In this document: positions 1-64,000 of the stretch, piece after piece
Layout: each line of letters begins with the position of its first letter
Numbering within the stretch: the first letter of the stretch is position 1
From: Naegleria gruberi
Lineage: Eukaryota
DNA length: 64,000 nt
Reading direction: 5' to 3' (one strand)
NCBI GenBank assembly: GCA_000004985.1
Contig: GG738868.1
The notes under the pieces: model-generated
What the model saw: the letters and a program-made list of their open reading frames with translations, nothing else
What the model was told of the DNA's origin: nothing
Database searches by the model: none
Position numbers and translations under genes: made by a program

Positions 1-2473
1 TTTTCATTTCATTTCTGACTTGACACAAGGAGCAGTCATACATGATCATTCCTCTTGTTTGTGAAGTATATTCAAATGTCATGGATTCTAAAACTTCATA
101 AACTTGATACCATGAAAGATTAATCTTAATCATGGAGCTAACCTTTTCAGTGAGAGCCTTGAGGAAATCTTGTAACTTTTGGTTACCAACTGTAGTATTA
201 ACAGGTGAGTTGAGGAATTTTTGTACAAATTGATGGATTTGAGTGCAGAAAAAGTTAGAATGTTGACCTGATGTGATGGTGTTACGAAGACGTTGTTGCA
301 TTTGTTTGACCATTTGGCTGGCATGTTTCTTTCTCTCCTCCGATGAGGCTAATTGTTGAGATTTAATCTCTGATTGAATATCTTCCTTAATATGTTTGAG
401 TTGGAGGAGGTAGGAATCGCCGCGTTCAATTCTACTCTTAAACTTTTCAATAATATGTCTGCTTGTGAGTTTAAAGAAACAAATGTCAATCAAATCATTC
501 TTGCTTGGCATATCTATGAGTGATCTCATTTCTCGTTCAATCTCAAAGTTATCATCCAACACGAATAGTCTTTGAGGTATATTGTTACTCACAAGATTAC
601 CATATCTCAAACAATTGGTGGCAAATCGTTGAGTATTGACAACCTTGATAAGTAAATTCTCTATTAATCCAAGTTGATACATAATCAAGCTGATCTGATT
701 ACTGGTTTGTTTGAGCTTTGTTGTGGCATCCGAAAGATTGGCATGCACTTCTTGAATGGTTTGTCTAAGACCATTCAAAGCAGATGAAGTGTTGGTATCC
801 AAACGAATTTGTGACCCTTCATTGGTCACTCCATAGGCTTGTGTATAGAGATTGTATCGTCCAGCAATCTCTTGATAGGTACTGCTCAGAGTTTTCTTGG
901 TAGTGTTAAGCTCAAAGGATTGAGTGTACAAATGATCAAGTTGTTTCAAATTCTCTGTATTCCAACGTGAAAGCTCCTTGCTGATATCATTCAGTGAAAG
1001 TATCAAGTGTCTCCATTCGTAGGCCAATAAAAGTCTTGAGAGTTGAATAGATTTTTTAAAGTAAAGAGGTGAGTGTTCTCTAATCTTCTCCTCGATGGTT
1101 AATAAATATTGGAATTGTGGTTTGGTGTTAGATTTTTGGGAAAATGGTAAATTGTAGGTACAGGTTGGCTTGGTTGTCCAATCAATTTCTGACAAGACTC
1201 TTATTTTTTCTGTAAGTAATTCCAGTCTCGTTCGGTTAATTTCTTCATTTAACGATTCAATGTGAAAGATTCTGTCAATACTCAAATTCTTCATATTGGT
1301 GGATGAATTCAAATTGTTGCTAGCACTTTCAACTCTTGGTGGAGATTGGCTTGAAAATGATGATAATCCTTTGATGGATTCTCTTAATATCAAAGACTGT
1401 TGCTGTAGAATAAAGCTTCTTTCTTCACGTTCTCTCTTATTTTGCTCATTCTTTTGTATTTTCCTTGTTAGGCCTTCAACAAAAGATGTCAGCTCTTTTT
1501 TGTAACATTCCAAATCCAAAGTGCTTTCTTCATCTTCTGTTGATTTTGCAACATTTGAACTGATGGGCACTAAGCAATTACCACCCAAGGAAATAAATCT
1601 TGAGGGTGACTTGTCCATGCCAACAAACAGTAAATGCTTTAGAACACAAATCCACTCACTTCTTTTTTGTTCACTATCTGTTGATAGGAGTAGAACCTCC
1701 TGTTGATCGTCACTTTTACAGCAGAATGTAAATTTCCTATTAGAATTTCCAATAACTGGGTGTAAAGCTGGTGAATCTTCATCGTCATTGGATTGCCTTC
1801 TAGAGAGAGCATCAGAATTCTTTCTAGGAGTTGTCATTGCTGAGCAAGTACTTGCTGATGAAGATGATGGATTTAAATCAATACACAGATTGTCACCACT
1901 AATAGGAGCAATAAAATCTTCTTGCTCCTCTCTATACATTGGAACGTGATCGGTATTACTGGAGCTACCTTCAATACTCCGTCCTGAATTCAACAATAGA
2001 GGGGATTGATAGCTCGTTGATGTTTGCTGTGCATATACCTCTATAATACTGTCATAAAAAGATTTTTGTGAATAGGAAGTATAATTGAGTGGTAAAATAT
2101 GATGATATTGAAGAAGATTGGTCTTCATCTCGTGATTAATATTCTGTTGATTATTCTGTGGTCGTGTCTTGTATTGATACAAGTGATAATCTGTATGTAT
2201 TTCAAACCATCTTGGTTGTCCTATTTGTAATTTTCCATGTTGCTGACTTGATTCGTAATTTACATCCGATATTGTATTGCTATCCTTCTGTTGTTGCAAT
2301 ATCTGTTGCTGTTGTTGTTGTTGATTATTATATACAATAGGAGATGATGAATCAGAGGAAGAATAAATTATCTTTGAAGGTGTTTTACTCTCTTTTTCTT
2401 CCATCATCATGTTCGAAAAGGCTTCAACTGGATACAGATATCCACAATAAATAATTTCATGATGATTTTCCAT
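1..2473 (-). CDS. PH-like domain and coiled-coil protein, 5' portion (the C-terminal end runs off the window start)
   Basis: Hand translation of the minus strand from the ATG near 2471-2473 (MENHHEIIYCGYLYPVEAF...) stays open for about 820 codons to position 1 with no stop. It contains a Q-run and a PH-domain-like C-terminal helix (RKFTFCCKSDDQQEVLLLSTDSEQKRSEWICVLKHLLF), followed by long coiled-coil-like sequence. It is absent from the ORF track because it lacks a stop inside the window. The antisense track ORFs 1296..1505 and 1521..1706 lie inside it. Confidence 0.55.
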   Translation of the reverse strand, partial: MENHHEIIYCGYLYPVEAFSNMMMEEKESKTPSKIIYSSSDSSSPIVYNNQQQQQQQILQQQKDSNTISDVNYESSQQHGKLQIGQPRWFEIHTDYHLYQYKTRPQNNQQNINHEMKTNLLQYHHILPLNYTSYSQKSFYDSIIEVYAQQTSTSYQSPLLLNSGRSIEGSSSNTDHVPMYREEQEDFIAPISGDNLCIDLNPSSSSASTCSAMTTPRKNSDALSRRQSNDDEDSPALHPVIGNSNRKFTFCCKSDDQQEVLLLSTDSEQKRSEWICVLKHLLFVGMDKSPSRFISLGGNCLVPISSNVAKSTEDEESTLDLECYKKELTSFVEGLTRKIQKNEQNKREREERSFILQQQSLILRESIKGLSSFSSQSPPRVESASNNLNSSTNMKNLSIDRIFHIESLNEEINRTRLELLTEKIRVLSEIDWTTKPTCTYNLPFSQKSNTKPQFQYLLTIEEKIREHSPLYFKKSIQLSRLLLAYEWRHLILSLNDISKELSRWNTENLKQLDHLYTQSFELNTTKKTLSSTYQEIAGRYNLYTQAYGVTNEGSQIRLDTNTSSALNGLRQTIQEVHANLSDATTKLKQTSNQISLIMYQLGLIENLLIKVVNTQRFATNCLRYGNLVSNNIPQRLFVLDDNFEIEREMRSLIDMPSKNDLIDICFFKLTSRHIIEKFKSRIERGDSYLLQLKHIKEDIQSEIKSQQLASSEERKKHASQMVKQMQQRLRNTITSGQHSNFFCTQIHQFVQKFLNSPVNTTVGNQKLQDFLKALTEKVSSMIKINLSWYQVYEVLESMTFEYTSQTRGMIMYDCSLCQVRNEMK

Positions 2474-2738
2474 TATGATATATAGTAAGATGTGATGATA
2501 TTAATATATTTGAATTTAATGATCAAATTCAAAAAATCAAACTCTCTCGGTTGATGATTAACAAGAAATAAATAAATGATGACGCTGATGTGATGAAATA
2601 GTATCTTCTTGTATCCGATTTTATATTATATTGAAGATTCCTTCGGATAAAAAAATATCAATTCTTTGTGATGAAAACGATTTTATGTTTTTGATCGTTT
2701 TTTTTTCTAAGTCCGAAATTTAATTTAACGGAAATGTA

Positions 2739-2755
2739 CTTTTCCCGCCAATTAA
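2739..2755. promoter_or_regulatory. Candidate promoter element TTTTCCCGCCAATTAA (E2F-like TTTCCCGC fused to a CCAAT box), about 270 bp upstream of the PH-domain gene ATG
   Basis: A GC-rich 16-mer in otherwise AT-rich intergenic DNA. A near-identical copy sits at 15850-15864. Confidence 0.3.
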
Positions 2756-2915
2756 GGGTTTGACTTGGGATTTGCTTTATTCATAAAGGTAGGAGGTGTT
2801 TAAGGAGAGTGAATATGAATGAGGAAGTTAAGGAGTAATCAACTAATTACTGGAGGAGTTTAGTTTGTAGAAAAGTTATAAACCATATTTTTGTAATGTC
2901 TATTTTATAATTAAT

Positions 2916-5760
2916 TTACAATAATTGAGTGAAAAGTAAAATGCAGAATACAAATAAGGCAATATCGTAATTCCACATCAATGCACCACTCACTTGAGCA
3001 TTTCTTCCATTGGAAGTAGATGGCATTGGATTTGATGATTCCAAAGTAATTGCATTCACAAATTCCAAAGGTCTTTCAGGAGTATTTACAAGAGTTCCCT
3101 TTTGATCGAGAACTTTGATTTTTGTAATGAATGAACCAATTTGAGGATTATTCTTGGCTTGGAAGGTGAATTTGATAGTTTGTCCTGATTTCATAAATTC
3201 AACAACTGGAATGGTGATTGAAACAGTTCCTTGTTTTGGAGAATTTGACACGATGGCAGTGGAATTCAAAGCTGTTCCTTCTACCATTGTAATTTTCAAA
3301 GTTCCATTGTTGAGGAGTGGAATGGAAGATCCACTGAATGTGAAAACAAACTTTTCTCCATAGAAATGTCTCACTGGTGTCCAAGTTGTAATCTTAACTT
3401 GGTAGGTTGTATCCTTACCAAACATGGTATCCAAAAGATCCAATGAAGCACAAGGTGAATCTTCATATGGAGCAACACCACATCCAACAATCATATCATT
3501 TGGCATCCAAGCTGTCAAATTTGAAATACTGGCCTTGGCAGCGTCACTCACTGGAAAACTCCAAGCATCACAAAATGGTCCCAAATTTCTCCCGACCACT
3601 TTACTAAATCTCGTCATCCATTGATCTCTTTTCTGATCGTCATTCTGTGGTTGTGGTCCATTCTTTTGATAATCAACAAAGGTCTTCCTGATGGCAACCC
3701 AACCAAATGCTTGAATCAAATCCAAGTAGAAGAGCAATCCAGCACTTGTCCAATCACCCTTAAATGGTTGTGTGTTACCCTTGTAGGTTGTTTCGAGTCC
3801 TCTTGGTGGATTGAAACCTTTACCATAGGTGTTGGCACTGTCTGGATAGTGTTCCTCAAGGTAGAGACTGAAGATGTTGCATGTTACTTCACCAGATTGA
3901 TCGTATGTCCAGGCACCTTCTTGGAAATTGTGTCCCAATTCGTGGTAATGACCCCAACGTCCTGGAGTATTCTTTAATTGACCCAAGTTGGCAGGGTTGA
4001 CTGGAAGAATAGTTCCAACGTTCTGATCTAGAAAAGTCATAAAAGGATAGCCCTGAATGCATATAGCCAGCAGATATTTGAATATCAGCTTGCATTCTTT
4101 CCTTATAATCTCTTGTTTGTCTTTGAGATAGTTCATAATACATGGCCACAACATTTCCCCAATATTTGGCCACAGTCGAAACTTCTGACAACTGTCTGGC
4201 TGTTGGAGTGGCTTGTACATTGAAAGCAAAATGTTCTGATTCAATCTCAACCCATGGTCCTGGATAATTTCTAATGGTGCTGTTCCATTCTTGATCGGTG
4301 TGAATTCCATCCTTGAAAAATGGAGTTTTAACAACTTGTCCAATAACTGTCACATCAACAGAGAGTGGAATTGAAGAGACTTCAATATAAATAGTACCGC
4401 CATTCAAGCAAGTAATGGTTCCAGTAGAGTTGGTTGTGGCACTAATTGAAAAAGTTTTGGAAATGGATGGCCATCTACTCCAGGAATCAAGATGTGCAAT
4501 TCCATCAGTGTGTCCACCAATTCTGACATTGGACACACCCTTTGGATTGGACAAGATAACTTCCAAAGTAGCTCCAGGCAAAGCATAGAAACCAGTACAT
4601 TGCCATCTCTTTCTATTTGTGGATACATTCATTTTCAATGTTTCAGTTGGAGCATTTCTATAGGTCAATCCATTATTTGGTAAACCTGGAAATTGTTCTC
4701 CAGCCAAAACTTCTGGATTATTGTCAATTGGTAAAACTTTAGCTTCATTCAAGACGTCAATCATGAAAATGCAAAGTTTAGGCATGTTGGAAGAAACAGG
4801 AAACTTGATTTCAACTCCTGTACATACAGATTCGTATACAGATTTTGCCTTTCCAATAGTTTCAATAGAATTTGGACTAATTGGTTGTTGGAGAGTTGCA
4901 TAAACATTTGATAACATATTTCCAACAGCTTGAACATCAGAACTTTGAATTAATGAAGCATTCACAGCAAATTGATTCTCAATCTGAACCAATTTGAAAT
5001 ACGGATTCATATCCGAAATTGGAATATTCAATGAGGAAACAAAGGCACCACTTGCAAAATAGTAAGTATAGAAAGAGACACCAAGTTTTGCAAAGAGTAC
5101 ATTGCCAGGGAATTGATTTCCTTGCAAGGAGTGTGCCCATGCTGTGGAAACAACTATAATTCCTCCACCTCTGGCCAAGAACGCATCCATCATTTGTTGC
5201 ATTTGAGGAGTAACTTGACCAACACTGTTAAGATTCATAATGACCAAGTCAACTGTTTCCAATGGAAGAATAGTTGTATCGAATGCACTAGTTGTCTTAT
5301 TTTGGACGAAACCTGGAATTTGATTATAGAAAGAAGCACCATTGACACCATGAAGTAAATATTTGGTTTGTTGTTTGTTGCCAGAGGCCCATTTTGCACA
5401 ATTAACAAGTAAACTACCCAAACTAGAGGTTGTAGATGAGGTTGTGGCATAACCATTGTGGCCAAATGCACAAATCTTTCCACTACTTGGATTGGAATTG
5501 TAGGTTGCAGCCATGGCCACAGGTGTGGTTCCAGCAACAATTAGTGGAACAGCGTTGGAGCCATGGGCAAAGAAGTAACCAGCAGCAGAGGATGGGATAT
5601 CAGTAACATTTACAAGAAGAGTACGTCTTACAGTGTCCAAGTCAGTTAAGGACATGCATGTGGCAGAGTTGACTGACAAGAGAATACAAATCAAACATGC
5701 AATAAAAGCAAAAGCACATAGAGTAGTGCTGTTGCTGTTATTAGAATTGTTTAATTTCAT
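2916..5760 (-). CDS. Secreted M60-like (enhancin/TCAF-like) zinc metallopeptidase; reading frame disrupted near 4030-4070
   Basis: ORF 3889..5760 opens with a signal-peptide-like N-terminus (MKLNNSNNSNSTTLCAFAFIACLICILLSV). ORF 2916..4343 carries the HEXXH zinc motif (GRWGHYHELGHNFQEGAW) and ends in a hydrophobic tail (ALMWNYDIALFVFCILLFTQLL) compatible with a GPI or TM anchor. The two ORFs overlap by 455 nt in different frames. The sequence ...QISAGYMHSG reads in one frame and YPFMTFLDQN... in the other, and no GT donor is visible between them. Confidence 0.7.
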
Positions 5761-6286
5761 TTTTTTTGAGTATGACTATCTTCTCTTTCGAATCATCAAG
5801 ATTATAAACGATTTATTCTAAACCCCTTCGTATTATTTAGCAAGGGGTATCTGATTGACATTTTGACTTTTCGTTTGTTTGACATGTATTGAAAAACAAG
5901 ATACACTTTCAGGACAACCAAATCTGTCGAGCTAGGAAGTCCTCAGCCATTCTCAACCAATCCCAACCTCAAATGGCAACCATGCAAAATTTGCCAAACA
6001 TTCACAAGGTTTACTAATGGGAGCTTTTTTGAGAGTTATTATTGAAAAATGTTACATTTTGATGTTGTTGCTTGCCATGATGATGATAATTTGCATACGA
6101 TGTGGGATTGAATAGGTCAATTATTGGGAAAGGACATTACAATTTAAGTGTTGGAAAGGAATTTTCATTTGGTGGTTGATGATGGAGTAATTCGCAAGAT
6201 TTACATTTGGTATAAAGTGAGTTTGTGTTCAATAATAAACTTTACAAATCGAAATTTACAGTTTTAAATTCAAATTTGCATACAAA

Positions 6287-7666
6287 TTATTCATGAACAA
6301 TTTCACAGTCGACCATTAATGAGAAATGATCAGAGGAATGTTTTTCACTTGGTAAACAAGTTTCGTCTATATCTTTAGGAAGTGGAATTGACAATAATCG
6401 TTTCAATTCAATCTTGGAATGTTGCTGAGTATTCCACACAAATATATAATCCAGAGTTGACTTGAAATCAGGTGTATACATCGTGTAGAGTACTTCATTA
6501 TGATCCCAATCAAAGTGAACTCTCATTTCTTCATGATCTTGTGGATTTAATTTACCATACCATGAATACATGGAACGAAAGGATGGATAATTCTTTACGA
6601 AATGAGAAATCAACTCCTTAATACTTTTCATTCGTTTCTTCTTTTCCATTTCCAATTGTTCGAATATTTGTTCTTCTGGAGTATTGGAATCTTTCAAATC
6701 TTGAATGAATTTCTCTTCACAAAATGTTACATGATTAAAGTACCGTTCCAAATCTTCCAATGTAATGTCCTCGATATCAATTCCATCGATGGAAAGTTGA
6801 TTGGTGAGGTCAATTTTCTTATCCTTCGTTAGAGTTCTCCCTGGTAGATGTAACAATTTGTAAATGATTGAATTGGGAGTTGTGTTAAAATCACCAACAC
6901 TCAATACAGGATAATTCGAATATCTATGGTTAACAGATAAGGTATGAGCTATTAGGAGCATTAATTGTCTCAAGCGTACATAATTACACTCAGGTCTCCA
7001 AAATAAGTGAGAATTCGTAATCAATAGTCCATCTTCACTTTCTTTACTTTTCAAAACAAATATTTGAGCAATGTTTCCACTGTGCTTAATTTCCTCCTTT
7101 TCCAAAACAGATTCATCAGTAGAAATATTCAAATGTTGACTATTCGAAAGTAATTCCTGTTCCATCAAGATGACTTCACTTTCCACTAGTTCAAACTTTT
7201 CACTTTTAAAAGCAAATGCCAATCCATAAGGCATTTCTCTGAAATTCTTTGATGGATTATATTGAGCATGATAGAATGATGAATAGCCAAGCTCTTTCAA
7301 TTTATCCTTCCAAAATTCCTCATACTTGTCAACCTCTTGTAAACAAATGATATCCGAATTGTAAAACTCAATTTCATTGAGGAGATTTTCTCTACGAACT
7401 GTCCATAATGCTGCCTTATGATTACAATATGAAAATCCCTCTCTTCTATTGAATAAACTCTGTGCGAGAATATTGTATGTTAGCAGAGTAAAGGAAAACT
7501 TGTGCATTTGATTATTTTGATGTGTGGCTGTTGCTTCCGATTGGTGATTTGCCATGGCTGGAACCTTTTCCTGTTCGTGATGATGTTGTTGCTGCTGCTT
7601 GTGTGATGATGCTTTGATCCATCGACGAGGATAGCCAGAAAAACAGTTCTTCAGGTTTCTATTCAT
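6287..7666 (-). CDS. Endonuclease/exonuclease/phosphatase (EEP) family protein, CCR4/nocturnin-like deadenylase
   Basis: Single 459-aa ORF with EEP motifs (FTLLTYNILAQ, DIICLQEV, LSVGDFNTTPNS, SDHFSL) and a Q/H-rich N-terminus. ATG at 7664-7666. Confidence 0.7.
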   Translation of the reverse strand: MNRNLKNCFSGYPRRWIKASSHKQQQQHHHEQEKVPAMANHQSEATATHQNNQMHKFSFTLLTYNILAQSLFNRREGFSYCNHKAALWTVRRENLLNEIEFYNSDIICLQEVDKYEEFWKDKLKELGYSSFYHAQYNPSKNFREMPYGLAFAFKSEKFELVESEVILMEQELLSNSQHLNISTDESVLEKEEIKHSGNIAQIFVLKSKESEDGLLITNSHLFWRPECNYVRLRQLMLLIAHTLSVNHRYSNYPVLSVGDFNTTPNSIIYKLLHLPGRTLTKDKKIDLTNQLSIDGIDIEDITLEDLERYFNHVTFCEEKFIQDLKDSNTPEEQIFEQLEMEKKKRMKSIKELISHFVKNYPSFRSMYSWYGKLNPQDHEEMRVHFDWDHNEVLYTMYTPDFKSTLDYIFVWNTQQHSKIELKRLLSIPLPKDIDETCLPSEKHSSDHFSLMVDCEIVHE

Positions 7667-7811
7667 TTTTTTAAATGGTGCTTTTTGGCTATTTAAAGAA
7701 ATTAGCTAAATGTGGACATTAAATAATTACTTTTATCACTGTTTCTCGTATTTTCTCCTCAATTCTGTAAATTCATTCCCAAATATAAATATATTTGAGA
7801 GGTTTTAAAGT

Positions 7812-10800
7812 TTAATCCAAATCATATTCCTGATCAGATGGAGAGGAAGGTCGTGAACCTGAGGTTCCAGATGGTGTAACTTCTGATGACTTTTCTGGTG
7901 GGCTATCAACATCAGTTTCAACACGATATTTGGATGTAGTCGTTGTGGTTGTTGAATGGTCTGCAACTGTTTCAGTAAATTCATCCTCTTCTAACAAGTC
8001 AGTATCATTATTCAACATTGGTTGAATTTGAATGTCTCTGGCATATTCCATTTCAACATTGTGAATTTCAGAAGAAATTGCTTTGGCCAATCTTTCAGCA
8101 TCATCTGGGAATGGAATATGATAGGATTCTCTGTTTTGAGAGAGCAATTGTTGCTTCAGACTCTTAATTTCAGCATTGGTACTCTTGAGCAATTGTGTCT
8201 TTTGTTGGACAAGTTCCAAAAATTCTGGTGATGAATTCTCTTGTTTCTCAAGTGCCTTGAGTTCCTTTCTGATATTATAATTTCGGAAAATAACATGTCC
8301 TTGCAGGTATTGCCAATAGCTGATAATTTCCTCAATTTCTTGTTGGGAGCAATAGTGTTGAATTCTAACATTGTTGCCATTGATATACGTTGGGAAATAA
8401 TTCAAAATCTTATCCATAACAAAATCGTTTGTGGAGAGAGTACTATTCCAAACAAGAGGAAGATACTCAATCGAGTATTTGATCCAATTCATAGCTTCCT
8501 TGAAATTCTTTGAAATTGTCTTTAAACCTCTTGAATAAATTTGTTGTAAACAGACAGCAGTGTATGTGAGAATATCCTTCTCTCTACTTAATTTCTTATC
8601 TCCATGTAATTCTGTGAGCTCCTTATCATAAATAATACCCATCAAGAATGAGCTAATAGATCTATCAAATGTCTTTCTGTACAAATAATGCAATCCATAA
8701 TGATACCAAGTTGCAACAAAGCAGAATAATGAGTACAACTCATTCAAAGAAGATACCACCTTGGTATTTGGTATGTCATCCACAGTCAAGTTCACAAGTG
8801 CCATGTATTCGTTGAATTTGTTTTGATCGGATTTTTCAGAGCTTGCACACAAATCCAAGAGCTTTCTCTGGAAGAGTGAGTAGAATACTTGATCGGCAAT
8901 GGTATACTTCATTGGAACAATTTGATCTATGGCACAGAGGAACACTGGATAGTTGGCAATTCTTGCATCATACTGCAAGGACATGGAGTAAGTGTAAGTG
9001 CTATTGACCTGACCTTGACAGAGTTGGAAGCACTTATTGCAGAGCTCATTATATTGGTGTTGGAATTGCTTCTTCTCCCTTTCTCTCTTTTCCTTTTGTT
9101 GTTCAATATAAATATTAAGCTCCTCAATAAACTTTTTGTTTTGGAAATTCAATTCGTCCTGAACCTCTTTTGGAATGATAGCTCTCCATCTCTCAATGGA
9201 TATTTCCATGAGAACATCTCTGTAAGTTTTAGGATAATCGGCGATAATTTGCTCAAGCGAATCAACTTCGAGTCCAGAGTGCTCTGTTGGAATTTTTTCT
9301 TCAACGGTGGCAGGTTTAGCTTCTTGATCATTATGTTCTTCATTATGATGGTGGTGATGTCCACTGCAACAGCCATGATGGTGGTGATGATGGTGATGAT
9401 GATCATCATGACAGCTGTCTGCCTTCTTCAATTTCTTCAAGGATTCCTTGAGCTCCTTGATATTCTGCTCGATAGAATCTTGGAGATGCTTATCCTTTGA
9501 AATAAAGTCTTTCTCTTCCAAATTAACTCTACTATTATCCACATATAAGAGGCAGTAAGCACTAGAGTTGATATCCTTGTCAATACCACTTGAAGTTCTC
9601 ATGACTTCCTCTTCAGTAACCTCAGTCACCTTCATATCATTGAATTTCCACCAACAATTTTGACCTGTATCAAAATAGTAAATGTAATAATGTCCGCTCG
9701 AAGCCAAGCTTCCTTCATGAACTAGAATACCACACAGATCGTATGGTTTCTCCTTCATATCATCGAACATGGTAGCAACATTTTCTTTGAGAGTATCGAT
9801 TTCATTCTTTAACTTTTCAACCTTTTTAGAAACTTGTTGTCTTATATTCTCAAATACCTTGACAGCACTTTCAATAGATTGAACAGAGGTACCTCCTGAT
9901 AGCTCGTGTTGATATTGAGCTACATATTCGAGAGCGCCTGCAAATAAATATTCAATGGAAATTCCCTTATTATCATTATAATTTAAATAGCCATCTAATT
10001 GTTTTTCCAAATCTGCAATCTTTTGTTTGATTTGTTTGATATTTTCTCGTTTAGTTGTAGTTTCTTTGGTTGTGTAAAGGAATTGTGAAATGATAATAAA
10101 ACTTACTAACTTTGTTCGTCTCCAGATATCTATCCAAATAAATCACCTCTTGGAATTCAAATGGTAGATTAATCTTGTGAGCAACCTTTTTGGTAGTATC
10201 AAAAGAGGTTCTTTGGAGTTGAACTAATAATACAGGTGGTGGTGTTTTAAACCAGGTAGTTTTTACAGCTTTTGTCTTGTAAGATGTGCTGACAGCATAA
10301 TCTGCAACCTCAGTGATAGAATAATCATCGAGAGAAGAATAAAAATCTTTCAGCTGTTCACTCACATTCAAAATTAAATTACAAAGTTCAGAGTATTTAC
10401 TGATACAGACTTTTGTTGACTCTGTATCCAAATACTCCAACTCTTCTGTACAGATACCATAGAAAATTTGTTTGATTGGGTTTTCAAGACTGATATTGTT
10501 GGTCTTGTTCTCGATTTTTTCTTCCCATTCCTCTGAGAACATTCTCTCAAGTAGGATCAAAACCTTACTATAGAATTCTATTAAAGTAAATGTTTTTTGA
10601 GTATGATTAGTAATATTGACAACGTACCACTAATATCTTCTTGATGTCCAAGATTGACATCAATTCCCTCCTTTGAAAGAGCCTCTACAAGAGGAGATGG
10701 ATCAATAAATGTCTTGTTAGTCATGATCATACTTGCAAACAATTTTTGAGATTCCTTAATGAATGTCACTATATTATTATTAGTCCAATAAAATCTCTAA

Positions 10801-11860
10801 TTGATATATACTTACAATCCTTATCTGCTTGCTTTTGTAAATTCTCATTAGAGTAAACTTGTTGATGTTGAGTAATCCTCTTATCTGTTGTTGCACTACT
10901 TGTAGTGGTTAATGATTTTTCAATCTTTGCTTGAACTCTACTCATAAAACTCTCCTCAGAAAATGAGAATAACAATTGTTTCAACTTGGGAATCATAAAA
11001 AGTGCTTGAAATAACGAATTGACATAACAAGTATTTCCAATATTTTTCAATCCAATAGGAACATGTAGTTGTTTTCTATATTTCTCAATAGGAGATTTTG
11101 GTTCAGAATCTCGTTTTTGATCTTGTAATGATGCTTCAATGGCTCTATTGAGTGCATCATCTTCAAAGCTAGTATTATTTGATGATGAGAATTGTCTATT
11201 ATTTTTGTTATTATTATTCGTTGAAAAGTAATCATCATCGGTATTGTGTCTATTATTATTAACAGTTGTCGGAGAGAGTTGATCAAAGGATGTATCAAAG
11301 TAGAAATCATCATTTCTATGACTATTGCTAATTACAGTGTCATCCTCAAGGTTTGGCATATCAGGATCATCAATATGCTTTTCTTCTTCTTGTTCATGAT
11401 GATGATGTTGATTGTGATGATGTTTAAATTCATTATTAGAAGTGTACATGACTGGAGAGACTTCTCCACTTGTTGTAGCAGTTGTGGAATCATCAGAATC
11501 ATAATTATATCTATTTACTACATCATCTGCTGCAGAGTGATGATGGTGATGATGATTAGATCCTCCATACACAACTGTATCATCAATTGTAGGTTCATCT
11601 TCATGATGATGGTGATGATGAACAACAGCTACTTGATTATTAGACTGCTGATCATTCTCCATCGATAATACACTCGGATCATCCGAAGCTGCCAATAACA
11701 AATCGAAGGCTCTCTCAACATTATTATTGCATTTCCTCAAGGCCTGTATTGCCTGATCTCTCCCAAAACCAGCATCTACAATCTGACTGATGGAATCCTC
11801 ATTGATCGGTGACGACGACGGATACATCATTGAATTTCCGTAGCTGCTACTGAGAGGCAT
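7812..11860 (-). CDS. Ubiquitin carboxyl-terminal hydrolase, USP25/USP28-like (N-terminal UBA, split USP catalytic domain, long C-terminal region)
   Basis: Four exons joined by short introns: about 10064-10106 (43 nt), 10578-10627 (50 nt) and 10769-10815 (47 nt), with GTAAGT/GTACGT donors. N-terminal UBA-like segment (SISQIVDAGFGRDQAIQALRKCNNNVERAFDLLL). Cys box GLKNIGNTCYVNSLFQALF. QQD-like box QEDISGEFYSKVLILLERMF. His box GILVHEGSLASSGHYYIYY...AYCLLYV. His-rich inserts (HHHHHHHHHGCCSGHHHHH). Exon phases are consistent across all junctions. Confidence 0.8.
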
Positions 11861-12009
11861 TTTATTTATGGATTACTGGTTCCTCACAGAAAGTGCATTG
11901 TGGTAATTGTGAAGAAAGAACACAATCAAGTTCTTTACCAAATGTAACAATATGATAATTGGTAACAAGTTGTATTTTCTCTTGTGAAAGAAGGATAGTA
12001 TTTGAATCA

Positions 12010-14410
12010 TTATTTAATGAACCCTTTTAATTGTTTGTAGGTCTTTGATACTCCTCTTATGGAAATAGAGGATTGTGATAATTTCAATGAAAATTTACCA
12101 ACCAAGTGACCAGTCATGACAATTTTATCTGGATTACGTCCATCAGTTTGCACAAATGGAACAAGATAACATTTGCCTGCTCTAAGAACTAATTCATCAG
12201 TGTAAGTGGAATTGTTACACTTAATAACCTTAGATTCAGATCCAGTTGCCACCACCACATCATTCTGAACAACAATGAAAGAGAAGAAGGTTGGTTTGGC
12301 TTGCCCTATATCCTTTCTGAAACGTTTTCCAAGTTGATGAAGACCAAAGTAGGCATCATGTTGATTCTCTCCAATGTCTACACAAATTACAGGATATGAA
12401 GAAGAATCCTGAACAGGAAAGCTTTGCATTGGTACTGAAATATCTGATCTGAAATAAGATGGTTCATATCTACAAAGTGAAATAGTATCAAACCAACTCA
12501 AAAAATCATTAAAAGACATAAAGAAACGTCCATCATCAGCATCACTATAACCAGCCTCTCTCTTCATCTCAACAGTCCAACTATGGAAATTGGTTAATTG
12601 AATCTTGAAAAAAGTTAACTTACTTTGGATCTCGGTCACTCCAAGCTCCTGTCCATTCTCCTTTACCCCAAGGATTTCTTATGTACACTAATTTGAGGTT
12701 TCTCACTTCCTTACATGCAAGGAAAGCATACGCATGGTTTGCAACAAGACCCATCTTGTTACATCCATTATCATCATCTATTGTACTGCAACAGATAAAG
12801 TTATTCTTCTTTACAGCATCAATCAATTGCTTCCACAATTGATCCTTATTCTTTTGATTCTTTACAAAAATATTATGAGATGGATAACCTGTTAACAATT
12901 CAAAAGCCTCAATTGGGTTACCTCCTTCAATATTCAAGTAATACCCACATACTTTAGAGTAGGCTTTTTCAAGTGCAATAACCCACAACTCTGGAGACTT
13001 GTTATATGCAAATAGAGGCGTTCTAGTTCCATTTCTAACTGGGAAGTAATCATCAATGATGACCTTTCTGAACTCACCCCCTATACAAAGATTCAACTCA
13101 TAAATACCCACTGGATTCATTATTTTGGTAGAGAACAATCTTTCAATGAGGATTGGTTCTCTGGCTATGCACGAGAGAGCTGACAAGAAGTAGCAATCTC
13201 CAAGCGATCCCTGTTTAATATCATCAGGCTCAATACCATCGTGGAAAAGAGCAAACTTGGGACCAAGCATTTCTGGAGCTCTCATAAATGTGCACTCTGG
13301 ATAACTCTTTTGATTAGGACCCAATATCGATTTTGCATTTGGAGGAAAGTCAGCATCATTAAATGGTACTCCAGCATTAATTGCATTTATAACTTGCTTA
13401 CTGATAACTCTGAGTGTAGCAAAACTTTCCAAAGCTTTTCTGATGTTGTCATTCTTTTGACTATTGTCCAAAATTTCACCATATCTACACTCTGAAATGA
13501 AAGCAGAAAATTCCTTGTCTTCTCTCAATGAATTGATTCTTTGGTCCATAGCATGAGCTTCATTGTACATAATTTCGGCAATCTTCTTCTGAATGCCTGA
13601 ATATCTCTTTACCAACAATCTCATAGCCGTGAATCTTTTTCTATCTATATATTCCAAGTGTGATAAAATATTTCCTAGATACATGTCAAATGTTTCCTTT
13701 TCCGTATAATATTCCTTAATTGCTTGATTGTTTTCCTGTTCAATCTTAACAAGCTGCCTTTCACAATCTTTAATAGTATTTTCTAGCTGTCTTGTCTCAT
13801 CTTCTGTAAGTGATGGATTGCTCTGCAATTCAGTCGTTGAATCTTGAAGAAGAATTTTATGTTTGAAAGCCTTATTTTTCACTCCATCCAATTTCTTTAT
13901 ACATTTTTTCAATCTAGCATGACATAGAGCTTCTTCTTTCTTGGCGGTCTTAATATGTTTTAGCAAGTCTTTCTTCAATTGAGTCAAATCAACATTAACC
14001 ATATGAAAATCATTATCTGTTTTTTTATATTCTTCACCTAGGTTCCCAAGACTAGCAGCTAATTTGTCAAAAACACCATAATCTTCACTGTTATGATGAT
14101 TGAACAATCATGCATTTCAATTATAAAAATAACAGATTAAAGAATTAGCATTAACTACTTACTCTATTCGACTTTGTACCTTTATGAGAGATATTTGATG
14201 GTATTCATTGGCCATGTTCTTGTACATCTTTTTTGTTTTCTCTACAATCTTATGAAAATGCCCGATTTCTACCAAGTATTTATTCAATTGCTGAATAACC
14301 TCAGGAAATTTATCTTTCAAAGCGAGGGAGTAGGGCGTATTAGAGCCACTATCGAAATCAACATTCGGTTCAACAGCATACAACTGCGGTTTTGCCATGA
14401 CTGCACCCAT
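12010..14410 (-). CDS. Calpain-like cysteine protease (CysPc plus domain-III-like) with an approximately 330-aa N-terminal coiled-coil/BAR-like extension and a predicted N-myristoylation start
   Basis: Three exons: 14163-14410 (MGAVMAKPQLYAVEP...VQSRI), 12624-14087 and 12010-12580. Introns at about 14088-14162 (75 nt, GTAAGT...AACAG) and about 12581-12623 (43 nt, GTAAGT...CCATAG). The catalytic core carries the Cys motif (QGSLGDCYFLSALSCIA), the His region (GLVANHAYAF) and the NPWG motif. The post-splice junction DPN-WTVEMKREAGYSDADDGRFFMSFNDFLSWF matches the canonical calpain end of domain II. The domain-III-like C-terminus follows. Confidence 0.8.
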
Positions 14411-14513
14411 TTTTTTTAATTGGGGAAAACAAAAACGGGAGCAACCAGACTGTTCATTAAGGAAGGGTTTCTAATTCGGCCACAAATCGCCTTTGATTTT
14501 TTACCGTATGTCG

Positions 14514-14749
14514 AGGATCATTATAAGGGGTTATATAAAGAGAACTTTTTTCTAAAGGCATTCAACGGATTTAATTTTATGCAAGCGTTTTTTAAGTATA
14601 ATTCATACTGTTTGATTTCAATACTATGATACTGACCTAATAGCGAAATATCTTGATTGTCAAATATCATGTCAGATTGATAACGTTCGTACCCGCGTAC
14701 AATGATTATTACAATGGTAAAAACCGTCGAGGATCATATTAATAAGGTG
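14514..14749. repeat. Pair of roughly 26-bp imperfect direct repeats (ccgt(atg)tcgaggatcat(t)ataa(t)aagg) spaced about 210 bp apart in the calpain/alpha-SNAP intergenic region
   Basis: Copies at about 14514-14530 and 14724-14749. Relatively GC-rich islands in an AT-rich spacer. Confidence 0.3.
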
Positions 14750-14786
14750 TTTAAAATACTATAAATTTATTTAGTTTGTACAAAAA

Positions 14787-15680
14787 TTATGTGAGATCGA
14801 TAGTCTTGATCTTATCCTTGATCTGGAGGAAAAGATTGGTCTTCCATGTATCTAATTTTTGGATCTTGTCGAAATCTCTTAAAGTAATAGTATATGTCTT
14901 TACATTCTTCTCTTCACAGGCATCTGCAAGTTTTTCAATTAATTTACATTCGAGAGAATCACCAAAGTGAACGTCCATGTCCTTGTATTCGGAAATCTTA
15001 TTTCTAACTTCATTAATATCCTCTGGTTCACATTCTTCCAACTTGGCCATGATACAAATCAATGCCTTGAATAAATATTCCTTTGCTCCCCATTTCAATA
15101 ATCTGTCATCAACAGCTGCTGAAGCAGCCTTTTCAAAATGTTCAATAGCCTCATCAAACTTTCCCATAACAGCTTGTAAGTGAGCCAATTTTACAATACA
15201 TTGATTAGCACTACTCTTTTGATCTTCGGAAAGGAAATAATCAGCAGCAGAAGAATAGTGATTACAAGCATTTTCATAATCTTCGGCTTCTTCTAATACT
15301 TCAGCCATTTCCTTTTCATATTTTGCAACTGTGGCAAATTTACCAGCTTCGGTAAATAAACCTATTGCTTCATTAATACATTCGGTTGTTTCTTGTTTGA
15401 GTCCGGCTTGTTTATAACAATTTGATGCATCAATAGCAACGGTGGCAGCTTCATATTTACTACTCATCTTGAGCAAAAGAGGAACCATCTTTCTGAAAGT
15501 ATCTCCGGCCTCCTTCCAAGCTTTAGCAACCTTGAATTTATTAGCAGCAGTTCTATAGGCTTCACAGGCATCATCATTTCTGCTACCCAGATAAATGAAT
15601 TTGGTCAAAATACTGTCTCCCTTCTTGCAAAGCTCCATTGCTTGAGCGACGTTTGCTTCCTTCAATGAACCACTACTCAT
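14787..15680 (-). CDS. Alpha-soluble NSF attachment protein (alpha-SNAP / Sec17)
   Basis: The 297-aa single-exon ORF aligns along its whole length with alpha-SNAP (KEAGDTFRKM..., ECKLIEKLADACEEKNVKTYT, DTWKTNLFLQIKDKI). ATG at 15678-15680. Confidence 0.85.
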   Translation of the reverse strand: MSSGSLKEANVAQAMELCKKGDSILTKFIYLGSRNDDACEAYRTAANKFKVAKAWKEAGDTFRKMVPLLLKMSSKYEAATVAIDASNCYKQAGLKQETTECINEAIGLFTEAGKFATVAKYEKEMAEVLEEAEDYENACNHYSSAADYFLSEDQKSSANQCIVKLAHLQAVMGKFDEAIEHFEKAASAAVDDRLLKWGAKEYLFKALICIMAKLEECEPEDINEVRNKISEYKDMDVHFGDSLECKLIEKLADACEEKNVKTYTITLRDFDKIQKLDTWKTNLFLQIKDKIKTIDLT

Positions 15681-15849
15681 TTTTTATATTATTAATTTAT
15701 AATAAAAACAAAACGGATAAAATTATTAGATGAGGTCATTTGGTATTCGTTGGAAAGCGGATGATGAAGTAATTACATCAGCAACACAATTTTTTGAAAT
15801 TGAAGATAGTCTTTTACTCTGCTTCAATACTGATAGTTTGTTGTTTGAA

Positions 15850-15864
15850 TTTTCCGCCAATTAA
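15850..15864. promoter_or_regulatory. Second copy of the TTTTCCGCCAATTAA element, in the divergent promoter between alpha-SNAP and the Pro-rich gene
   Basis: 14 of 15 positions identical to the element at 2739-2755. Lies about 175-185 bp from both flanking start codons. Confidence 0.3.
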
Positions 15865-16034
15865 TATCGTTACATTTTATGAATAAAAATCATCTAAAAA
15901 AAATATTCAACCTCGTTTGCTTCTCTCTTCTTTCATATTAAGATTCTGAATCACAATCTTATTAGTTGCAGCGACGGTCCTTCATCATCATCATCAACAT
16001 TATTAATTTGCTATTGGATTTCAAATAATTAAGG

Positions 16035-16946
16035 ATGAATGGAATTTCCAACATCTTTGATGCTTCAGAGATGTGGACTGACGACGACTTGAATCTCTTC
16101 CTTAATTTACAAACACCCATTCACAAGAAGAAGGATGATCTTTTATTTCCTCACGATGATTTAGAAGGTACAGGTCTCTCCGATTTATCGATTTCTCCTT
16201 TAATTCCAATAAGAGGAGTAGCAAAACCATCCTGTCCTTCATCAACTTTAAATGCTCCTTCCGTTTCTAATTCCTCGAATATGAGTCTCAAACCATTTCC
16301 AACCAAAGAAGTAACAAATTCCACTACCAATTGTAAAATTAATAAGAATGAAACAAATGTGTGTCAACCACCAATGAATACAACTCGACCACAGGAAATT
16401 ATTTCAAAACCAAGCTCACAAACAAGTGCCACCACCAAACAAAATGATGAGAATATCAAACCTAACAAGTCAATGAACAACAAGCCAGTACCTCCCCCAA
16501 CTACACAAAACGAAACGAAAGCAATCAAACAATTGAGAGTTAATGAGCCTCAGGCCACTAAGAAACCAACCTCCCCACCAAAGAAACCTAAACATCCAAA
16601 GCAGAAGAATATCACAACTTCAACCACACAACCACCACCAAAAATCAATAAGCCAAAAAAGCAAATACTTCCCTCACCAATACCACTTCTAACCAAGAAT
16701 CAAAGTGTTCCTAATCTACCACCTAAACCCTCCATTTCAATTACACCTCCACAAATCCAACCAATTCCGATTATAAAACAGGAAGAAACAAAACAAGATC
16801 CAAATCAACCACCTCCTCTACCAAATCTTCCTCCTCAACAATTAATTCTAAAGCTATTTGAAGAAAAGCAAAAACGTTTCTTCAACAGTTTTGAGGACGA
16901 TTCTCTTTTATTAATTGATTTCATTTCCAATTATTCAGTTTTGTAA
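16035..16946 (+). CDS. Hypothetical proline/Ser/Thr-rich low-complexity protein
   Basis: A 303-aa ORF in AT-rich DNA with P/K/T/Q-rich composition and no recognisable domain. It sits in a divergent promoter arrangement with the alpha-SNAP gene. Confidence 0.4.
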   Translation: MNGISNIFDASEMWTDDDLNLFLNLQTPIHKKKDDLLFPHDDLEGTGLSDLSISPLIPIRGVAKPSCPSSTLNAPSVSNSSNMSLKPFPTKEVTNSTTNCKINKNETNVCQPPMNTTRPQEIISKPSSQTSATTKQNDENIKPNKSMNNKPVPPPTTQNETKAIKQLRVNEPQATKKPTSPPKKPKHPKQKNITTSTTQPPPKINKPKKQILPSPIPLLTKNQSVPNLPPKPSISITPPQIQPIPIIKQEETKQDPNQPPPLPNLPPQQLILKLFEEKQKRFFNSFEDDSLLLIDFISNYSVL

Positions 16947-17073
16947 AATAAAATCTCCCGCCAAATCGTTACTGAAAAAAACAAATCCAAAAAAAATTCC
17001 TCAATAACTCTCTCCCTGTAAATTATATCATCATCAAAATCTATTATTCCAACTCATCACCTTCTAAAATACA

Positions 17074-17922
17074 ATGAAGCGAACAACAGGACTTACAAGG
17101 GGGCAATCAACAGGTGAATTAGTAAACAAACAAATGGTTAATAAGGAATTGGAAACTTTGATGAGCAATACGGCAGCAGCAAAGAAAGAGAACGCTGCTC
17201 AAGCACTCTTGGAAACGAAAAGAAAAGCCACATTGAAGGAATCAACAGATAAGAAAAAGCTTGCACTCCACTATCCCAAATACAAAAAGCAAGGCTTTAC
17301 TCATACAGATTTGAGAACAAACGAAGAGTTTGCAATGCAGCAACAACAGCAACAGCAACAACAAATGCCAGAAAATCTAGAGGAAGATGCTGAAATAACA
17401 GAAGAGGAAGAAGAAGTAATTGAGGATGTTGATGAGACTAGAGATTTTAACATTGATGAAACACTTCCTGAAGCTCTTATTATTTCAAAGAAGGAAGTTG
17501 AAGAAGCATTCAGATTCCTTGATGTCAGACAAAGAAAAAAACTCACTCCAAAAGATTTGAAAATGCGATTGAAATCCTTCTATCCAAATATGACAAACAA
17601 GGAGTACAAATTCCTCATTTCTGAACCAGAGTTTACCATGCAAACACTTCAACAAATTTTAAATATCGACACAAGAAATTCAATTTATGGATCCAATTTT
17701 TATAGAAGTTATGATCCTGTCAAGGAAGCTTTTAAAGTTTTTGATCCAAAAGATTCTGGATTTATTGATGAAAAACATTTGAAAGAAATTATGGAACAAT
17801 TAGGTTTGGGTCCAATTACTTTCGAAGATATGAAGGTACTGATCGAAATTGCAGATAAGGATGGAGATGGAAAAATTTCATTGGAAGATTTTAGAGATAT
17901 GACCAATTTGCCAGACAATTAA
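17074..17922 (+). CDS. EF-hand calcium-binding protein (Q/E-rich N-terminus, C-terminal EF-hand pair)
   Basis: EF-hand loops at FKVFDPKDSGFIDEKHLKEIM and IADKDGDGKISLEDFRDM. Contains a poly-Q run (QQQQQQQQQ). ATG at 17074. Confidence 0.6.
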   Translation: MKRTTGLTRGQSTGELVNKQMVNKELETLMSNTAAAKKENAAQALLETKRKATLKESTDKKKLALHYPKYKKQGFTHTDLRTNEEFAMQQQQQQQQQMPENLEEDAEITEEEEEVIEDVDETRDFNIDETLPEALIISKKEVEEAFRFLDVRQRKKLTPKDLKMRLKSFYPNMTNKEYKFLISEPEFTMQTLQQILNIDTRNSIYGSNFYRSYDPVKEAFKVFDPKDSGFIDEKHLKEIMEQLGLGPITFEDMKVLIEIADKDGDGKISLEDFRDMTNLPDN

Positions 17923-17923
17923 A

Positions 17924-18721
17924 TTATTTTACGAGATTTTCCTTAGCAAATCCAAGAAGATATCCTGAATATAAGCTATGGAATGGTGTAAATGCTCTCG
18001 TTATCAAATCTGTCTCTAAAACAGCACTTCCAAAATGTACTTCATTCTTGTTTTTTTCATTTTGTCCAACAGCAAACCACGTCAGGGTTTTCAAATCTGA
18101 TTCAAGTAAAATTTCCTCTTCATTTCTCTCAATAACCTGAAATATTCCAACTCTATCACCTACATTGAATTTCATTTTCATAATTTCCTCCTTTGATAAA
18201 TTATTCTTATTCGGAGCAACCAAAGATAACAGAACTCTCTCAGGTGTAAATGCTTTGGATGTGAAAAATGATTTGGCAAAATCATTAACATTTGTTCTAT
18301 AATTCTCTCGTTCAATAATTGAATAATAATGGTCAAAGTGAGATGTCTCGTTGGCATTCTTTTGTTTATAATTATTCATGAGTGATGTTTTTACAAATTT
18401 AATATTTTCCAATTTTTCATGTTCCGATACAGTGTTGTTAGATGACAATGATGGTTCATCACCACTAACCATTTTAACTTGAAACCTCTGATGAATATAA
18501 TAACAATGGAGAGAGTAGAGCGAGAAAATTCCTCCACCCAACAACATCGGTTTTCCCCAGTTATTCCAAAAGGACATTTTTTCTAAATTTTGAATTGGAT
18601 GACAATTTGAAAATAAACTTACAAATACCACAAGAAATTGTATCAAAGAAGGTTTACTTTTTTTACTTTTACATCCTTTCTGGTCTGAGTCAAAGCTGGA
18701 ATATCTATCTGTAACCATCAT
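17924..18721 (-). CDS. Hypothetical protein with an N-terminal membrane anchor
   Basis: A 265-aa ORF with a hydrophobic segment (LIQFLVVFVSLF ... MLLGGGIFSLYSL). Its stop codon lies 1 bp from the stop of the convergent EF-hand gene. No confident domain assignment. Confidence 0.4.
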   Translation of the reverse strand: MMVTDRYSSFDSDQKGCKSKKSKPSLIQFLVVFVSLFSNCHPIQNLEKMSFWNNWGKPMLLGGGIFSLYSLHCYYIHQRFQVKMVSGDEPSLSSNNTVSEHEKLENIKFVKTSLMNNYKQKNANETSHFDHYYSIIERENYRTNVNDFAKSFFTSKAFTPERVLLSLVAPNKNNLSKEEIMKMKFNVGDRVGIFQVIERNEEEILLESDLKTLTWFAVGQNEKNKNEVHFGSAVLETDLITRAFTPFHSLYSGYLLGFAKENLVK

Positions 18722-18734
18722 ATTTCGTTCTATT

Positions 18735-20460
18735 TCATTCTCTATTATTCACAATACTCAATATTTTCCCTGCTAATTCAGTCATATTTGAAGAAGTTGA
18801 GGACATTATTCCTTCAATAGTTCCAATGACTCCATAATCTTTGATGGATTGGATTACTGTTTCCTTGAAACATGAATTCAAAAGTTCCACAAGTCCTTTC
18901 AAACACATAGGAATATATAAATTATCAGTAATCATTCCTTGATGGAATACTTCAACAACACCTCTATCGAGTAAATATTGTACAACTGTCCCATTTGGCA
19001 AACTACAAATATTTCTCAAGACCCAAAAGGCCTCTTTTTTTACTGGGACAGGTGATTCGCTGTTATTGAGAATGTCAAAAGCTTGCTGAACTAATCCTGC
19101 ATCAATTGCCTTTTGCACTTGTGAAACAGTACCAGCAGCAATACTAGATAATATCCAAACAGCTTCCTTTCTCAATACCTGGTTAGAATGGTTGAGTAGT
19201 TGGGGTAGTGCCTCTAATAGACCTGATTCTATCACATTACTTATACTAGTAATGTAATTTCCAGATCTAATTGAATTTCCAAGAATACAAAGAGCAGGAC
19301 TGCATTAAGTTTAAATAAATGAATTCTCTTGTATACTTACATTTGCACAGTATAATTGCTACCGAGAAGGAGGAATGAAACCACTCTTTTGGTAACACCA
19401 GAATTTATGAACAATTCGTAAGCTGAGTCATACTGAGGTCTATCAAGTGTATGGGAGAGAGCCCAACAGGCATCAGTAAGAACTTGTTCGTCAGTCTGGT
19501 TCTGGATTAGGTCAATCAAAATTGGAAATACATCTTTGACATATTCTATTGATACACTTGGTTGACCTCCCATCATATTTGCCAATACCCATGTTGCTTA
19601 ATAAATGAATAAACGAATTATTGTCAATCATCATATTAACCTACCATTTCTTAAGAAACTTAATCGCTGGTTTGTTGGATTGTTGGTTTTAAAAAATGGT
19701 AATATTATTGATAGAGTTCCATGACTCAATACCAAATCTCTGGAACCTGCACTATCAGCACTAATATTTCCTAATGCCCAAACGCATTGGTCCACTAAAT
19801 CCGCACAACTTTCATTACATTCTATGAGTTTAAGGATTTTTTCAATACATCCCAATGAAATTACATGTTGAGTGTCTTCGGGTGATCCACTTAAAACATT
19901 GGTCAATGCCCATACAGCTTCGAATTGTAATAGATTCAAGCTGAATCTAGTAATAGTTTCAAGTTTCTGATTCACATTCGTCGTCATGTATTCCGAAATG
20001 TTAAAATATTTGACAACCTCCTGTTCGTCAATGAGTTTAGCTAGCATGGTGGTTATTCCAGCATCAATCACCTTTGTAATCAGTTGATTAGATATATTTG
20101 ACAAAATTCTCCTCACTGTAGTAGCATATTCAAATATAGTGCTAAACTTATTACCATCCAAATCAAGATAATAGCAAAAAATTCCTAAATTTCGCTCCGA
20201 GAGAGGTATATCTTTCCTGGTGAGTTCTCTAGAATTACAAAATCTAGCTCTTGATTTATACAATAAATTATTTCTAACTTTTTGTTTTTGTAACCAAATT
20301 TCCTTTCTGTATGTTAATTTTAGTTTTGTTTTAAGATGAATTGATTGATGATCTGTATTGGGGTTGTCTGTTAGAATTGCTTCCGATGTTGGTGTCTCAT
20401 TTTTTTTGTAAACAAGTTGTTTGTTTCGAAATGTTGCTTGATTAGTTTCAACTAACCAGA
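18735..20460 (-). CDS. Importin-alpha (karyopherin alpha) family protein, armadillo repeats; 5' end uncertain
   Basis: Exons 18735-19235, 19337-19585 and 19631-20263 carry ARM repeats with the canonical importin-alpha signature QFEAVWALTNVLSG (importin-alpha consensus QFEAAWALTNIASG), plus the later repeats DQCVWALGNISADS and LRKEAVWILSSIAAG. The frame stays open upstream of the listed TTG at 20263, with no in-frame start, consistent with an additional 5' N-terminal (IBB-region) exon or exons. Introns lie near 19236-19336 and 19586-19630. Confidence 0.7.
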
Positions 20461-20477
20461 GGAAATAATCATTTTAT

Positions 20478-21720
20478 TTACACCATACCACTTGCATTCA
20501 GGATTGATTGTTTACTTGAGAGAGATGCTTCCTCTTCCTTAGAAGATTCACCTCCCATTTTACCTGAAATATCTTTAATACTAAACAAAATGTGAGGTGG
20601 TATGTCTAGATTAATTTGCTCAAATGCAAAGTCCATATCCTGTGCAACACGGTTGAAAGCAGGAAACACAGACGACACCAGAGGGCTTCTAGCATTCACA
20701 GCAGTAGTAATCTTTCTTCTTTTTAAAGTATCACTGGGCAGTTTGAACCCGTAATGTTTCAACTTGAAGCTCTCCTCTGCTGTTAAGAATTTGGGTTTCT
20801 CCTGATCTGTTGCTCTAAAGTGTTTTGTTCTAAACAATCGTCCAATTTCATTTTCTATTATTGATTGTAACTTTTGATTTGAAAAATCTGCAGTTGTGAC
20901 ATAAGCAGCAACCATATACAATGCCTCAAAAAACATGGTCTCTTTAACTGTATCTCTGAAACGAAGATTATGAGGACTTCTAAATGTGTATTCCTGTAAA
21001 ATTTGAGAATATGCATAACTCAACTCGGTCAAATTATTAATACATTCTCGTTTAGCTTCTACCATAGGTTCATAATGTTCTTCAGTGAGTTTCAACTCGT
21101 ACTTTACTCGATATCTCTCATATTTTAAAATATTGGAAATATAAATAATGCATAAACTCAATAATCTATCGGACATCTCACTTGAAAGAAACTCCAGAAA
21201 CATTTCACAAAACTTGCTGTGATGTTCGAACGCCTTCTTCTTACTGAGAACAAATGTCCATGCTTCCACTGATTATTTCAGTTCAACAATAATGTTTCTA
21301 ATTCCTAATACTTACTCTTAGTTTTTTCCAAATTGAAAACCTTATTCTTTTTCGATTGTGATATCTTTGAATACTTCCCAGAGAGTACACTAGCTGTATA
21401 GGATGTTTGTGAAGCTGTTTCATCATTTGTCTTTCGATCAGAAGTTGCAAAGTCAGCATTCACTGTAGATTCTTGATTCTCTGGCACACTTGCCATTTTG
21501 ATAAGGTTTGATCTGTGCCTCATCGACATGGATTTAGATAAATGCGATAGAGATTCAGAAGCTGCAGTTCTTTTCAATTTACTAGAAGTGTTGTTGAGGT
21601 GAGAGTTGGAGAGGGCGTAATGCTATTACTGTTTTTCACTACTGGAGGAAGAGTTGTGGCTCCTCTCCCTGAATTTGCTGCTGAAGTCTCTTGTAGAATA
21701 TCCATAAATTCCGACATTTT
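20478..21720 (-). CDS. Hypothetical protein (three-exon model), possibly with a cyclin-like fold
   Basis: Exon 1 near 21720 (MENVGIYGYSTRDFSSKFRERSHNSSSSSEK). Exon 2 is ORF 21305..21577. Exon 3 is ORF 20478..21269. Introns of about 47-48 nt (GTAATA and GTAAGT donors) preserve the frame. No strong domain match. Confidence 0.4.
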
Positions 21721-22026
21721 CCATTCAATTTATTTTGATAAAATCTGATGACACAGAAGATGAATATTAAGGCTTGAAGAGAAATAAACTGTAAAGCGTG
21801 TTACGGCAGTTTTTTTTTAAAATGATGTCTCTTGAAGTGTAACGCCTACTTTTCTCTTGCACCCAAAGTAAGAATCAGTTTTAGCAGTTGTAGCTTTTAA
21901 TAGAACAATGAAAAAACTACGATTACGAATTAATGTATTTCAAAAAATTAAATTATTTAAAAAATTTGTAAAAAAATATTGAATATATAATAATTTTATT
22001 TTGAAATAAAATAATATATTAATTTA

Positions 22027-22755
22027 TTATTTATCTGCTAACCATTGTTCAATAAGATCCGAGTCCCACTTTGAAGGTTTTGACTTGGTTACAGAATCTC
22101 TCTTCGTCACTCGTTGATAATAATTCTGCAAATTATCAAAGCCCTTTATATCAAATCCATACCTCATCAAAATTGCAAGTAATGGATAGAAGGCACAATC
22201 AGCCAAACTCAATCTCTTACCACCAACCAATGGCCACAAGTAATCTTTCTGACTCAAGTACTCATTCCAGTGTTTCAATTCATCACGCATCTTCTTCTTC
22301 CACTGTTGAACACGAATCTTAAATTCCTTTGATTTTATAACATCTTGTTGATCCTTGATGAGAGCATCAATAATGTCCTTTGAGAAATTATAGGCATTCA
22401 AAGCTTCATGATACAATGAAAGAACTTCGGCATACTTTCCACGATCATTCTCAAAATCTGGCATGAGAGTATTGAATTGATCGGCATATGTTGTTTCCAA
22501 GTATTGCATAATAGCACCCTCTTCTACAATAATAGCTCCACCATCTTCAAGGACTGGTAATTCTTTCTTTGGATTAATGGTTGGATTGAGAGAGTGTTGA
22601 TTAAATTGATCATTCGATGATGGATCATTAATCACTAAAATATTATCATAGCCAAGATCTTTCTCTTCGAGTTGAAGTCTACATCTCCATCCAACAGCGT
22701 GAAGTGAAGGATTAGTTTTGGCCGAAACTATATATCTATAAACTTGAATGACCAT
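22027..22755 (-). CDS. Glutathione S-transferase family protein
   Basis: 242-aa single-exon ORF. GST N-terminal thioredoxin-like motif (LPVLEDGGAIIVEEGAIMQYLETTY) and a GST C-terminal helical domain. Confidence 0.65.
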   Translation of the reverse strand: MVIQVYRYIVSAKTNPSLHAVGWRCRLQLEEKDLGYDNILVINDPSSNDQFNQHSLNPTINPKKELPVLEDGGAIIVEEGAIMQYLETTYADQFNTLMPDFENDRGKYAEVLSLYHEALNAYNFSKDIIDALIKDQQDVIKSKEFKIRVQQWKKKMRDELKHWNEYLSQKDYLWPLVGGKRLSLADCAFYPLLAILMRYGFDIKGFDNLQNYYQRVTKRDSVTKSKPSKWDSDLIEQWLADK

Positions 22756-23078
22756 TTTTAATTGACTATTAGATGATGATAAATCTCCTCAATTTGTTAT
22801 TTCTACTTGTTAATATTAATATTCAATCGTGTACTCTGTGATTTGTATTACAACAATAACAAAGCAGACTTTTGATTATGTGGAGATGATGTATTTTTTT
22901 ATGATGATTGACAAGTTTCCTTCTCAATATTGAGCGTATCAGCAGCACTGAGAAAAAACCCATCAGGTACAAATTAAACTTTTTATTAATTGTTAATTTT
23001 GTTAGAATTAAAACTATTAAAAGAGAATTCCAATAACTTGATCTTACAAATACAAATTGTTGTTACCAATACATTTAT

Positions 23079-26000
23079 TTAATAAATATCAATATCGGAG
23101 AAGGTTTGTAATTTAAAGGTATTCTTGGAAGCATTAATAATAATCTTGTGATATGGACCTTGGAGTTCACCATCCATTAGAATAGAGAATGGTAAGCTTT
23201 GACTTTCGACAGTTATTGTAGCAACATGATAATTGAGACCAGCATCACCATCTCTCATCTTCTTCTTCTTCTTGCTGCCAGTTTCTTCGGCAAACACTTC
23301 GAGCCATGGTTGACTTGGTGCAACAAATGAACCTCTATCTCCAAATAAGCTGCATGATTGAATAGAAATGGAATTGTAAGTCTTTGTTCCTTCATTGATT
23401 TCAGATGAACGATTTTCTTCTCCTGTAGGATCCATAGGAACATAATTGACATTGAGTGGAATTCCTGTAAATTTGAATTGTTTGTTTTCCAAAATTTCTT
23501 CAATATTGGTGGCTTCAATCTTATTTTCACGTTGATAGGCATGAGCTTCGGCCAAAATACCAATGTCCAAACGTTGACAGAATGATAGAGCAAGTAAACT
23601 CTTTGTTGATTTTTGCCTAGTATTGTTTGAGCTGTCATATGTTAAACAGAGAGTAGGATAAATATGAACAGGATATGAACGATGTCCATCAATAAAGTAG
23701 TCATTCAACAAACTTCTCAAGAATTTGTGTGGAGTTCTAATTTTCTTGTTTGGTTTGTAATCGGCTAGCTTAACCATTTCTCTCTTATTCAATTTCATTT
23801 GAGGAACAAAGAGTGAGGAGCCCCTTGAAGCCAAATATGATCTACCAGATCTCTTATCATCAAATTCATTTCCTATTGTCTTGTTAAAAGATGTCATATG
23901 TGGCAAAATTGGTACCTTACTAAGGAGTGGGTAATGAACATGTCTTGAGAACCAACCGTCATACTTTTCCAACCAACTTGAAAGATAATTGTTAGTACCA
24001 AGTGGTAACAAATAAACTCTAAGCTCTTCGCTTGGTAAATTCTTGATAATACTATTCTTGTAAGCAAGTTCAAGAGATTGAACAAAACGTTGCAAAGTTC
24101 CACTGCCACCAGCAAGAGCAATATCAATTTGGAATGATCCTCCACTTTCAGCAGCTTCTGTACGAGCAGCGGTAATCAAAGTTTTCAAAGTTTCATAATA
24201 ACATGATTTTGGATAAGACTTCTTTTCCAATTGCAAGTTTGTAAGTTCATCTTCTTCTGGCATTTGAATAAACTCAATATCAACATCAGGTAATTTAGGT
24301 GCTTGATTTCTGACAAGCTTGAAAATTTCTCCAGTTGGCTTGAATGATTGAATTTGTTTAGCAATTTGCAAAAGTTTGTTATCATCAGAAGAAGTATCAC
24401 AGACAGCATCATAGAATTCAGAAATAGCACTGGCAGATAAATCTGACAATTCCTTGGTCATCTTTTTAACATCAGAGTTGGCCGATTCTTCATAAATGTT
24501 CAAAACGAGGTTAGCTCTACACTGAACAATTTCATCTTCAGCAAAGTTATTGGTCAAGTCCACACGTTCAATTAAATGATCGGCATAATTTGAGAATCCA
24601 TTGAAAAGAAGAAAAACTTTTCTTCTTTTCATGATACTTTTTCCTTTGCTGTCTGTGACTCTCTTTACACTTCTTTCAAATCTTTCTCTCATTAAAATAC
24701 CAGGTGAATTTTGTTCTTTGAGACACATTGCCAAAGTATTGTGACACAAACCACCAACAGGAAGTGGTTCCAAAAAGAATCTTTGCAGTAAGGTCATTAA
24801 TTCTGGTAATTTCTTACTCTTTCTTGAAATTACTAATTGTGGTAATAAAAGCTTCATAAAATTGAAAACATTCTTCAAAGCAACAGAATCATAACTTTCA
24901 GAGACCATAGACTTATTAGAACATGTTGAAATTACTAATGTCATGAGATCATTGAGAACATTTTCTGTATACTTTGGTAAATGTGAGACAACAGTCTTGA
25001 GTCTTTCGTAAACAATAGCACCAATGCAAATCAATGGATCATGTAAACTCAAAGATGGTCTCAATGAGTAATCACTTTCTTTCACAACATCATAATCGAC
25101 ACATACGTGCATATACTTGTAGAGAGCATCAACGGGTGGACAGAGAGATTCACAAATTTCATCACCAGCAGAATCATTGTGAGTTTGGAAACGTAAATTT
25201 TTCCACAATTGAAGGACAGACATCAGGGAAGCATTTTGGAAATCGAATCTATAGAATGATGAAATAAAAATCAAGGATTGCATAATTGCTGATCTTTCGT
25301 ATAATTGGCTCTTTGAGAAAAGATCACCATCAGCAAAAAGACTAGTGTTGAAAGAGAAGTATTTGTTTTCTTGCAATGAAGAAATAATGTCAGATAATTC
25401 CAAGTCATCATCTGTTAAAACATCAGCACTTATTGTGTTTGCTGTGCTTGTAGAATCTCCTGGTTTAGCCATGTCATAGTAGGCATTAACAAATTCTGAA
25501 ATCCTTTCATCAACTTGAACAACTAAATGTCTATATCAAGATGAATATATTATTATTTGAAAATACTAAACTTACCTATTCTTGACTTCCTTTCTCTTGG
25601 CAAGTAAAGGGTGATGGGCATCATACTTTTGTGATCCCAATTTAAGATAATCAATAACCTCTTGCAGAGAACTTTCCTTATCATCCACATATTTATCATT
25701 TTCAGAGTTTTCGTTCAATTCTTGTTTTAATTTTAATGCCTTCTCTTCCAAGATGAGAAGTTTACCTAAAAGTACAGTCAAGTATACAGTGGCCAAGTTC
25801 GGATTTGTAAGTTGATTCCATAACTTTTCATAGGCCTTTTCATCTACACCACTAGTCTTGTTTTGTTTTCTGTTGAGAGTTTCATTTAACTCGGCAACAA
25901 ATTTCTTAACAATTTCGTGATCATATTGAATTTGATGGGAATCTGTTTCGCTCATTTCTGATGATGATTTTTCGTAGATTAAATCTTCCTCTTCAGGTTG

Positions 26001-26300
26001 TATTAATGGGTACAAGTATTCTAACTCTGTTAATATAAAATCTACTAGATATGAAAGCGATTTTACAGTAGGAGGTGAACAACGTAAAGAATTTGTAAAA
26101 TTAAACGGAAGTAAATAAAGTTTCTTGTTGTTGTTTTCGTAGTCTGGAAATGTTATACACGAAGGTGGTGAACAAAATGATGGTGTTTGGGAAACTGGGT
26201 AGGATAGAGGGTGAAGCAACAGCAACGGCCCTTTACTCTTTTTTTGTGTCTTGTTTGACATGTGAATATAAAGGTGATTGGTCTGATGTTGATGGGTCAA
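23079..26300 (-). CDS. Large conserved hypothetical protein (about 1040 aa, two exons)
   Basis: ORF 25572..26300 joins ORF 23079..25472 through a roughly 47-nt intron (GTAAGT...GATATAG) near 25525-25571. Junction reads ...KEVKNR-HLVVQVDERISEFVNAYYDMAKPGD... No domain I can name with confidence. Confidence 0.5.
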
Positions 26301-26731
26301 TGTGTTGGCTGCTCGGGTGAATTAAATCTTCCAAGCCAAAGCAAAAATGAAATTTAGAGTTTCACAAAATGGTGATGTTTTTAAGGGTTCACTCTTAGAT
26401 GATTCTCCAATTAATCTACAATTAATGTACAATAAAATCCGATATTCTCTATGAATGCTTGTTGCTGTTGATCTTCCAAACCTGTATTGTTGATGATTAA
26501 GGTAGAAGAAGAAGACCCCACAAGTTTACCAGGATGTTGTGTGAGTATTTTTTTAAGCTGATACTTGTGGATTGTTTGAGGCTGGCAACAATAAGGTTTC
26601 GTTGAAATGTTACTGTTGAATTGTTCATTATTGATTACAGGAGTTCATACAAGATATGAATTGTTTGTGTTCCAAGATATTCCAAGATTGTTAGACAATA
26701 AAGAAATGAAAATGTGATGGATTTATTTAAT

Positions 26732-27217
26732 CTACATGTAGTTGAATCTGAAGATGTGGTTGGTCAAGAAAAAGTTACCATTTTCAGAGATTAAGTGGAA
26801 AAATTCACAGAATGGATGTGGGTGTTCGTTATCAATCTGTCAAATTTAAATATTATTAAATATTATATCATTATAAAAATAATTAAATATTATTATTTTC
26901 AAGTTGTGAATTAATGGAAAGGTCAGTGTTAAAAAGCAAAAACAAATAATAATACTTACAACAACGCTACCAGTACACAAAATATTGATACCTCCGGAAA
27001 TACTTGGTTGACAATCGCAAACGCTAATATCGTGTCTAACAGTGGTGAATGGCAATTCAGTTAATTTCTTCAAAATATCAACTCTTCCTTGAATTTTATC
27101 CTTTTCCCATGTGAGCATACTGTTGTCAGTGTACAATGGAGCAATATTTTGTCTATTTTGATCAAAAGTGCTGTAATAGTGCTTCACGAAAGCTTCTCCA
27201 ACTTGAACGAAATCCAT
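26732..27217 (-). CDS. Nuclear transport factor 2 (NTF2)
   Basis: Exon 1 at about 26960-27217 (MDFVQVGEAFVKHYYSTFDQNRQNIAPLYTDNSMLTWEKDKIQG...ILCTGSVV). Intron about 123 nt (GTAAGT...TTTGACAG). Exon 2 at about 26732-26836 (IDNEHPHPFCEFFHLISENGNFFLTNHIFRFNYM). Aligns with NTF2 along the whole protein. Confidence 0.8.
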
Positions 27218-27649
27218 GCTGATGTATTTGTGGTGGTTGATGAAAAATTATTTTTTTGCTACAAATCTCTTGTGCAGAAGAGCTTTAAAATAACCATAAC
27301 ACCAACAAGGTTTGAAAATTCCGAGGGAAGGAATTCCTCTTCTTATGACTCCAATAACATGCGTCTTATTAATAAATATTTATCAATACAAGTGCTGAAA
27401 GCCATTGTTCTTTTAAGCTAGCTTCCTATCATACAAATTCAAATACAATTTGATTCAATTTGTGTGTTGTATTTTAATTTTCAAATCTCGTTGGCGCGAT
27501 GATAGCATATTGAAGTAAAATTATTCTATTAAAAAAATTTGTTGAAAGACTTCCCTACAACATCACATCTTTTGTGCAATAACAACAACAACAACAGCAA
27601 ATACAACAAGAGATTGTATAAAGAAAAATTGTAGAGAAAAACAATATAA

Positions 27650-29095
<1,446 letters not shown>

Positions 29096-29160
29096 AACTT
29101 GTACAATTTAATTACTATTTATAAATTATTGTTAATATTATTAATACAATTTGTTGTTAT

Positions 29161-29590
29161 TTAAACATAGAAAACTCTAACTCTATTAGAAGCAATGAGC
29201 TTATCACCATCATAAAAGGCAGTATCAATAGTAAGGTTACCAGATAAAATTTCAGGTCCAATTGTTCCTTCCTTTGCAGCTTCAATTACTGATTCCCAAG
29301 AGTTTACACTGTTTGGAATGACAAAACCAAAGTCAAAATCCCATCTTTCAATATCCTTTCCGTGCAATTTGACTTGTTGTACAAGGGAGAGATTTTTCAA
29401 AGCTTGACCACATGAAAATACAATTTCTCTTTGGACTTGTTTACATTTGAGAATTTCCTTAGGGATTTCTAAGATCGGAATGTTGGAGGATGATTAATTG
29501 ATACTACTTACTGATTGGAATTTCACCCTTTTGTTCCGAGTTGCTCCAATTAGACTCCCAAAGAACGTTGCTCTTTGAGGCCATCTTCAT
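29161..29590 (-). CDS. PDE6-delta / PrBP-delta-like prenyl-binding protein
   Basis: Exon 1 at about 29512-29590 (MKMASKSNVLWESNWSNSEQKGEIPI). Intron about 43 nt (GTAAGT...CTTAG). Exon 2 at 29161-29468 (KIPKEILKCKQV...[62 protein letters not shown]). Strongly similar to PDE6D ([24 protein letters not shown]...). Confidence 0.8.
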
Positions 29591-29802
29591 CTTTTCACTA
29601 TGTTTTAATTATTCCATACAATCATCATTATCCGCAAATCATAGGTGCCATTATCAAATCATAGTCATCAATTATTAAATACAATCATATGTATCTCCAA
29701 CCTCAAACACAAAAATACAACCTACATTTTAAGGATTTGAGACATTTTTTTCGTAGTTCATAAGAATGATAATTTTGTAGATGACCAATGTTCATGTCAT
29801 TC

Positions 29803-29818
29803 ATTCTCGCGCCAAAAT
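29803..29818. promoter_or_regulatory. E2F-like box (TTTTGGCGCGAGA on the minus strand) about 215 bp upstream of the PDE6-delta gene
   Basis: The plus strand reads cattctcgcgccaaaatg. Its reverse complement matches the E2F consensus TTTSGCGCS. A related ttggcgcga lies at 27491-27499 between the NTF2 and RuvB-like 2 genes. Confidence 0.25.
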
Positions 29819-29933
29819 GTAAATTAATATCTTAAAACTTCAATATTATGAGTGGTGGTGGTATCCTTTCAATATTCTTCAATTATTGATTAATACAATA
29901 AATATAATACAATTTAATAAATATTCAAATAAA

Positions 29934-32265
29934 TTAATGATTGGATGCATAGAGTTCTTCAATAATAGTCTTGTACTTGTTGACAATATTCGATCGTTTG
30001 AGTTTCATGGCAGCAGTAAGCATTTCATTTTCTGGTGTCCATTCATCTGTCAAGACTCTAAAGTTCTTTAATTCTTCCATTCTGTTGAGGTGATTCTTCT
30101 TGGCTTCTTCTCTGAGGGAGTTGGCAACAGCCTTTTGATACTTTGGATCTTTGATAATTTGATTCAAATCACCAGTGACACCATTATCTTGAGCCCAATG
30201 TTTGGTATGTCCAGGTTGAGCAAGAATGAGAGCAACAGCATAATCTCTTTCAGAGTCACCATAAACCATAATACCATTTGGTGAAACGAAAGGTGAATTT
30301 CCATAAACACTTTCCAATCTTTCCAAGGCAATATATTCACCAGTGGCAAGTTTGGTCAAATTCTTCTTTCTGTCAATAATGCTATAGGTACCATCCTTGT
30401 GCAAAACACCAATATCTCCTGTATAGAAATATCCATCACTGGCATAGGATTCCTTGGTCAATTTTTCTTGCTTGAAATAACCCATAGTGACATTGTTACC
30501 CTTAATAGCAATTTCACCACGTGGTTCATCACCAGTGGCAATATAACCCATATCTGGAACAGAAACTAACTTAATTTGAGCAGTGTTAACAGGTGGACCA
30601 ATATTTTTGGTAGCAAATGGTTGATAACCATATTGAATGCACTATTTAAAATAAAAATAAGAAAATTATTATTTCAATGTTATGATCATGAAAATTCTTC
30701 AAATTATTACTTACACCTCCAGCACTTGTTTCAGTAAGTCCATATCCTTGAATAACAGAACATGACATACAGACACGTAAAAATTCTTGAGTTTCCTTAG
30801 AAAGAGCAGCACCACCGCAAAGAATCAAAGCCAAGTTACCACCAACAAGCTTCTTGAACTTGTTGAAAACAAGGAAGTTCCATATTGGAGCTTCTCTTCC
30901 ACTTTTGAGAGATTGCAACTTGTAATTGTAAGCACTGTGGAACATCCATTGAACGAATGGTGATGATGATTTAATCTTTTCAAAAGCACCCTTCTTAATA
31001 GTATCAAAAACACGTGGAACACCAACCAAAACTGTAGGAGCAATAGCTTCAATATCACCTTTTGGTCTGGCAGTTCTCTCAGACAAATAACGGGCATTAC
31101 CAAATCCAATTCGTCCACTTTAGAATATTTTTTTTAAAATTTAAACAATTTTAAATACTTACCCACGCTTCAAAATAACGTGTTCAGCAGCCATTTCAAG
31201 AATGTGAGCTAATGGCAAGTAGCCAATATATTGATACTTAATCTTTGGATCGTCACCAACTCTTTGGTCAGCAGCAGTGACAATGGAAAGAATATTCTTA
31301 TGTGAAATGAGGACACCCTTTGGGGCATTGGTAGTTCCTGATGTATACATAATCAAAGCAAGGGATTCAAGAGTTGGTTCTTCCTTGACAGGAGTAATGT
31401 TATTAGCCTTCTTTTCACTCTCACCAAGTTGTTCAACTTCTTCATATGAGAGAACCTTAATACCTTTCTTGGAGAGCTCAGAGATGACTTCACTTGTGGC
31501 CTTCTTTTCATTTTCATCGGAAATGATGGAATGAGTATAGACAATATATTTGAGTGTTGGGCAATTTGGTGAGATGGATTTGTTAATCTTTCCCAAACTC
31601 TTTTCATTGACTAGCAAGGCAGTCAATTCAGTTTCATTGATAGCACAACATAAAGCATCGTCACCCAAGGAAGCATAACAAGTCATTACAACCATGTTAT
31701 ATTGGAAACAGGCATGAAGTGCCATAAGCCATTCTTTACGAGTTTCCTCAAAGATTCCGAAAATATCCTTTGAGTTTAATCCAGTAAATTTAGTCAATCC
31801 ATATGCAAAATTCATAATTCTGCTATAAACTTGATCATAATTTTCATAGACAACATCTTCAAATTCAATAATTTCCCAATCACGTCCATCTCTCTTTTCC
31901 ACAAACTTTTTAATGGCCTTTCTAACACCAAGACAATCCTTGGTTGAGTTGGCTTTAACAGTGTAAGCCAACAGTTCCTTCATTGTATTAACACCTTCGA
32001 TTGGTGTATAGAATAAACCGTCTCTGCATTCAAGAGCCCTTCTTGGTTTGGATTCTGTTTTTGGATCATAACTTCCGTCATCAACTTCAATACTAAACTC
32101 TTTAGTTTTGCCATAGACTTCTCTCAAGTCGTGAGTGACCCATCCCAAGCCAATTGTCCAACGAAGAACATAATACAAAACAATGTCAAGCAAATTAATC
32201 CCAAAAGCGACTAAAGAGCCAATAAAACTCAAAATATGCGACAAACCAGCCATCAAAATCAGCAC
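29934..32265 (-). CDS. Long-chain acyl-CoA synthetase (ACSL/Faa-like)
   Basis: Three exons (31159-32265, about 30690-31100, 29934-about 30640) with short introns near 31101-31158 and 30641-30700. AMP-binding motif IMYTSGTTNAPKGVLISHKNI. Further blocks GYGLTETS and YFYTGDIG...KKNLTKLATGEYIALERLE. Confidence 0.85.
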
Positions 32266-33108
32266 TATTACACTATACTGTTAATAAATTAATTCAATCT
32301 ATATAGATTCACAAGATATTGTCAATATTTGTGTTGGAGGGTATTATAGTGTACTACTACTACTGTAAAAGTCGAGATCGATGGAACTGTATAAGTTGTC
32401 GATGTATTTTTTTTAACCTGTTCTAAGTTTCCGAAGGGAGAAATCTTCCATAGCAAACCAATATCTGCATATACTCCTCTCCACAGTTGTAAACGAGAGA
32501 GAATCACTGGGTTGAAAACAATATATACGCTCATAATGTGATGATGACAAATGGTTGGGATTCTTTGTCATCTTTGCATGAATGTTATTGACAATGAAAG
32601 ATTGAAAGATGGAAAATTTGTGAAACTGAGAGTGGAGGATAAAGGAAAAATTAAGAGATGCGAACTGGTCGGAAGAATTGAAATTTGGGTTTACAAAACT
32701 GTTTAATACCTGTAGTGTTTGTTAGTATTGCACATTATAAATAAATGAACTATTATTTCTCTTACCAATTATGGACATGCTAACCAAATGGTTAGGAGTG
32801 AGATTTTTTAGTAGACAGCTGGAAAAAGGTCATTACTTCTTGTATTTACATTTGATACTCTATGTTTTTCAACAACATTAAAAACATTGAAATTCAGCTT
32901 GATAATTTTACTGAATTTCATATTAAATTTTCAAATAAACAGGTACTAAACGTCTTTTTAGGATTTGAGTTTGATGTGATCACCAAAGACTCGAAAAGGT
33001 GAAAATAAATTAGCCATGACTCGCTTGACTATCAAATTCTGTTGTTAAGCCATTTGTGGCTTATTGAAATAAAACATTTTTAATAATTTCTAAATATTTA
33101 AAAAAAAA

Positions 33109-36100
33109 ATGGAACGTGCACCAGAGTTTATCAGTCACGATCGTTTCAGCCACTTTATCGCCAATGATGAGTGGAATTACAACTCCAACGAAAATATATT
33201 GAAACATATTTATACTGAAAAGAAGGCTCCGATCAGTTTATTTTCATACAAGATACAAAATGATGGCTTGATCGAAGAGGGTGTTGGTTATACACAATTA
33301 TTCAAGAGACCATTGTTCAATGATGTTGTTGGAAATGGACTTTTTGAAAAGGAGAAGAAGGAATCAAAGGTTGGAGATTCATTTGGTCCAAGTTGGGCTA
33401 CTTTTTGGTTTGAGATTAATTTCCAAGTGCCAAAAGAGTGGATCGGAAAGGAAGTACATTTTTTGTGGAATAGTAATAGTGAAGCTTTATTGTTTGATAA
33501 GAATGGTGTTGTATTGCAAGGTTTAAATGGTGGCGAAGGATGGGATAGACGTGAGGAATTTTACATTGATCAAAAATTAATTGATCAAGATGGAAGTTTA
33601 AAGTTTTATATTGAACTTGCTTGTAATGAAATGTTTGGAAATGGTTTTGGTGGACAAATTAATCCTCCAGATCCAAATCGTTACTTTAAGTTGAAAAAGG
33701 CTGAAATTGCCCTATTTGACAGATTGGCCTTTGATTTGATGTATGATTTCAAGATTGTGATGGAATGTGCAAAGGAATTGGACAGTAAGAGACATAGATC
33801 AAGAGAAGCTCTCATCACAGGAAATGAGATGTTAAAGGTTTTCGATCCAAACGATAGAGATTCTTGGCAAGAAGCTAGAGATATTGCTGCCAAATTCTTG
33901 GGTAAAAAGAATGGTGACTCTACTCACAATATTATTTCTGTTGGTCATTGTCACATTGACGTTGCTTGGTTGTGGCCTTATGCTGAGACAAGAAGAAAGG
34001 CAGGCAGAAGTTGGGCTAATCAATTGAAGTTTATGGAACAAAATCCAAATTTCCAATTCATGCAATCCCAAGCTCAATTATATGATTGGGTTAAGGAAGA
34101 TTATCCTGAACTTTTTGAAAGAATCAAGGCTAGAGCAAAAGAAGGTAAATTTATTCATGTTGGTGGATCTTGGGTTGAGACTGATGGTGTTCTCCCATCT
34201 GGTGAATCATTCTGTAGACAATTCCTTTATGGACAACGTTTCTTCAAGGAAGAATTTGGCTCTTATTGTACAGAATTCAGTCTTCCAGATAGTTTTGGTT
34301 ACTCTGCTGCATTCCCTCAAATTTTGAGATTGAGTAAGATTGATTCATTCATTACTCAAAAACTTTCTTGGAATTTATTCAACAAATTCCCTAACTCTAC
34401 ATTTGTTTGGGAAGGTTTGGATGGTTCTAATGTATTTACTCATTTCCCTCCAGCAGACACATACAATGCCAGTTTGCAAGTTAAGGAGTTGTTATTCACT
34501 GAAGAAAACTTTAAAGATAAGGAAATTAGCTCATACAGCTTGTGTCTCTATGGTCATGGTAAGTTTTTTTCAAAAATCATTTTATCAATTCTATTTCACT
34601 TATATATTTATTACTATAGGTGACGGTGGAGGTGGTCCAGTTATTGATCATCTTGAAAGAATTAAGAGAATTCACGATGTTCAAGGTTTGCCTAGAGTAA
34701 TTGAACAAACTCCAAAGTATTTCTTTGATAAAGTTAAGGAAGAAAATAGAGAATATCCATTAAAGACATGGAGAGGTGAATTGTATTTGGAACTCCATCG
34801 TGGTACTTTCACAAGGTAAGTTTTTTCATTATTATTGAGCTATATCTTTTCATCTTTCACAGTCAAGCAGCTGTCAAGAAGGGAAATCGTAAGTGTGAAC
34901 TCATGTTGAGAGAAGCTGAATTATATGCCACATTGGCAAAGAATTTGGCTGGTTTCAATTATCCTCAAAAGGAATTTGAAAAATTGTGGAAGAATGTCTT
35001 ACTCAATACATTCCACGACGTTTTGCCTGGTTCTTCAATTGGTCTCGCCTATGCAGATGCAAGAGAAATTCATCAACAAGTTTTGAAACGTGCCAGCGAA
35101 ATTCGTTCTGATGCTCTTTTGGCTCTCACAAACAAGAATACCAAGACCAATGGAACTCAATTGGAAAAGGCAATAACTGTTTGGAACTCACTCCCTTGGG
35201 AAAGAAGAGAAATTGTGGAGATAGATTGTCCTCCTGAGGTATTGGGTGATAGAGTTTGTACTCAAAAATCAGCTGATGGAAAATGTTTGGCTCTTGTTCA
35301 ACTTCCATCCACTGGCTTTAAGACTGTTTCAGTTCAAGAAGCCATTGTTGCATCTGCCTCCTCTACCGAGTCTATGGTTACTTTGAACAAGAAGGGTCAT
35401 TCCTATGTATTGCGTAATCAATTTGTTGAAGTAATTATCAACGAACATACTGCCACAGTTGACATTATTGACTTGAAGAGCAATAGAAAACTTGTTCAAA
35501 ATGGTAATAGATTCGTTCTCTTCAATGATAAGTGTTTATTCTGGGACTCATGGGATGTAGAAATTAATCACTCAGAGAAAGAACTTCCAATCAAAGGATA
35601 TTGTGAAGGTTCATTAACTATTAAGGTTGTTGAGAGTGGTCCATTGAGATGTGTCTTGGAAGTTTTCCTTCCAATTAGTGAAACTAGCTCCCTTTCACAA
35701 ACCATTACGTTGAACTGTCTCTCATCAAGATTGGATATTGCAAACAAAGTTGATTGGCATGAAAAGCACAAATGCTTGAAAGTCAAGGTTCCAACTCATA
35801 TCTTCTCCGATCATGTTACCTTTGATCATCAATTTGGATTTATTAGACGTTCCAATTTGAAGAATACTAGTTGGGATGTTGCTAGATTTGAAGTTACTGT
35901 TCAAAAGTATATGGTCATTTCAGAATATGGCAGTGGTGTTGCCTTAATGCAAGATTGTAAATATGGATGCTCTGCAACACAAGACGGTACTTTGTACTTG
36001 ACCTTATTGAGAGCTCCAAAATCACCTGATGCTAATTGTGATATGGGTCATCATGAATTCACCTATGCTATTCAATCATACAATGCCTCAACATTCCAAG

Positions 36101-36501
36101 ACGCTCGTATTATGCAAAGTGCTTATGAACTCAATCAACCTGTTAATGTATTGACCTATGACAGACCAGTTCAATTGAATGAAAATGAAATTGTTGCTGT
36201 TGAGACTGAAGAATCAATTATTAGTGTCACTACAGATCAAGTTTTCTGTGAAACATTGAAGGTTTCTGAAGATTCATTGAATGATTTGGTCGTTCGTTTG
36301 CACGAATGTTACGGATCACATACAGCCCCTTACCAACTCAAAATCAAATCACCTCAAACCCCAAAGGCAGTTGTTGTGACAAATATTTTGGAAGATGAAG
36401 AAATGTTCAGACTCAAATTTACTCATGACAACTCTACACTTGTTATTGAAATGCCACCACTCAAACCATTCCAAATTTACAATATCAAGATCAAATATTA
36501 A
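33109..36501 (+). CDS. Alpha-mannosidase, glycoside hydrolase family 38 (cytosolic/vacuolar Ams1/MAN2C1-like)
   Basis: Three exons: 33109-34558, 34620-34815 and 34863-36501. Introns of 61 and 47 nt (GTAAGT...TATAG and GTAAGT...CACAG). Motif ISVGHCHIDVAWLWPYAETRRK. The GH38 motif LYGHGDGGGGP is reconstituted across the first splice junction. Confidence 0.85.
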
Positions 36502-36518
36502 ATATTTTATTTACATGT

Positions 36519-37038
36519 TCAATCTTCATCCACCAATATTGGTCGAGAGGCGTTATCATTAAGTGATCTTGTTTGGATAAATTGCATAGTTGCCAAAATA
36601 CCAGCCATAAACCACCAAAGTTCCAACAAGAAAACAATAATTGATGTTGTAATGCCAACACCAATAAATTGATTTGATAATGGGTAGGAAATTAGACTTA
36701 AATAAAAGAGAAGAGCAGCACATGCACAATAGACAAAACCAACAATGAATTGAAGCCAAACTCCAAAGATTACAGCTTTCATCAATTTAGCATTTCTAAA
36801 GCTTGCCAACATCCATATAATTGAAAATATCAAGCAGGTACACTGAATGATCGCAAAGAAACCCAGCATCCCGAATAATACTTTCGAGCCGAACCCTTGA
36901 GGCATATTTGGTATAGTAAAACTATTTGGTATTAAAGCAACACCAATCGCAAGTAAGACTAAGGTTAATAGACTCGCTAAGGTTGAAAACAAATTAAGGG
37001 AGGCTACAACTTTAAACACCAATTTCGATTTTTGCATT
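36519..37038 (-). CDS. Hypothetical four-TM (tetraspan, MARVEL-like) membrane protein
   Basis: The ORF track gives 36519..37196. The most plausible ATG is near 37036-37038 (MQKSKLVFKVVASLNLF...). Four hydrophobic helices. No catalytic motif. Confidence 0.4.
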
Positions 37039-37192
37039 TTTGAAAAGAAAATTTTACTAACTGATAATACCCGTCCAAGAGATCTGTAGTACACATGTTC
37101 AACCTTCAAATTACATTCCAAAATCAAAATGATAAATAATATGATGTATTGAGCTGTGTTGGTTTCAACCTTAATGCATTCAATTAGTTGTA

Positions 37193-38665
37193 TCAAAACT
37201 TAATATCGATCTTTGGGAACAATTCTTTTAAAGTTTCCCTATCTTCATATCCTAACATTCTTGTTACAACAATTTTTTGTAGATTTGTAAAGGACTTGCA
37301 AACATCATCATTACAGTATTTGAGTGATGGAAAATTACATTTCAACAGTGAAACAGAGTTGAAAGAAGATGAGTTAAATAATGTTTCATAGAATTCTAGT
37401 GGTTCATGATACCAATGCCTAATATTTAAATTAAGCTCTTGCACAGTTAGAGCAGCTCTGAAATTTCCAAACAATTCATTTTGAGTGCAATCCAATGACA
37501 ACTTGTGTAAACTGAGACAGTTAGGTAAAAACCAACCAAAGTTGTCACAGCTTGAAATAGAAAGGTTGGTCAGTGATCTATTTGAATCCACAGTCCCCTT
37601 CCTTGATGCAGTGTTAGATTTCGAATCGCGAACCGAAAGTGTGGTTAAAATAGGACAGTTTCCTGAAAATAGTATGCTTTCAATAACAAATGAATCTAGA
37701 ACAATATTTGACAGAGAAAGAGAGCATAGCTTTGAAAATTGAACTGAAAAAACATTATCACCTGGTATATTAAGGTAGGAAAGACGTACCAAAGTGGAAG
37801 CATTCTGTTGTATGAAGCTCTTGATATTGAGGTATGAATCAAATGTTCGACAGTAGTCTAGTTCTAAGGATTCCAGCTTTCTACATGAGGATGTGAACTT
37901 TTCAGTTCCTTTGCAGCGAGCATAATGTCTTATAAAATTCATTTTGAGGTGTTTCAAATTTCTGGTGGCCCTTCCTGAAAGGAGAGTTGAAAAATATCCT
38001 TCACAATGGTCTAAATCTAATTTTGTAATGTTTTTCATGTATTTGCTTTGTGAAAAGTGGTTTGCTGCATATTCATTGATTTCTGAGACTGACAAATCAA
38101 GGCTTTTCAAATTCCTCATCCTTCTCGAGCTTGCAAGAGCTGCCAAAGCATGGCCACTAAAGTGTCGCAATTCCAGACGAGTAATATTTCTTGAGTGTAT
38201 GTAGCTAAGCATGCAATTCACTCTAGTTTCATTGATAAGACATCTCTTTAAACCTATCAAAGACACTTCCAAGTTACCAACTACTTTCAGATTTGATCTA
38301 AACGTCTTGGAGACTAATTGAACCGAATGTACCATCTCGGAAGTAGGAATGTAGCTGAAGATTTCTCCCCAAATATCAGAATTGAGTCTGTCCCAAATTT
38401 TCCATCTCCTACTAGCATTAAACTTCATCACGAAATACTCCACATTTCCAACAAACTCATTCACCATTTCAAAATTATCCAAATAGTATTGAAAATCAAG
38501 AGTATCAGCCTTTCTAATCATATCCAACATTCCATCGTTAATCAAACTCATCTTGTTGTATGCTTCATCCTTCTCAACCAAGGCTAACTTTTGAGGCTGT
38601 TCATCTTCGGTTGAGTGTTGCTGAAACTTTCTCTTCTTTGTTGTCGAAGAAAGCTTTCGAGTCAT
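37193..38665 (-). CDS. F-box/LRR-repeat protein
   Basis: 490-aa single exon. F-box (WDRLNSDIWGEIFSYIPTSEMVHSVQLVSKTFRSNLK) followed by leucine-rich repeats (LKSLDLSVS..., ITKLDLDHCEGY..., LESLELDYCRTF...). Confidence 0.65.
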   Translation of the reverse strand: MTRKLSSTTKKRKFQQHSTEDEQPQKLALVEKDEAYNKMSLINDGMLDMIRKADTLDFQYYLDNFEMVNEFVGNVEYFVMKFNASRRWKIWDRLNSDIWGEIFSYIPTSEMVHSVQLVSKTFRSNLKVVGNLEVSLIGLKRCLINETRVNCMLSYIHSRNITRLELRHFSGHALAALASSRRMRNLKSLDLSVSEINEYAANHFSQSKYMKNITKLDLDHCEGYFSTLLSGRATRNLKHLKMNFIRHYARCKGTEKFTSSCRKLESLELDYCRTFDSYLNIKSFIQQNASTLVRLSYLNIPGDNVFSVQFSKLCSLSLSNIVLDSFVIESILFSGNCPILTTLSVRDSKSNTASRKGTVDSNRSLTNLSISSCDNFGWFLPNCLSLHKLSLDCTQNELFGNFRAALTVQELNLNIRHWYHEPLEFYETLFNSSSFNSVSLLKCNFPSLKYCNDDVCKSFTNLQKIVVTRMLGYEDRETLKELFPKIDIKF

Positions 38666-38844
38666 TTTTTTTTACAGAAAACAAGCCTTAAAACACAAGC
38701 AACCACAGCAAAGACTCTCTAATTATAAGAGTCAATCAGACATTGTGCTTATGTTGTATTCCAAGTAATCTTGATATTTGTGAAATCTATTGAAAGAGTT
38801 ATTGACACATAATTTTAATAATTTGTGTGTATCAAAATTCTGAT

Positions 38845-40302
38845 TTACTTTTTCTTTCTATCAAACTTTTCAGCAAGAATTCTCTCAGTATTTCTATCAG
38901 GTTTAACTGGGAATTTGCTGTAGAATAGGGCTGCTTTATCAAAACAACCAGAACGAATGTAACATAGCAGTAATGAGTTGCAAATTCTCAATTTTCCATC
39001 ATTGTCCATGGTTTCATCGTAGTATTTACGATAGAAAGCCTCTCCAAGATCTGCCTTCTTTACGAGAGCCAATGCATAAATAATATTGTGAAGGTTTCTA
39101 GTGTTAATTCTCTGTTGTTGCTCCAATTCTTGAATGTACATCATGAGATTTTCAACTCTATCTAGGGCTGCAAAACTTTGAACGAAATATCTAATGAAAA
39201 TGTAGTGATATTTTTCTTTGAATTTTCTAATATTGTTGTAAACTTCAATGACTTGCTCGTATTTTCTGGCATTGAAGAAATGGTGAACTAGTTTAGTATC
39301 GATGAATTCATTCGATTTCACACCAAAGTAATTCATTACTTTGAGGAGACTCTCGAATTTTTGTTCATCCTTAGTGTTGTGATAGGTTGAAAGCATGGTA
39401 ACGATAGTTCTTTGATTAGGTATCACACCTATTGGGCTTTTGATTATTCCCTTCTTCTTTTCAGAATCAAATTCTTCCAATTTTTCTCCTAAAATATACT
39501 GGTTGAAATAATGTTCAACCTTGTCGTATTGACCTGCATTGAAGAAACACGAAAGGAGAGCATTTACCAATTCGGTATCAATAAATTTGTGTTGGGCATT
39601 ATCAGATTGTTGAATAGCTTCTTGGAAAGTTGACTCTGCCTTTTCAATATCTCCAACTTTGAAATAGGCATCCAAGAGAAGAGAATAAGTGTAATTATTT
39701 GGTGCCATCTTTTGCCTCAAAAGTGAAACAACCTTCTCCACATTTCCAATACTTCTCTGTTTTGAATAGAGTAAAATCATGCAATTACAAATATGAATGT
39801 CAGGATACTTGATTTGTGAAAATATTTGTTCAGCCTTTTCAACATTTCCTTCATATGCATAAGCTTTTAATAATTCTGTCAAATTGAAAGAATCTGGATG
39901 TTGAATCTTTTCAAAAGTCTTTTCAACTTTAGAATAATTACATTTCTTTGTATAAAAACTCATAATAATATTATAAATATGATTGTCATATCTTTCCGAT
40001 GGGAATAAACCCAAATAATGTTCAAATTCACTTTCCGACAAGTTATTAATACGAGATTTTTCCTTCAAAATCCTAGTAAATTCCTTTATCGACAGGGTTT
40101 CATCCTGTTGTTGTGCAGATGATCGATTCTTAAAACTTCCACCCTCCAGAGTATTATTAACATTTTTATAAAATCCTCTCATAGTGATGATATTATGATT
40201 GAAGATTGAATTTCCGAGCAATGAAAATACACTATTCTTTGATTTTACAGACGATAATTGTCTCTCAGATGAGAGAAGCAATCGTTTCACTTGTTGTTTC
40301 AT
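38845..40302 (-). CDS. Pentatricopeptide/TPR-like helical repeat protein (probably organellar)
   Basis: 485 aa with repeated roughly 35-aa helical hairpins (LLKAYAYEGNVEKAEQIFSQIKYPD, YTYSLLLDAYFKVGDIEKAESTFQEAIQ). Confidence 0.5.
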   Translation of the reverse strand: MKQQVKRLLLSSERQLSSVKSKNSVFSLLGNSIFNHNIITMRGFYKNVNNTLEGGSFKNRSSAQQQDETLSIKEFTRILKEKSRINNLSESEFEHYLGLFPSERYDNHIYNIIMSFYTKKCNYSKVEKTFEKIQHPDSFNLTELLKAYAYEGNVEKAEQIFSQIKYPDIHICNCMILLYSKQRSIGNVEKVVSLLRQKMAPNNYTYSLLLDAYFKVGDIEKAESTFQEAIQQSDNAQHKFIDTELVNALLSCFFNAGQYDKVEHYFNQYILGEKLEEFDSEKKKGIIKSPIGVIPNQRTIVTMLSTYHNTKDEQKFESLLKVMNYFGVKSNEFIDTKLVHHFFNARKYEQVIEVYNNIRKFKEKYHYIFIRYFVQSFAALDRVENLMMYIQELEQQQRINTRNLHNIIYALALVKKADLGEAFYRKYYDETMDNDGKLRICNSLLLCYIRSGCFDKAALFYSKFPVKPDRNTERILAEKFDRKKK

Positions 40303-40747
40303 TTTTTTGAATTGAATTTCACCATAATTGGTTGTTTGAAAAAGGAAAATTTGTTCAGTGGTTCTTAAGAGGATTACTTTGATAAATAATTAGAGTATTT
40401 CTCTTTTGCTTCTTTTATTATTTGATAAAATTAATATCAAATTTAATTTAATTTCCAATAATAATATTTTGTTGAAATAAAGAAAATTGGTTACCACTTT
40501 AATTTATGTTCTACCAGAGAGGCATTTCATTAAAGAAATTGGATAATACACACAAATCATCATACCTCCAACTCTTGATTAATTTGAAGGTAACACGATC
40601 TCAGAGTGAACATCTTCAACTCCTTCATACTACCTCCAGCAGCCGATGAAGAGAGAAGCATCATCTTCCGAATGCACTCATCATACAACACAGATAAATA
40701 ATTTACAAAAAATAATTTAAAAAAAATAAAGCGTTTTATCTACCTCC

Positions 40748-42065
40748 ATGATGAGACCAACAAACACTGGCGACAAGCCAAATCCTCCTCCACAACCACA
40801 AGGAACTCCCTATGTTGGAAGTAAAATTAGTTTAATTTCCAAGAGCGACATTCGTTATGAAGGTATTTTGTACAATGTTGATACTGTATCTAGTACCGTA
40901 GCTTTGAGAGATGGTATGTAAAATAATTTGATAACGACGTCATATTAACCCAACACTTGTATTTGTTATTGTATTAATGATATTTATATTGATCAAATAT
41001 ATATATTAATATTATATCATATGATTTTGTATTAAACAAATAATAGTTAAAATGTTTGGTACTGAAGGAAGAAGACAAGGAGACCAAATTCCACCTCTTG
41101 ATAAGATCTATCCTTTCATCATCTTTAAAGGAAGTGATATTAAGGATCTTACTGTATGTGAACCTCCACAACAAACTCCTCCAGTTCAACCTCCAAGACC
41201 TCAACAAGGAGGAGAAACTGGTTCTCAACCACCTTCAATGGGAACTTTCCCACCTCAACCTGTTAATCAACCAGGCGGTAATATGCCAGGTATGATGCCA
41301 CCAAATCCAGGAATGATGCCTCCAAATATGCCACCTTACATGAATCCATACTTTAATCCATATATGCCGTATGGAAATCCAATGGGATTCAATCCTGGTA
41401 TGATGCCACCTAATGCTATGGTTAACATGCCACCTAAAAATCAACCTCCAGTTAATCAACCAACCCAACAACCTTCTCAACCAACAACTCAACAAAGACC
41501 AACTACAAATGGTCCAGTAGTAGGAGCTAAGTCAACACAAGTTTTAGAACAACCAAAAGTAACACCAACAATTGATACTGTTCAACAACAACCACAACAA
41601 GTAGTTGAAGAAGTTAAGCCAACCCCAATCACTCCAACAACCCCTGTTGTTTCAATCACAACAAGCACTGACAAAAAGCCAACAACACCAACCAGTGCTA
41701 CTAACGGAAAGAAGGACAAGAAATTTTTCGATGACGAATTTGATATTCAAGCTAACCTTCAAAAGCTTGACAAGTCTGTAATTGCTAAAGAATTGGAAGA
41801 AAAGCAAATTCACAAAGGATACGATAGACAAATTGGATTCTTTGATACTATCAGTCGTGAAAGTGATGAAAAGAAAAACAGAAGAACAAAACAAGAAAGA
41901 CAAGAACAACAAAGAGTTGATTTGGAAACTTTTGGTGAAACAGTGTCAAATGGTAATGGAATGCCAAGCGGTAGAGGAAGAGGAAGAGGAGGTTACCGAG
42001 GAGGATCTAGAGGATCGAGAGGAGGTAGAGGTGCTTCAAGCAGAGGAGGATATTCTCAAAGGTGA
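40748..42065 (+). CDS. Lsm14/Scd6/RAP55-like mRNP protein (Lsm domain, FDF motif, RGG tail)
   Basis: Exon 1 at 40748-about 40913 ([12 protein letters not shown]...[34 protein letters not shown]). Intron about 133 nt (GTATGT...AATAG). Exon 2 at about 41047-42065 ([34 protein letters not shown]), with the FDF motif [17 protein letters not shown] and a C-terminal RGG box. Confidence 0.8.
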
Positions 42066-42174
42066 ACTGATTAATCTTTTTGCAATAAATTATTTTTGAA
42101 GATCGACGATTAGAATAGTTGGAATTTAGTTGGAGGACTAAGAAGAATAGTTGATACGCGAAAATAAATTATTT

Positions 42175-42917
42175 TTAATGTAAAAGTAATCCTTTGGCAA
42201 CTTCTTCACTAGCATGCTTACTATCCAAAACTTCAATCAATTTAACACCAAAGTGAATTGCAGTAAAAGGACCTAATATGTTTGGTATTATTGAGTTAAT
42301 AAAGATGACACTTATTCATATTAGCTTACCTTGTGATGTTACAACATTCTTCTCCACAACAACCTTTTCATCCACAAATTCATGAGAGTTGGTAAGTTTA
42401 TCTTTAAGTGAAGGATAACAAGTAACCTAATGTTTCACCGTAAATAAATTAAAATAAATTCACTCAACTGATCAAATAAGCTTACCTTAGAAATACCAGC
42501 CAAAATCTTATGTTTTGAGAAAACCAAAGCTGGACTAGCACAAATAGCAGCACAAATCTTATCAGAATGTCTCTGTTTAACCAATCTATGCAACAATAAT
42601 TCATTGGCAGCAAATGTCTCTGCTCCTTTCATTCCTCCAGGTAAAACAATAGCATCAAACTCTTTATCAGCAACACTTTGATCAAAATGAACATCAGCTT
42701 CCAATTTGACATTTCTTGATCCGAGAACTTTGAGTGAATGATCATGTGAATCATTTGAAACTTTGGCTACTAATACATTGAATTTTGCTCTTCTAAGAAC
42801 ATCAATCACTGTGACTGATTCCATTCTATTATAATTTTGTTAAACAATTAAATAATTAGATTATTAAATTACATACTCTTCAGAACCATCAGCAATACAA
42901 AACAATACTTGAACCAT
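42175..42917 (-). CDS. DJ-1/PfpI family protein (PARK7-like)
   Basis: Four exons (42877-42917, 42486-42825, 42330-42426, 42175-42272) with introns of 51, 59 and 57 nt. Protein MVQVLFCIADGSEEMESVTVIDVL...AIVLPGG...ICAAICASPALVF...PFTAIHFGVKLIEVL. The conserved nucleophile-elbow Cys is present. Phases are consistent. Confidence 0.8.
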
Positions 42918-43141
42918 TTTTTTTAATTATTGTTACATTAATCTTTCCAGTTTCATAAAAAGACATTATATTAATATGTTCATTGGAATTTCTATCCACA
43001 ATTTGAATGTGTTTTCAGTCTCCTTAAGCTTCATCATCACCCGATAATTTAATAATTAATAAATGTGCGATGATGAAAAAATTGAATGTGTTACGACAAA
43101 AATAAAAAATTCGAATCAAACAATAAAAAATATAAGCAACG

Positions 43142-43713
43142 ATGAGACTAGTGAGGTAGGTTTTTTCCATCATCATTATTAATTTTAATATGTGTATTTT
43201 CATAATGTTATCCTGTAATGATGATGAGTTGCGATGGAAAATTTAATGATCTTGTGGATTTTATATGCATTCTAACTTATCGGATCAATTTTGTATGATG
43301 AATAATTTAGATTTTTGATGAAACTAAGTGGTGAATCAGTAACTATAGAATTAAAGAATGGTACTGTGATTGCTGGAACTATTGTGGGTAAGTTTTTTGT
43401 TATTGGACCAATTCCGATAGATTAATAATTAATAGGAGTTGATATGAGTATGAATACACACTTGAAAGCTGTCAAGATGACACTGAAAGGAAAGAATCCA
43501 TTACCACTTGAACATATGAGTGTTAGAGGAAGTAATATTCGTTATGTAATTCTGCCAGAAACCATAAATTTAGATAATCTTTTGCAAGACACAACAGTGC
43601 ATCCAAAACCTAAGAAGAAGACTGCTGGTCAAGGACCAAAGAAAGGTGCCTTGTCAACTAGAGGTTCAGGACGAGGTGGACGTGGTGGAAGAGGAGGACG
43701 TATGCAAAAATAA
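43142..43713 (+). CDS. SMD1: Small nuclear ribonucleoprotein Sm D1
   Basis: Three exons: a 14-nt first coding micro-exon (ATGAGACTAGTGAG, about 43142-43155), about 43311-43387, and about 43436-43713. Introns of about 155 and 48 nt (GTAGGT, GTAAGT). Protein [48 protein letters not shown]... closely matches Sm D1, including the C-terminal RG repeats. Confidence 0.85.
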
Positions 43714-43923
43714 TCTAAATAACAAACACAATGTATATTTATTGAAATAATTATTCGAGGATTTCTTGTGGAAGGAAATGGATTTTATGAGATTTTGGAA
43801 CAATTTTTTTCTTGAATTAACTTTGTAAAACATGGGCTTTTCACATCGATGGTTCAACGATACTATTGGTCAATTCTTTCGACTCTAAGGCATCTCATTT
43901 TGTAATCTAGTTCAATAGTTCAA

Positions 43924-45509
43924 ATGGTTCAAAATCTCATACACAAAAGTTATTTTTACACTCAATTTCAACCAAATCAACAACTAGCTGCATGTTCAAG
44001 TGATTTGTCAACACCATCCTCAAACTTCTTGACCGTGTTGACCATTAATTTTACAACAAGCTTATTCATCAAATCTCGTTCTCAAATCTCTCTTAAAAAA
44101 ATGATCAAAGTCAAACACCACAAAACCAATACCGAATTAATCTCCTACAAGTTTCTATTGGAAAATTATGTCAAGGCAATGGATAAGGAACTCTATGAGA
44201 AGGTGATCTTCTCCAATACTAATAATAATACTAGTAATAACAATAATCAAAATGATGAAAAGAATATCATTGATAACAATTCAACTAATGATCATTTGGA
44301 TACATGTATCGGAATCATGTTGGGAATTGTATGTGGTGATTGTCTTGGATCTCCATGCGAATTTTATACTTTCAAGCAGATTAGAAGCATGTACTCGGAT
44401 GATTTGTTTTATAATATGATAACTGTGGATGAGGAGAGGGAGGCTGGTGTTTATACAGATGATACTGAAATGGTAAGTTTAGAGAATGAATTAAATTGTT
44501 TCGAATATTGGAATGAAAATAGGCATTGGCTTTAACAAGTTGTATCATTCACAAAAGAGAAATTAATGCAGATTTATTTACCAAGTTCTATGTCAAGTGG
44601 TTTAGAGATATTGGGCCTAGAAGAGGATATGGACCTGCAGTTTCCGTGATTTTAAACAAACTCTATAAGAATGAAATGACTTTCAGAGAGTCAGCCACAA
44701 GTTTTTATAAGGATGGAAGTTATGCGAATGGTGCACTGATGAGGATAGCTCCATTGGCTGCCATTTTGTTGAATTCTGAGGAGGCATTCAATGATGAGTT
44801 GATCTATCAATTGGTTTATACTGCATCCATGACTACCCATGTAAATATTGAGGCTGTGGATGCTGCATTCCTTCAAGTGAGAGCAATTATTGAGCTCGTG
44901 AAAAAGTGGAAAGGAAAATTGGATGAATTCAAACCACAAGAATTTCTCGAATGGATTATTTCCACATCCAAGAGTAAGGCCATGAGAGAAAAATTGGCAA
45001 TCTTACAGGATATTCTCTATGGGCCAAATGCTATACAAGATCCAGGAATGGACAATCTCAATGATCCTAAATCCATGACTCAAGAATACATTCAAAAAGT
45101 TGATCTATTACTGGAAAAAACAGTTGGAAATACTCAATTCGGATTTGGATTTCAAGTGAAAGCTGTGGATGCATTCTCAAATGTCTTGTTCATTTTCTTG
45201 CAATATTACAAGCATCCAGAGCAGGCAATTGTTAGAATGGCTACCATGGGAGGAGATGCTGATACCACATCAGCCATTTTGGGTGGGCTTATTGGAGCAT
45301 TGCATGGAACCAATTGGATTCCACAAAGATGGTTCGACAAGCTTGAAAATGATGGTGATTATGGAAGGGATGCAATTATTAGAATGGCTATCAGGCTCTC
45401 TAAATTGACTTTCAAATCGGAATTGAGCACGAATGATGATAAGGAAAAGCATGTCACTCTTTCTTCTGAAGACGTCGGATTTGAAAAGTTTAAAGAAAGA
45501 TTTGAATAA
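43924..45509 (+). CDS. ADP-ribosylglycohydrolase family protein (ARH/DraG-like); start codon uncertain
   Basis: Two exons: up to about 44472, then 44523-45509. Intron about 50 nt (GTAAGT...AAATAG). Junction reads YTDDTEM-ALALTSCIIH. ARH motifs GIVCGDCLGSPCEF and MGGDADTTSAILGGLIGALHG. The low-complexity N-terminal region leaves the true start anywhere between 43924 and about 44190. Confidence 0.75.
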
Positions 45510-45515
45510 ATTTTA

Positions 45516-46937
45516 TTAAGGTTTAACTGTTTCTTTGAGATGTGGTTCAATAATTGAAGAATTATCATATAATTTGCCAATGGAAGCCAAATATTCAACT
45601 TGTTGCAAGATGAGAACTGATTCCGTGAGAGAAGGTCTTGTCTTGAACAATGCATTGATCTTCTTATTGAAATGCTTCAATGAAAGATCGAGTGATTTGT
45701 CCTTGAAGTGATTTCTTTGTTGACTAATTGCCCATAATACTGGTGGGAATGTTGATTCATTTCTTAGGAAGGTTTTAACCATGTAAGAAGTGAAATCTGC
45801 ATCAATTTTGGAATAATATTCTTCAAATTTCTTACATGAATCAAGAAAATGTTCAGAATTTTCCATTTCATGCAAATCTTGCAAATCCAATAATAATTTC
45901 TCTTGAATATCTGGATCAAGAATCAAATCGAAAGATGTTCTATTTTCATGAATCCATCTACTGATAGTTTCTAACCAATTCAATGAGTTTCCAATAATAT
46001 TTGCCTTTGGAAATCTCTTTCTAGTTGCTTGATACAGTCCATCTTCAAATTGCTCAATTCTCAAATTCAACTTGCTGACATTCTTCAAAGATGGACTCAA
46101 TTTCTGAGTGAAATCCCAAACTTTTCCAAAGAATCGCTCATCTCTCTTTTCTCTTGACAATACGAAAAGAATAGGATAGGCATCCAAGTTTGGTTTCTTT
46201 ACGAGAAGTGAAACTAATTGAGTTGTTCCAGTTGGGCAATCTTGATAATTAACATCTAAACACAAGTGATCGCAATCTGAAATTCCATTCAAGACGGCAA
46301 CTTGTGCTGGACTGGAGTAGAATAAATTAAATTGAGGAGTGAATTCGAAAGTTCTTAAGAATTCTTCCTCGCTCACTGTTTTAGCGAGGGGTCCTTTGGT
46401 CAATTCGTCCAAGTTGAGTAGCTTGTCCATTTGCTTAATCTTATTTCGAGCAGATTCTACATGATTAGTTTTCACTTCAAAGCTTGGATTTCCTTTATGA
46501 AGTGGTGAAAGTTTCGAATTTAATACATTCACCACCTCATTAACATCCAAAGAATCGTCAGGATTCGAATAAAGCCAATCAAATACTTCTCTTCTCCTCT
46601 CTGGACACAATTTACCCACCTCTCCACTACCATAATACTTTGGTGGAGCATGTGAATGATCATGAGATTGCGTCCACTTGTTAAATTGAGGATAATAAAC
46701 AAGTTTTGCCTGACAACCACTATCTCTTGATTTACAATCAAATTCCATAAGGTTGGTCAACTTGGGATTTTCTTTGTAAATGAATTCATTGTATTGGAGT
46801 GTTGTGGTTTTCTTGTTGGAATGATGTTGAATTTCTGATTGATTAATGACTTGATCGTTGTGTTGGATCAAATCGTGGTAGAATTGTTTTTCAGATTTGG
46901 AAATTTCTAAAGGTTTAGCATTCACTGATTGACTCAT
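45516..46937 (-). CDS. FLYWCH zinc-finger plus MULE (Mutator-like) transposase-domain protein; transposon-derived, possibly domesticated
   Basis: 473-aa single ORF. FLYWCH-type CxC...HxH finger (EFDCKSRDSGCQAKLVYYPQFNKWTQSHDHSH). Followed by a MULE-transposase-like core (HLCLDVNYQDCPTGTTQLVSLLVKKPNLDAYPILFVLSREKRDERFFGKVWDFTQKL). No terminal inverted repeats are evident in the flanks. The 3' end is 6 bp from the convergent ARH gene. Confidence 0.55.
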   Translation of the reverse strand: MSQSVNAKPLEISKSEKQFYHDLIQHNDQVINQSEIQHHSNKKTTTLQYNEFIYKENPKLTNLMEFDCKSRDSGCQAKLVYYPQFNKWTQSHDHSHAPPKYYGSGEVGKLCPERRREVFDWLYSNPDDSLDVNEVVNVLNSKLSPLHKGNPSFEVKTNHVESARNKIKQMDKLLNLDELTKGPLAKTVSEEEFLRTFEFTPQFNLFYSSPAQVAVLNGISDCDHLCLDVNYQDCPTGTTQLVSLLVKKPNLDAYPILFVLSREKRDERFFGKVWDFTQKLSPSLKNVSKLNLRIEQFEDGLYQATRKRFPKANIIGNSLNWLETISRWIHENRTSFDLILDPDIQEKLLLDLQDLHEMENSEHFLDSCKKFEEYYSKIDADFTSYMVKTFLRNESTFPPVLWAISQQRNHFKDKSLDLSLKHFNKKINALFKTRPSLTESVLILQQVEYLASIGKLYDNSSIIEPHLKETVKP

Positions 46938-47800
46938 TTTTTTTTAATTGTGCATGTTTTTTGATATTATTTGGAATATTAACAATTTTAATATATTTGT
47001 AAATATACCTTAAAAGGAGAATCTTCTTAATTATTTAAAGAAACGTTTAATCTCAAAATTAAAATATTCTTGGAATAATTTCAACAACACCAAGCAAATT
47101 AGACAAAGAAATTAAAGTTCCATTGACTCTAAATTCGTATTGATTATCTCCTCTTTAAAAATTTTTCTAAAATTCAAAATAAAATCACTAATGAAAAACT
47201 TATACTTGTTCCTTCCCAATACGAATCAAAATAAATCATAATAATTCAAATTCATTTACTTTTTTGTTGATCCGATATGTTGTTGGATCAGTTTTTTTTG
47301 AATTGCATTGTTAAATAAAAACTCATTGTTTTCAAATCATGATTTGTTAATAATCTTAACGTTCTTCTACTTCAAATAAATATTGAACATGTTGTGTCTT
47401 CAACAAGGTCGGAATTGGTCTTCCGAAGATTTGAGACACGTTTTTGATTCTCTCTCAAAAGATTAAGCAACATTCAACATACAATTCCTTTAAGGATCCC
47501 AAGTCAACTTGATTTACTGTAAATAATCGAGAGGGCTAAAAATATTTTCAGATATGAAAATTGTTCTTCATCATTCTTTCCTTCGAATAAAATTCAAACA
47601 AATCCAGCATATTCACATGAAAACAATGAAACTCAATCTCAACTTTCAACTCTACTAACAGATTGGAGCTAATGAAAAATCTGGCTAGTTTAGCTTCTCA
47701 AGTGGAAGTTCCACTCAATCTCAACACGGAAGATTTTCCTAATCCACTCAACGGTTTGTCCAAATTAACGTTCTATTAATAAAACATCAAGCACAAAAAA

Positions 47801-49635
47801 ATGACCAAAGTTGATACTGTGGCCTCTGTTCGTCCAGAAAATGATCAGCCAGTCACCACTTCAGCAAAAAAGAAGGAAAAGAAGAGAAAGCCCTACGTGA
47901 AGAGAGCATGTCTTTCTTGCCACTCTGCGCACGTAGCATGTGAGGCTGAGAGACCTTGTAAGAGATGGTAAGTATATGAATACAATGTTTTTTTTAATAT
48001 TCATGTGGTAAATTGTTATTAACATTGTATGACAATTTGAAATATAGTAAAAAGAAGGGAATTGCTTGTGTGGATTATATTCCTTCCAAGAAGAAGTCAT
48101 CATCAAAGGAGGAAGATGATGAACAAACCGATGTGAGTGATAATGAAAATCCTCTTGTTGTACAACAGCAAGAACAAGAACACACCTCTCCAAGAAAGAA
48201 GAAGAGAAGATCCCCTACTAGTGGCGAGCCATCGTGTGTTATTAGGATTTCTGCTCCATCTTCAATGGATGAACAAACATCCTCTTCCAACAAGCAACAA
48301 CAAGAACAATCGGAAGCCTTGAATAATTCTTCGAGTGCTCTCGTCAAGTCAGCCCTCACATCATCATCCTCAGCTGATATTAAGAAGAGAAAGACTTCAA
48401 AGAGAAGGAAGGATTCTTCATCGATTAAATCACCACCAGTACTACCATCCATAAAGATTGAAGATGTTCCTCTTGAAGAGGATTCAATGCATACATCATC
48501 CCCAACAATAACTTCTGCCGACCCAGTTAGTTTTGATCCTATAACCAATAATTTACCAATCTCGTCTCAAACAATACCACAACCTAATATGATTAATGCT
48601 AGTATGGTTAACCCTGACATTGCAGCTTCTGACAACAAGTCTCAAATGTCAATGTATCAACCATATTTCTGGAATCAAAATCCAATGATGCAACAATGGT
48701 TTGCTATGCAAATGGCACAATACCAAGCACACAATCAACATCTTCAACAACAAACAGGACAACCTCAACAAAATATGGTCTATCCACCATTCTTCATGAT
48801 GCCAGTAATGCCTCAACAACAAGCCCACACATTCCCAGTACAAACACCTACCTCTCCAATGCAAACAGATGTTGCAATGTCACCATCAACTGCTTTTCCA
48901 ACTATTGAGCAATCATATAATCCTGCATATGCACTTTCGTATAGTGTACCAAAACCAATCACCATGTTGGAAAATACTGATGATGGATTTTCATTCTTTG
49001 ACAATTCAGCAAACACCTATCCTGATAATGGAAATGCATTGATTGAAGAATTAGATGTAAACAATAATGGACTTGTGGAAGAACATTCTAATGATGGATA
49101 TAATAATGAAGAAAAACCAACACAAACTGTAACCACTCCTCCACCAAACAATAATACTACTGATAATCTGGCATTCTTTGAAGATGATGATTACTTTGGT
49201 ACTAGTGCTGCAGATTCTTATCCTAACTTTCCAGATTACACTTCCTCTCCACAGCCAACATTCCAAGAACCTCAAGAAAAGAAAAAACCAATTGTTGCCC
49301 CTCAAAAAGCAACAGATGATGATATTATAGATCTGATTACATCTGAGGCTTCTCTATTGACTGAAAAATCTAAAGAACAACAAAACAATCAAATCAACAG
49401 TCCAAACACAACACTGTCAAATATTGATTCTAGTGGTACTAATGGCTCATCAGACATTGACCTCACTGTGAATGACATTAATTATGTAATCAGTCAAGCT
49501 CCAGATAATATGATTTCAAAGCAAACTATTGGAGAACTCATCAAGAGAATATGGCAAACCCAAGAAAATCAAACAAAGGAAATTAACGAACTCAAACAAT
49601 TGGTTAGTGAACTCAAGAGGATGATCATTTCATAA
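47801..49635 (+). CDS. Zn(II)2Cys6 (Gal4-type) binuclear-cluster transcription factor with Q/P-rich region and C-terminal coiled coil
   Basis: Exon 1 at 47801-about 47967. Intron about 80 nt (GTAAGT...AATATAG). Exon 2 at about 48048-49635. The Cys6 cluster spans the junction (RACLSCHSAHVACEAERPCKRC-VKKKGIAC, spacing C-x2-C-x6-C-x5-C-x2-C-x6-C), followed by a basic region. C-terminal heptad segment ELIKRIWQTQENQTKEINELKQLVSELKRMI. Confidence 0.8.
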
Positions 49636-49836
49636 ACTTTGCACCTAAGATTTCAAAAGATAATAAACCATTAAACTTTTTTGAATAACAATAACTGAAT
49701 GAAAATATATGTACATCCGCCAAACTCTATTCTTCAAATTGAACAATAAAGCAATATGAAATTGAATCAATTTCAATCTCGAACTTGACAAAATTCACAA
49801 ATAAAAATAAAAATTAATTTCAAATACAAAAAAAAA

Positions 49837-51771
49837 ATGACGAAAAAGAAACCACAAAAAAAGTCATCACAATCCAACAATAATTCATCAGTGCCGTCGG
49901 GATCTAACAATGCAGGAAAACAATCCCTCACCGAGCACGAAATACAAATGGTTTTATTGGAGGAACAAGAAATTGATCAATTATTTTCTACCATGTCCCT
50001 GAAAAGAAAACCAATTGCAAAGGATGGAGCTTGTCTTTTTAGAGCCTTTTCTGATTTGTATTATGGAACACAAATTTATCATGATAGAGTTAGAAAATCA
50101 TGTATTGAATATATGAAAGAACACGAAAGTTTTTTTAAAGATTTTATATTTGAAATGGATTTTAATTCTTATATTAAATTCATGTCAAAAGCTACATCAT
50201 GGGGAAGTCAATTGGAATTGGAAGCTTTGGCTTCATTGTACAAGGTCAATATTACAGTATATGGTGTAAATGGAATCTTGACTGAACATAGAGGAGATCC
50301 AACTCTTGAAGCACAAGATGTGAAAAATCAATGGAGTTCTGATACTTCAATTTCTGATCTGATAAGACAAAAGAAACTGGAAAAGGTTGAACCAAAGAAG
50401 AGAAAGGAAATTAGATTAGCGTATTTGTATGGAAGTCACTACGACTCTGTTTATCCAGCAAATGAATTTATGAATACTATCATTGTTCAAGATATTATTT
50501 ATGATACCTTTATGGACCCATTTAAAAATGATTTATTTCAAAAGAAGGTTGGAACCTACAAGAATGTGGAATATGATGCTTGGTTAGATGAACTTGAAAA
50601 GATGGAAAAGAAATCTCTTCAAAAAGTTAAGGAATTATTATTTCAGAATGAGAAGAGTTATGATTTGGATGATCCAAGGGAATTCCCACAACTTGCAAAA
50701 CAAAGTTCAAACTCAATTTCACCACCAGTTGCTTCATCCTCATCAACAGATTCTGCAACACCACAAGATGGTTCTGCTGAAAATGCAGATTCATCCGTTA
50801 CAGTAGAAGAAAAACCAGTCAATGCTTGGTTGACTCAAGAGAAACCAAACTGGGCTTCAGTAGCTATAACCAAACCAGTTGAAACTCAACCGGAAGCACA
50901 ACCTGAAACTCAAACTAATGGTACCACTCCAACAATTAATGCCTCAACAAATAATAATAATAATGGAACTACCAAGTCAGTAATATCTCAATCCCACTCA
51001 TTAACAGTCAAAATGGAAACCAGTACTACTCAGGAATCCTCCAACAACAAGAAAAAAGCTAAAGGAAATCACAAATCAAAGAAACCAAAGAACACCGAAA
51101 TATCAAGTAATCAACAAGTTAAACCTAATACTAAGGATGATGTATCATTAACAAATGATGAAGTGAAACAGTCACCTCCAGTTGTGAATATTAATAACCA
51201 AAATAATTCATCTCAACAACAATCAGTGACAATTTCCCAACAACCACCATTAGTTTCTCAATTTTCTCCTCTTACTGGTTATCCTCAACAACCATTCTCT
51301 CCACCCCAATTTATGGGGCAACCTGGAGTCTTTCCTAATCAACCTCCTTTCCTTGTCATGATGCCTCCCCCAGGCACTTATCCAATGCCTCAACAAAATC
51401 CAAATAATGGAATGATTTTAATTCCAACTAATTTGGTTCCGCCAAATTTTGTTCCTCATTATCCAATGATGCCACCAATGCAACATCATGCAAATCAAAT
51501 TGTTCCTCCACCACAGCAGCCTGTTGTTGTTCAGAATCATCAACCAGTTATTCCTCAAGTTGTTACTGAACCACCTAAACCGGTCTCTGCCTGGTCCATG
51601 CCATTACAATCCAATCCAACTTCCAATTTGACTGTTTCTTCTGTTGTAAATTCACAACCAGTCTCTACTTCCACCTCAAGTAGTACTACACCAGCTCAAT
51701 CAACAACAAGTAAATCAGAACCATCAACTACACAGTCAGGCAATAAGAAGAATACAAGAAAGAAAAAGTAA
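49837..51771 (+). CDS. OTU-domain deubiquitinase with a long Q/P/S-rich C-terminal low-complexity region
   Basis: OTU catalytic motifs DGACLFRAFSDLYYG (Cys) and YLYGSHYDSVYP (His). 644-aa single exon. Confidence 0.75.
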   Translation: MTKKKPQKKSSQSNNNSSVPSGSNNAGKQSLTEHEIQMVLLEEQEIDQLFSTMSLKRKPIAKDGACLFRAFSDLYYGTQIYHDRVRKSCIEYMKEHESFFKDFIFEMDFNSYIKFMSKATSWGSQLELEALASLYKVNITVYGVNGILTEHRGDPTLEAQDVKNQWSSDTSISDLIRQKKLEKVEPKKRKEIRLAYLYGSHYDSVYPANEFMNTIIVQDIIYDTFMDPFKNDLFQKKVGTYKNVEYDAWLDELEKMEKKSLQKVKELLFQNEKSYDLDDPREFPQLAKQSSNSISPPVASSSSTDSATPQDGSAENADSSVTVEEKPVNAWLTQEKPNWASVAITKPVETQPEAQPETQTNGTTPTINASTNNNNNGTTKSVISQSHSLTVKMETSTTQESSNNKKKAKGNHKSKKPKNTEISSNQQVKPNTKDDVSLTNDEVKQSPPVVNINNQNNSSQQQSVTISQQPPLVSQFSPLTGYPQQPFSPPQFMGQPGVFPNQPPFLVMMPPPGTYPMPQQNPNNGMILIPTNLVPPNFVPHYPMMPPMQHHANQIVPPPQQPVVVQNHQPVIPQVVTEPPKPVSAWSMPLQSNPTSNLTVSSVVNSQPVSTSTSSSTTPAQSTTSKSEPSTTQSGNKKNTRKKK

Positions 51772-51927
51772 ATCAAAATTATTATTGAAAAAATTGATAA
51801 ATTTTAACAAATTGATAAATGAAAAGCTGAATAGGGCATCTTCAAAAGAATTAGAGATAGCCCAAAGATTGTCTTGATTATTTACAAATAACTGAAATGC
51901 AAATTAAAATTCTCAATAGTAATCTAT

Positions 51928-52263
51928 TTACAAATTATCTACAACTTGTCTCGATTGATAAAAACCATCTTTTGGATGATTTCTATGCCACTTTTTATGA
52001 TTGGTATCAGTGGATCGATGATACCATTGATCATTCGTCCTTCGCCTTATAATAGATTCCTGTTTCTTTGCTTCAATAAACTCTAACTTTTCCCATCCTT
52101 TTGCTGTGTTGTACTTTTCGAAAGTTACCGAAACACCTCGATCACTTTCTTTTGATCGGAATTTGTTTGTACTATACTTTGTGGAGGCTTCAGAAGTTTT
52201 AGGCACTCGAGGTGTTTGTGCCTTGACTTTGCCACTTCTTGCCAACGAACCATACATACGCAT
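51928..52263 (-). CDS. Small basic protein with an RPS30-like N-terminal motif and a divergent tail
   Basis: 111-aa ORF. Its start reads M-YGSLARSGKVKAQTPRVPK, close to the conserved ribosomal protein eS30 core ([22 protein letters not shown]). The remainder lacks the conserved K/R-rich eS30 tail. No spliced continuation is found downstream. Confidence 0.35.
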   Translation of the reverse strand: MRMYGSLARSGKVKAQTPRVPKTSEASTKYSTNKFRSKESDRGVSVTFEKYNTAKGWEKLEFIEAKKQESIIRRRTNDQWYHRSTDTNHKKWHRNHPKDGFYQSRQVVDNL

Positions 52264-52498
52264 TTCAGTTAAATTAATTTGATCAGATTTTTTTCTTGTT
52301 GTTTTTCAAATCTTAAAGTTAATTTTGGAATTTATTTTTCTCTCAAATTCAAAATAGATTCAAGCTTGACTTTGAACTTGAGAGAAAAATCCAATTCAAT
52401 ACCAGAATATTATAAAACTCTTTTTCAAATATTCTTGATTATAAAGCCAGAGTTGCGAAACTCACCTTAATATCGTAATAAGTTAAGAAGAAGAAAAA

Positions 52499-55400
52499 AT
52501 GTCTCTTCCTGCCCATAATTTTCTCTACAGGGATAATCCGATAGAGACAATGAAGAGGAATGTTGAGCAGTTTTTCAGGGGAGGACCACCAAGAGGGCTA
52601 CAACAGGCTCCACCTCCACTCTTTGTTAGGAATGTTTTGCCAACATCGAGAACACCTGTGTTTGCTAATCAACCTCCTTCTCCTTCTTTGCTGACTCAAA
52701 TGAATGAACAACAAACGAGTAGTGAGGAAGGAATTGATGAAAGGAGAGATAAGACCATTCTAATGAGTAGACCCCGAGAGTATGAAGACATCAATCAAGA
52801 TACCATTAAGGACACAGCCTTAGACTTTGAACATCAACAACAATTAAAAGAAAAATCCGATGTAAATAATAATAGAGAAAATAATATTGATGATAACCAG
52901 GAGAATAGTAATAATAGTAATAATATTAACGCAAATACTTTGGGAGAATTATTTTCAAATAGTGTACTATCATCTTACAAATGGTTAAAATTTGATGGTG
53001 ATAAGGCTTGTGTTTATTCCGATCAAAACCTCACAACTATTGTGGAGACTTATGAAGTATCAAAGAGGTTGGGGAAAGGATCAGGAGGAAGTGTCTTTTT
53101 GTGTACAAAACAATCGGATAAGACTGCAATAGCATTGAAGAAAGTCCATGTTGATGATAAATACTTGTTGGAGATGGCAGTAAAGGAGTATTCACTTCTT
53201 GTAAAGCTGAATGAGGAAGGAAAAGGAAATGATAATAGAATTACACCAGTATTTGAACTGTTCATTGATATTGATTCACGGAATGAAACTTACATTATGT
53301 ATTTTACAATGCCAGTGTATCATACAGATTTAGAGAAATATATGAAACAAGCGAGGAAGGATAGTACGATTAATCAAAATATTGTTTTGTCAGTAATGAC
53401 GCAAGTCTCAAAGGCCTTGTCTTACATTCACAGGAATAATATTTGCCATCGTGATATCAAGCCAGCAAACATTTTGGTGGAAGATGTGAAACCTGAATCA
53501 ATCACTTGCGTTTTGGCTGATTTTGGATTGAGTAAGGAAATTGAGGAATCATCAAGACATTCAAATGTGGGAACTTTGAGTTTTTTTGCTCCAGAAATTC
53601 TAACAGAAGAAAGTTATGGGCTGAGAGTGGATGTTTTCGGACTAGGAGTTGTCTTGTTCCAATTGATAACTGGAGACTATTCCAAGAAGATAGCTTGGGA
53701 ACTTGTCCAAAAACCAGAAAATCTTGTGGAGCAATTAATTCAACAACAAATGAAGAATGCCCTCCCAACATTGGAAGATGATATCATTCAAATTATTCTT
53801 CAAATGTTGAAGAAATCACCTCGTCAACGAATTCACTCAACAGAGATTTATCACTTTTGTTTGATGAAGAAAACCAAATCCAAAAAGTTGCAACAATTAG
53901 AGCACAGACTTTCAAATCAGCCTAAACCAATACCTCCACTTAGAACCTCCACTTTACCGCCCAATAGACCACCTTCAAGAAGTATTCCAGAATCAACATT
54001 ACACCAAACTCCAGAAATCAAATTACATGAAGTCCCTGTGGTTTCCTCGTCAAATGATTTACCATCCATTGATAGTTCAGTAAAAGTAAGATCAAAATCT
54101 TTCAGCCAAAGGCAAGATGTAGCGCTGCATGTTATAACAGAAACTTTGGCAGGCTCTTTCAGAAGACTATTCACAAAAACAGATGAAAACTCATTTACCT
54201 CTTTAGAGAGTGCTCTAGCTTTCTGCAGATCACAAGCACAAGATGTTACTTTTACCATATTACTTCATCCAGGAGTGCATAAAATCAAGCAGGTTTTTCA
54301 CATTGATAGATCAAACATAATATTTGAAGGTATTGAAAAGAATGATGAGGAGGCAATTGTTCAAGGAGAGAAAATAATTATTACTGCCAATGTTCTCTTT
54401 AGAAAAATTAATTTTGTAGGAAAGAAGATAATCAAGGGTAGTTTAATGACCAATCCTATAATTATTCAATGTCTGAATTGTGAACCAAAAATCTTGAACT
54501 GTAGAATTAAGGGAAAGGTGTCAATACATTCTAAAGTTCCAAATCTCTGCCCTCACATTGAAGGAACAGAAATATTTGGTAACAGTGATAAATTAAAAAC
54601 AGATCCTCACGAGAGACTTGGGAAAGAAGCATTGTACATTGAAAACTGCTTGCCAATTGTGACAAAGAATAGAATCCACGATAATGGTAAGTAATTTCTT
54701 TGACAAAACATTTTTTACATGAAACAGAAAGTGCAGGAGTGGGGTTGAAGAATTGTGGAGGAATATTCTCAAATAATCATGTGTATAATAACTTTATTTC
54801 AGAAGTACCGGCTGTAATTTTATCGAATGGATGTACAACAAGATTAGTTTCCAACATGTTTTATGACAATATTGCATGTATGTCTATTTCCAATTCTGAC
54901 TGCTGTTGTGAAAACAATGAGCTAAGATCGAGTAGAATTGGAATCAATGCCATTAATTCTTCTGTAATACTAGAAAATAATGAAATTGTAGGAATGAATG
55001 ATTGGGCCATGACTTTGAAGAAGTGTTCTAATTTTGTAAGTTCTCTTTGAGAATATAGCTAATCCACAGATTAGAAAATCACCAATAACAAGTTACACAA
55101 TAACAGGATAGGATTGTTTATGGACGAAATTAATGGAGAAGGGTTAGTGTCAGGAAATAGGTTTAGCTCTTGTAATTCAAAACAATTTTCATCCATTTCG
55201 ATAACTCACCTTTCAAAGATAACAAGTGTTTCTCTACAAGAAAATATGTAAGTGTAATTCAATTTAATGAAATATTTAATGAAATATGAGTCTAGATTTT
55301 TCCAAAACATTGGTGGGGCAATTAATATTTCTGGAAAGGAAGACCTCTCAGAGAATTACATGATCAAGTTGAATATTTCAAAGAATCAAATTTTCAATAA

Positions 55401-55793
55401 TTCAATGTATGGAATAAGGGTTCTTAATGCCATGGGAATTTTCATTTTGGACAATAATATCTTTTCTAATATGGACTCTGGTATAATATTGGATTCACAT
55501 CATGCTGTCACTGTTGAATACAACATTATTAAGGATCATGTTCAATCCCCAGCAATCAGTAAGTTGAAATTACATCTCTCTAATAACTTTGTTCTTTAGG
55601 TATTTTGAGAAATTCTAATCATTTAATTGTAAATAATTCACTTTCAGGAAATGCAAAATACGATTTATTCATCAAAGAACCATTATCAGAGGAATTCCCC
55701 ATGGTTATCAAAGACAACAAGCTATCTAATTCTGAAATAAGAAAGTCCATTCATTACGAAGGAAAAGATGAACAATTTTCAGAAAATGAATAA
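52499..55793 (+). CDS. Ser/Thr protein kinase fused to C-terminal parallel beta-helix (PbH1/pectin-lyase-fold) repeats
   Basis: Five exons (52499-about 54686, 54728-55035, 55075-about 55247, about 55296-55558, about 55600-55793) with introns of 41, 39, 48 and 41 nt. Kinase motifs LGKGSGGSV, AIALKK, HRDIKPANILV, DFGLSK and GTLSFFAPE. After a linker come at least eight PbH1-type repeats (ENCLPIVTKNRIHDNGESAGVGLKNCGGIFSNNHVYNN..., NNKLHNNRIGLFMDEINGEGLVSGNRFSSCN, NISKNQIFNNSMYGIRVLNAMGIFILDNNIFSN..., VNNSLSGNAKYDLFI). Track ORFs 54700..55050, 55267..55599 and 55605..55793 are exons of this gene. Confidence 0.75.
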
Positions 55794-55813
55794 AAAAACA
55801 ACAATTAATTTGT

Positions 55814-56716
55814 TTAAATTCCTGAAGATAAATCTGAATCACTACTATATGTTCTCATTTCTTCCAACTGAGCAACATTTTGAGAGGCAACAGTCTTGAA
55901 TCCAATTTCGTCTTTCATATCTTCATCAGTAAGGAGGCACCGTTGAGATTTATCCTTCTTTGAGTAGCTAGTCATACCATTCAGTAAATCTCGTCCTTTA
56001 ACACCATTTGTGATAACAGCCACAGAGATACCAACAAATACAATACAAGCTGCTCCAATTATAATAATGTACCAATAATTCTGTAAGAACCATATGAACC
56101 CTCTTCCGTAACTGTATTTCGTTTCGACATTAATCGTCAAGAGAGATGAATTCTCCTGATTTAAATTCACACTAACAAAAACATAAGAATCAGAGGTTGT
56201 AATGTAAACGATATGAGTGTCTTGGCTATCAGTTTCGTTCAAAACTTGAATATTCATAGCCTTTTGTCGTAATGTTCTAAGTGAAGGATCTTTAATAAAT
56301 TCAAAATAACCAGACCTGGTAACTATCATAAAATTGCATTTGACAGTTGCACAATTAGCTGATATTCTCAAGTTATCCAACATATTTTCCTCCGTAATAT
56401 TAAAAGGTATCGGAATGAGAGATGAAGCCGGTATTGTGTTATTAAATGAAAATAAAAGCTTCTTTCCATTACTAGTTGAATTTTGTTGAGGTGAAACATC
56501 ATTAAGGTTTGCCAAATCCAATGCTTCTGTAACACTATTTCCTAATACTAATACAGCTATTATACATGCTATCAATAATCCTAGATTTGATGAAACCCTA
56601 GAGTTTTGAATGTGACGGAAAATTATGCATTTTCCTAGCATTGTTTTGTTCAGTTTTTTTTGGGATGCGTTGTTAGTGCCCTTAATATACAGGATCGGAT
56701 CTCTTATTAGCTTCAT
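55814..56716 (-). CDS. Hypothetical type-I membrane protein (signal anchor, extracellular domain, one TM, short cytoplasmic tail)
   Basis: 300 aa. N-terminal hydrophobic segment (LGLLIACIIAVLVLG). A second TM (WYIIIIGAACIVFVGISVAVI) near the C-terminus with an acidic/Ser-rich tail. Its stop is 20 bp from the kinase gene stop. Confidence 0.4.
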   Translation of the reverse strand: MKLIRDPILYIKGTNNASQKKLNKTMLGKCIIFRHIQNSRVSSNLGLLIACIIAVLVLGNSVTEALDLANLNDVSPQQNSTSNGKKLLFSFNNTIPASSLIPIPFNITEENMLDNLRISANCATVKCNFMIVTRSGYFEFIKDPSLRTLRQKAMNIQVLNETDSQDTHIVYITTSDSYVFVSVNLNQENSSLLTINVETKYSYGRGFIWFLQNYWYIIIIGAACIVFVGISVAVITNGVKGRDLLNGMTSYSKKDKSQRCLLTDEDMKDEIGFKTVASQNVAQLEEMRTYSSDSDLSSGI

Positions 56717-56810
56717 TCAACAACAACGGCTACCAATCTTTTGATTCGCTCATTTATAGTAGTTAAGGGAATTGTAATATTGGGTTGATTAAAATATATT
56801 CACAAATAAT

Positions 56811-58990
56811 TTATTTGAATTGGACTTTGTTTCCTTCGAATTCGATAAGCAATTCTTCAATAGTCTTGACACCTTGTTCCTTATCGCTATCTCTAATTCT
56901 AATGTTAACACTGTCACTTTCCATTTCCTTAGGACCAACAACCAAAATATAGTTGTATTGAGACAATTGAGCATTTCTGATCTTCTTGTCAATTCTATTG
57001 CTGCTCAAATCAACATCAACGTAGTACTTGGCTTCATGGAGCCTCTTTTGAACCTTTTCAGCATATTCGTTGCACTTGTTGGAAACTGGAACAACGATAG
57101 CTTGTCTTGGTGAGAGCCAGAAAGGCCACTTACCACCAAAGTGTTCAGTAGCAATAGCCAAGAATCTTTCCAATGAACCAAAGATGGCTCTGTGGACAAT
57201 AACTGGTCTAGATTCAGTCTTATCTTCAGCAGCATAAGTCAAATCGAAACGAATTGGCAATTGGAAATCCAATTGAACAGTAGCACATTGATGTTCTCTC
57301 TTCAAAGCATCAGAAATGAGAATATCAATCTTTGGACCGTAGAAGGCACCATCACCTTCATTCTTTTGCCAAGAATGACCGAATTCATTCAAAGCAGCTT
57401 CCAATTGACCTTCAGCTTCATCCCATTGACTAATTTCACCGAGATACTTTTCTGGTCTAGTAGAAAGGAAAAGTCTGAATCCGAAACCAAAGATCTTGTA
57501 AATGTCTTGCATCATACGCAAAGCACCCATAATTTCACTCTTAATTTGATCTGGACGACAGAAAATGTGAGCATCATCTTGTTGGAATTTTCTTAAACGA
57601 GTCATACCAGTCAAAGCACCCTTCAATTCATTACGATGCAAAACACCAAAATCAGCAAAACGAATTGGCAATTCTCTGTATGATCTAGTTCTATGTTTGA
57701 ACATGAGACAATGGCTAGGACAGTTCATTGGCTTCAAGCTGTGTTGAGCCTTATCAATTTCCAAAACAAACATATTTTCAGCATACTTATCCCAGTGACC
57801 AGAAGTCTTCCATAAATCACTGTGGAAAACATTTGGAGTTTGAACTTCAGAGTAACCACGATGCCAATATTCATTTCTCATCAATGATTGAATGCTATTG
57901 AACAAACGTTGACCGTGAGGTAAGAAGAAAACCATACCAGGAGCATATGGATGGAAGAACCACAATTCTTGATCCTTACCAATGATACGATGGTCACGTT
58001 TCTTAGCTTCTTCCATCAAAGTTTGCCATTCCTTCATGAGTTTCTTGTCTGGGAAAGACATAGCATAGACACGTTGCAAAGTTTCCTTGCTAGCATCAGC
58101 TCTCCAGTAAGATGATGAGTTCTTAGTGACTTCAAAAGTGGTAACTTTACCAGTATTCAACAAGTGAGGACCCTTGCAAGGATCGATCAATCTACCACAA
58201 CGATAAACACTACAATAGTCTCCTTCCTTGACCTTTTCAGACAAGATTTCAACCTTGAACTTGTTATCAGCGAACAATTCAAGAGCTTCAGCCTTGGTGA
58301 TGAGCAATCTTTCGAAAGGTTGCTTTTCATTGATAATCTTGGTGACAGCATCCTTGACTTTTGGATAATCAGTTTCGGAGACAGAACTATTCATGATGAA
58401 ATTTGTTGTTGTTAATTATATTGATGTTATATTTCATAGAGTGTCATGTTGTTAATATTCAGTAGTTGTTATTATTATAATAATAATAGAGGAAGAATTA
58501 GTGTAGATAATAATAATTAGTATCATCATCATACAATAAAAACTTACTTATCACCCATGTAGGCTTCATAGTAGAAACCACCATCTTCCAATGGAGGTCC
58601 CTTACAGAGGAAGCATTTGAAAACATCTTCCATAGCTTCACCCATAACGTGAGAAGAACTGTGCCAGAAAACTTCCTTGGCTTCTGGGTGGTCAAACTTT
58701 AACAATTCCAAAGTACAATCACCTTCAAGAGCTCTACCCATATCCCACAATGCACCATTGACTTTAGCAACGACACAATTAGCAGCAAGACCAGCAGAGA
58801 TGGACATGGCAATATCGTGTGGAGTGGTTTCGTAAGCCTTACCAGGTCTAGTACTATTATCTGGGAGAGTAATAGTGATTTCCTTTCCAAGGACATCACC
58901 TAATTCTTGTCTTCTTCTTTCCTTGAATTCTTCAAAGAGTTTATTTCTCTTAGCATAGTATTCATCAATCTTTTCAAAACTGACGCTCAT
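56811..58990 (-). CDS. Threonyl-tRNA synthetase (cytoplasmic-type, N-terminal TGS and editing domains)
   Basis: Exons 58548-58990 and 56811-58386. Intron about 161 nt (GTAAGT...GAATAG). Collinear with eukaryotic ThrRS: TGS (ITITLPDNSTRPGKAYETTP), HSSSHVMGEAMEDVF, class-II motifs (FHSDLWKTSGHWDKYAENMF, RFADFGVLHRNELKGALTGMTRLRKFQQDDAHIF, GPKIDILISDALKREHQCATVQLDFQLP) and the anticodon-binding C-terminus. Confidence 0.9.
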
Positions 58991-59390
58991 TTTTTTTTAA
59001 ATAATCAAATTTAATATTTTAAAATTATCTTGTTTTTTTGCAATACCCAATTGAAATCGATAAAGTATTTATAGGTTTGAGAATCTGGATTTCTGGTCGA
59101 AGATATTGTTATCTGCACTGTATTTGATGAATTTGAAAGAAAACGGTGCAAATTCATAAGTGAATTTGAAACAAGAGTTAATTTGAAGGAGGTTCATATT
59201 CAGATTTATATTTAGGAGTGCAGCAATAATATTGCATTTGAATACGGTTCAACTTTATGAATGAACCAGTAACTTGTTGACCATGTTACAAGAGTAGCTA
59301 CTCATTTGAATTTATCAAATACACAATATCTTTGTATAAAATTAATGCAAATAGAAGATTGAAATAAATTAGATTTATTAATGTACAATA

Positions 59391-61365
59391 TTAAGCTCTC
59401 TTATTTGGCTTAATTTTCATATTCTTGAAATATTCACAAACTTGACCTGGGATTTCCTTCAAGGTTTCTCTTGCCAAGAGTTGATAATTTTGAGAATTAT
59501 ATTTACGGAATGGAACAAATTGAACAATGTCACGAGAGGCAATTTGTGAACCACTTGAAAGTCTTCTGTCATCTCCATCAAGAGTTTCCATCGAATCGAA
59601 ATTGGCAGCACCAACACCAACAATGACAATTGAAAGAGGATAGTTTGAGGCCTTGACAATTTCTCTGATAGTATCATTCATATCGGTAATAGCACCATCT
59701 GTAATGATGAGCAAGATGAGATACTTTTGATTTTGTTGGCTTTGTTCCATTGAAGCTTGTGAAGCATAGGCAATAGCAGTTTGAATGGTTGGTGAGAAAT
59801 GGGTAGGTCCATATAATTCTATATTGTTTCAAATGTTTGAAAATTGGGGAAAGATAAATAATGGTTAAATATTTTCTGACTAATATAATTCATGAATACT
59901 TACCACAATTGTTCAAAGCTTGACGATAATCACGTAAAATACCATCAACACCTTGACTATTTGGATTATTTGGATTACCATTCAATGCAAAACAGTGTGA
60001 AATAATGTTACCTGGTAATTTTGCTCCAAAACCATAAGATGGGAATAGTTTGTCTGAATCATAGTATGAGAGAATGTCACCAATAGATCTAATAGCCATT
60101 TCATATTCATTCATTTTACCACCAAAATGCAATGAGCTTGGGTCGTTAGGATTACCGTTTGAAGCAGTAAAGTCAACAGCTACTAACAAGGAAACTTCCA
60201 ATCCACCTCCTAAATAATCCAAGAATGAATATTCCTCTTCTGGTAAGACACTTCTAATTCCTCTAACCTGAATTTTACCAGTATTCTTTGGTGCCTTCTT
60301 TTTCTTGTGATAGGAACCATCATCAATTAATGCAATAGATTGTCTATCTCTGTTAACTTGTTCCAATTGAGCAAGAGTTGTTTCAACACTTCCAATCTGT
60401 TTTGTGATCATAAGCTTTAGATGATTCTTTTAACTTCAACTTACAAAGTCTGGATCAGAATTCTTGTCCCAATCAAAGACTTGAATTCTAATTGGTAAAT
60501 TGGCATCACCATTGCACAATTTTTGCATTGGAATTGAAAATCCTTTCCATACAGGATTTAAATTATTCATAATTGTCTCGGATTTGTAAATATCAACAAA
60601 TTCATTTCCGACCTTTTTAGCCAAAATGAAATATCTAATATCCATCATCCACATTATTTCTCATTACTATTAATTTATGGAATACTTACGGATCACTGAT
60701 AATAATTATTGATTATTAAATTTACAATCAATATTATACAAACCTCTTTCCGAAAAAGTCCTTCTTTGCAAGATCTTTACCATCCAATTCCAAAGTATAA
60801 ATTGGATCTCTAACCTTAGATTTTTGTTCACTTCTGATGGTAATACTTCCCAAGTCTTTGCTTGTGTCACCATTTAGAGCTGTTAATTTTCTAGTAATGG
60901 CTCCGTTCACACCACAAACAATGTCAGACAATTTAACTTCACAACAACCCAAGAAATCATCATCGGCCAATGAAGCAGTTTCATTATCAATATCATAAAC
61001 CAAAAACTTGAGTGGTTGAATTTCTTCAAACTTGTACGAAACAATAAAAGTTTTAACAAACTTTGGGTTGACTGATCATACTATGTTAAATAATAAATGC
61101 ATCAAAAAAACCTACGATTATCTTTTTGAACTTCTGTTCTACCCAAATCACTCCAGAAAACCTCACCACTCTGTTGTCTCTCTCCCATTCTCACAAGACA
61201 TGTCGGATCCGACTTGGACAATAAATCTTTATTCTTCAAATGTGTACATGAAATGTACAATTCAACCTTGGATTCCAATTGATTACTAATTGACAAACCA
61301 GCCATTTGTTGTTGCAAACCTCCAGTGCTGTACATTTTTCTATATTGTATAAATAGATGATTCAA
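59391..61365 (-). CDS. Copine (two C2 domains plus vWA domain); start codon between about 61303 and 61335
   Basis: At least six exons with introns of about 44-85 nt. C2A (KVELYISCTHLKNKDLLSKSDPTCLV...[40 protein letters not shown]). C2B (DFFGK-SDP-YFILAKKVGNEFVDIYKSETIMNNLNPVWKGFSIPMQKLCNGDANLPIRIQVFDWD). vWA domain (LLVAVDFTASNGNPNDPSSLHF...ELYGPTHFSPTIQ...YLILLIITDGAITDM). The track start at 61365 is a TTG. The in-frame ATGs encode MYSTGG... and MAGLSISNQLESKVELYISC. Confidence 0.85.
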
Positions 61366-61591
61366 AAGATGTCGATTATTTTTTTTTGGTTTTTAAATTC
61401 GCCATCACAATGATGCTCAAGTCCATCATCTTTTGGGTGATGAAAAGATTAAGTTCCTACGGTCATCATGAGGGAGCGACCTTACTATTGATCGATATTA
61501 CAACATTTCTTCAAGTTACTTTCCAAAAGGATGGCAAATTAATATCAAATTGTAATGGTTTTAAACAGTACAGATAGAGCTTTGTTTTTGT

Positions 61592-63281
61592 GTGGCTTTT
61601 GAAAAACGTTCTGGCGCCTTTTTTAGATTTGAGGCTAAATGGAAAAAAATGCTCAACAAGGGTTTGAAGGCAACCTCGCGATCATCTGTGATGGTTAATC
61701 AAATATTTGGCAAATTGATTCGGAGACAGAATAATGGTGTTGTTGTTGGTGGAGGACGAGTTGGAAATATTTTGCAAAAGCAGCAGCTGGATCATGTATG
61801 GATGGGAGGAGTGAATAGTAAACAGGATTATCATTGGAGCAATAGAGTTTTGATGGAGGAAAATAGTGATGAAGCATTGGGTAGGAAGGAATTGCCACTT
61901 TCTCATTTGAGAGTTTTGGATTTATCTAGAGTATTGGCTGGTCCATATTGTACACAATTGTTGGCTGTATGTAATTATCTTTCTCATATTTACAATTTGA
62001 TGTGTAAATAATAGGATTTGGGAGCAACTGTTATTAAAATTGAACCACCAAAGGTCGGTGATGACACTCGTTCTTGGGGTGAGTTTTGAAATTTATTCGA
62101 AATTATATGAATTATTAATAATAGGACCACCTTTCATGAAGATTGAAAATGGAAAAATGGAAGAAAATCAAAGTGGATATTTTCAATGTGCAAATAGAAA
62201 CAAAAAATCACTCACAATTAATTTAAAATCAAAGAATGGACAAATGATTTTACACAAGCTTGGTATGTGTTTGAATTTTTGGCTTATCTGACATGTCAAT
62301 TATTTAGTGAAGAATAGCGACATTTTAATTGAGAATTTTAAAGTTGGATCTCTTGAAAAATTTGGATTGGATTACAAAACTGCCAAATCAATTAATCCTG
62401 ATTTGATTTACTGTTCTATCACAGGTTATGGACAAGATAGCTCTAAAGCACATCTGCCAGGTTATGATTATGTAATGCAAGCTTTGAGTGGTGTAATGTC
62501 AATAACTGGAGATGTGTCAACACCACCGTTTAAGGTCGGTGTAGCTATTACAGATGTAATGACAGGCATGTATGCAGCTGTCGGTATTTTATCAAAAGTT
62601 ATTGAAAAACAAAAGAATGGTGGTAAATCTAATAGTGATAAGGATTGGATTGACCTTTCACTTTTGGACTGTAATTTGGCTTATTTGGTAAATCAAGCCA
62701 CAAATTATCTGCAAACAGGAAATTCTCCAAAGAGAATTGGTAATAAGCATCCAAATATTGCACCATACGACCTGATAAAATGTATTAATGGAGATATTGT
62801 CGTTGCAGTTGGAAATGATGCCCAATTTTTGAGATTTATTTCAGTTATTTCTAAGGATCAACCATTTAAAGATTTGGACAAGTTCACAACAAATCAACAA
62901 AGAGTTGCCAATAGAACACAACTTATTCAACAAATTGAAGAAATCACATCCCAACAATTTACAAAAGAGGAATTAATTAGAGAATTGAGCAAGTTTGAAG
63001 TTCCATGTGGTGCTGTCAACACAATTGGAGAGGCATTAAATGACCCACAAGTTTCTGAAAGAAATATGGTTTGGAGTTTTGACAATGAGATTAATGACAA
63101 ACCTGTAAAAACAATTGGAAATCCACTCAAATTTATTAATGAAAAGCATGAAGAATTGAACCTTAGACAATTTGCTAAACGCCCTCCAATCTTATCTGAA
63201 CATACCAATGAAATTTTAAGTGAAATGATTGGTGCCACGAGTGAGGAAATAGATAATTGGAGAAAGGAAGGAACTATCTAA
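61592..63281 (+). CDS. CoA-transferase family III protein (CaiB/BaiF; AMACR/SUGCT-like), probably mitochondrial or peroxisomal
   Basis: Four exons (about 61592-61967, 62018-62079, 62126-62262, 62306-63281) with introns of about 44-50 nt (GTATGT and GTGAGT donors). The family-III N-terminal motif [48 protein letters not shown]... spans splice junctions. A conserved Asp region (DLIKCINGDIVVAVGND) follows. The N-terminal extension looks like a presequence. Confidence 0.75.
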
Positions 63282-63315
63282 GATATTTCTACAATAAATA
63301 ACTGTTAAATTTTAA

Positions 63316-64000
63316 TTATTGATTTTGAGGAGTTGGAGGAAGGACAAGATCATCCAATCTGAACATGAACTGAGATGGTATTCCGTTCTGTACTGCTGTA
63401 TTATTATTACTAGACATTCTGCTCCAGTTACGAATTTGTTGCACTCTTTCAATTTGAGCTCTTCTATTAAGTTCCACTAACTCTGCTTGATGACTATCCT
63501 CTTGAATATCATCAGCTTCGTTACAAAACAATACATCATGATCTGATACACCAACTACAGATGGAAGCCCTTTCAGGAATTTTTCAATATGTTCCTCCAA
63601 TCCGTCAGCATCTCTTCTATCCTTTTCATGAATCTTATTAAACCTTTGGCAGGTATCTGATTTAGTTGTATCTCCCAGAGTGAACATTTCCAATAAATCA
63701 GAGTGTCTCAAATATCTGTATTGGTTTGATGCAATGACAGCAGTTCTTGAGACTGTTGTTTTGCTTACTTGTCTATTTGTATTAATAATGGAGTAATTAA
63801 TACAATCGTACAAAAATACTAACCTTTTGTAAATGTATTCCTCAATTGTGGATGAGCAAATAAGACGATAGACGATAACATTTTGTCTCTGGCCAATTCT
63901 ATAAGCTCTGTCTATTGCTTGCTCATCAATGCTTGGGTTGAAATTTGGTTCCACGATAATAACCCTACTTGCTGCTGTCAAATTGAGGCCAACTCCTCCA
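63316..64000 (-). CDS. SNF2-family ATPase C-terminal region, ERCC6/Rad26 (CSB)-like; partial, continues beyond the window end
   Basis: Helicase-C motif VI region ([48 protein letters not shown]). After a roughly 47-nt intron near 63780-63826, the sequence continues [35 protein letters not shown] has the corresponding [35 protein letters not shown]. Confidence 0.7.

What the first reader, a model, noticed from the sequence alone, without database searches (positions are those of the whole stretch)
3889..4343. M60-like metallopeptidase gene with a disrupted reading frame (two long ORFs overlapping by 455 nt)
The signal-peptide-bearing N-terminal ORF (3889..5760) and the HEXXH-bearing C-terminal ORF (2916..4343) clearly belong to one M60-like peptidase. 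They are in different frames, and both stay open across a 455-nt overlap.

Reading the minus strand, the sequence ...DIQISAGYMHSG is in the upstream frame and YPFMTFLDQN...GRWGHYHELGHNFQ in the downstream frame. The switch falls at a GGG/CCC run near 4051-4053. No GT donor occurs in the interval, so a canonical intron is unlikely.

This points to one of three things: a homopolymer indel from assembly or sequencing, a recent pseudogenising mutation, or, far less likely, programmed frameshifting.
Basis: partly seen in the sequence, partly recalled or inferred. Interest (0 to 1): 0.5.

Follow-up and report, generated by a model that had tools for sequence, protein, structure and literature searches.

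The report
Single-base frameshift in Naegleria M60 peptidase
One surface metalloprotease gene of the amoeba Naegleria gruberi is broken by a single extra G in the reference genome, and the public annotation hides the break behind an invented 40-base intron; this is an ordinary sequencing error or very recent mutation, not a new mechanism.

Summary
The window is the Naegleria gruberi NEG-M reference. The two ORFs (3889..5760 and 2916..4343, minus strand) exist, overlap by 455 nt, and carry complementary halves of one Peptidase_M60 domain (profile 2-122 and 124-275). Removing one base gives YMHSGYPFMTFLDQN..., colinear with the paralogue XP_002672354.1 and with 11 metagenomic relatives, all of which cross this point in one frame. 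The nearest relative has TCT GGC TAT CCA, so the simplest reading is GGC plus one extra G.

The public model XP_002677182.1 (NAEGRDRAFT_67585) bridges the break with a 40-nt GT..AG "intron" (4001..3962). That intron is still almost certainly a gene-model patch. Its donor is GTCAAC, against GTAAGTT in 5 of 5 window introns. Its GC is 45% against 16-26%. It also costs 31-44 bits against profiles built from relatives.

The 377 codons downstream show no decay, and no recoding signal was found. I cannot tell a consensus error from a real recent or allelic frameshift; the odds are about even. Programmed frameshifting is about 3%. The finding is ordinary; its practical value is a corrected 947-aa protein.

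The parts
2916..5760 (-). Whole M60-like peptidase gene (NAEGRDRAFT_67585 / XP_002677182.1). Reading 5760..4051 and then 4049..2916 gives a 947-aa protein plus stop.
   Evidence: The repaired protein gives one Peptidase_M60 hit covering profile 2-275 (240.6 bits) plus M60-like_N.
3889..5760 (-). Upstream ORF, 623 aa. It has a hydrophobic N-terminal signal-like segment, a TCAF_N-like region, M60-like_N (about 4369..4656) and the first half of Peptidase_M60. Its last 53 codons (4050..3892) are out-of-frame read-through.
2916..4343 (-). Downstream ORF, 475 aa by the mechanical ORF call. Only 4049..2916 is genuine coding sequence: the second half of Peptidase_M60, a C-terminal beta-rich region and a hydrophobic C-terminal tail. 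4343..4050 is an off-frame open run.
4050..4053 (-). Shift site 'GGGC' (tca ggg c tat). One base is surplus. The simplest reading is an extra G in an ancestral GGC Gly codon.
   Evidence: sequence; relatives have GGC TAT, GGC TAC and GGT TAC; colinearity after removing one base.
3962..4001 (-). 40-nt 'intron' of the public gene model (GTCAACCC...CTCCAG). Judged to be an annotation patch, not a real intron.
   Evidence: splicing here reproduces XP_002677182.1 exactly; atypical donor and 45% GC; costs 31-44 bits against relatives' profiles.
4002..4050 (-). 49 nt that the public model translates out of frame (LSFYDFSRSERWNYSS plus the first base of the split Arg codon). In the correct frame this stretch and the 'intron' encode the conserved YPFMTFLDQNVGTILPVNPANLGQLKNTPG.
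   Evidence: This segment has 18 of 30 residues identical to paralogue P0002.
3930..3944 (-). HELGH zinc-binding motif (HEXXH) of the peptidase, in the downstream frame.
   Evidence: H606-H610 of the repaired protein; invariant in the relatives.

Best explanation
This is a single, otherwise intact gene for a secreted or surface-anchored M60-like zinc metallopeptidase of Naegleria gruberi. The reference sequence carries one surplus nucleotide in it, most simply an extra G that turns GGC-TAT into GGG-C-TAT at 4053..4050. I take the surplus base to be an error in the 2010 draft Sanger consensus, so the amoeba itself makes the full 947-aa enzyme by ordinary translation.

The 40-nt intron in the public model XP_002677182.1 is a patch that the gene predictor added to regain the frame. 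It does not exist in the mRNA.

Shown: the one-base lesion, its exact position, the colinearity of the repaired protein with relatives, and the atypical nature of the annotated intron.

Inferred: that the extra base lies in the consensus and not in the DNA. That step is little better than a coin flip against rival 1.
For: - Complementary Pfam halves in the two frames.
- Removing one base gives a protein colinear with paralogue P0002 and with L001, with GYMHSGYP invariant.
- All 11 full-length metagenomic relatives cross the site in one frame. The closest uses TCT GGC TAT CCA.
- Profiles built only from relatives prefer the repair by 31 bits (242.1 against 211.2) and by 44 bits (301.2 against 257.6).
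- Identity to the paralogue is 57% upstream and 63% downstream of the shift. There is no second lesion in the 377 downstream codons. That is what an artefact predicts.
- It is the only frame break among about 35 genes in the window that a canonical GTAAGTT intron does not explain.
- The reference is a Sanger draft (PMC9928731 Table 1).
Against: - The site lies inside a gap-free stretch of at least 64 kb with no ambiguous bases. Multi-fold Sanger consensus is normally accurate in such regions, and a 3-base run is not a hard homopolymer.
- No independent read or assembly could be consulted.
- Naegleria is described as a mainly heterozygous diploid reproducing clonally (PMC9928731), so a real null allele is equally natural.
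- The lack of decay also fits a very recent real mutation.
Confidence: 0.47

Rival explanations
1. The extra G is really in the DNA of NEG-M. It is a very recent pseudogenising frameshift, or one null allele of a heterozygous pair that the assembly happened to pick. The product would be a 623-aa protein that lacks the HEXXH site and ends in 53 junk residues. The intact paralogue NAEGRDRAFT_72631, or the other allele, would cover the function.
For: - The lesion lies in a gap-free contig with no ambiguous bases.
- Slippage in a short G run is a common real mutation.
- Naegleria is reported as a heterozygous, mostly clonal diploid.
- NEG-M is grown axenically. By my own inference, an extracellular glycoprotein-degrading protease may be dispensable under those conditions.
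- A second paralogue exists.
Against: There is no other lesion and no drop in conservation downstream (63% against 57% identity to the paralogue). The event would therefore have to be very recent. No independent data show the base is real.
Confidence: 0.42
2. The public annotation is right. A real 40-nt spliceosomal intron (4001..3962) restores the frame, and the protein is the 934-aa XP_002677182.1. Because the alternative frame still encodes the ancestral peptide, this would mean a recent frameshift rescued by use of a cryptic mini-intron.
For: - The boundaries are GT..AG.
- The 40-nt length is close to real introns in this lineage, which are 41-61 nt.
- Pfam Peptidase_M60 scores the spliced model as well as the repaired one, 242.7 against 240.6 bits.
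Against: - The donor is GTCAACCC. All five verified window introns and the intron in L001 have GTAAGTT[TA]. GC is 45% against 16-29%.
- There is no GTAAGT anywhere in the gene.
- The model replaces 30 residues that are 60% identical to the paralogue, including the YP conserved down to 31%-identity relatives, with 16 out-of-frame residues. That costs 31-44 bits.
Confidence: 0.04
3. The extra base is real, and the full-length enzyme is made by programmed +1 ribosomal frameshifting at UCA-GGG-C. Either the P-site tRNA-Gly slips from GGG to GGC, or GGC is read out of frame in place of the rare GGG codon. Either route yields ...HSGYP....
For: - GGG is the fifth-rarest codon in this window's genes, at 1.5 per 1000. 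CTA is also uncommon, at 4.8 per 1000.
- A +1 shift at this heptamer would give exactly the conserved protein.
- Both halves are intact.
Against: - None of 13 homologues (paralogue P0002, L001 and 11 metagenomic relatives) has a shift here.
- The 0-frame has no stop for 53 codons.
- There is no downstream structure, z = -0.19.
- A G inserted into GGC creates rare codons automatically, so their presence is not evidence.
- The searched literature has no report of frameshifting in Naegleria.
Confidence: 0.03

Closest known systems
Peptidase family M60 (enhancin / M60-like zinc metallopeptidases, Pfam PF13402 with PF17291), e.g. PDB 4FCA/5EV7 'conserved domain protein' and the SslE/AcfD-type lipoprotein 23PX
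   Same: Full-length PF13402 and PF17291 matches. An HELGH motif is present. The alignment to 4FCA (E = 1.1e-16) and to the AcfD homologue (E = 4e-14) is colinear through the junction.
   Different: This is a eukaryotic (heterolobosean) copy with a long N-terminal TCAF_N-like region and a hydrophobic C-terminal tail. No activity data exist. As deposited, the reading frame is broken.
Frameshift-bridging micro-introns in automated eukaryotic gene models (annotation artefact)
   Same: A short GT..AG segment of length 3n+1 sits just downstream of a one-base indel, so that two homology-supported halves join. A stretch of out-of-frame residues is left in the model.
   Different: Real introns in this genome are about as short (43-61 nt). 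Length alone therefore does not expose the artefact. Donor sequence, GC content and homologue colinearity do.
Eukaryotic +1 programmed frameshift sites (yeast Ty1 CUU-AGG-C, Ty3 GCG-AGU-U, antizyme UCC-UGA-U, Euplotes AAA-UAA); cited from my own knowledge
   Same: Formally, UCA-GGG-C has a rare 0-frame codon, and a +1 shift would give the conserved protein.
   Different: The site is not conserved in homologues. There is no 0-frame stop or very rare codon immediately afterwards, and no stimulatory structure. The resemblance follows automatically from inserting a G into GGC.

Membership tests
Peptidase_M60 (PF13402) metallopeptidase | Profile match above the Pfam gathering score over the whole domain | tested here: met
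   the repaired protein scores 240.6 bits (cut-off 25.8) over profile 2-275; the two ORFs cover 2-122 and 124-275.
Peptidase_M60 (PF13402) metallopeptidase | HEXXH zinc-binding motif with a downstream Glu | tested here: met
   HELGH lies at 3944..3930. It is followed by ...QSGEV..., whose Glu aligns with E in P0002 (AVEV) and in L001 (ATEL). The role of that Glu as third ligand is inferred, not shown.
Peptidase_M60 (PF13402) metallopeptidase | M60-like_N accessory domain upstream of the catalytic domain | tested here: met
   PF17291, 88 bits, residues 369-464.
Peptidase_M60 (PF13402) metallopeptidase | Proteolytic (glycoprotein or mucin) activity | not testable with these tools
   Needs biochemistry.
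Spliceosomal intron of N. gruberi (for the annotated 4001..3962 segment) | GT..AG boundaries and a length in the range of local introns | tested here: met
   GT..AG and 40 nt. Verified introns are 43-61 nt, and the one in L001 is 41 nt.
Spliceosomal intron of N. gruberi (for the annotated 4001..3962 segment) | GTAAGT-type donor and AT-rich interior, as in verified local introns | tested here: not met
   donor GTCAACCC and GC 0.45, against GTAAGTT[TA] and GC 0.16-0.29 in 6 of 6 verified introns; no GTAAGT in the gene.
Spliceosomal intron of N. gruberi (for the annotated 4001..3962 segment) | Removal gives a protein colinear with homologues | tested here: not met
   the spliced model scores 31-44 bits below the one-base repair; the conserved YP and the following residues are lost.
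Spliceosomal intron of N. gruberi (for the annotated 4001..3962 segment) | Spliced transcripts observed | not testable with these tools
   No transcript data are reachable here. Public NEG-M RNA-seq exists (PMC12344493).
Programmed +1 ribosomal frameshift | Shift site conserved in orthologues or paralogues | tested here: not met
   P0002, L001 and L002-L012 all read through in one frame.
Programmed +1 ribosomal frameshift | Slowly decoded or stop codon in the 0-frame at the shift site | tested here: inconclusive
   GGG is at 1.5 per 1000 and CTA at 4.8 per 1000, so both are rare. These codons arise automatically from inserting a G into GGC-TAT. The next 0-frame stop is 53 codons away.
Programmed +1 ribosomal frameshift | Stimulatory RNA structure | tested here: not met
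   MFE -28.6 kcal/mol against a shuffle mean of -28.0, z = -0.19.
Pseudogene (real disabling mutation) | Disabling lesion in the reading frame | tested here: met
   a one-base insertion upstream of HEXXH.
Pseudogene (real disabling mutation) | Further lesions or relaxed constraint downstream | tested here: not met
   no stop in the 377 downstream codons; 63% identity to the paralogue downstream against 57% upstream.
Pseudogene (real disabling mutation) | Lesion present in independent genomic reads | not testable with these tools
   the reachable collections hold no independent N. gruberi copy of this locus.

The most novel reading that the evidence does not exclude
The extra G is real, and N. 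gruberi still makes the full-length protease by +1 ribosomal frameshifting at UCA-GGG-C, driven by the very rare GGG codon. This would be the first recoding event described in Heterolobosea. A variant of this reading is that a recent frameshift is rescued by splicing a newly recruited, non-consensus 40-nt mini-intron.
Probability: 0.04. Interest if true: 0.6.

Novelty: already known. Interest (0 to 1): 0.12.

Why it matters
The main value is curation. The reference protein XP_002677182.1 / D2VFD2 (NAEGRDRAFT_67585) carries 16 nonsense residues and lacks 30 conserved ones just upstream of the catalytic HELGH. Any alignment, phylogeny or structure model built from it is wrong there. The corrected 947-aa sequence is given in this report.

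It also shows that in an organism whose real introns are only about 40-60 nt, a frameshift-bridging pseudo-intron cannot be recognised by length. Donor sequence, GC content and homologue colinearity are needed.

If the lesion is real, the axenic laboratory strain NEG-M has lost, or is heterozygous for, one of its two M60-like peptidases. That would be a minor point about relaxed selection in culture.

Tried and rejected
- **Pfam profile to choose between repair and annotated intron:** not discriminating, 240.6 against 242.7 bits. I replaced it with profiles built from relatives.
- **Independent copies of the locus:**
  - The look-up of encoding contigs for P0001 and P0002 found nothing on record.
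  - Exact look-ups of the repaired protein, ORF1 and three ORF2 variants found none in the collection.
  - The homologue search returned only the two N. gruberi models, one metagenome protein and one distant bacterial protein.
- **First metagenome scan, full-length alignment:** the patterns came from the N-terminal region and gave no relatives. The second scan, with the catalytic region, gave 12 loci at 27-39% identity. They are useful for colinearity but too distant to show the ancestral nucleotide in N. gruberi.
- **Other indel-type frame breaks in the window, as a gauge of assembly noise:** every other staggered pair of coding-like ORFs is explained by a canonical intron or is an off-frame run.
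- **RNA structure downstream of the site:** none.
- **Literature:** nothing on the gene accessions, on M60 in Naegleria or on frameshifting in Naegleria. The 2010 genome paper is not held in the library.
- **Dual coding as an explanation for the long double-open overlap:** rejected. The alternative-frame peptides resemble nothing, and the relatives support only one frame on each side.

Full report
**What is there.** On the minus strand, ORF 3889..5760 (623 aa) and ORF 2916..4343 (475 aa) lie in different frames and overlap by 455 nt. Pfam places M60-like_N and Peptidase_M60 profile positions 2-122 in the first ORF, and positions 124-275 in the second, with E-values 1.7e-26 and 3.7e-41. They are two halves of one domain. 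The sequence at the switch reads ...ggc tat atg cat tca ggg(4053-4051) c(4050) tat cct ttt atg.... Reading 5760..4051 and then 4049..2916 gives a 947-aa protein containing ...ISAGYMHSGYPFMTFLDQNVGTILPVNPANLGQLKNTPGRWGHYHELGHNFQ....

**Organism and public annotation.** The repaired protein matches 'predicted protein [Naegleria gruberi]' P0001, which is XP_002677182.1 / EFC44438.1 / D2VFD2 / NAEGRDRAFT_67585 (934 aa). It also matches a paralogue, P0002 (XP_002672354.1, NAEGRDRAFT_72631, 62% identity), and a metagenome protein, P0003 (53%). Splicing the window as 5760..4002 plus 3961..2916 reproduces P0001 exactly, 934 of 934 residues. The window is therefore the NEG-M reference, a Sanger assembly (PMC9928731 Table 1).

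The public model bridges the frame break with a 40-nt GT..AG intron at 4001..3962.

**Is the annotated intron real?** Almost certainly not, for three reasons.
- The model keeps 16 out-of-frame residues (LSFYDFSRSERWNYSS) and deletes the stretch YPFMTFLDQNVGTILPVNPANLGQLKNTPG. Read in the other frame, that stretch has 18 of 30 residues identical to the paralogue, and it aligns without gaps to P0002 and to L001.
- Five introns in the window were verified by frame restoration: in the calpain, ADP-ribosylglycohydrolase and GH38 mannosidase genes and in the gene at 23079-26300, with families confirmed. They are 43-61 nt long, all begin GTAAGTT[TA], and have 16-26% GC. The intron in the relative L001 is 41 nt, begins GTAAGTTT, and has 29% GC. 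The annotated segment begins GTCAACCC and has 45% GC. No GTAAGT occurs anywhere in the gene.
- HMMs built only from relatives score the one-base repair at 242.1 and 301.2 bits, against 211.2 and 257.6 bits for the annotated model.

**Nature of the lesion.** All 11 full-length metagenomic relatives (27-39% identity), and also L001, cross the site in a single frame with MHS[GS]YP. The closest, L001, has TCT GGC TAT CCA; L002 and L003 have GGC TAC and GGT TAC. The window's TCA GGG C TAT CCT is most simply GGC plus one extra G.

The lesion is isolated. Every other staggered pair of coding-like ORFs in the 64 kb is explained by a canonical intron or is an off-frame open run. Downstream of the shift there is no stop in 377 codons. 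Identity to the paralogue is 63% downstream against 57% upstream. The insertion is therefore either very recent or not real.

**Error or real mutation?** I could not resolve this.
- For a consensus error: the gene is perfectly intact apart from one base, and the reference is a draft Sanger assembly.
- For a real mutation or allele: the site lies in a gap-free stretch of at least 64 kb with no ambiguous bases. A 3-base run is easy for Sanger chemistry. Naegleria is described as a mainly heterozygous, clonally reproducing diploid (PMC9928731). NEG-M is kept axenically (PMC12344493), and a second paralogue exists.
- No independent copy of the locus is reachable.

I put error at 0.47 and a real frameshift at 0.42. 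Public NEG-M read sets exist and would settle it in minutes.

**Recoding.** UCA-GGG-C formally resembles a +1 shift site. GGG is the fifth-rarest codon here, at 1.5 per 1000, and CTA is at 4.8 per 1000. Those codons are exactly what inserting a G into GGC-TAT produces, so they are not evidence. No homologue shares the shift. The 0-frame runs on for 53 codons. The downstream RNA fold is no better than shuffled sequence, z = -0.19. The searched literature reports no frameshifting in Naegleria. I give it about 3%.

**The long double-open overlap.** The shift falls inside the longest +1 open run of the gene (104 codons) and inside one of its longest +2 runs (65 codons). Only about 2% of positions in this gene would give an overlap this long, and synonymous shuffles preserve both runs in 0.08% of trials. 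In other genes of the window the two runs have P of about 0.003 and 0.006. No hypothesis predicts this. A run of about 95 off-frame codons also occurs at an exon end of the GH38 gene. I record it as unexplained and probably coincidental.

**Comparison with known families.** The protein is a bona fide Peptidase_M60 / M60-like member. It has PF13402 and PF17291 matches and an HELGH motif. The nearest solved structures are 4FCA/5EV7 and an SslE/AcfD-type lipoprotein, and the alignment runs colinearly through the junction. Its signal-like N-terminus and hydrophobic C-terminal tail suggest a secreted or surface-anchored enzyme; this is inferred from the sequence only.

**Verdict.** This is an ordinary one-base frameshift in an annotated gene, masked by a patched gene model. 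The novelty is low. The practical value is a corrected protein sequence and a caution about short pseudo-introns in Naegleria annotations.

Noticed in passing
Paralogue P0002 (XP_002672354.1, NAEGRDRAFT_72631); not in the window: The 808-aa public model lacks about 135 residues, including the whole M60-like_N domain. The window gene and L001 both have that domain (alignment A1 columns about 369-503; no PF17291 hit). This may be another mis-joined or patched gene model, or an assembly gap.
   Followed up: no
L001:1600-1640 (JGI metagenome 3300002220 contig, 6017 nt): A 55%-identical heterolobosean-like orthologue has its HEL|GHNFQ zinc motif split by a 41-nt GTAAGTTT...AACAG intron. The prokaryote-style gene caller reported it as two genes (1-1713 and 1710-2501).
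   Followed up: partly
window 12581-12623(-), 25531-25575(-), 34559-34619(+), 34816-34862(+), 44473-44522(+): Five very short introns (43-61 nt), all with GTAAGTT[TA] donors, YAG acceptors and 16-26% GC. They lie in the calpain, GH38 alpha-mannosidase and ADP-ribosylglycohydrolase genes and in one unnamed gene. Splicing each one restores a single open frame.
   Followed up: yes
window 3889-4343(-) and 34334-34620(+): Unusually long off-frame open runs. The M60 shift sits where the +1 and +2 open runs of the gene are jointly longest (about 2% of positions). A similar run of about 95 codons lies at the end of GH38 exon 1. No explanation beyond coincidence was found.
   Followed up: partly
window 2919-2990(-) and 5660-5760(-): The peptidase has a hydrophobic N-terminal segment (LCAFAFIACLICILLSV) and ends in a hydrophobic tail (YDIALFVFCILLFTQLL). 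The paralogue ends similarly. This suggests a signal peptide plus a GPI-type or membrane anchor. No predictor was run.
   Followed up: no
window 1-64000: There are no N or ambiguous bases anywhere in the window. GC is a uniform 31-38%, and about 35 long ORFs are densely packed on both strands.
   Followed up: yes

What the first reader, a model, noticed from the sequence alone, without database searches (positions are those of the whole stretch)
12010..14410. Calpain with an N-myristoylation-type start and a roughly 330-residue coiled-coil/BAR-like N-terminal module
The catalytic calpain core begins only around residue 330.

A 75-nt GTAAGT...AACAG intron joins it in frame to an upstream exon starting MGAVMAKPQ. 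A Gly2 followed by small residues forms a myristoylation-type signal.

Together with exon 2, this gives a long helical region (EVIQQLNKYLVEIGHFHKIVEKTKKMYKNMANEYHQISLIKV...KEYYTEKETFDMYLGNILSHLEYIDRKRF). It resembles an FCH/BAR or other membrane-associated coiled coil.

Known calpain N-terminal modules are MIT, zinc-finger or C2 domains. A lipid-anchored coiled-coil or BAR-like calpain would be an unusual membrane-targeted protease architecture. The upstream ORF is terminated by the TAA inside the GTAAGT donor, a pattern seen at other verified junctions in this window.
Basis: partly seen in the sequence, partly recalled or inferred. Interest (0 to 1): 0.5.

Follow-up and report, generated by a model that had tools for sequence, protein, structure and literature searches.

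The report
Naegleria calpain with F-BAR membrane module
This is a known but uncharacterised Naegleria gruberi gene encoding an apparently active calpain protease. Its first ~290 residues form a previously unrecognised F-BAR (membrane-curvature-binding) domain headed by a conserved N-myristoylation-type signal, so the protease is probably placed on membranes.

Summary
The spliced 760-aa protein is identical to the public N. gruberi model XP_002677185 / D2VFD5 (NAEGRDRAFT_67588, "predicted protein").

- **Splice.** It is supported by an intron at the same position and phase in three homologous loci. In a 98.9%-identical environmental contig, the only indels within the gene are 1-nt indels in the two introns.
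- **Calpain core.** Residues 325-608 match Peptidase_C2 (E=4e-74). The triad C381/H534/N554 is intact.
- **N-terminal module.** It gives no significant direct Pfam hit but is an F-BAR domain.
  - A profile of it and its closest relatives matches Heterolobosean F-BAR+2xSH3 proteins (hhalign 99.5%, E=1e-22).
  - Those proteins hit only solved F-BAR domains (GAS7 3e-19, FBP17 2e-17).
- **Myristoylation signal.** All eight full-length N-termini in this clade start with Met-Gly. None of the 11 F-BAR-SH3 relatives checked does.
- **Origin.** The four F-BAR calpains with usable cores form one clade (98/100 bootstraps). Three of the six fusion genes found have lost the catalytic Cys.

A 2012 calpain survey listed this protein as "CysPc only". 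Acylated calpains are already known. The F-BAR fusion appears undescribed: a new variant of a known kind, of moderate interest. Membrane binding, dimerisation and acylation are inferred, not shown.

The parts
12010..14410 (-). Whole coding region of N. gruberi NAEGRDRAFT_67588 (760 aa; three exons, two introns; stop codon TAA at 12012..12010)
   Evidence: Assembled. Exact match to XP_002677185.1 / D2VFD5. Coordinates re-verified.
14390..14410 (-). Start codon and N-myristoylation-type signal MGAVMAK (Gly2, Ala6, Lys7)
   Evidence: It is the first ATG after an in-frame stop, in the context AAAAAAAATGG. It matches PROSITE PS00008 at the N-terminus. Met-Gly is conserved in all full-length clade members.
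14163..14410 (-). Exon 1 (residues 1-82 plus two bases of codon 83). It encodes the acylation signal and the first long F-BAR helix (FCH part).
   Evidence: It aligns with the N-terminal FCH part of P0126 and of the F-BAR-SH3 proteins. hhalign of this region alone gives E=2.8e-5, probability 74%. There are no differences from L002.
14088..14162 (-). Intron 1: 75 nt, GTAAGT...AACAG, phase 2
   Evidence: There is a 1-nt indel and one substitution relative to L002. An intron at the same position and phase occurs in L004, L005 and L001.
12624..14087 (-). Exon 2 (last base of codon 83, residues 84-570 and two bases of codon 571). One uninterrupted ORF encodes most of the F-BAR domain and most of the calpain core.
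   Evidence: ORF 12620..14107. Because both domains lie in one ORF, the F-BAR-calpain fusion does not depend on any splice.
13466..14338 (-). F-BAR domain, residues ~25-290 (includes intron 1). Predicted helices span residues 88-172, 178-268 and 272-286, plus the exon-1 helix.
13364..13465 (-). Linker, residues 291-324, with two short predicted helices (294-308, 313-321). It aligns only among the calpain-fused members.
   Evidence: Model (lower pLDDT of 51-81). Alignment columns 301-353.
12469..13363 (-). Calpain catalytic core (CysPc, Peptidase_C2), residues 325-608 (includes intron 2). Catalytic residues: Cys381 (13195..13193), His534 (12736..12734), Asn554 (12676..12674).
   Evidence: Pfam E=4e-74. 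Alignment to human calpain-1 core, E=3.7e-40, with GDC, HAY and RNPWG aligned. Codons verified. Listed as C,H,N intact in PMC3563603 supplement.
12581..12623 (-). Intron 2: 43 nt, GTAAGT...ATAG, phase 2
   Evidence: There is a 1-nt indel and one substitution relative to L002.
12013..12468 (-). C-terminal domain, residues 609-760. It is a conserved post-CysPc domain shared by many protist calpains, possibly a divergent calpain-III/C2-like domain.
   Evidence: jackhmmer finds it after the core in more than 60 calpains. Only one member matches Pfam Calpain_III (E=1e-6). There is no match to solved structures.

Best explanation
The locus is N. gruberi gene NAEGRDRAFT_67588. Its architecture is: N-myristoylation-type signal, F-BAR domain (~25-290), short helical linker (291-324), calpain protease core (325-608, triad intact), conserved C-terminal domain (609-760).

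Shown here:
- the gene model;
- the calpain core and its catalytic triad;
- homology and fold similarity of the N-terminal module to F-BAR domains;
- conservation of the Met-Gly start;
- a single evolutionary origin of the fusion in Naegleria and its relatives, followed by duplication into triad-intact and Cys-less paralogues.

Inferred mechanism:
- After removal of Met1, N-myristoyltransferase acylates Gly2.
- The F-BAR module forms the usual antiparallel dimer.
- Lipid anchor and F-BAR together hold two protease cores on anionic, curved membrane. Candidate sites are the plasma membrane at endocytic or phagocytic cups, pseudopods, the cleavage furrow or the contractile vacuole.
- There, a local Ca2+ rise would activate limited proteolysis of membrane-proximal substrates.
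- Five of the six Ca2+-ligand side chains of the classical protease core appear conserved, so Ca2+ control through the core is plausible.
- There is no EF-hand (PEF) or recognisable C2 domain, so the F-BAR would take over the membrane-targeting role.
For: **Gene model.**

**Organism.** The neighbouring alpha-SNAP ORF is an exact match to N. gruberi XP_002677186.

**Calpain.** Peptidase_C2 E=4e-74. Calpain-1 core E=3.7e-40 with the Cys/His/Asn motifs aligned.

**F-BAR, sequence.**
- A profile built only from this protein and P0002 found 26 proteins among 1.84 billion. They include F-BAR+2xSH3 proteins of Acrasis and Naegleria at E=2.5e-17 and 4e-16.
- 7 of 24 hits match Pfam GMIP-like_FCH, 1 matches FCH and 13 match SH3.
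- Own-clade profile against the F-BAR-SH3 profile: hhalign 99.5%, E=1.4e-22 over 209 columns.
- The F-BAR-SH3 profile against the PDB: all 26 hits are F-BAR domains, covering almost the whole domain (GAS7 3e-19, FBP17 1.6e-17, PSTPIP1, Imp2, Cdc15, syndapin, CIP4, FCHo2).

**F-BAR, fold.**

**Acylation signal.** Met-Gly starts all eight full-length N-termini: this protein, L004 MGSGSSK, L005 MGNKPVK, P0157 MGNKATK, P0126, P0156, P0153 and P0164. None of the 11 F-BAR-SH3 proteins checked has it.

**Single origin.** The four F-BAR calpains are monophyletic in 98/100 NJ bootstraps of 58 cores.

**Precedents for acylated calpains.** PMC2746569, PMC4587752.
Against: - The protein itself gives no significant Pfam FCH/BAR hit (best is BAR_4, E=0.17).
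- A profile of its own clade alone does not reach solved F-BAR structures (syndapin E=0.17, among coiled-coil noise). The assignment therefore rests on a transitive link plus predicted folds.
- Homology of the exon-1 region alone is modest (probability 74%).
- The net charge of the module is only mildly basic (pI 8.4-8.6).
- Dimerisation, lipid binding, acylation, Ca2+ dependence and proteolysis were not and could not be tested.
- Residue 6 is Ala rather than the preferred Ser/Thr, and one paralogue (L005) fails the pattern.
- PS00008 is a low-specificity pattern.
- Glu333 of the classical Ca2+ switch is Arg here (residue list from memory of Moldoveanu et al. 2002).
Confidence: 0.78

Rival explanations
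1. The N-terminal module descends from F-BAR but no longer binds membrane. It would serve as a dimerisation or protein-scaffolding stalk, and the calpain would act in the cytosol or on the cytoskeleton.
For: - Pfam matches among relatives are mostly to GMIP-like_FCH rather than classical FCH.
- The module is only mildly basic (pI 8.4-8.6).
- The sequence is too divergent for direct detection.
- Three of the six fusion genes found lack the catalytic Cys, which suggests scaffold roles.
Against: - The Met-Gly start is conserved across calpain-fused and stand-alone paralogue groups that share only ~20-40% identity. That is hard to explain without membrane association.
- The K-rich stretch KxAKKEEKKL on the first long exon-2 helix is conserved with the F-BAR-SH3 proteins.
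Confidence: 0.17
2. The protein is not N-myristoylated. The MGAVMAK match would be fortuitous, or translation would start at Met5 (MAKPQ).
For: - PS00008 is a short, frequent pattern.
- Residue 6 is Ala, not Ser/Thr.
- A prokaryotic gene caller started the exon-1 ORF of a near-identical contig at Met5 (P0147).
- L005 (MGNKPVK) fails the pattern.
- No N-myristoyltransferase evidence for Naegleria was retrieved.
Against: - Met1 is the first ATG after an in-frame stop and sits in an A-rich, +4 G context.
- Gly2 is present in 8 of 8 full-length clade N-termini and in 0 of 11 F-BAR-SH3 relatives.
- The public model uses Met1.
Confidence: 0.2
3. Gene-model artefact: exon 1 does not belong to this transcript. 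The protein would then start within exon 2, lacking the acylation signal and the first F-BAR helix.
For: - No transcript data could be examined here.
- The bacterial-style ORF call P0001 starts at a TTG inside the intron.
Against: - Exon 2 has no ATG before residue 112.
- Annotated relatives P0126, P0156 and P0157 encode the exon-1 and exon-2 equivalents contiguously, including DEGEYGVFGKV against IDEDYGVFDKL.
- The intron position and phase are conserved in three other loci.
- The indel pattern in L002 marks the 75 nt as non-coding and exon 1 as constrained.
Confidence: 0.03
4. The N-terminal region is a generic coiled coil unrelated to BAR domains, and the similarity is compositional.
For: - Single-sequence and own-clade searches against the PDB return only coiled-coil noise such as spike HR1, BST2 and haemagglutinin.
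Against: - Collinear, near-full-length profile matches have E-values far beyond compositional bias.
- Conserved non-heptad motifs are present (NILSHLEYIDRKRF, EEKEF..FI).
Confidence: 0.03

Closest known systems
F-BAR (EFC) domain proteins: FBP17/CIP4, PSTPIP1, GAS7, Cdc15/Imp2/Hof1, PACSIN/syndapin. The nearest relatives are the F-BAR+2xSH3 proteins of Heterolobosea (e.g. N. fowleri FDP41_009000, Acrasis kona AKO1_012135).
   Same: - Homologous N-terminal domain of about 270 residues with the same order of helices.
- It shares the FCH-type start (Y..L.DKF), the K-rich helix and the C-terminal 'EEKE(I/F)..FI' element.
- The predicted fold matches solved F-BAR monomers.
   Different: - The effector is a cysteine protease, not SH3, RhoGAP, kinase or muHD modules.
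- It carries an N-terminal Met-Gly acylation signal that the F-BAR-SH3 relatives checked lack.
- It lacks the 'PPP..FEPY' tail of those relatives.
- It is too divergent for Pfam FCH.
- Dimerisation and membrane bending are untested.
N-acylated calpains and calpain-like proteins: Plasmodium falciparum calpain (myristoyl-Gly2, palmitoyl-Cys3/22) and Trypanosoma brucei CAP5.5 (myristoylated and palmitoylated)
   Same: - A calpain-type core preceded by a long lineage-specific N-terminal region that starts with an acylation signal (PMC2746569; PMC4587752).
- The kinetoplastid proteins, like the Naegleria Cys-less paralogues, include catalytically dead members.
   Different: - No F-BAR was reported in the papers read. 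Kinetoplastid calpains carry DUF1935 (PMC3563603).
- This protein has no Cys in the first 16 residues for palmitoylation, so a second membrane signal would have to come from the F-BAR.
- Acylation is only predicted here.
Membrane-anchored calpains of the DEK1/TML type
   Same: A calpain core tethered to membrane by an N-terminal module (PMC10762896; PMC3563603).
   Different: DEK1-type proteins are integral, with many transmembrane segments. This one would be a peripheral protein that may sense curvature. It has no recognisable C2L by Pfam.
Stand-alone Naegleria proteins of the same clade: N. gruberi NAEGRDRAFT_79910, N. lovaniensis C9374_014250, N. fowleri FDP41_010694 and FDP41_013293 (the last named 'BAR domain-containing protein' in UniRef)
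   Same: Same Met-Gly start and the same divergent F-BAR-like domain, at 22-26% identity, including the NILSHLE(Y/F)IDRKRF motif.
   Different: They end after the F-BAR domain, with no protease.

Membership tests
Calpain (peptidase family C2, CysPc core) | Significant match to the CysPc / Peptidase_C2 domain over its full length | tested here: met
   PF00648 E=4e-74, 249.8 bits against a cut-off of 23.8, profile positions 1-297 of 297. Human calpain-1 core E=3.7e-40.
Calpain (peptidase family C2, CysPc core) | Catalytic triad Cys-His-Asn in the conserved motifs | tested here: met
   C381 (GDC), H534 (NHAY) and N554 (RNPWG) align with C115, H272 and N296 of calpain-1. The protein is listed as 'C,H,N' in PMC3563603 supplement.
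Calpain (peptidase family C2, CysPc core) | Ca2+-binding residues of the protease core (two sites) | tested here: inconclusive
   In the alignment, the equivalents of D106, E185, E302, D309 and D331 are conserved. E333 is Arg and R104 is Pro. The residue list is from memory of Moldoveanu et al. 2002 and was not checked against a source.
Calpain (peptidase family C2, CysPc core) | Ca2+-dependent proteolytic activity | not testable with these tools
   Needs an enzyme assay.
F-BAR / EFC domain | Direct significant match to a curated FCH/F-BAR model | tested here: not met
   There is no PF00611 or PF22699 hit for this protein. The best is BAR_4 at E=0.17, 12.1 bits against a cut-off of 27. An own-clade profile against the PDB gives syndapin E=0.17.
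F-BAR / EFC domain | Homology to bona fide F-BAR domains by profile methods | tested here: met
   The link is transitive. Own clade to F-BAR-SH3 proteins: HMMER E=2.5e-17 in 1.84 billion proteins and hhalign 99.5%, E=1.4e-22. F-BAR-SH3 profile to solved F-BAR domains only: 3e-19 to 9e-5, near full length.
F-BAR / EFC domain | Monomer fold: three long helices in an elongated bundle plus a short C-terminal helix | tested here: met
F-BAR / EFC domain | Antiparallel crescent-shaped homodimer | not testable with these tools
   No multimer prediction was available.
F-BAR / EFC domain | Cationic membrane-binding face; binding or tubulation of anionic membranes | not tested
   Only bulk charge was computed (pI 8.4-8.6, 46 K+R against 43 D+E in residues 25-290). 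The surface was not mapped.
N-myristoylated proteins (NMT substrates) | Gly at position 2 of the true translation start | tested here: met
   MGAVMAK at the first ATG after an in-frame stop. The same start is used in the public model. The transcription start is not known.
N-myristoylated proteins (NMT substrates) | Permissive residues at positions 3-7 (PROSITE PS00008; Ser/Thr preferred at position 6) | tested here: met
   The pattern is matched. Position 6 is Ala (allowed, not optimal) and position 7 is Lys. The pattern has low specificity.
N-myristoylated proteins (NMT substrates) | Conservation of the signal in orthologues and paralogues | tested here: met
   Met-Gly occurs in 8 of 8 full-length clade N-termini, of which 7 fit the pattern. 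It occurs in 0 of 11 F-BAR-SH3 relatives.
N-myristoylated proteins (NMT substrates) | Covalent myristate on Gly2 | not testable with these tools
   Needs labelling or mass spectrometry.

The most novel reading that the evidence does not exclude
Naegleria uses a dedicated curvature-sensing protease system. Myristoylated F-BAR modules would dimerise, possibly as heterodimers of the triad-intact calpain with its Cys-less paralogue or with the stand-alone myristoylated F-BAR proteins. They would assemble on curved membrane and so switch local, Ca2+-gated proteolysis on or off. Protease activity would then be controlled by membrane shape, a mode of calpain regulation not described elsewhere.
Probability: 0.15. 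Interest if true: 0.7.

Novelty: new variant of a known kind. Interest (0 to 1): 0.42.

Why it matters
Calpains are usually brought to membranes by C2-like or penta-EF-hand domains, transmembrane regions or acylation. A calpain fused to an F-BAR domain would link limited proteolysis directly to membrane curvature and phosphoinositide-rich sites.

It also shows that a protein catalogued as 'CysPc only' in the main survey of protist calpains carries a hidden, structured 290-residue domain. Such surveys therefore undercount architectures.

The family is confined, as far as seen, to Naegleria and close relatives. It is also present in the pathogen N. fowleri, at least as the Cys-less paralogue. 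It could therefore bear on amoeboid feeding, motility or cytokinesis in that group. The practical impact is modest until localisation and activity are tested.

Tried and rejected
- **Direct N-terminal searches.** Pfam and PDB sequence searches with the N-terminal 322 residues gave nothing significant.
- **First word-indexed homologue search.** It found only the same gene and one relative.
- **Third word-indexed search, with an alignment.** It scored only 8000 candidates and added little.
- **Other calpains' N-termini.** None of the 120 nearest calpains has a similar N-terminus.
- **Own-clade profile against the PDB.** It returned coiled-coil noise.
- The representative search and structure prediction both rejected it. 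I modelled residues 84-322 and a full-length relative instead.
- **MAFFT alignment A8.** It mis-split the exon-1 fragment, so I discarded it.
- **Rfam scan of the window.** No hits.
- **Bacterial promoter/terminator scan.** No better than shuffles, and irrelevant for a eukaryote.
- **Literature searches.** PRJEB11402 and NAEGRDRAFT_67588 gave no papers. 'calpain' plus 'F-BAR' gave only unrelated co-mentions. The 'Naegleria' plus 'N-myristoyltransferase' paper concerns the Plasmodium enzyme.
- **First bootstrap script.** It timed out and I rewrote it.
- **C-terminal domain profile.** It found no solved structure.
- **Organisms considered from composition.** I considered a ciliate or an amoebozoan. 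Both were rejected once the exact N. gruberi matches appeared.
Full report
**What is in the sequence**

The finding lies on the minus strand. Reading 15000..11500 and assembling the exons gives this structure:
- Exon 1: 14410..14163, starting MGAVMAKPQ.
- Intron 1: 14162..14088, 75 nt, GTAAGT...AACAG, phase 2.
- Exon 2: 14087..12624.
- Intron 2: 12623..12581, 43 nt, GTAAGT...ATAG, phase 2.
- Exon 3: 12580..12010, ending TAA.

The product is 760 aa. The ATG at 14410 is the first after an in-frame stop 21 codons upstream. It sits in the context AAAAAAAATGG.

**Whose gene it is**

The neighbouring intron-less ORF 14790..15680(-) is an exact match to N. gruberi alpha-SNAP-like protein XP_002677186. 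The spliced 760-aa protein is an exact match to EFC44441.1 / XP_002677185.1 / UniProt D2VFD5, NAEGRDRAFT_67588, "predicted protein".

The main survey of protist calpains lists this accession as "CysPc", 760 aa, catalytic residues "C,H,N" (PMC3563603, supplementary file 1). The N-terminal 320 residues were therefore treated as domain-less. That paper's text mentions no FCH, BAR or SH3 domain among its 24 partner domains.

**Independent support for the splice**

- Contig L002 comes from an environmental metagenome and is 98.9% identical to the window. Within the gene, its only indels are single-base indels in intron 1 (14116) and intron 2 (12614). Exon 1 has no change, exon 2 has 11 substitutions and exon 3 has 3.
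- Three homologous genes have an intron at the equivalent codon and in the same phase: L004 (42 nt), L005 (71 nt) and L001 (56 nt).
- Annotated relatives encode the exon-1 and exon-2 equivalents as one continuous sequence. One example is ...DEGEYGVFGKV... in N. lovaniensis against ...IDEDYGVFDKL... here.
- The fusion of helical module and protease does not depend on splicing at all. Residues 84-570 lie in a single ORF.

**The protease**

- Pfam Peptidase_C2 covers residues 325-608 (E=4e-74).
- The core aligns with human calpain-1 at E=3.7e-40. GDC, NHAY and RNPWG align with the catalytic Cys115, His272 and Asn296.
- The triad here is C381, H534, N554.
- Of the six side chains that bind Ca2+ in the classical core, five are conserved in that alignment (D106, E185, E302, D309, D331). 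E333 is Arg. The residue list is from my memory of Moldoveanu et al. 2002, so this point is only suggestive.
- Residues 609-760 form a domain that follows the core in more than 60 other protist calpains. Only one of those matches Pfam Calpain_III. A profile of the domain finds no solved structure. Its nature remains open.

**The N-terminal module: sequence evidence**

On its own it is nearly invisible:
- Pfam gives only BAR_4 at E=0.17.
- The PDB sequence search gives nothing meaningful.
- The word-indexed protein search finds only the same gene and one relative, P0002.
- None of the 120 nearest calpains has a similar N-terminus.

An exhaustive HMMER search then found 26 proteins. It used a profile built only from window residues 84-322 and P0002, run against 1.84 billion representatives. 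The hits fall into three groups:
- Calpain fusions: P0122, P0123 and P0124, plus P0001 and P0002.
- Stand-alone proteins of about 290-330 aa: P0125, P0126, P0136, P0137.
- Proteins with the same domain followed by two SH3 domains, down to E=2.5e-17.

Named members come from N. gruberi, N. fowleri, N. lovaniensis, Acrasis kona and Pharyngomonas. Among 24 hits, 13 carry SH3 domains, 7 match Pfam GMIP-like_FCH and 1 matches FCH.

The link to solved F-BAR domains was built in two steps:
- A profile of the calpain-fused and stand-alone proteins (A6) matches a profile of the SH3-bearing proteins (A10). hhalign gives 99.5%, E=1.4e-22 over 209 columns.
- A10 searched against all PDB sequences returns 26 hits below 1e-3. 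Every one is an F-BAR domain and most are covered almost end to end: GAS7 3e-19, FBP17 1.6e-17, PSTPIP1, Imp2, Cdc15, syndapin, CIP4, PACSIN1-3, FCHo2, Rgd1, Syp1.

The exon-1 region aligns with the FCH start of these proteins (Y..L.DKF...). Taken alone it gives a modest hhalign E=2.8e-5, probability 74%.

The weak point is that the own-clade profile alone does not reach F-BAR structures (syndapin E=0.17). The sequence link is therefore transitive.

**The N-terminal module: fold evidence**

I modelled two substitutes.

Window residues 84-322, with a 26-row alignment:
- pLDDT is 89.5. The model has helices of 85 and 91 residues in a hairpin, then three short helices.
- The nine best Foldseek matches are all F-BAR/EFC domains (FBP17, CIP4, PACSIN2, PSTPIP1; TM up to 0.66).

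Full-length stand-alone relative P0126 (N. lovaniensis, ~25% identical):
- pLDDT is 82.5, with helices 34-70, 89-173, 180-270 and 274-288.
- The next 23 matches are all BAR-superfamily folds. The first unrelated structure scores 10.7.

Sequence and fold evidence together show that the module is a divergent F-BAR domain, about residues 25-290. Residues 291-324 form a linker with two short helices that aligns only among the calpain-fused members.

**The acylation signal**

MGAVMAK fits PROSITE PS00008 when anchored at the N-terminus. That pattern is weak evidence by itself, and Ala at position 6 is allowed rather than optimal.

The comparative picture is stronger. All eight full-length N-termini in the clade begin with Met-Gly, and seven fit the pattern:
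- this protein (MGAVMAK);
- L004 (MGSGSSK);
- L005 (MGNKPVK), the one that fails the pattern;
- N. fowleri P0157 (MGNKATK);
- the stand-alone proteins P0126, P0156, P0153 and P0164.

None of the 11 F-BAR-SH3 relatives checked starts with Met-Gly. These paralogue groups share only about 20-40% identity, so the signal is under selection. There is no Cys in the first 16 residues for palmitoylation. A second membrane-affinity element is therefore expected, and the F-BAR would supply it.

**Evolution**

In an NJ tree of 58 calpain cores, the four F-BAR calpains with usable cores form an exclusive clade. They are this protein, P0124, P0122 and P0157. The clade appears in 98 of 100 bootstraps. That indicates one fusion event followed by duplication.

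- This protein and P0124 keep GDC(Y/W)F.
- P0157/P0123 (NDAW), P0122 (HDNF) and the L001 gene (ENTW) have lost the catalytic Cys.

**Most likely mechanism**

The architecture is shown. The rest is inferred from what F-BAR domains and myristoyl anchors are known to do.
- Co-translational myristoylation of Gly2 and antiparallel F-BAR dimerisation would place two protease cores on anionic, curved membrane.
- Ca2+ would then activate the core for local limited proteolysis.
- The Cys-less paralogues and the stand-alone myristoylated F-BAR proteins could co-assemble and modulate this.

I put about 0.9 on the architecture, about 0.6 on membrane targeting and 0.78 overall.

**Comparison with what is known**

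- Acylated calpains already exist. P. falciparum calpain is myristoylated at Gly2 and palmitoylated (PMC2746569). T. brucei CAP5.5 is myristoylated and palmitoylated (PMC4587752).
- Integral-membrane calpains of the DEK1 type are reviewed in PMC10762896.
- I found no description of an F-BAR-calpain fusion. 'calpain' plus 'F-BAR' returns only co-mentions. Three recent calpain reviews contain no F-BAR, FCH or BAR-domain term, and the trypanosomatid review no acylation term. 'Naegleria' plus 'F-BAR' gives nothing relevant.
- UniRef already names one stand-alone relative 'BAR domain-containing protein'. Automated pipelines may therefore partly see the fold. I could not check InterPro for D2VFD5.

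**Verdict**

The gene itself is already public. The new element is the recognition of a myristoylation-signal-bearing F-BAR module on a triad-intact calpain, with a small lineage-restricted family around it. This is a new variant of known kinds, of moderate interest.

Noticed in passing
L001:1-1291; L005:1-2936; P0157 (N. fowleri FDP41_013378, 936 aa): A paralogous branch of F-BAR calpains has lost the catalytic Cys (ENTW, HDNF and NDAW in place of GDCY). It keeps the Met-Gly start (seen where the 5' end is available, in L005 and P0157) and the intron position. These are probably pseudoproteases. N. gruberi D2VGX6 (875 aa, 'None' for catalytic residues in PMC3563603) may be the local copy; this was not verified.
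   Followed up: partly
P0126, P0156, P0153/P0136, P0164 (Naegleria spp.): Naegleria has a family of stand-alone ~290-330 aa proteins with a Met-Gly myristoylation-type start and the same divergent F-BAR-like domain. They are the closest relatives of the calpain's N-terminal module. One is named 'BAR domain-containing protein' in UniRef.
   Followed up: partly
window 12013-12468 (-): The C-terminal 152 residues are a conserved post-core domain found in more than 60 protist calpains. Pfam does not recognise it here and it has no solved-structure match. Only one relative matches Calpain_III. It may be a very divergent C2-like domain.
   Followed up: partly
window 13364-13465 (-): The linker between F-BAR and protease (residues 291-324) has two short predicted helices. 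It aligns only among the calpain-fused members. It may pack on the core like the anchor helix of classical calpains.
   Followed up: no
window 10051-11860 (-): The downstream gene encodes a possible UBA-like N-terminus (by eye), long His-rich and Asn-rich tracts, and a ubiquitin-hydrolase-type Cys box (GLKNIGNTCYVNSLFQ). It apparently continues through further short introns. The L002 allele has in-frame 3-nt indels in the His-rich tracts.
   Followed up: no
window 14787-15680 (-): The upstream neighbour is an intron-less alpha-SNAP homologue (Pfam SNAP), an exact match to N. gruberi XP_002677186. It is separated from the calpain start by 376 nt.
   Followed up: yes
L002 (ERR1078381 / PRJEB11402) against window 11090-15948: An environmental metagenome holds a contig 98.9% identical to this N. 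gruberi region. It has a 10-nt deletion in the 3' intergenic region (11980-11989) and one amino-acid change in the calpain (K to R in VISKQV). A close N. gruberi strain is therefore present in that sample.
   Followed up: partly

What the first reader, a model, noticed from the sequence alone, without database searches (positions are those of the whole stretch)
52499..55793. Protein kinase fused to a C-terminal parallel beta-helix (PbH1) repeat domain
The N-terminal half is a complete Ser/Thr kinase catalytic domain. The motifs are:
- G-loop LGKGSGGSV
- AIALKK lysine
- HRDIKPANILV catalytic loop
- DFG
- APE

Four exons further on, the same reading frame encodes at least eight PbH1-type right-handed beta-helix repeats. 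That fold is typical of pectate lyases, NosD and FBXO11 CASH domains.

A kinase joined to a pectin-lyase-fold module is not an architecture I know from characterised proteins. The beta-helix could act as a carbohydrate- or ligand-binding sensor, or as a substrate-recruiting module for the kinase. Four short in-frame introns (41, 39, 48 and 41 nt) support a single transcript rather than two adjacent genes.
Basis: partly seen in the sequence, partly recalled or inferred. Interest (0 to 1): 0.65.

Follow-up and report, generated by a model that had tools for sequence, protein, structure and literature searches.

The report
Naegleria kinase fused to beta-helix domain
This is a real five-exon gene of the amoeba Naegleria gruberi that encodes an apparently active serine/threonine kinase joined to a long right-handed beta-helix; related amoebae, including the pathogen N. 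fowleri, have the same gene, and it is a lineage-specific, unstudied kinase rather than a new kind of system.

Summary

**Gene model.**
- The window is Naegleria gruberi NEG-M.
- Coordinates 52499-55793 (+) hold five exons and four GTAAGT..AG introns (41, 39, 48 and 41 nt). Spliced, they give a 1041-aa protein.
- Pfam finds Pkinase (residues 185-451, E=2e-44), Beta_helix (E=5e-16) and NosD-like repeats.

**Evidence for one gene.**
- The beta-helix already starts inside exon 1, in the same uninterrupted ORF as the kinase.
- All four intron positions and phases are shared with the N. fowleri ortholog, and three with Willaertia magna.
- A metagenomic relative encodes the kinase C-lobe, linker and whole beta-helix in one 753-aa ORF.

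**Structure.**
- There is no signal peptide or transmembrane segment, so the protein is cytosolic.
- All catalytic kinase motifs are conserved in five lineages.

**Distribution.** A scan of 1.84 billion representative proteins found the beta-helix N-terminal region only in this small Naegleria/Willaertia-type family.

**Novelty.**
- Orthologs are already in databases with this domain pair, uncharacterised.
- Kinase plus PbH1 repeats is reported in cyanobacteria (Pkn22).

**Function (inferred).** The beta-helix is most likely a docking or targeting platform for the kinase.

**Interest.** Modest.

The parts
52499..54686 (+). Exon 1 (729 codons plus 1 nt). It encodes the N-terminal low-complexity region, the kinase domain, the linker and the first part of the beta-helix.
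   Evidence: It is an uninterrupted ORF. Spliced model. Alignment to orthologs.
52499..53050 (+). N-terminal region, residues 1-184. Residues 1 to about 150 are N/S/P/Q-rich and not conserved in the orthologs. Residues about 157-184 are a conserved pre-kinase segment. The true start could be M1, M18, M68 or M89.
53051..53851 (+). Ser/Thr protein kinase catalytic domain, residues 185-451. It has the G-loop (192), the AIALKK lysine (214), HRDIKPAN (317), DFG (341) and APE (364).
   Evidence: Pfam Pkinase E=2.4e-44. Motif positions. Invariant columns.
53852..54118 (+). Post-kinase segment and linker, residues 452-540. A conserved basic segment (HFCLMKKTKSKK) follows the kinase. Then comes a P/S-rich linker, predicted disordered, ending in the RSKSF motif that is conserved among Naegleria species.
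   Evidence: Invariant columns. pLDDT is below 50 for the equivalent stretch in both models.
54119..55757 (+). Right-handed parallel beta-helix domain, residues about 541-1030. It has a capping helix and about 17-18 coils and spans exons 1-5.
54687..54727 (+). Intron 1, 41 nt, phase 1, GTAAGT..CAG.
   Evidence: The position and phase are shared with N. fowleri and W. magna. Other Naegleria fragments read into an intron at the same site.
54728..55035 (+). Exon 2.
55036..55074 (+). Intron 2, 39 nt, phase 0, GTAAGT..TAG. It contains an in-frame TGA.
   Evidence: Shared with N. fowleri and W. magna.
55075..55247 (+). Exon 3.
55248..55295 (+). Intron 3, 48 nt, phase 2, GTAAGT..TAG. It contains an in-frame TAA.
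   Evidence: Shared with N. fowleri and W. magna.
55296..55558 (+). Exon 4. It is the only exon that reaches the Beta_helix threshold on its own (30.6 bits).
55559..55599 (+). Intron 4, 41 nt, phase 1, GTAAGT..TAG.
   Evidence: Shared with N. fowleri.
55600..55793 (+). Exon 5, including the TAA stop at 55791-55793.

Best explanation
**Shown.** A single five-exon Naegleria gruberi gene encodes a soluble, cytosolic 1041-aa protein with these parts:
- a poorly conserved low-complexity N-terminus;
- a divergent but catalytically complete Ser/Thr kinase domain;
- a short conserved basic segment;
- a linker of about 75 residues, predicted disordered;
- a right-handed parallel beta-helix of about 490 residues (about 17-18 PbH1-type coils with an N-terminal capping helix).

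The fusion is ancestral to a small family found in Naegleria, Willaertia and one unidentified relative.

**Inferred.** The kinase is active. The rigid beta-helix works as a non-enzymatic docking or targeting platform. It would hold substrates or a scaffold partner, or anchor the kinase at a site in the cell. The flexible linker would let the catalytic domain reach what the helix binds. FBXO11 and SHCBP1 use intracellular PbH1/CASH beta-helices for partner recognition in this way (from my own knowledge, not tested here).
For: **Gene model**
- The kinase and the start of the beta-helix share one uninterrupted ORF.
- The alignment to orthologs runs straight across all four junctions.
- Intron positions and phases are conserved with N. 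fowleri (4 of 4) and W. magna (3 of 4).
- The metagenome homolog L004 has the kinase C-lobe, linker and full beta-helix in one 753-aa ORF.
- A second N. fowleri annotation gives a 981-aa product in the same 90% cluster.

**Orthology**
- The neighbourhood is conserved. ThrRS lies a few kb downstream on the opposite strand in both N. gruberi (about 1 kb) and W. magna (about 4 kb).
- GH38 mannosidase and a PPR gene lie upstream in N. gruberi and N. fowleri.

**Active kinase**
- The G-loop, Lys, HRD, DFG and A/SPE motifs are conserved in all five lineages.

**Fold**
- Pfam hits.
- Structure model with pLDDT 85-96.

**Cytosolic**
- No 19-residue window exceeds Kyte-Doolittle 1.6, and the N-terminus is hydrophilic.

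**Co-inheritance of the two domains**
- The L004 kinase domain is closest to the family's kinases (138-183 bits) and scores at most 108 bits against generic kinases.

**Non-enzymatic**
- The invariant residues in the helix are mostly structural Asn, Gly and Ile. No conserved Asp/His/Lys cluster is present.
Against: - No transcript data were available. The splice sites rest on sequence signals and comparative evidence.
- The functional role of the beta-helix is pure inference.
- The closest structural relatives are carbohydrate-active enzymes and glycan-binding tailspikes. This argues equally well for a glycan ligand.
- The 'no catalytic site' argument rests on only four or five sequences.
- The N. 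gruberi exon-1 model was poor overall (mean pLDDT 58).
- Inter-domain contacts could not be examined.
Confidence: 0.55

Rival explanations
1. The beta-helix is an intracellular sensor for a glycan or other repetitive polymer, and ligand binding regulates the kinase. Candidate ligands are cyst-wall precursors, storage polysaccharide, or polysaccharide from ingested bacteria that reaches the cytosol.
For: - All structural neighbours are carbohydrate-binding or carbohydrate-processing beta-helices: AlgE4/AlgG, PL6 lyases, GH87, GH110 and phage tailspikes.
- PbH1/CASH repeats are named after carbohydrate-binding proteins.
- The cyanobacterial kinase Pkn22, which also carries PbH1 repeats, takes part in stress signalling.
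Against: - The protein has no signal peptide or transmembrane segment, so it does not face the extracellular or phagosomal space.
- No conserved acidic or aromatic groove motif is evident in the family alignment.
- Sequence identity to any glycan-binding relative is only 8-18%.
Confidence: 0.2
2. The protein is bifunctional. The beta-helix is itself a catalytic domain (lyase, epimerase or glycosidase) fused to a kinase.
Against: - Profile-to-PDB hits are not significant (best E=0.066, NosD).
- No invariant Asp, His or Lys in the helix region across four family members (only K22, E32, R97 and E153 are invariant).
- A cytosolic location is unusual for these enzyme classes.
Confidence: 0.05
3. 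The gene model is an artefact. A kinase gene ends at 54694 and one or more separate beta-helix genes lie downstream.
For: - The ORF continues into intron 1 and stops at 54694.
- The exon-1 tail alone has no Pfam hit.
- No transcript evidence was available.
Against: - The exon-1 tail is part of the beta-helix.
- The downstream exons have no start-to-stop ORF of their own and are separated by canonical introns.
- Intron positions are conserved across genera.
- L004 encodes the fusion in one ORF.
- The Pfam score of the spliced protein (59 bits) exceeds that of any single exon (30.6 bits).
Confidence: 0.02
4. The kinase domain is an inactive pseudokinase, and the whole protein is only a scaffold.
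For: The kinase is divergent. The best PDB match scores only 81 bits and the best non-family database hit 111 bits.
Against: Every catalytic motif (GxGxxG, the beta-3 Lys, HRDxKxxN, DFG and A/SPE) is kept in five lineages that share only about 31-45% identity in the kinase domain.
Confidence: 0.03

Closest known systems
Uncharacterised orthologs: N. fowleri FDP41_012159 (XP_044566215.1, UniProt A0A6A5C422), N. lovaniensis C9374_001435, Willaertia magna ABK040_005783 (KAL9644322.1)
   Same: They have the same order of Pkinase, linker and Beta_helix/NosD. They are 34-43% identical over the full length or domain. They share intron positions and gene neighbourhood.
   Different: They lack the residue 1-150 low-complexity N-terminus of N. 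gruberi. N. fowleri and W. magna have extra introns, including one at alignment column 754 that N. gruberi has lost. None has been studied experimentally, and no paper was found.
Cyanobacterial Hanks-type kinase Pkn22 (Alr2502) and relatives with PbH1 repeats
   Same: An N-terminal Ser/Thr kinase is followed by PbH1 repeats. PbH1(8) is listed for Alr2502 and Ava_0434, and PbH1(3) for CwatDRAFT_1649 (PMC2176072). Pkn22 is a characterised signalling kinase (PMC6985446).
   Different: These are bacterial. No specific homology was seen: the exhaustive scan with the beta-helix N-terminal region found only the amoebal family. This is probably an independent fusion. The role of the PbH1 part of Pkn22 is not discussed in the paper checked.
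Intracellular eukaryotic PbH1/CASH proteins FBXO11/FBXO10 and SHCBP1/Nessun Dorma (from my own knowledge, not tested here)
   Same: A cytosolic beta-helix with PbH1 repeats is attached to a signalling module and is used for partner or substrate recognition.
   Different: The partner module is an F-box, or there is none, rather than a kinase. Homology to the Naegleria helix was not tested because no sequences were at hand and the AlphaFold database library was unavailable.
Solved right-handed beta-helix proteins: cyanophage Pam1 tailspike 7eea, phage Andhra gp15 8egr, AlgE4 2pyg, alginate epimerase/lyase 8ja4, PL6 lyases, NosD 7o0y
   Different: Identity is 9-18%. These are secreted, periplasmic or virion proteins, most with catalytic grooves. 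There is no significant sequence-level match.
CAMK-like, Aurora and IKK kinases (the closest solved kinase domains)
   Same: A canonical eukaryotic protein kinase fold with Ser/Thr-type HRDxKxxN and GT..PE motifs. The best match is a CDPK at 81 bits.
   Different: No EF-hands or other CDPK features. Scores are nearly flat across several kinase groups, so no group assignment is possible.

Membership tests
Eukaryotic protein kinase superfamily (Pfam PF00069) | Profile match above the curated threshold over the whole catalytic domain | tested here: met
   152.2 bits against a cut-off of 31.7. Residues 185-451 cover profile positions 1-258 of 263.
Eukaryotic protein kinase superfamily (Pfam PF00069) | Catalytic residues: GxGxxG loop, beta-3 Lys, HRD Asp with Lys and Asn, DFG, APE | tested here: met
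   GKGSGGSV (192), K214, HRDIKPAN (317-324), DFG (341) and APE (364). They are invariant or conservatively kept in the orthologs.
Eukaryotic protein kinase superfamily (Pfam PF00069) | Phosphotransfer activity | not testable with these tools
   Needs a biochemical assay.
Right-handed parallel beta-helix / pectin lyase-like fold (Pfam PF13229, PbH1 repeats) | Profile match above threshold | tested here: met
   59.1 bits against 25.9, in four stretches. Orthologs score 54.6-106 bits.
Right-handed parallel beta-helix / pectin lyase-like fold (Pfam PF13229, PbH1 repeats) | Three-dimensional fold: stacked coils of three short strands | tested here: met
NosD (PF05048), periplasmic component of the NosDFY system | Profile match | tested here: met
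   42.2 bits against 23.6. This overlaps the generic Beta_helix match.
NosD (PF05048), periplasmic component of the NosDFY system | Periplasmic or secreted location and a partnership with the NosF/NosY ABC transporter | tested here: not met
   No signal peptide or transmembrane segment. It is a eukaryotic gene with unrelated neighbours. It is therefore NosD-like in its repeats only, not a NosD.
Polysaccharide lyase or epimerase beta-helix enzymes (PL6, AlgE/AlgG) | Significant sequence relationship and conserved catalytic residues in the groove | tested here: not met
   The best PDB sequence and profile E-values are 0.3 and 0.066. The invariant helix residues include no Asp, His or Lys cluster. 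The alignment is shallow, so this is weak evidence.
Receptor / transmembrane kinases with an extracellular sensor | Signal peptide and a transmembrane segment between the sensor and the kinase | tested here: not met
   The maximum 19-residue hydropathy is 1.49, inside the kinase domain. The linker is P/S-rich and hydrophilic.
Calcium-dependent protein kinases (the closest solved kinase) | C-terminal EF-hand calmodulin-like domain | tested here: not met
   No EF-hand family among the Pfam hits.
Cyanobacterial Pkn22-type kinases with PbH1 repeats | Specific homology beyond a shared domain pair | tested here: inconclusive
   These kinases were not retrieved by the exhaustive HMMER scan with the beta-helix N-terminal region. 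The Pkn22 sequence itself was not available for a direct comparison.

The most novel reading that the evidence does not exclude
The beta-helix is a cytosolic recognition module for a repetitive polymer, for example bacterial or cyst-wall polysaccharide. Ligand binding would switch on the attached kinase. That would make this an amoeba-specific pattern-recognition kinase pathway, confined to Naegleria/Willaertia-type heteroloboseans and present in the pathogen N. fowleri.
Probability: 0.1. Interest if true: 0.7.

Novelty: new variant of a known kind. Interest (0 to 1): 0.3.

Why it matters
- It corrects and firms up the model of an N. gruberi gene that I could not retrieve from the public protein collections.
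- It defines a small, conserved, lineage-restricted kinase family with an unusual accessory domain.
- The kinase domain is divergent from host kinases: the best solved relative scores 81 bits. The family includes N. fowleri, so it is a possible selective drug or marker target.
- It is also a clean case for asking what an intracellular PbH1 beta-helix does when tethered to an enzyme.
- It does not reveal a new class of system.

Tried and rejected

I used contiguous window pieces and orthologs instead.
- The afdb50 fold library was unavailable. No census of kinase plus beta-helix architectures in the AlphaFold database could be made.

**Searches that found nothing useful**
- The word-index search with the C-terminal 510 aa found nothing. 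It shares only 4-6 five-residue words even with true orthologs.
- The profile of four beta-helix domains returned only one bacterial caspase-beta-helix protein.
- The metagenome DNA-pattern scan returned one bacterial secreted PbH1 protein, which is irrelevant.
- Exact look-ups of the spliced 1041-aa protein and of the 731-aa read-through ORF found neither in the collection.
- The genes next to the L004 homolog have no detectable similarity to the window, N. fowleri or W. magna loci, so the L004 organism remains unidentified.
- Literature searches for the gene identifiers, and for kinase plus beta-helix in protists or the Stentor and transmembrane-kinase surveys, found nothing.
- The Pkn22 functional paper does not discuss the PbH1 part.

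**Readings considered and rejected**
- Two separate genes.
- A receptor kinase.
- A NosD ortholog.
- A CDPK.
Full report
**Source of the window.** Exact-sequence look-ups place the window on a 427,589-bp scaffold of Naegleria gruberi NEG-M.
- The ORF at 49837-51771 is XP_002677101 (NAEGRDRAFT_67608, an OTU protease).
- The ORF at 51928-52263(-) is NAEGRDRAFT_67609.
- The ORF at 55814-56716(-) clusters with NAEGRDRAFT_67611.
- The threonyl-tRNA synthetase downstream clusters with XP_002677200.
- The window is 34% G+C.

**Check of the observation.** The first ORF runs from 52499 to a stop at 54694.
- Removing four short segments joins five pieces into a 3126-nt reading frame. The segments are 54687-54727, 55036-55074, 55248-55295 and 55559-55599.
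- The product is 1041 aa with no internal stop.
- All four segments begin with GTAAGT and end with AG.
- They are 41, 39, 48 and 41 nt long. They are therefore not all 'in frame'; their phases are 1, 0, 2 and 1.
- The two whose length is a multiple of three contain in-frame stops, so all four must be spliced.
- The quoted kinase motifs are at residues 192, 210, 317, 341 and 364.
- Pfam finds Pkinase (residues 185-451, E=2.4e-44), Beta_helix (E=5.2e-16, four stretches) and NosD (E=8.3e-11). All three exceed the curated thresholds.
- Taken exon by exon, only exon 4 reaches the Beta_helix threshold (30.6 bits). The spliced protein scores 59 bits. That is what one domain spread over several exons would give.

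**One gene or two.** Several independent lines say one gene.
1. The beta-helix starts in exon 1.
   - In the structure model of a family member, the fold begins with a short strand and a capping helix. These align to N. gruberi residues about 541-575, and coils follow from about 583.
   - A model of the N. gruberi exon-1 product itself is poor overall (mean pLDDT 58). Even so, it gives pLDDT 80-93 and the short-strand pattern for residues 569-729.
   - The kinase and the first coils therefore share one uninterrupted ORF.
2. The alignment with the N. fowleri protein is continuous across every junction, for example RIHDN|ESAGVGLKNC against KIHDNETNGIVLLNC.
3. I rebuilt the exon structures of the N. 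fowleri and Willaertia magna genes from their loci.
   - All four N. gruberi introns coincide in alignment column and phase with N. fowleri introns. Three coincide with W. magna introns.
   - N. fowleri and W. magna share one further intron (column 754, phase 2) that N. gruberi lacks.
   - Short fragments from other Naegleria genomes read into an intron at the intron-1 site.
4. A 96-kb eukaryotic metagenome contig (L004) carries a more distant homolog.
   - The kinase C-lobe, the linker and the whole beta-helix form a single 753-aa ORF.
   - The kinase N-lobe lies just upstream, across one 53-nt GTATGT..CAG intron. Removing it restores the SPE motif and gives a 983-aa protein.
5. A second annotation of another N. 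fowleri strain gives a 981-aa product in the same cluster.

No transcript data could be consulted. The splice junctions therefore remain inferred, though strongly.

**The family.**
- The full-length search returned two proteins with the same Pfam pair. These are N. fowleri FDP41_012159 (980 aa, E=1e-192) and N. lovaniensis C9374_001435 (914 aa). The next hits are ordinary kinases at 111 bits or less.
- An exhaustive HMMER scan used the 190-residue exon-1 tail against 1.84 billion representative proteins. It gave only nine hits at E<=1e-3.
- The real hits are N. lovaniensis, Willaertia magna ABK040_005783 (899 aa, Pkinase plus Beta_helix), the L004 protein and two Naegleria fragments. The rest are repeat-rich bacterial proteins matched through many short stretches.
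- The gene neighbourhood supports orthology.
  - ThrRS lies downstream on the opposite strand in both N. gruberi and W. magna (about 1 kb in N. gruberi, about 4 kb in W. magna).
  - A GH38 alpha-mannosidase and a PPR gene lie upstream in N. fowleri and, with about 10 kb of extra genes, in N. gruberi.
- The L004 kinase domain is closer to the family's kinases (138-183 bits) than to generic kinases (108 bits or less). The two domains have therefore been inherited together.
- I could not identify the L004 organism.

**Anatomy.**
- Residues 1 to about 150 are N/S/P/Q-rich and absent from the orthologs. The true start may be M1, M18, M68 or M89.
- A conserved pre-kinase segment (about 157-184) precedes the kinase.
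- The catalytic motifs are conserved in all five lineages, which argues for an active Ser/Thr kinase.
- The kinase is divergent. The best solved relative is a CDPK at 81 bits, and IKK-beta, CASK, Aurora A, DCLK1 and PKR follow within about ten bits. I make no group assignment.
- A conserved basic segment (HFCLMKKTKSKK) follows. After it comes a P/S-rich linker, predicted disordered, that ends in RSKSF, a motif invariant among the three Naegleria species.
- The beta-helix is modelled on the L004 homolog because the spliced N. gruberi sequence could not be submitted. It has pLDDT 85-96 and 52 short strands, which is about 17-18 coils.
- Foldseek against the PDB gives only right-handed beta-helix proteins, at E from 3e-6 to 1e-3.
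- At sequence level nothing in the PDB is significant. The best values are E=0.3 for a single sequence and 0.066 for the profile.
- There is no transmembrane segment and no hydrophobic N-terminus. The protein, helix included, is cytosolic.

**How it probably works.**
- Shown: the architecture, its conservation, the intact catalytic motifs, the fold and the lack of membrane or secretion signals.
- Inferred: the helix is a rigid, non-enzymatic platform that binds substrates, a scaffold or a cellular structure, and the flexible linker lets the kinase act on what is bound.
- I prefer this reading for two reasons. The residues invariant across the helix are almost all structural Asn, Gly and Ile, with no conserved Asp/His/Lys cluster. 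The intracellular PbH1/CASH proteins I know of (FBXO11, SHCBP1) use the helix for partner recognition.
- The main rival is an intracellular glycan or polymer sensor. The carbohydrate-related nature of all structural neighbours favours it.
- A catalytic helix, a pseudokinase and a two-gene artefact are unlikely, for the reasons given under the rival explanations.

**Comparison with what is known.**
- The same domain pair is already deposited, uncharacterised, for N. fowleri, N. lovaniensis and W. magna.
- A kinase with PbH1 repeats is not unprecedented. A 2007 survey of cyanobacterial Ser/Thr kinases lists PbH1 as one of 14 accessory domains, including PbH1(8) in Alr2502 (Pkn22) (PMC2176072). 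Pkn22 has since been shown to phosphorylate HetR (PMC6985446), but the role of its repeats is not discussed there.
- My scan did not link the bacterial and amoebal proteins, so an independent fusion is the simplest reading. No direct comparison was possible.
- I found no paper on a eukaryotic kinase fused to a beta-helix, or on these genes.
- The AlphaFold database library was unavailable, so the wider eukaryotic distribution is not settled.

**Verdict.** This is a new, lineage-restricted variant of a familiar theme, a protein kinase with an accessory repeat domain. Its interest is modest. It gains a little from its presence in N. fowleri and from the open question of what an intracellular beta-helix does.

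Noticed in passing
window 52499-55793: The public N. gruberi protein for this locus never appeared. A full-length search and the exhaustive scan returned no N. gruberi hit, and the exact spliced sequence is not in the collection. All neighbouring N. gruberi proteins are present (D2VFF5, D2VFF6, D2VFF8, D2VFF9). By numbering the gene should be D2VFF7/NAEGRDRAFT_67610. Either the deposited model differs or is missing, or it is masked in these tools.
   Followed up: partly
window 51928-52263 (-): This 111-aa ORF is NAEGRDRAFT_67609/D2VFF6. Only its first 29 or so residues resemble ribosomal protein S30 (MYGSLARSGKVKAQTPRVPK; Pfam E=1e-6). The remaining 80 residues are unrelated, and no S30 continuation shows in the other frames. 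It may be a mis-modelled gene or an S30-like leader on an unknown protein.
   Followed up: partly
window 55793 / 55814: The kinase gene's stop codon and the stop codon of the convergent gene 55814-56716(-) are only 20 nt apart. That gene is NAEGRDRAFT_67611, has no Pfam family and contains a hydrophobic stretch. The 3' untranslated regions must overlap.
   Followed up: no
L001 (ENA ERZ929261, contig k127_15021, 7140 nt): A contig labelled as metagenome encodes proteins identical to window ORFs (the 300-aa ORF and the ThrRS fragment). N. gruberi DNA is therefore present in that sample.
   Followed up: no
window 56811-58394 (-) and orthologs: N. fowleri and N. lovaniensis each carry two threonyl-tRNA synthetase genes (FDP41_012494 and FDP41_012191; C9374_008036 and C9374_001400). 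One copy in each species lies on the same contig as the kinase-beta-helix gene.
   Followed up: no
window 33109-36501 (+), 38845-40302 (-): A GH38 alpha-mannosidase (two ORFs, presumably split by an intron) and a PPR-repeat gene lie in the same order as upstream of the N. fowleri ortholog. N. gruberi has about 10 kb of additional genes in between, including LSM14-like and OTU genes.
   Followed up: partly
L002 / L003 compared with window exon 1: N. fowleri and W. magna share a phase-2 intron inside the first coils of the beta-helix (alignment column 754). N. gruberi has none there, which looks like a lineage-specific intron loss.
   Followed up: yes
window 3889-5760 (-), 12620-14107 (-): Other genes in the window include an M60/enhancin-like peptidase and a calpain-family protease.
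   Followed up: no
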